Source: Alteromonas sp. (GTDB taxonomy: Bacteria; Margulisbacteria; Marinamargulisbacteria; UBA6595). Taken from it: a stretch of DNA of 11,081 nucleotides. Below, one piece after another: positions 1 through 11,081 of this stretch; position 1 is the stretch's first letter; each line of letters begins with the position of its first letter. The stretch lies in NCBI GenBank assembly GCA_964220215.1, contig CAXPTH010000015.1:1-11081 (forward strand). Reading direction: 5' to 3'. The translations under genes and the position numbers were made by a program. Below the pieces are notes generated by a model. The model saw nothing but the letters and a program-made list of their open reading frames with translations, made no database searches and had not been told where the DNA came from.

Positions 1-88
1 CTTTGGTTAATTTGGGGTATTGCTGAAGCCATTCAATTAAATGATCAATGTCGGATTGATCAATAGTGTCATTAACTAATTTTATCAT
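1..88 (-). CDS. DegT/DnrJ/EryC1/StrS family PLP-dependent enzyme (possibly ColD-like 3-dehydratase), N-terminal fragment running off the window
   Basis: Not in ORF track. ATG at 88-86 overlaps the end of the GDP-fucose synthase gene; manual translation MIKLVNDTIDQSDIDHLIEWLQQYPKLTK resembles the N-terminus of DegT-family sugar enzymes; only 29 codons visible. Confidence 0.7.
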   Translation of the reverse strand, partial: MIKLVNDTIDQSDIDHLIEWLQQYPKLTK

Positions 89-956
89 AAACCACCTTAA
101 GCATTGCTTTAAAATCCGAAAATTCAAAACTAGGGAACAATTCAGTTAATCGAGAGGCATCAACATCTTTACGATATTGGCCATCTAATTCAGGGTTTGA
201 GTAGACAATTGGCAGAGATTTTCCAACAGCATCCAATGCCATTTGTGCCATTTCATGAATAGAATAATTATACTTGGGCGCAATATTTAAGTGTTCAGTA
301 ATATTATTTGTAATCATAAGCTGTATCACTTTAGCACAATCACCAGCATATATAAATTGCCTCAAGGGTTTGCCCGTGCCAAGAAGATTCAAGTTTGATT
401 TAGATGTCTTTATTTTTTTAAGCAATGCAGTAATAAAATGCATTTTTGACTGGTTACTAAAATTATCCAATTCACTAAATAAATTACAGGGTATAACGTA
501 GTTCCATTGATATCCAAACTGTTGGTTGTATGCGTCAATTTGAACAGCCAACGCACGTTTGCTGTAAGCGTAACTAAAATTTGTTGGAGTTGGAGGACCT
601 GAAAAAATTGACCCAATGCCCATTGGGTAATGATCCACGTTGTCTGGGTAAATACATGTACTTAGAATTCCAATAAGGCGGTGAACGGCATACCGATGGC
701 ACATGCGTACGACGTTCGTGTTTATTAAAATGTTATCATCAAAATAATCCGCTGGGTATTGAATGTTATCTTGAATCCCACCGACACGCGCTGCAGCATG
801 AATGACCAGTTTTGGTTTGTGGTGTTTGAATAATGCATCCACTTGATTTAAATCTCGCAAATCAGCATCATGACTCGAACAACAAAAAGCTTCAGGAAAC
901 AAATGGTTTAAATGTTTCCCCAACATGCCAGAACCGCCAGTTATTAAAATTGTCAT
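72..956 (-). CDS. fcl: GDP-L-fucose synthase (GDP-4-keto-6-deoxymannose epimerase/reductase), SDR family
   Basis: ILITGGSGMLG Rossmann motif, HAAARVGGI, STCIYP, YxxxK (YAYSK), DNF...HFITAL, GTGKPLRQFIY. ATG at 956 preferred over TTG 968 because it overlaps the upstream gene's TGA (ATGA) and follows GGAAG. Confidence 0.92.
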   Translation of the reverse strand: MTILITGGSGMLGKHLNHLFPEAFCCSSHDADLRDLNQVDALFKHHKPKLVIHAAARVGGIQDNIQYPADYFDDNILINTNVVRMCHRYAVHRLIGILSTCIYPDNVDHYPMGIGSIFSGPPTPTNFSYAYSKRALAVQIDAYNQQFGYQWNYVIPCNLFSELDNFSNQSKMHFITALLKKIKTSKSNLNLLGTGKPLRQFIYAGDCAKVIQLMITNNITEHLNIAPKYNYSIHEMAQMALDAVGKSLPIVYSNPELDGQYRKDVDASRLTELFPSFEFSDFKAMLKVVYDKIS

Positions 957-1789
957 ACTTTCTTCCAATGATCAAACAATAAATCATTTAGCGTGTGGTT
1001 GCTGTTTTTACCGAACCATAGGGTCGGTGCCACAACGGTTCCGGTTTGGCTACTCATGTAGGCTCCCCACCAACTAAACGATGAGTTGGCAATGATGTGG
1101 TGGTGGCAACGGGTCATTAAATACAACTCGTTAATATCCGTTGATTCAATAAAGTGAAAGCGTCGGTATTGGTGATACCGGTCACGGTAATGGCGAATAT
1201 AGCGGTATGGACGTGGGGTTGTGATGGTTTTGAACGCTCGTTTGCACCAATTAATATCATCTGAAAAAACAATAAAATTGGCATTGTCTGGAAACTGTTA
1301 CAGTGCTTTTTGATAATAATTGCTTTCTGAAAGAACGGGGTGTTTTTTTTTGAATTTAAGATAATCCCCCCGACGAATATGCACGGCAATTGGTGTGTCC
1401 CAATTTTCGGGTTCATACTGTTGATGAATTGTATTAATCGTGGACTTGGGAAGCTGAAATAATTTCAAAATTTCTGATCGGTATGAATCAAAGTACCGGT
1501 ATGATTGAAAGTATCCCCGCAACAGCATGTCTGTTTTGGTTTTAGGTAAGGCATCATACTCAAATCGAGGTTCTTGGTATACCCAGGCATCGTCCAACGG
1601 CTTGGGTTGGGTGGACAGAGTGTGAAAATACGAATCCCAATACACCGGTTTGGGTTTAAATATGGAAGGGCTATGATGAATTTTGTGAAACACAGCCGGT
1701 ATGCTATGGGTCCAGCTGTACGCTAGCGTTGTAGCAATTTGAAAGAGCTGGTTGCCCAACCCCCCCATCAAATCACACGATACGGCCAT
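953..1789 (-). pseudogene. GT11 alpha-1,2-fucosyltransferase with one in-frame premature TAA at 1298-1300
   Basis: GGLGNQLFQ, GYFQS and VHIRRGDY before the stop; the same frame continues after TAA with FIVFSDDINWCK, DINELYLMTRCHHHIIANSSFSWWGAY, VVAPTLWF to TGA at 953-955 (279 codons in total). Confidence 0.9.
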
Positions 1790-2842
1790 TTAATAATACA
1801 CCTGTTCGTTGTTAGTAACGAGTGCCCAATCGGCTGTTGCCATGATGCTTACGAGCTCTTTAAAAGAAACCGAGTGTTCCCAGCCCAATTGGGTTTTCGC
1901 TTTGGTGGCATCGCCCACGAGGAGATCCACTTCGGTGGGGCGGAAATAATTGGGATCAATGCGAACAATGGGGGCATTGGTATCGGTTCGAATGCCCACT
2001 TCATCCACGCCGCTACCCACCCAGGCCAAAGGAATGTCCAGGCAGGCACAGGTGGCTTCAACAAAGTCACGGACCGAATGCGTTTCACCCGTTGCAGCCA
2101 CATAGTCATCCGGGGTCTCTTGCTGGAGCATTAGCCACATCATCTGCACATAGTCGGGGGCGTACCCCCAATCGCGCTGGGCCTCTAAATTACCCAAATA
2201 CAAACACTCTTGCTGCCCGGCCTTAATACTGGCCAAGGCATGGGTAATTTTTCGGGTCACAAAGGTTCGCCCACGCCGCGGGGATTCATGGTTGAATAAA
2301 ATACCATTGCTGGCATGGAGGTTGTACGCTTCTCGGTAATTGACCACAATCCAATACCCATACAATTTGGCCACACCATACGGTGAGCGGGGATAAAATG
2401 GCGTGGTTTCTGACTGCGGAACAGATTGAACCTTACCATATAGTTCAGACGTTGACGCTTGATACAGCCGACAGGGCACTTGAGTATCCCGAATGGCATC
2501 CAAGAGGCGCAAGGTTCCCAACGCATCCACTTGGGCCGTGTACTCGGGGATATCAAAGGATACTTTAACATGGGACTGAGCCGCTAAATTATAAATTTCA
2601 TCGGGTTGTATTTTCTCTAATAACCGATTCAAATTGGTCGCATCTGTTAAATCCCCATAATGCAAGGTTAGTCGGGTATCGGGGAGGTGATGATCTTGGT
2701 AAATGGGGTCGATACGCTTGGTATTAAAACTGCTGGACCGTCGAATAATTCCATGCACGGCATACCCCTTTTCAAGCAACAATTCCGCTAGATACGATCC
2801 GTCTTGTCCGGTAATTCCGGTAATGAGTGCTGTTTTGGGCAT
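1790..2842 (-). CDS. gmd: GDP-mannose 4,6-dehydratase
   Basis: [76 protein letters not shown]; its stop abuts the ATG of the GT11 gene. Confidence 0.98.
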
Positions 2843-2848
2843 CGGCTG

Positions 2849-3442
2849 TTAAAACGGATCCACCATGCCTTCTTGGACCACGCTGACGATTTCGGGGATG
2901 TCTTCTTTGAGTCGGTTCTCAATGCCCATTTTTAAGGTAAACGTTGCGCTGGGGCAGGCACTGCAGGCGCCTTGAAGGTTTAAGGTTAAAATGCCGTCTT
3001 TGAACGACTTGAATTGGACATCGCCCCCGTCCATGGCAACAGCGGGCCGGATTTCATCGTTTAAAATTTGCTTGATTTTTTCAGTTGCGGCATCGTCATC
3101 GGTTTCTTCATCCACTTGAGCGGCTTGCAACTCTTTGGCCACCGTGGCATCAATAATCGCCGCGCCGGTTTTCATGTAGGCTTTAATTGTTTCAGTAACC
3201 GTTTCGGCCAAATCCCCCCACGCTGCAGTATTGGTTTTGGTAACGCTGATGAAAAATTGCCCTAGCATCACCGCATCCACACCGGTGATGGCAAATAATT
3301 GCTCAACCAATGGCGAATGGTTCGCCAAGGACGCATCGCTAAAATCAACAGTTCCAGACTCTAAAATAGTGGTGTTGACCACAAACTTTAGGGTGTTGGG
3401 GTTTGGGGTCACTTGGGCATATATATCGTGGTTATCGGTCAT
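2849..3442 (-). CDS. NifU/Nfu family Fe-S cluster carrier (N-terminal scaffold domain plus C-terminal NifU domain)
   Basis: TPNPNTLKF N-terminal motif; IRPAVAMDGGDV and LQGACSACPSATFTLKMGIE (CxxC); GAGG SD upstream. Confidence 0.95.
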   Translation of the reverse strand: MTDNHDIYAQVTPNPNTLKFVVNTTILESGTVDFSDASLANHSPLVEQLFAITGVDAVMLGQFFISVTKTNTAAWGDLAETVTETIKAYMKTGAAIIDATVAKELQAAQVDEETDDDAATEKIKQILNDEIRPAVAMDGGDVQFKSFKDGILTLNLQGACSACPSATFTLKMGIENRLKEDIPEIVSVVQEGMVDPF

Positions 3443-3480
3443 GGTTTAATCCTCATTATGTTTACTATCACTCACACATA

Positions 3481-3489
3481 ATCATACCA
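3481..3489 (-). promoter_or_regulatory. Putative extended -10 promoter (TGgTATGAT) for the nifU-gmd operon
   Basis: Minus strand reads TGGTATGAT about 40 nt upstream of the nifU ATG; a second TATGAT lies 10 nt further upstream. Confidence 0.45.
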
Positions 3490-3540
3490 CATCATACGCA
3501 CCATACACAGCCACGGTGGGTAGGTGTGCCGGAATGAAGG

Positions 3541-4524
3541 TTAGTGAATTTGGGCTAGAAATGATTCAAATACCTTGGGTTTTTTTGTGGAATAGACGCC
3601 GTTTTCTAAATATTGGTTCATGTGGGCATAGTTTTCGTCTGCTATGGATTCCCAATGGCGCAGATTGGATAAAATGGACTCAATCGCAGGCACGACAGGC
3701 GCTTTATCGTTGATGCAGTAAAAATTGTCCAGTTTGGGGAATGGAATTAACAACGTATAGGTACTGGGCAGTTGGGTAGATAAAATGATCGAACGAGTCA
3801 GCATGCCTTCATAATGCCGATATGTCCATCGCGCAAATCCCGTTGGGCATAAGGCAATTTTGCTTTTGGCTAAGGAACGTAAGTACCAAAATCGTTGTTT
3901 CACACCATTAACACTGATGCGTTTAATGGTGGCGTCATCCAGTTTAAGATTCGGAATTTTTAATAACGGTTTTTTGTAGCTTGGGTTAATTAGACCCCCA
4001 TAAAATTTTATTTTCTTTTGTTGTTTAAGCTCATTCACCCAATCAATCCGTTGATGATAGCCGCCAAAACACGTTGCGCCGCCCAAAAAACTGCAATCAT
4101 ACCGTCGGCGGCATAGCCACGTGGGTGCCATGTTATAAAAGGATCTAAATCGAATTGGTAAGCAACCAATGTGCTGAACAGGGTACTCAAGCCCCCGATC
4201 GATTGCCGGCTTTAAGAGTGTTTGTGCCACACTGGAAAATCGCTCTAAATCATCTAGGCATGTTGCTTCCACTGAATCATCAAATACACACAATGCACAA
4301 TGCTTCCATTGAATAGTATCGAGAGCATCGAGCGATACTGGGGATGGTAAACATATAAATAAATATTCGGTTTTGATGGGGCTATGAGTTGCAAGATTGT
4401 CGGGTTCAATGACGCATATTGCATCGTTTGTTGTGAAAAAACGCAAAAAATTAGCGAGCGTTATTCCTTTTTGGTCATCACCGATTGCTGAGTTGCTTAG
4501 AATAATGGTCGCAAAATAATTCAT
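3541..4524 (-). CDS. Hypothetical protein, probable glycosyltransferase (GT-B C-terminal-like; exostosin/CgeB-like motif)
   Basis: Long ORF; RRYDCSFLGG and LAKSKIALCPTGFARWTYRHYEGM resemble the S-K-x-x-L-C-P-x-G...R-x-Y-E motif of exostosin-like/CgeB-like proteins. ATG 4524 chosen over TTG 4554; start uncertain. Confidence 0.55.
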   Translation of the reverse strand: MNYFATIILSNSAIGDDQKGITLANFLRFFTTNDAICVIEPDNLATHSPIKTEYLFICLPSPVSLDALDTIQWKHCALCVFDDSVEATCLDDLERFSSVAQTLLKPAIDRGLEYPVQHIGCLPIRFRSFYNMAPTWLCRRRYDCSFLGGATCFGGYHQRIDWVNELKQQKKIKFYGGLINPSYKKPLLKIPNLKLDDATIKRISVNGVKQRFWYLRSLAKSKIALCPTGFARWTYRHYEGMLTRSIILSTQLPSTYTLLIPFPKLDNFYCINDKAPVVPAIESILSNLRHWESIADENYAHMNQYLENGVYSTKKPKVFESFLAQIH

Positions 4525-4564
4525 GATCTTGGTTGATTTTAGCACAAAGACCAATTGATAAATA

Positions 4565-4577
4565 GGTACTCAGTACC
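4565..4577 (-). terminator. Small hairpin just downstream of the tRNA (weak terminator or processing signal)
   Basis: GGTAC-TGA-GTACC followed by TATTT on the minus strand, 2 nt after the CCA end; short stem, poor U-tract. Confidence 0.3.
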
Positions 4578-4579
4578 AC

Positions 4580-4656
4580 TGGCGCGCCTGATAGGACTTG
4601 AACCTATTACCTCCAGTTCCGCAAACTGACGCTCTATCCGGATGAGCTACAGGCGC
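4580..4656 (-). tRNA. tRNA-Arg (anticodon GCG)
   Basis: Reverse complement folds as GCGCCTG TA GCTC-ATCCGGATA-GAGC G TCAGT-TTGCGGA-ACTGG AGGTA ATAGG-TTCAAGT-CCTAT CAGGCGC G CCA; 77 nt, encoded CCA, anticodon at 4622-4620. Confidence 0.97.
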
Positions 4657-4678
4657 TAATGCGAGACCCTCTCCTTTA

Positions 4679-4707
4679 AGTATACAGCAATTAAAATAAG
4701 TTGTTTA
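4679..4707 (-). promoter_or_regulatory. Putative sigma70 promoter of the tRNA
   Basis: TAAACA-N17-TATACT on the minus strand, ending 22 nt upstream of the tRNA 5' end. Confidence 0.5.
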
Positions 4708-5944
4708 GTTGTTGTTGGAGCTGATTGTTGATTTTTTCCGTTTCAGTTTGAATCGATCGGTTAATTTCCGCATCGAGTTCTTTCTTTTTTTCTTCAACCT
4801 GAGATTCAACCTGGCGCTTGAGGCGGTCCGCTTCTCGCTGGAGCGCCCGATTGGCGGCACGCCGAATATGTTGGTCAATGTCACAGGCAACGCCAATGGT
4901 CGGTTGTGTTACCGTCCCCCCGAGGTCAATAGCCAAGGTGGTTTGATCCACCATCGACACACTATCGGATACTGTATCGTCGGTGATTGCATCGGGATTA
5001 ATCTGCAATGGCTGGGCTACGGTTGTAATGGTACCCGTTAGGCTTTGATCCTCTATCCGAATATGGCCGTCAGTCGCTAGATGTGCGTGTGTAATGCTCG
5101 GATTTTGAAATTCGGGATCAACGCGGTTAAACACTATGTGGGTTTGGGCCGGTTCTTCCCGGGCATCGATGGTTATATTTAGGGTTGTAACCCGATTTCC
5201 CGCTTGCGTGTGGCCATCAACGGTGGTTGGTCGATTAATTTTTACTTGATCGGTGGTGATGTTGCGAATCGCAAGATTGACGGTGGCATCGGCGTGCTGA
5301 CCCGAGGCGGTGATTGATCGAATCCATAGCCGTGGCCATGGGGAGGTGTCTGGCAAATCAATGGTTTGCCCAAGAAAATCCTTGCCTTCCGGCTTGTCAG
5401 ATTTGGCCTCGCGATAGCGCTGAATCCATGCACTGACCTGATTGTAGTACTCCAAGTACACATCCCCGCGGTCTCGAATGAGGGCCTCTAGTTTTTTTGA
5501 GTCCAGGCCCTGGGCGGTGATGAACTCGCCAAGATCAATCGACTGGGGTGGGGCTGATTTTGTTTTGGGCGATTCAGTGTTTGCTTGGTTTGTTTGAGAG
5601 GGACTGGTGTCGCGGGGTTGGTGGGTCATAAAATCGGTAATCTCAACCGTATCAATAATAAGCTTTTGGCTGAGGAGCGGTAACAATCGCAAACTGATAT
5701 GCGCATGCTTGACGCGCAGCCAATCCAGGCTCGGATCCTCTGCATCCACGAACGCAAGATCTTCAATCGATACGCGAAGTGGCAGGACCGACACAGATAC
5801 CGACTCAATATGAACGGGTGCCCCATTCGCTGTTTCAAGACTCCGAATCAGCCCCGCTTTAACCCAGGTGTCTAAAAAAAATAGGGAAACGATTCCCCAT
5901 AGACCAACACCAATCGCTGCGATAATTAATGCTTTTTTTCTCAT
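4691..5944 (-). CDS. TIGR03545-like protein (N-terminal membrane anchor, AsmA-like region, C-terminal coiled coil)
   Basis: N-terminal TM followed by FLDTWVKAGL..LETANGAPVHI; LLPLLSQKLIID; G..IDLP...PWPRLWIRSI; E/K/Q-rich C-terminus; ATGA overlap with a TIGR03546-like gene. Confidence 0.8.
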   Translation of the reverse strand: MRKKALIIAAIGVGLWGIVSLFFLDTWVKAGLIRSLETANGAPVHIESVSVSVLPLRVSIEDLAFVDAEDPSLDWLRVKHAHISLRLLPLLSQKLIIDTVEITDFMTHQPRDTSPSQTNQANTESPKTKSAPPQSIDLGEFITAQGLDSKKLEALIRDRGDVYLEYYNQVSAWIQRYREAKSDKPEGKDFLGQTIDLPDTSPWPRLWIRSITASGQHADATVNLAIRNITTDQVKINRPTTVDGHTQAGNRVTTLNITIDAREEPAQTHIVFNRVDPEFQNPSITHAHLATDGHIRIEDQSLTGTITTVAQPLQINPDAITDDTVSDSVSMVDQTTLAIDLGGTVTQPTIGVACDIDQHIRRAANRALQREADRLKRQVESQVEEKKKELDAEINRSIQTETEKINNQLQQQLNNLF

Positions 5945-6474
5945 AATCGCAACAGCCGTTTAAGTTTAAATACCCACTGAATCAGCAGGCTTTTTTGCAA
6001 TCGTTGGACCCATCGGGAGTGGGCGAGTTTGGGTTTTATGGATACCTGCCCGTAGTGAATGCCGGCATAGGTTAAGCCATAAATCGGAAGCCATAAGCAC
6101 AGCCCTAATATAATGGTACCCAATTGAACCGTATTGTTAAGCTGAAACCCAGACACCACGGGTAGGTTGTGCAGGTAGGTGATCCAGTCCACGGTTGTGC
6201 TGTTTTGGGTTAGGCAATAATAGCCAATGCGATGCGCAAGCGGAAAGGCGAATTGATCCAATCCATTCACAATGCCCATACCCAAGACAACTGTTCCAAT
6301 GTTGATGTTGACAAAAGCAACGATCAACACAATCAAGAGCGTATACAACAAATTGCCGGGTGTTAGGCCAATGAGCAGGCCAAAACTAAATCCAGCAGCC
6401 AGTTGCTTCACGCTAGCTTTGGACAAAATTAATTTCAAAATATTTTTAATAATGGCGAGTATTAAAATTGTCAT
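5941..6474 (-). CDS. TIGR03546-like (DUF2062-related) membrane protein
   Basis: QLAAGFSFGLLIGLTP, NINIG, AHRIGY, LHNLPVV..FQLNNTVQLG pattern; hydrophobic; paired with the TIGR03545-like gene. Confidence 0.85.
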   Translation of the reverse strand: MTILILAIIKNILKLILSKASVKQLAAGFSFGLLIGLTPGNLLYTLLIVLIVAFVNINIGTVVLGMGIVNGLDQFAFPLAHRIGYYCLTQNSTTVDWITYLHNLPVVSGFQLNNTVQLGTIILGLCLWLPIYGLTYAGIHYGQVSIKPKLAHSRWVQRLQKSLLIQWVFKLKRLLRL

Positions 6475-6497
6475 ATAGTGATTAAATTATACCAAAC

Positions 6498-8630
6498 TTA
6501 ATGCCGTTCGGGTAGCCATGTTCGACTGTAGAGGGACGTTCCGTCGGTTTGAAAGGCAATGGCCCCGTGATGGTCTGTCCGATAGAGTTTGATGGCTCGC
6601 CAGTGGCAGGCATCGAGTGTTTGGGGGTGGGGGTGACGGTAGCGATTGTTTCGGCCGGCGCTAACAATGCCAATGTGGGGCGATACGGCGTCTAGAAATT
6701 CTGGAATACTGGATGTCTTGCTGCCGTGATGCCCCAGTTTGAGTACCGTGGCCGGTAGGTGGTCGCTATGGTGGGCCATCAACGCACGCTCACCGATGGC
6801 TTCTAGATCCCCCGTGAGTAAAAATTGATGATTGCCATATTGTACCCGCGTTGTGATGGATTGGTTGTTGATCGTGTTGTGGGTGTTGGGGGGGTATAAG
6901 ACGTCCAGCACGGTTCCGTCATCAAAGGTGTAGCGCGTGTTGGTTCCGCTGCCCTGAAGAACCGTCCCAAGGGTAAATTGGCGTGCGAGGGTCTCAAAAC
7001 CCCCCACATGGTCGCGGTGGGGATGGGTTAAAATGACCACATCAATCGCAGTGACACCCAAGCGACGCAAGGCCGGCCCCAAGACGTATCGCCCACTGCC
7101 TGGTGGGCCTGTGTCCACCACAATTGTGTAGCGGTTGGGGGTTTGAATGATGCAACTGTCGCCCTGACCCACGTCCAAAAAGACAATGCGCAACGGCTGG
7201 GTGAGCCACAGGCTGGGCAACCACAGTCCCACCATCAGTGCTAGGCCACAGGCACCGTAATAGCGGTTAAATTGAATGGGGTTGCGTTGGGTGGCCAATT
7301 TGGCAATCAAGGCATACAGGGCTAGAACAACCCAAAGTGACGGCTTGCCTAACGATACAACCATGCCGGGCCACTGTGCAACCGTATTCACCAGTCCCGT
7401 GAGCAGTTGCATCATGCCCAAGCAGCTAAAATTAATCCAATCGGTGATGATGGGGGCCAGAAGCCCAATGGCACTGGAAAAAAATCCAATAATCACCAGC
7501 CATTCAATCCAAAACCCCACAACCATATTGGTTAGCAACGATCCGGTTGAAATTTGCCCAAACACAAACCAGAGTGCGGCTGCGGTAAATAAAAATGGGG
7601 CGATGCTCATGGCTAAGATGAGGGATAGCCAGGGGGGCCATGCCGGTAGGCTGCGTGTGATTTGCGGGACCCCAAAGATGAGGGCGGCGGTGGCTAAAAA
7701 AGATAAATGTGTGCCGGTTTGCAACCAAGACAGGGGGTTGATGAGGCCCAGAATGGCCAAGGTGGTGCCCATGATATGCAAGGGGGATGTGCGTTGATGG
7801 CGCCATTTCAGCATTAAGGCCAACATCATCATCACCATGGCTCGGAAAATGGAGGGCCCCCCACCGGTCATGATGTAAAACAACCCATTGATCAAGCCAA
7901 TCCCGATAATCCGATTGCGCATGGATAGCCCCATGAGTTGCAATATATTGAAACAAATACCGGAAATTAAGGCGACTTTGGACCCCGATACGACGAGCAA
8001 ATGGGTGAGCCCTGTGCGTTGAAAATTATCCACCCATTCATCCGGCAATTGGGTACCGTGTTGCCCAAACACCAGTCCAATGAGTAAATCGCGGTAGTTG
8101 GGGGGCAGTGTTCGGGCGTGAATTTGCTGAATGCGGTGCTTTAAGGTATAGGCAATTGGGGCCAATGGGTTTAGAATCAATCGACCCGTTTGGGTGTATG
8201 AGGTAATTCGCAAATGGCCGGCATGCCGGTGCTTTTTCAAATACAGGCCATAGTCAAATCCGCCCGGGTTGGTGGGCGGCTCTGGGGTGATTCGGGTGGC
8301 TTGAATGGTTAAAATATCACCATAGTGTAGGGCATCGAGAGGGGTTTTTCTGGGTAGATTGGCCACCCATGTGCGCCCCCAGGGGTATGCACGAACGGTT
8401 AGTTTAGCTGTGTGGGTGGGTGGGGTTAGGACGCGAACCCGCTCGGGGATCGTATCGACCGGGGTTAGGCAGTAGTGGGTATACACAATGCCAAATCCAG
8501 CCGCGATGACCGCCACGCTGGGGTTCTTGATGGGGCGAATAACAAGTAAAAGGCCAATCAGTACCAAGACACCAATAAAAATGGGCTGAGCATGCCAAAC
8601 ACTTAAAATGCCTGCTAAATATCCGGCCAA
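6498..8630 (-). CDS. comEC: DNA internalization competence protein ComEC/Rec2
   Basis: NPGGFDY, GLTHLLVVSG competence domain, LSF, multiple TM helices, metallo-beta-lactamase domain with FLDVGQGD, THPHRDH, LLTGD, GHHGS, NRYRHPH. Start uncertain: frame is open to 8684 with no ATG. Confidence 0.95.
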   Translation of the reverse strand: MAGYLAGILSVWHAQPIFIGVLVLIGLLLVIRPIKNPSVAVIAAGFGIVYTHYCLTPVDTIPERVRVLTPPTHTAKLTVRAYPWGRTWVANLPRKTPLDALHYGDILTIQATRITPEPPTNPGGFDYGLYLKKHRHAGHLRITSYTQTGRLILNPLAPIAYTLKHRIQQIHARTLPPNYRDLLIGLVFGQHGTQLPDEWVDNFQRTGLTHLLVVSGSKVALISGICFNILQLMGLSMRNRIIGIGLINGLFYIMTGGGPSIFRAMVMMMLALMLKWRHQRTSPLHIMGTTLAILGLINPLSWLQTGTHLSFLATAALIFGVPQITRSLPAWPPWLSLILAMSIAPFLFTAAALWFVFGQISTGSLLTNMVVGFWIEWLVIIGFFSSAIGLLAPIITDWINFSCLGMMQLLTGLVNTVAQWPGMVVSLGKPSLWVVLALYALIAKLATQRNPIQFNRYYGACGLALMVGLWLPSLWLTQPLRIVFLDVGQGDSCIIQTPNRYTIVVDTGPPGSGRYVLGPALRRLGVTAIDVVILTHPHRDHVGGFETLARQFTLGTVLQGSGTNTRYTFDDGTVLDVLYPPNTHNTINNQSITTRVQYGNHQFLLTGDLEAIGERALMAHHSDHLPATVLKLGHHGSKTSSIPEFLDAVSPHIGIVSAGRNNRYRHPHPQTLDACHWRAIKLYRTDHHGAIAFQTDGTSLYSRTWLPERH

Positions 8631-8678
8631 AGCCCAGAACAGCGTATAGTATGACGTTAGATATTTTTTAATTAAGTA

Positions 8679-8687
8679 ATTATATCA
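8679..8687 (-). promoter_or_regulatory. Extended -10 promoter (TGaTATAAT) upstream of comEC
   Basis: Perfect TGnTATAAT on the minus strand; its TGA is also the stop codon of the displaced DUF2237 3' fragment. Confidence 0.65.
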
Positions 8688-8741
8688 CAAGTTTGATTTA
8701 TGATAATACGGCCGTACGTTAACGCCGTTGAGGGTGTCTAA
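8685..8741 (-). pseudogene. Orphan diverged copy of the DUF2237 gene 3' end
   Basis: Translates LDTLNGVNVRPYYHKSNL*, against LDTLEGIELQPYYQKHELL* at the end of the intact gene; 8701-8742 aligns ungapped with 9118-9159 at 32/42 nt. Confidence 0.85.
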
Positions 8742-8742
8742 C
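8731..8742. repeat. 12-bp direct repeat AGGGTGTCTAAC, left copy (putative att core)
   Basis: Identical to 9148-9159; similarity ends abruptly after 8742/9159. Confidence 0.85.
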
Positions 8743-8787
8743 TTGACTTTCTGAATTCCAGTTGCTTGAGTCTTTATCAGTAACATA

Positions 8788-8816
8788 TTGCCCAATCAAT
8801 ATAAATTTTGTAAGAT
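8788..8816 (+). promoter_or_regulatory. Sigma70 promoter for the small-peptide transcript
   Basis: TTGCCC (8788-8793), 17-nt spacer, TAAGAT (8811-8816); predicted start near 8822. Confidence 0.65.
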
Positions 8817-8904
8817 TAAAATCAGTCGGTTAAAACCTGACGACAATGAGCTGGCTTTCGCCACACCTCAACAACACATTTATATGGTTTAGGAGGTGAT
8901 GATC

Positions 8905-9018
8905 ATGCTAGAAAAGATTATTAAGTATCTATGTTCAGTATTACTGATACTAAAATTAGCTTTAAGAATCTTAGAAGAACTGGCATTGACCTTAGAAGCT
9001 TTAGCCAGTTTCTTCTGA
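8905..9018 (+). CDS. 37-aa hydrophobic amphipathic peptide, candidate type I toxin: MLEKIIKYLCSVLLILKLALRILEELALTLEALASFF
   Basis: Below ORF-track cutoff. AGGAGGTGA SD at 8891-8899 with AGGAGG 8 nt before the ATG, upstream promoter, Leu-rich helix, anti-SD segments in both UTRs. Alternative in-frame ATG at 8899. Confidence 0.75.
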   Translation: MLEKIIKYLCSVLLILKLALRILEELALTLEALASFF

Positions 9019-9098
9019 ACAAAAATCCTGTTTCTCATTGGACAGGTAATGCTTCAAATGTACCAACCTAAACCCTTTTTTGTCCAGTTATTAGATCT

Positions 9099-9479
9099 CT
9101 AAAGTAGTTCATGTTTCTGATAATACGGCTGCAACTCGATGCCTTCAAGGGTGTCTAACGCTTGTTCATGCGTAGCGGTTGGGCGAATGGGTGGGGCGAC
9201 CCCGGCGTGATGGGCCTCTAGCCATCGGCTGGCGCATAAGCACCAGGTATCGCCCGGTTGCAACCCGGGAAAATCAAACTCGGGACGTGGTGTTTTTAGG
9301 TCGTTGCCCTGGGCTTCCGTAAAGTCCAGAAAGGCTTCGGTCATCACGGCGCAAACAACGTGAGCTCCGGTATCCAGGGCGTTGGTGTTGCAGTAGCCAT
9401 CTCTAAAAAATCCGGTACGGATATGGTGGCAGCATGGCTCTAGGGGCGTACCCAGGATATTGCGTGCGTTAGTGGGCAC
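9099..9479 (-). CDS. DUF2237 family protein
   Basis: NILGTPLEPC, TGFFRDGYC, D.GAHVVCA, FL.F...QGNDL.TPRPEFDFPGLQPGD.WCLCASRW.EA...GVAPP...ATH. GTG 9479 is a more plausible start than TTG 9503. Confidence 0.93.
   Translation of the reverse strand: MPTNARNILGTPLEPCCHHIRTGFFRDGYCNTNALDTGAHVVCAVMTEAFLDFTEAQGNDLKTPRPEFDFPGLQPGDTWCLCASRWLEAHHAGVAPPIRPTATHEQALDTLEGIELQPYYQKHELL
9148..9159. repeat. 12-bp direct repeat AGGGTGTCTAAC, right copy, inside the DUF2237 CDS
   Basis: Identical to 8731-8742. Confidence 0.85.
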
Positions 9480-9846
9480 GGGCGACTCGAATCCCGACGA
9501 CAACCACGCTTATCCAGGCCAGCATGATTAGGATTCCGCCCACTGGGGTGAGGGCCGTCCATTGGGGGGCGTTGGCGATGACCGCAGTGTAAATGCTGCC
9601 GCTAAAAAAGCCAGTGCTCAATACAAACAAATAGCCCGTATACGTTAAGTGAGTGCGAATGCTGGACGGTGGAGCGAGGGTGGCATACAGGCCGATGCTG
9701 GTGGATAGAATGGCGTATAGTTGGTGGTAGCGTAAGGCTGTCGCCATCATTGTCTGTTCATGAAGGGCTAGGGTAAGCCCGTGGTCAGCGTATGCGCCCA
9801 GCGCAACGGATGCAAATCCCAAGCAGGCACTGAGTATGATGAGCAT
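9469..9846 (-). CDS. DUF423 (YgdD/TMEM256) family membrane protein
   Basis: VALGAYADHGL, TALRYH, FFSGSIY, LTPVGGILIMLAW; ATG 9846 lies 2 nt after the upstream stop, so it is preferred to 9909. Confidence 0.9.
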   Translation of the reverse strand: MLIILSACLGFASVALGAYADHGLTLALHEQTMMATALRYHQLYAILSTSIGLYATLAPPSSIRTHLTYTGYLFVLSTGFFSGSIYTAVIANAPQWTALTPVGGILIMLAWISVVVVGIRVARAH

Positions 9847-9848
9847 GG

Positions 9849-10349
9849 TTAGTTGCTTGACTGAGTCCGAACTAACGGTGCCATTAAGGATCGCATCATG
9901 GTGCGCCATACGACACCCATGAGTGAATAAATAAAATTGGGCATGCGTTTGTGAATAAAGAAGGTTATTTCGGTGTTGATTTGTGTGGATTCGCCCGATT
10001 CGTTCAATTCAAAAATTAATGCTACGGGTCTAAATAGCCGAAATGTAACTATGTAGCTACCGTAAAAGTAGTCCATTTTTCGGTATGTGGGTGCATGAAC
10101 GGTGGAGAGAATGCCATTGGCAGATAATAAAGGGCCGTGATGATTGGTGTAGGTGCCTTCACAAAACGATGGGCGGTCTTGGCCGGGGGTTACGTATTCG
10201 ACTTTTGATAAATTCCAAAACGACCCTTGAAATGTGTTTATGTTGGATACATAGTCCCAACAGGTTGTGATGCTATTTTGGCATACATGAGACGATGTAA
10301 ACTTTTTTTCGCTAAAGTTGACCGGACATGGTTGTTTGTATGTGTGCAT
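9849..10349 (-). CDS. Hypothetical protein (possibly SRPBCC/START-like fold)
   Basis: 166-aa ORF co-oriented and abutting DUF423; WDYVSNINTF early helix and C-terminal helix loosely fit SRPBCC architecture; function not supported. Confidence 0.6.
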   Translation of the reverse strand: MHTYKQPCPVNFSEKKFTSSHVCQNSITTCWDYVSNINTFQGSFWNLSKVEYVTPGQDRPSFCEGTYTNHHGPLLSANGILSTVHAPTYRKMDYFYGSYIVTFRLFRPVALIFELNESGESTQINTEITFFIHKRMPNFIYSLMGVVWRTMMRSLMAPLVRTQSSN

Positions 10350-10394
10350 TTGATTGCACTAAAGTATCCCATGATTCGCTACGGGGGATCAACT

Positions 10395-10422
10395 CGATTG
10401 GGAAACTGCGATTGGGAAACTG
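10395..10422. repeat. Perfect 14-bp tandem duplication CGATTGGGAAACTG x2
   Basis: Copies at 10395-10408 and 10409-10422; third copy at 10600-10613. Confidence 0.9.
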
Positions 10423-10478
10423 ATTTCATATTCCGAACAACCCATTGAATTGTGATATTGGATTAAATCATAGATAAT

Positions 10479-10823
10479 ATGAGTATGGATTCTAATATTA
10501 TTTCATTGTCATTATTAACGCCCATACGAGATTGTTTGGATCAGGCACGTCATCATATTCAGCAATCGGTAAATCATGTAATGGTTGAAACATACTGGAC
10601 GATTGGGAAACTGATTGTTGAGCATGAGCAACACGGCCAGTATCGTGCTGAATATGGCAAACAACAATTGGAACAGCTATCTGCCATTTTAACAACCGAT
10701 TATGGGAAGGGGTTTGACCCACGAAACTTACGAAATATGCGGTTGTTTTACAGAGCGTTTCCAATTTGGAACGCAGTGCGTACCGAATTGAGTTGTCTAA
10801 AAAATCAAATTAGTAGGAGTTAA
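10479..10823 (+). pseudogene. DUF1016 (YhcG) N-terminal domain only, truncated
   Basis: VNHVMVETYWTIGKLIVEHEQ.G..RAEYG, LT.DYGKGF..RNLRNMR.FY..FP, WNAVRTELS; the usual LSW.HY continuation and the C-terminal PD-(D/E)XK nuclease domain are absent, replaced by CLKNQISRS*. Confidence 0.8.
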
Positions 10824-10826
10824 ACA

Positions 10827-11081
10827 ATGAATCATACATCACACAACAAATTAATTTCATTCATCTGGTCTATTGCAGACGATTGTTTGCGAGATGTTTA
10901 TGTCCGCGGAAAATATCGCGATGTTATTTTGCCAATGGTCGTTTTAAGGCGTCTCGATACTCTTTTGGAAGAGTCCAAAGATGCCGTTCTGGATGAGGTG
11001 AACTTTCAAAAGAATGAAATGAAATTTACAGAATTTGACCCTTCAGGGCTGACCAAGGCTTCTGGCTACGTTTTCTATAAC
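10827..11081 (+). CDS. hsdM: Type I restriction-modification methyltransferase subunit M, N-terminal part running off the window
   Basis: Not in ORF track. AGGAG SD at 10815-10819; MNHTSHNKLISFIWSIADDCLRDVYVRGKYRDVILPMVVLRRLDTLLE...ASGYVFYN is a typical HsdM N-terminal domain. Confidence 0.93.
   Translation, partial: MNHTSHNKLISFIWSIADDCLRDVYVRGKYRDVILPMVVLRRLDTLLEESKDAVLDEVNFQKNEMKFTEFDPSGLTKASGYVFYN

What the first reader, a model, noticed from the sequence alone, without database searches (positions are those of the whole stretch)
8788..9087. Unannotated type I toxin-like locus: small membrane peptide with SD masked by both 5' and 3' segments
Seen: promoter TTGCCC-N17-TAAGAT, a leader of about 80 nt, SD AGGAGGTGA and a 37-aa hydrophobic ORF (8905-9018). 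CACCTC (8864-8869) is complementary to GAGGTG (8893-8898). Downstream of the stop, ACCaaCCTAAACC (9062-9074) is complementary to GGTTTAGGaGGT (8886-8897), covering the SD, and is followed by a T-run. Established: a strong SD sequestered by a local anti-SD plus long-range 3' fold-back is the design of type I toxin mRNAs such as H. pylori aapA and hok. Inference: this is a type I toxin of a family I cannot name, activated by 3' processing. I could not locate an antitoxin promoter; the convergent DUF2237 transcript or an antisense RNA could serve.
Basis: partly seen in the sequence, partly recalled or inferred. Interest (0 to 1): 0.85.

Follow-up and report, generated by a model that had tools for sequence, protein, structure and literature searches.

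The report
Toxin-like peptide module in marine Margulisbacteria
A small repeated DNA module in an uncultured marine bacterium encodes a conserved 37-residue hydrophobic peptide behind a predicted ribosome-blocking RNA hairpin, and carries a promoter-like site on the opposite strand, so it is likely a new peptide-toxin / antisense-RNA pair in a bacterial group where our literature searches found none described.

Summary
It has three copies in this Ca. Marinamargulisbacteria genome and tandem arrays of up to five in related contigs. The ORF is under purifying selection (pN/pS 0.25-0.36), and a 26-nt leader block with the local anti-SD is invariant. The 3' fold-back onto the SD exists only in the window-type copy (-15.0 versus -5.0 kcal/mol in 7 of 7 array copies). 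Computed 3' trimming does not free the SD. The missing antitoxin promoter candidate overlaps that very segment: a minus-strand TG-n-TA.A.T site (9086-9057) is kept in 8 of 8 distinct 3' regions. The window copy sits in a 417-bp insertion that replaced the 3' end of DUF2237; both congeners have the empty site. No relative was found in 145 other genomes of the phylum or in the family libraries. Best reading: a new, lineage-restricted type I toxin-antitoxin family laid out like Ibs/Sib or TxpA/RatA (about 60%). Toxicity, transcription and the antisense RNA are untested.

The parts
8685..8742 (-). Displaced original 3' end of the DUF2237 gene (left copy of a 46-nt imperfect direct repeat, 8697-8742)
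   Evidence: Repeat; 96% identical to the gene end at the empty site of congener G002
8743..9159 (.). 417-bp insertion carrying the module and a replacement 3' end for DUF2237; shared core AGGGTGTCTAAC at 8731-8742 and 9148-9159; no recombinase gene inside
   Evidence: Empty site in 2 of 2 congeners and in one contig of run X18 (joint 8711 to 9148)
8788..8816 (+). Candidate sense promoter TTGCCC-17-TAAGAT; start inferred near 8824
   Evidence: Below scanner threshold. Array copies have TTGTCT-17-TATACT at the same 7-nt distance from the 5' hairpin. A variant in run X19 has 5 changes in the spacer and 0 in the hexamers
8825..8841 (+). Predicted 5' hairpin of the mRNA
   Evidence: Predicted in both the window and array types although the inner sequence differs
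8844..8850 (+). Leader segment CAATGAG, complementary to 9034-9040 in the 3' UTR (predicted 5'-3' pairing)
   Evidence: 7 of 7 pairs kept in 5 of 5 promoter-bearing variants, with one G-C/A-U double change; pairing probability 0.52-0.94 if the mRNA ends just after the 3' hairpin, 0.00-0.19 in longer forms
8851..8876 (+). Invariant 26-nt leader block: hairpin TGGC-TTTC-GCCA, anti-SD CACCTC (8864-8869), A/C-rich stretch
   Evidence: 0 mismatches in every copy found in the fetched loci; 0 of 26 columns differ between the two types
8891..8900 (+). Shine-Dalgarno AGGAGGTGAT, 10 bp complementary to this genome's 16S 3' end, predicted paired with the local anti-SD
   Evidence: Duplex with the 16S end -17.6 kcal/mol; opening cost 9.2 versus a genome median of 3.7 over 109 GGAGG+ATG sites
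8905..9018 (+). 37-aa ORF; predicted single amphipathic helix; GRAVY 1.38, net side-chain charge 0
   Evidence: pN/pS 0.25-0.36 against 7 other distinct ORF sequences, all 114 nt long
8973..9016 (+). Predicted hairpin inside the ORF (8973-8984 with 9004-9016)
   Evidence: 99% of cells paired, one A-U/G-C double change
9027..9046 (+). 3' UTR hairpin; on the minus strand it is followed by a U-rich tract (possible weak or shared terminator)
   Evidence: U-A/U-G and U-G/C-G changes keep it on the sense strand; 4-7 T in the 8 nt behind it on the minus strand in 8 variants; one pair broken in the X19 variant
9057..9086 (-). Candidate antitoxin promoter TGGACA-18-(TG-n)TACATT; antisense start inferred near 9050
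   Evidence: Scanner hit; TG-n-TA[CT]A[CT]T in 8 of 8 distinct 3' regions; scanner flags 4 of 5 copies in L015
9062..9074 (+).
9099..9503 (-). DUF2237 gene (PF09996), intact, ending in the replacement 3' end (right repeat 9114-9159)

Best explanation
This is likely a type I toxin-antitoxin module of a new family: a conserved 37-residue hydrophobic peptide gene whose ribosome-binding site is predicted to be held in a local hairpin, faced by a conserved promoter-like site that would make an antisense RNA from just behind the stop codon. Shown: ORF, copy number, purifying selection, invariant leader, opposite-strand promoter motif, insertion with gene-end replacement. Predicted: the leader hairpin that costs about 8-10 kcal/mol to open, a 5'-3' pairing between 8844-8850 and 9034-9040, and a single amphipathic helix. 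Inferred: the antisense RNA starts near 9050, pairs in cis with the 3' UTR (and, if it reads through the weak hairpin, with the whole ORF and SD as Sib does), and the duplex is destroyed by RNase III, which the genome encodes. When the antisense RNA falls, the peptide would be made, enter the inner membrane and lower the proton-motive force. The module spreads by tandem duplication and by occasional jumps to new sites.
For: Three copies in G000 and arrays of 2-5 copies in metagenome contigs; tandem repetition of a short hydrophobic ORF is a published search criterion for type I toxins (PMC2887945, passages). pN/pS 0.25-0.36, and 0.15-0.27 over residues 2-26. Invariant anti-SD and SD. 10-bp SD, as in TxpA and YonT, which have 11-12 bp (PMC3531473, passages). 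Leader folding z = -2.15 and -3.37. Antisense promoter motif in 8 of 8 distinct 3' regions while 12 of 34 columns around it differ between the two types. Peptide and inferred mRNA sizes fall in the T1TAdb ranges, 20-60 aa and 150-400 nt (PMC8594479). RNase III present. Of 23 matches to an anti-SD/SD/ATG pattern in 146 phylum genomes, only the 3 family copies lead to a 20-60 aa ORF with GRAVY above 1.
Against: No toxicity test and no stranded RNA data. The one RNA-run contig over an array copy (X19) also covers about 130 nt upstream of the inferred start, so it does not show the transcript. Promoter-like sites are not enriched over shuffles (3 versus 1.8 +/- 1.3; 10 versus 7.6 +/- 2.8). No match to any known toxin family or antitoxin RNA family. 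No clear sense terminator. If the antisense RNA stops at the first hairpin it is only about 35 nt, below the 60-200 nt range. 2 of 5 copies in L015 and 1 of 2 in G000:C29 have lost the sense promoter to a palindromic repeat yet keep ORF and antisense site. A tandem hydrophobic ORF with an antisense RNA can be non-toxic (YhzE-2, PMC2887945). The sequences fall into only two main types, so co-variation rests on single events.
Confidence: 0.6

Rival explanations
1. A non-toxic small membrane protein under tight RNA control that modulates a membrane partner (for example a transporter), with the antisense RNA as an ordinary regulator.
For: Purifying selection and the helix fit equally. The array lies head to head with a 393-aa dicarboxylate-type transporter ORF (family assigned by eye, not scanned) and the window copy next to comEC. 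Non-toxic look-alikes exist (YhzE-2).
Against: The two loci have unrelated neighbours, copy number varies from contig to contig, and the family was not found in either congener assembly (89% and 77% complete). That fits a selfish module better than a dedicated regulator.
Confidence: 0.25
2. A released amphipathic peptide (surfactant or antimicrobial, in the manner of phenol-soluble modulins or leaderless bacteriocins; comparison recalled, not tested) amplified in tandem for dosage.
For: A 35-residue amphipathic helix with a continuous hydrophobic face (moment reached by 69 of 5000 shuffles); near-identical peptides in tandem.
Against: Each copy has its own opposite-strand promoter-like site and a buried SD, which suggests silencing rather than bulk output. 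No exporter or immunity gene was seen among the flanking ORFs (read by eye for L015). Net charge is -1 to +1.
Confidence: 0.1
3. A non-functional or purely selfish DNA repeat whose ORF and promoter motifs are incidental.
For: Found in 1 of 146 phylum genomes; interleaved with a palindromic repeat whose core occurs 22 times in the genome; single complementarities are near chance.
Against: pN/pS about 0.3, no indel in the ORF while both UTRs have indels; invariant SD and anti-SD.
Confidence: 0.05

Closest known systems
Ibs/Sib of Escherichia coli (PMC4147584, passages; PMC2887945, passages)
   Same: Short hydrophobic ORF, five copies, repeated in one intergenic region, cis-antisense RNA on the opposite strand; the long read-through form of the antisense RNA here would likewise cover the ORF and the RBS.
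   Different: No sequence match; the peptide here is 37 aa (IbsA is 19 aa, listing); the 3' end of the antisense RNA here is unknown.
TxpA/RatA and BsrG/SR4 of Bacillus subtilis (PMC3531473; PMC4147584; passages)
   Same: Convergent layout with 3' overlap, near-perfect SD, SD held in a short local stem, RNase III available, location on acquired DNA.
   Different: Overlap there is about 120 nt with defined terminators; here the antisense start lies about 30 nt behind the stop codon, and no clear terminator or prophage context was found.
SprA1/SprA1AS and Fst/RNAII (PMC8167048, passages)
   Same: Convergent genes overlapping at their 3' ends; par shares a bidirectional terminator, which the 9027-9046 hairpin could be.
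   Different: Those antitoxins act in trans on the 5' region. Here a 38-nt antisense RNA pairs with the leader no better than shuffles (53-441 of 500).
   Same: Multi-copy small peptide, anti-SD motifs, a predicted 5'-3' long-distance pairing.
   Different: In aapA the 3' end carries the anti-SD and 3' truncation activates translation. Here the 3' anti-SD is not conserved, computed trimming does not open the SD, and the candidate antisense promoter lies in the 3' UTR.
TisB and DinQ peptides (PMC8309996, passages)
   Same: Single amphipathic helix with charged residues on one strip; these clusters rank 4th and 5th by language-model features (0.81, 0.80).
   Different: Scores under 0.9 are leads only; the TisB profile gives no match in this genome at E 10; their antitoxins are trans-encoded; the peptide here is 8-10 residues longer.
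TimP/TimR (PMC13000454, abstract and Introduction)
   Same: SD-sequestering stem-loop in the primary mRNA, with no need for processing; long-range pairing.
   Different: TimP's switch lies in the 5' UTR and was shown by experiment; here blocking the 3' hairpin changes the RBS-opening cost by -1.7 to +1.3 kcal/mol with no consistent sign.

Membership tests
Type I toxin-antitoxin systems (class) | Small protein of 20-60 aa, usually hydrophobic, on a short mRNA | tested here: met
   37 aa, GRAVY 1.23-1.58 in 8 distinct sequences; inferred mRNA about 230-270 nt
Type I toxin-antitoxin systems (class) | SD sequestered in cis by an anti-SD | tested here: met
   Predicted, not probed: pairing probability with the local anti-SD 0.98-1.00 in 7 full-length array copies, 0.57 plus 0.39 with the 3' segment in the window copy; 6 of 6 pairs invariant
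Type I toxin-antitoxin systems (class) | Antisense RNA with its own promoter, complementary to the toxin mRNA | tested here: inconclusive
   Conserved promoter motif; no stranded RNA evidence
Type I toxin-antitoxin systems (class) | Peptide toxic when expressed, neutralised by the RNA | not testable with these tools
   Needs expression experiments
AapA/IsoA and Hok/Sok type | 3'-end anti-SD locks the full-length mRNA; 3' truncation activates | tested here: not met
   Fold-back weak in 7 of 7 array copies; trimming leaves the SD closed
Any named type I family (Hok, Ldr, Fst, Ibs, TisB, DinQ, TxpA, AapA and others) | Sequence match of the peptide or antitoxin to the family model | tested here: not met
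   0 Pfam families at E 1, 0 NCBIfam for 6 of 6 peptides at E 10, no TisB match, no Rfam hit in the region at E 1. The DinQ profile is not in the library held and T1TAdb could not be searched
Ibs/Sib type layout | Antisense RNA spans the whole ORF and the RBS | tested here: inconclusive
   Start position fits; the first minus-strand hairpin is weak (-4.5 to about -7 kcal/mol) with a U tract of 4-7 in 8, so both a short and a read-through RNA remain possible
Fst/RNAII and SprA type | Antitoxin pairs in trans with the 5' region of the mRNA | tested here: not met
   For the short (38-nt) form only: duplex with the leader no better than shuffles in 5 of 5 copies
Integrative elements that restore the 3' end of their target gene (class recalled, not from a call) | Target gene end duplicated, element supplies a replacement end, recombinase encoded | tested here: inconclusive
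   Duplication and replacement end shown; no recombinase in the 417 bp

The most novel reading that the evidence does not exclude
The first type I toxin-antitoxin family of Margulisbacteria uses an antitoxin of only about 35 nt, a single hairpin that invades the 3' UTR loop and displaces a 5'-3' pairing the mRNA needs, and the whole 417-bp module moves as a recombinase-free cassette that swaps in a new end for the gene it lands in.
Probability: 0.12. Interest if true: 0.72.

Novelty: new member of a known kind. Interest (0 to 1): 0.45.

Why it matters
A 2025 paper states that type I systems were known only from Proteobacteria, Firmicutes and Tenericutes before its cyanobacterial case (PMC12390103, passages), and attributes this to search bias. 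A family in Margulisbacteria, unrelated in sequence yet with the same design, would support repeated independent invention of these modules. It is small enough to synthesise and test whole. The locus also catches such a module in the act of spreading, by tandem amplification and by an insertion with a visible empty site. It does not overturn anything until toxicity and the antisense RNA are shown.

Tried and rejected
Distant relatives: none found. The profile search of 1.84 billion representatives gave 2 hits, both family members. Six-frame search: 1 of 146 phylum genomes, G000 itself. The covariance model gave 2 weak hits outside G000 (E 1.8e-4 and 0.026), both AT-rich stretches without the leader or ORF. 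Viral contigs: 212 pattern stretches, none confirmed. Leader-pattern scans of viral contigs gave 120 and 4 loci, none with the module. GTDB scan: 1 hit (L019, 37% identity), which lies antisense inside a 1005-aa ORF and has no SD; rejected. No match in plasmids or phages, the PDB by sequence (one hit at E 0.84) or by fold, or PHROGs (best E 0.093). 3'-processing activation and the SD fold-back as family features: rejected. DUF2237 mRNA as the antitoxin: rejected because array copies lack it. Trans pairing of a short antisense RNA with the leader: chance level. An on/off switch through the leader/3'-loop pairing: not supported by energy calculations. Expression: Logan contigs are unstranded; X19 holds one contig over an array copy and X20 none; no conclusion drawn. 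The two small ORFs that ranked highest for SD burial on C21 are frames inside a tandem repeat, not this family. No complex prediction was run. Literature: searches for Margulisbacteria with toxin (22 papers, 15 listed), with toxin-antitoxin (4 of 4 listed) and for Marinamargulisbacteria (9 of 9 listed) showed no description of such a module in the listings; T1TAdb and TADB could not be queried and no supplements were read.

Full report
Observation. None of the complementarities is striking alone: 153 of 2000 shuffles match the 3' fold-back and 210 of 2000 the local anti-SD. The sense promoter is below the scanner's threshold. The case therefore rests on comparison.

Host and context. Members of the 90%-identity cluster of the window's NifU protein are labelled Ca. 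Marinamargulisbacteria; the DNA is held by marine, estuary and salt-marsh runs. The locus lies between comEC and DUF2237, both on the minus strand, in a dip to 33% GC.

A family. G000 has two more copies in tandem at the end of contig C29. Nine metagenome loci brought the total to 18 full-ORF copies in the 10 sources that hold one, 8 distinct at DNA level, in arrays of up to five; L018 holds only cut copies and was left out of the ORF counts. There are two main types, the window type and the array type, about 79% identical. All ORFs are 114 nt. Against the window copy pS is 0.39-0.56 and pN 0.12-0.17 (uncorrected; ratio 0.25-0.36). The peptide is predicted to be one helix over residues 2-36 (pLDDT 94, 6 sequences), with polar residues confined to about half of the wheel. 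The family is narrow: 1 of 146 phylum genomes, 2 of 1.84 billion representatives, and no match in Pfam, NCBIfam or Rfam, and only weak hits in PHROGs and the PDB. TisB and DinQ clusters appear in the language-model search at 0.81 and 0.80, which is lead level only, and the TisB profile does not match.

The leader. The block 8851-8876 is identical in every copy, as is the SD block, against about 45% change at synonymous sites. The SD pairs over 10 bases with this genome's own 16S end; the same 10-mer occurs four times in the genome, three of them in this family. The local hairpin costs 7.6-10.2 kcal/mol to open in the three G000 copies, against a median of 3.7 over 109 GGAGG+ATG sites. Leader folding beats shuffles (5 and 2 of 200). 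Invariant pairs cannot show co-variation, so the hairpin is a prediction backed by conservation.

It is a property of the window type: -15.0 kcal/mol there, -5.0 in 7 of 7 array copies. Five of its pairs are invariant, but these bases are also the extended -10 of the opposite strand. Removing the 3' end leaves the SD paired with the local anti-SD; opening costs change by about 1 kcal/mol in the window copy and fall by about 2 in 4 array copies. Only 5' trimming past the anti-SD lowers the cost clearly (to 4.4-5.5), and not in the window copy (8.4), where the fold-back acts as a predicted second lock. The aapA/hok model of 3' activation (PMC6733600, passages) is therefore not supported.

A different long-range pairing. 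Leader 8844-8850 is complementary to 9034-9040 in 5 of 5 promoter-bearing variants, with one G-C/A-U double change, and it dominates (0.52-0.94) if the mRNA ends just behind the 3' hairpin. This is one event between two types. A 7-bp match arises in 163-378 of 2000 shuffles, the window type is drifting towards A+T, and blocking the hairpin has no consistent effect on RBS opening. It is a lead, not a result.

The antitoxin candidate. The scanner finds TGGACA-18-TG-n-TACATT on the minus strand at 9086-9057. All 8 distinct 3' regions keep TG-n-TA[CT]A[CT]T with a TGG[AC]C[AC] hexamer 17-18 nt upstream, while 12 of 34 columns in this stretch differ between the types. Module similarity ends a few bases beyond the -35. 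The inferred start near 9050 is followed at once by the hairpin 9046-9027 and 4-7 T in 8 nt. The RNA is either about 35 nt or, since the hairpin is weak on this strand, a read-through product covering ORF and SD as Sib does (PMC4147584, passages). RNase III is present and a Rho-like ORF was seen. Such motifs are not enriched over shuffles by count, so the support is positional conservation only.

Mobility. The module lies between 46-nt imperfect repeats 417 bp apart. Congeners G001 and G002 and one X18 contig have the empty site. The left repeat is the original DUF2237 end (96% identical to G002), and the right one is a replacement that keeps the gene in frame. A plain tandem duplication does not explain this, since the insert holds sequence shared with the C29 array. 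No recombinase is encoded, so the route is open: a remnant of a larger element, a helper-dependent cassette, or recombination with foreign DNA. In arrays a palindromic repeat has replaced the sense promoter of some copies.

Expression. RNA run X19 has a 407-nt contig over an array-type copy, but it includes upstream DNA and is unstranded. It adds a variant with 5 changes in the sense spacer and none in the hexamers, and one change that breaks a pair of the 3' hairpin.

Comparison and verdict. The layout works like Ibs/Sib and TxpA/RatA (PMC2887945, PMC3531473, PMC4147584, PMC8167048; passages) and fits the class ranges in the T1TAdb paper (PMC8594479, parts 1-3 of 6). It is not a member of any named family by sequence. 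Class membership needs toxicity and the antisense RNA, both untested. PMC12390103 (passages) lists three phyla plus its cyanobacterial case; my searches (listings only, plus passages of PMC6349859, where 'toxin' does not occur) showed no Margulisbacteria example. Supplements were not read and could hold predicted loci. Verdict: likely new type I family, confidence 0.6, interest 0.45.

Noticed in passing
L015:2730-4680; L001 (G000:C29) 246-460; G000 C6, C8, C12, C18, C21: A palindromic repeat with a CCCCTAAAGGGGAC core (22 cores in the genome; many matches) interleaves the array and has replaced the sense promoter of some copies.
   Followed up: partly
window 8774-8786 and 9111-9123: A 13-nt inverted repeat (12 of 13 complementary) brackets the module inside the insertion; may be chance or a recombination arm.
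   Followed up: no
G000:C21 about 57,850-58,900 (minus strand): Tandem repeats of about 74 nt with CCCCTCC...GGAGGG hairpins beside what looks by eye like a DUF559-type nuclease gene; similar repeats were noted by earlier agents.
   Followed up: no
window 10479-10823 (+); L011:2411-3433: The DUF1016 (YhcG-like) ORF stops at 114 aa in the window but is 340 aa in L011, and the gene at window 9849-10349 is missing in L011: a second variable spot.
   Followed up: no
L011:1631-1873: DUF2237 carries an in-frame internal deletion (80 aa) in this contig although the insertion is present.
   Followed up: no
window 8706-8679 (-): Promoter-like site TTATCA-16-TG-n-TATAAT upstream of comEC overlaps the displaced DUF2237 end.
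   Followed up: no
window 8852-8863: The invariant leader hairpin reads GGC-GAAA-GCC, a GNRA tetraloop, on the minus strand and is slightly more stable there (-5.0 versus -4.1), which would fit a long antisense RNA.
   Followed up: partly
window 4583-4656 (-): A tRNA gene (Rfam RF00005).
   Followed up: no
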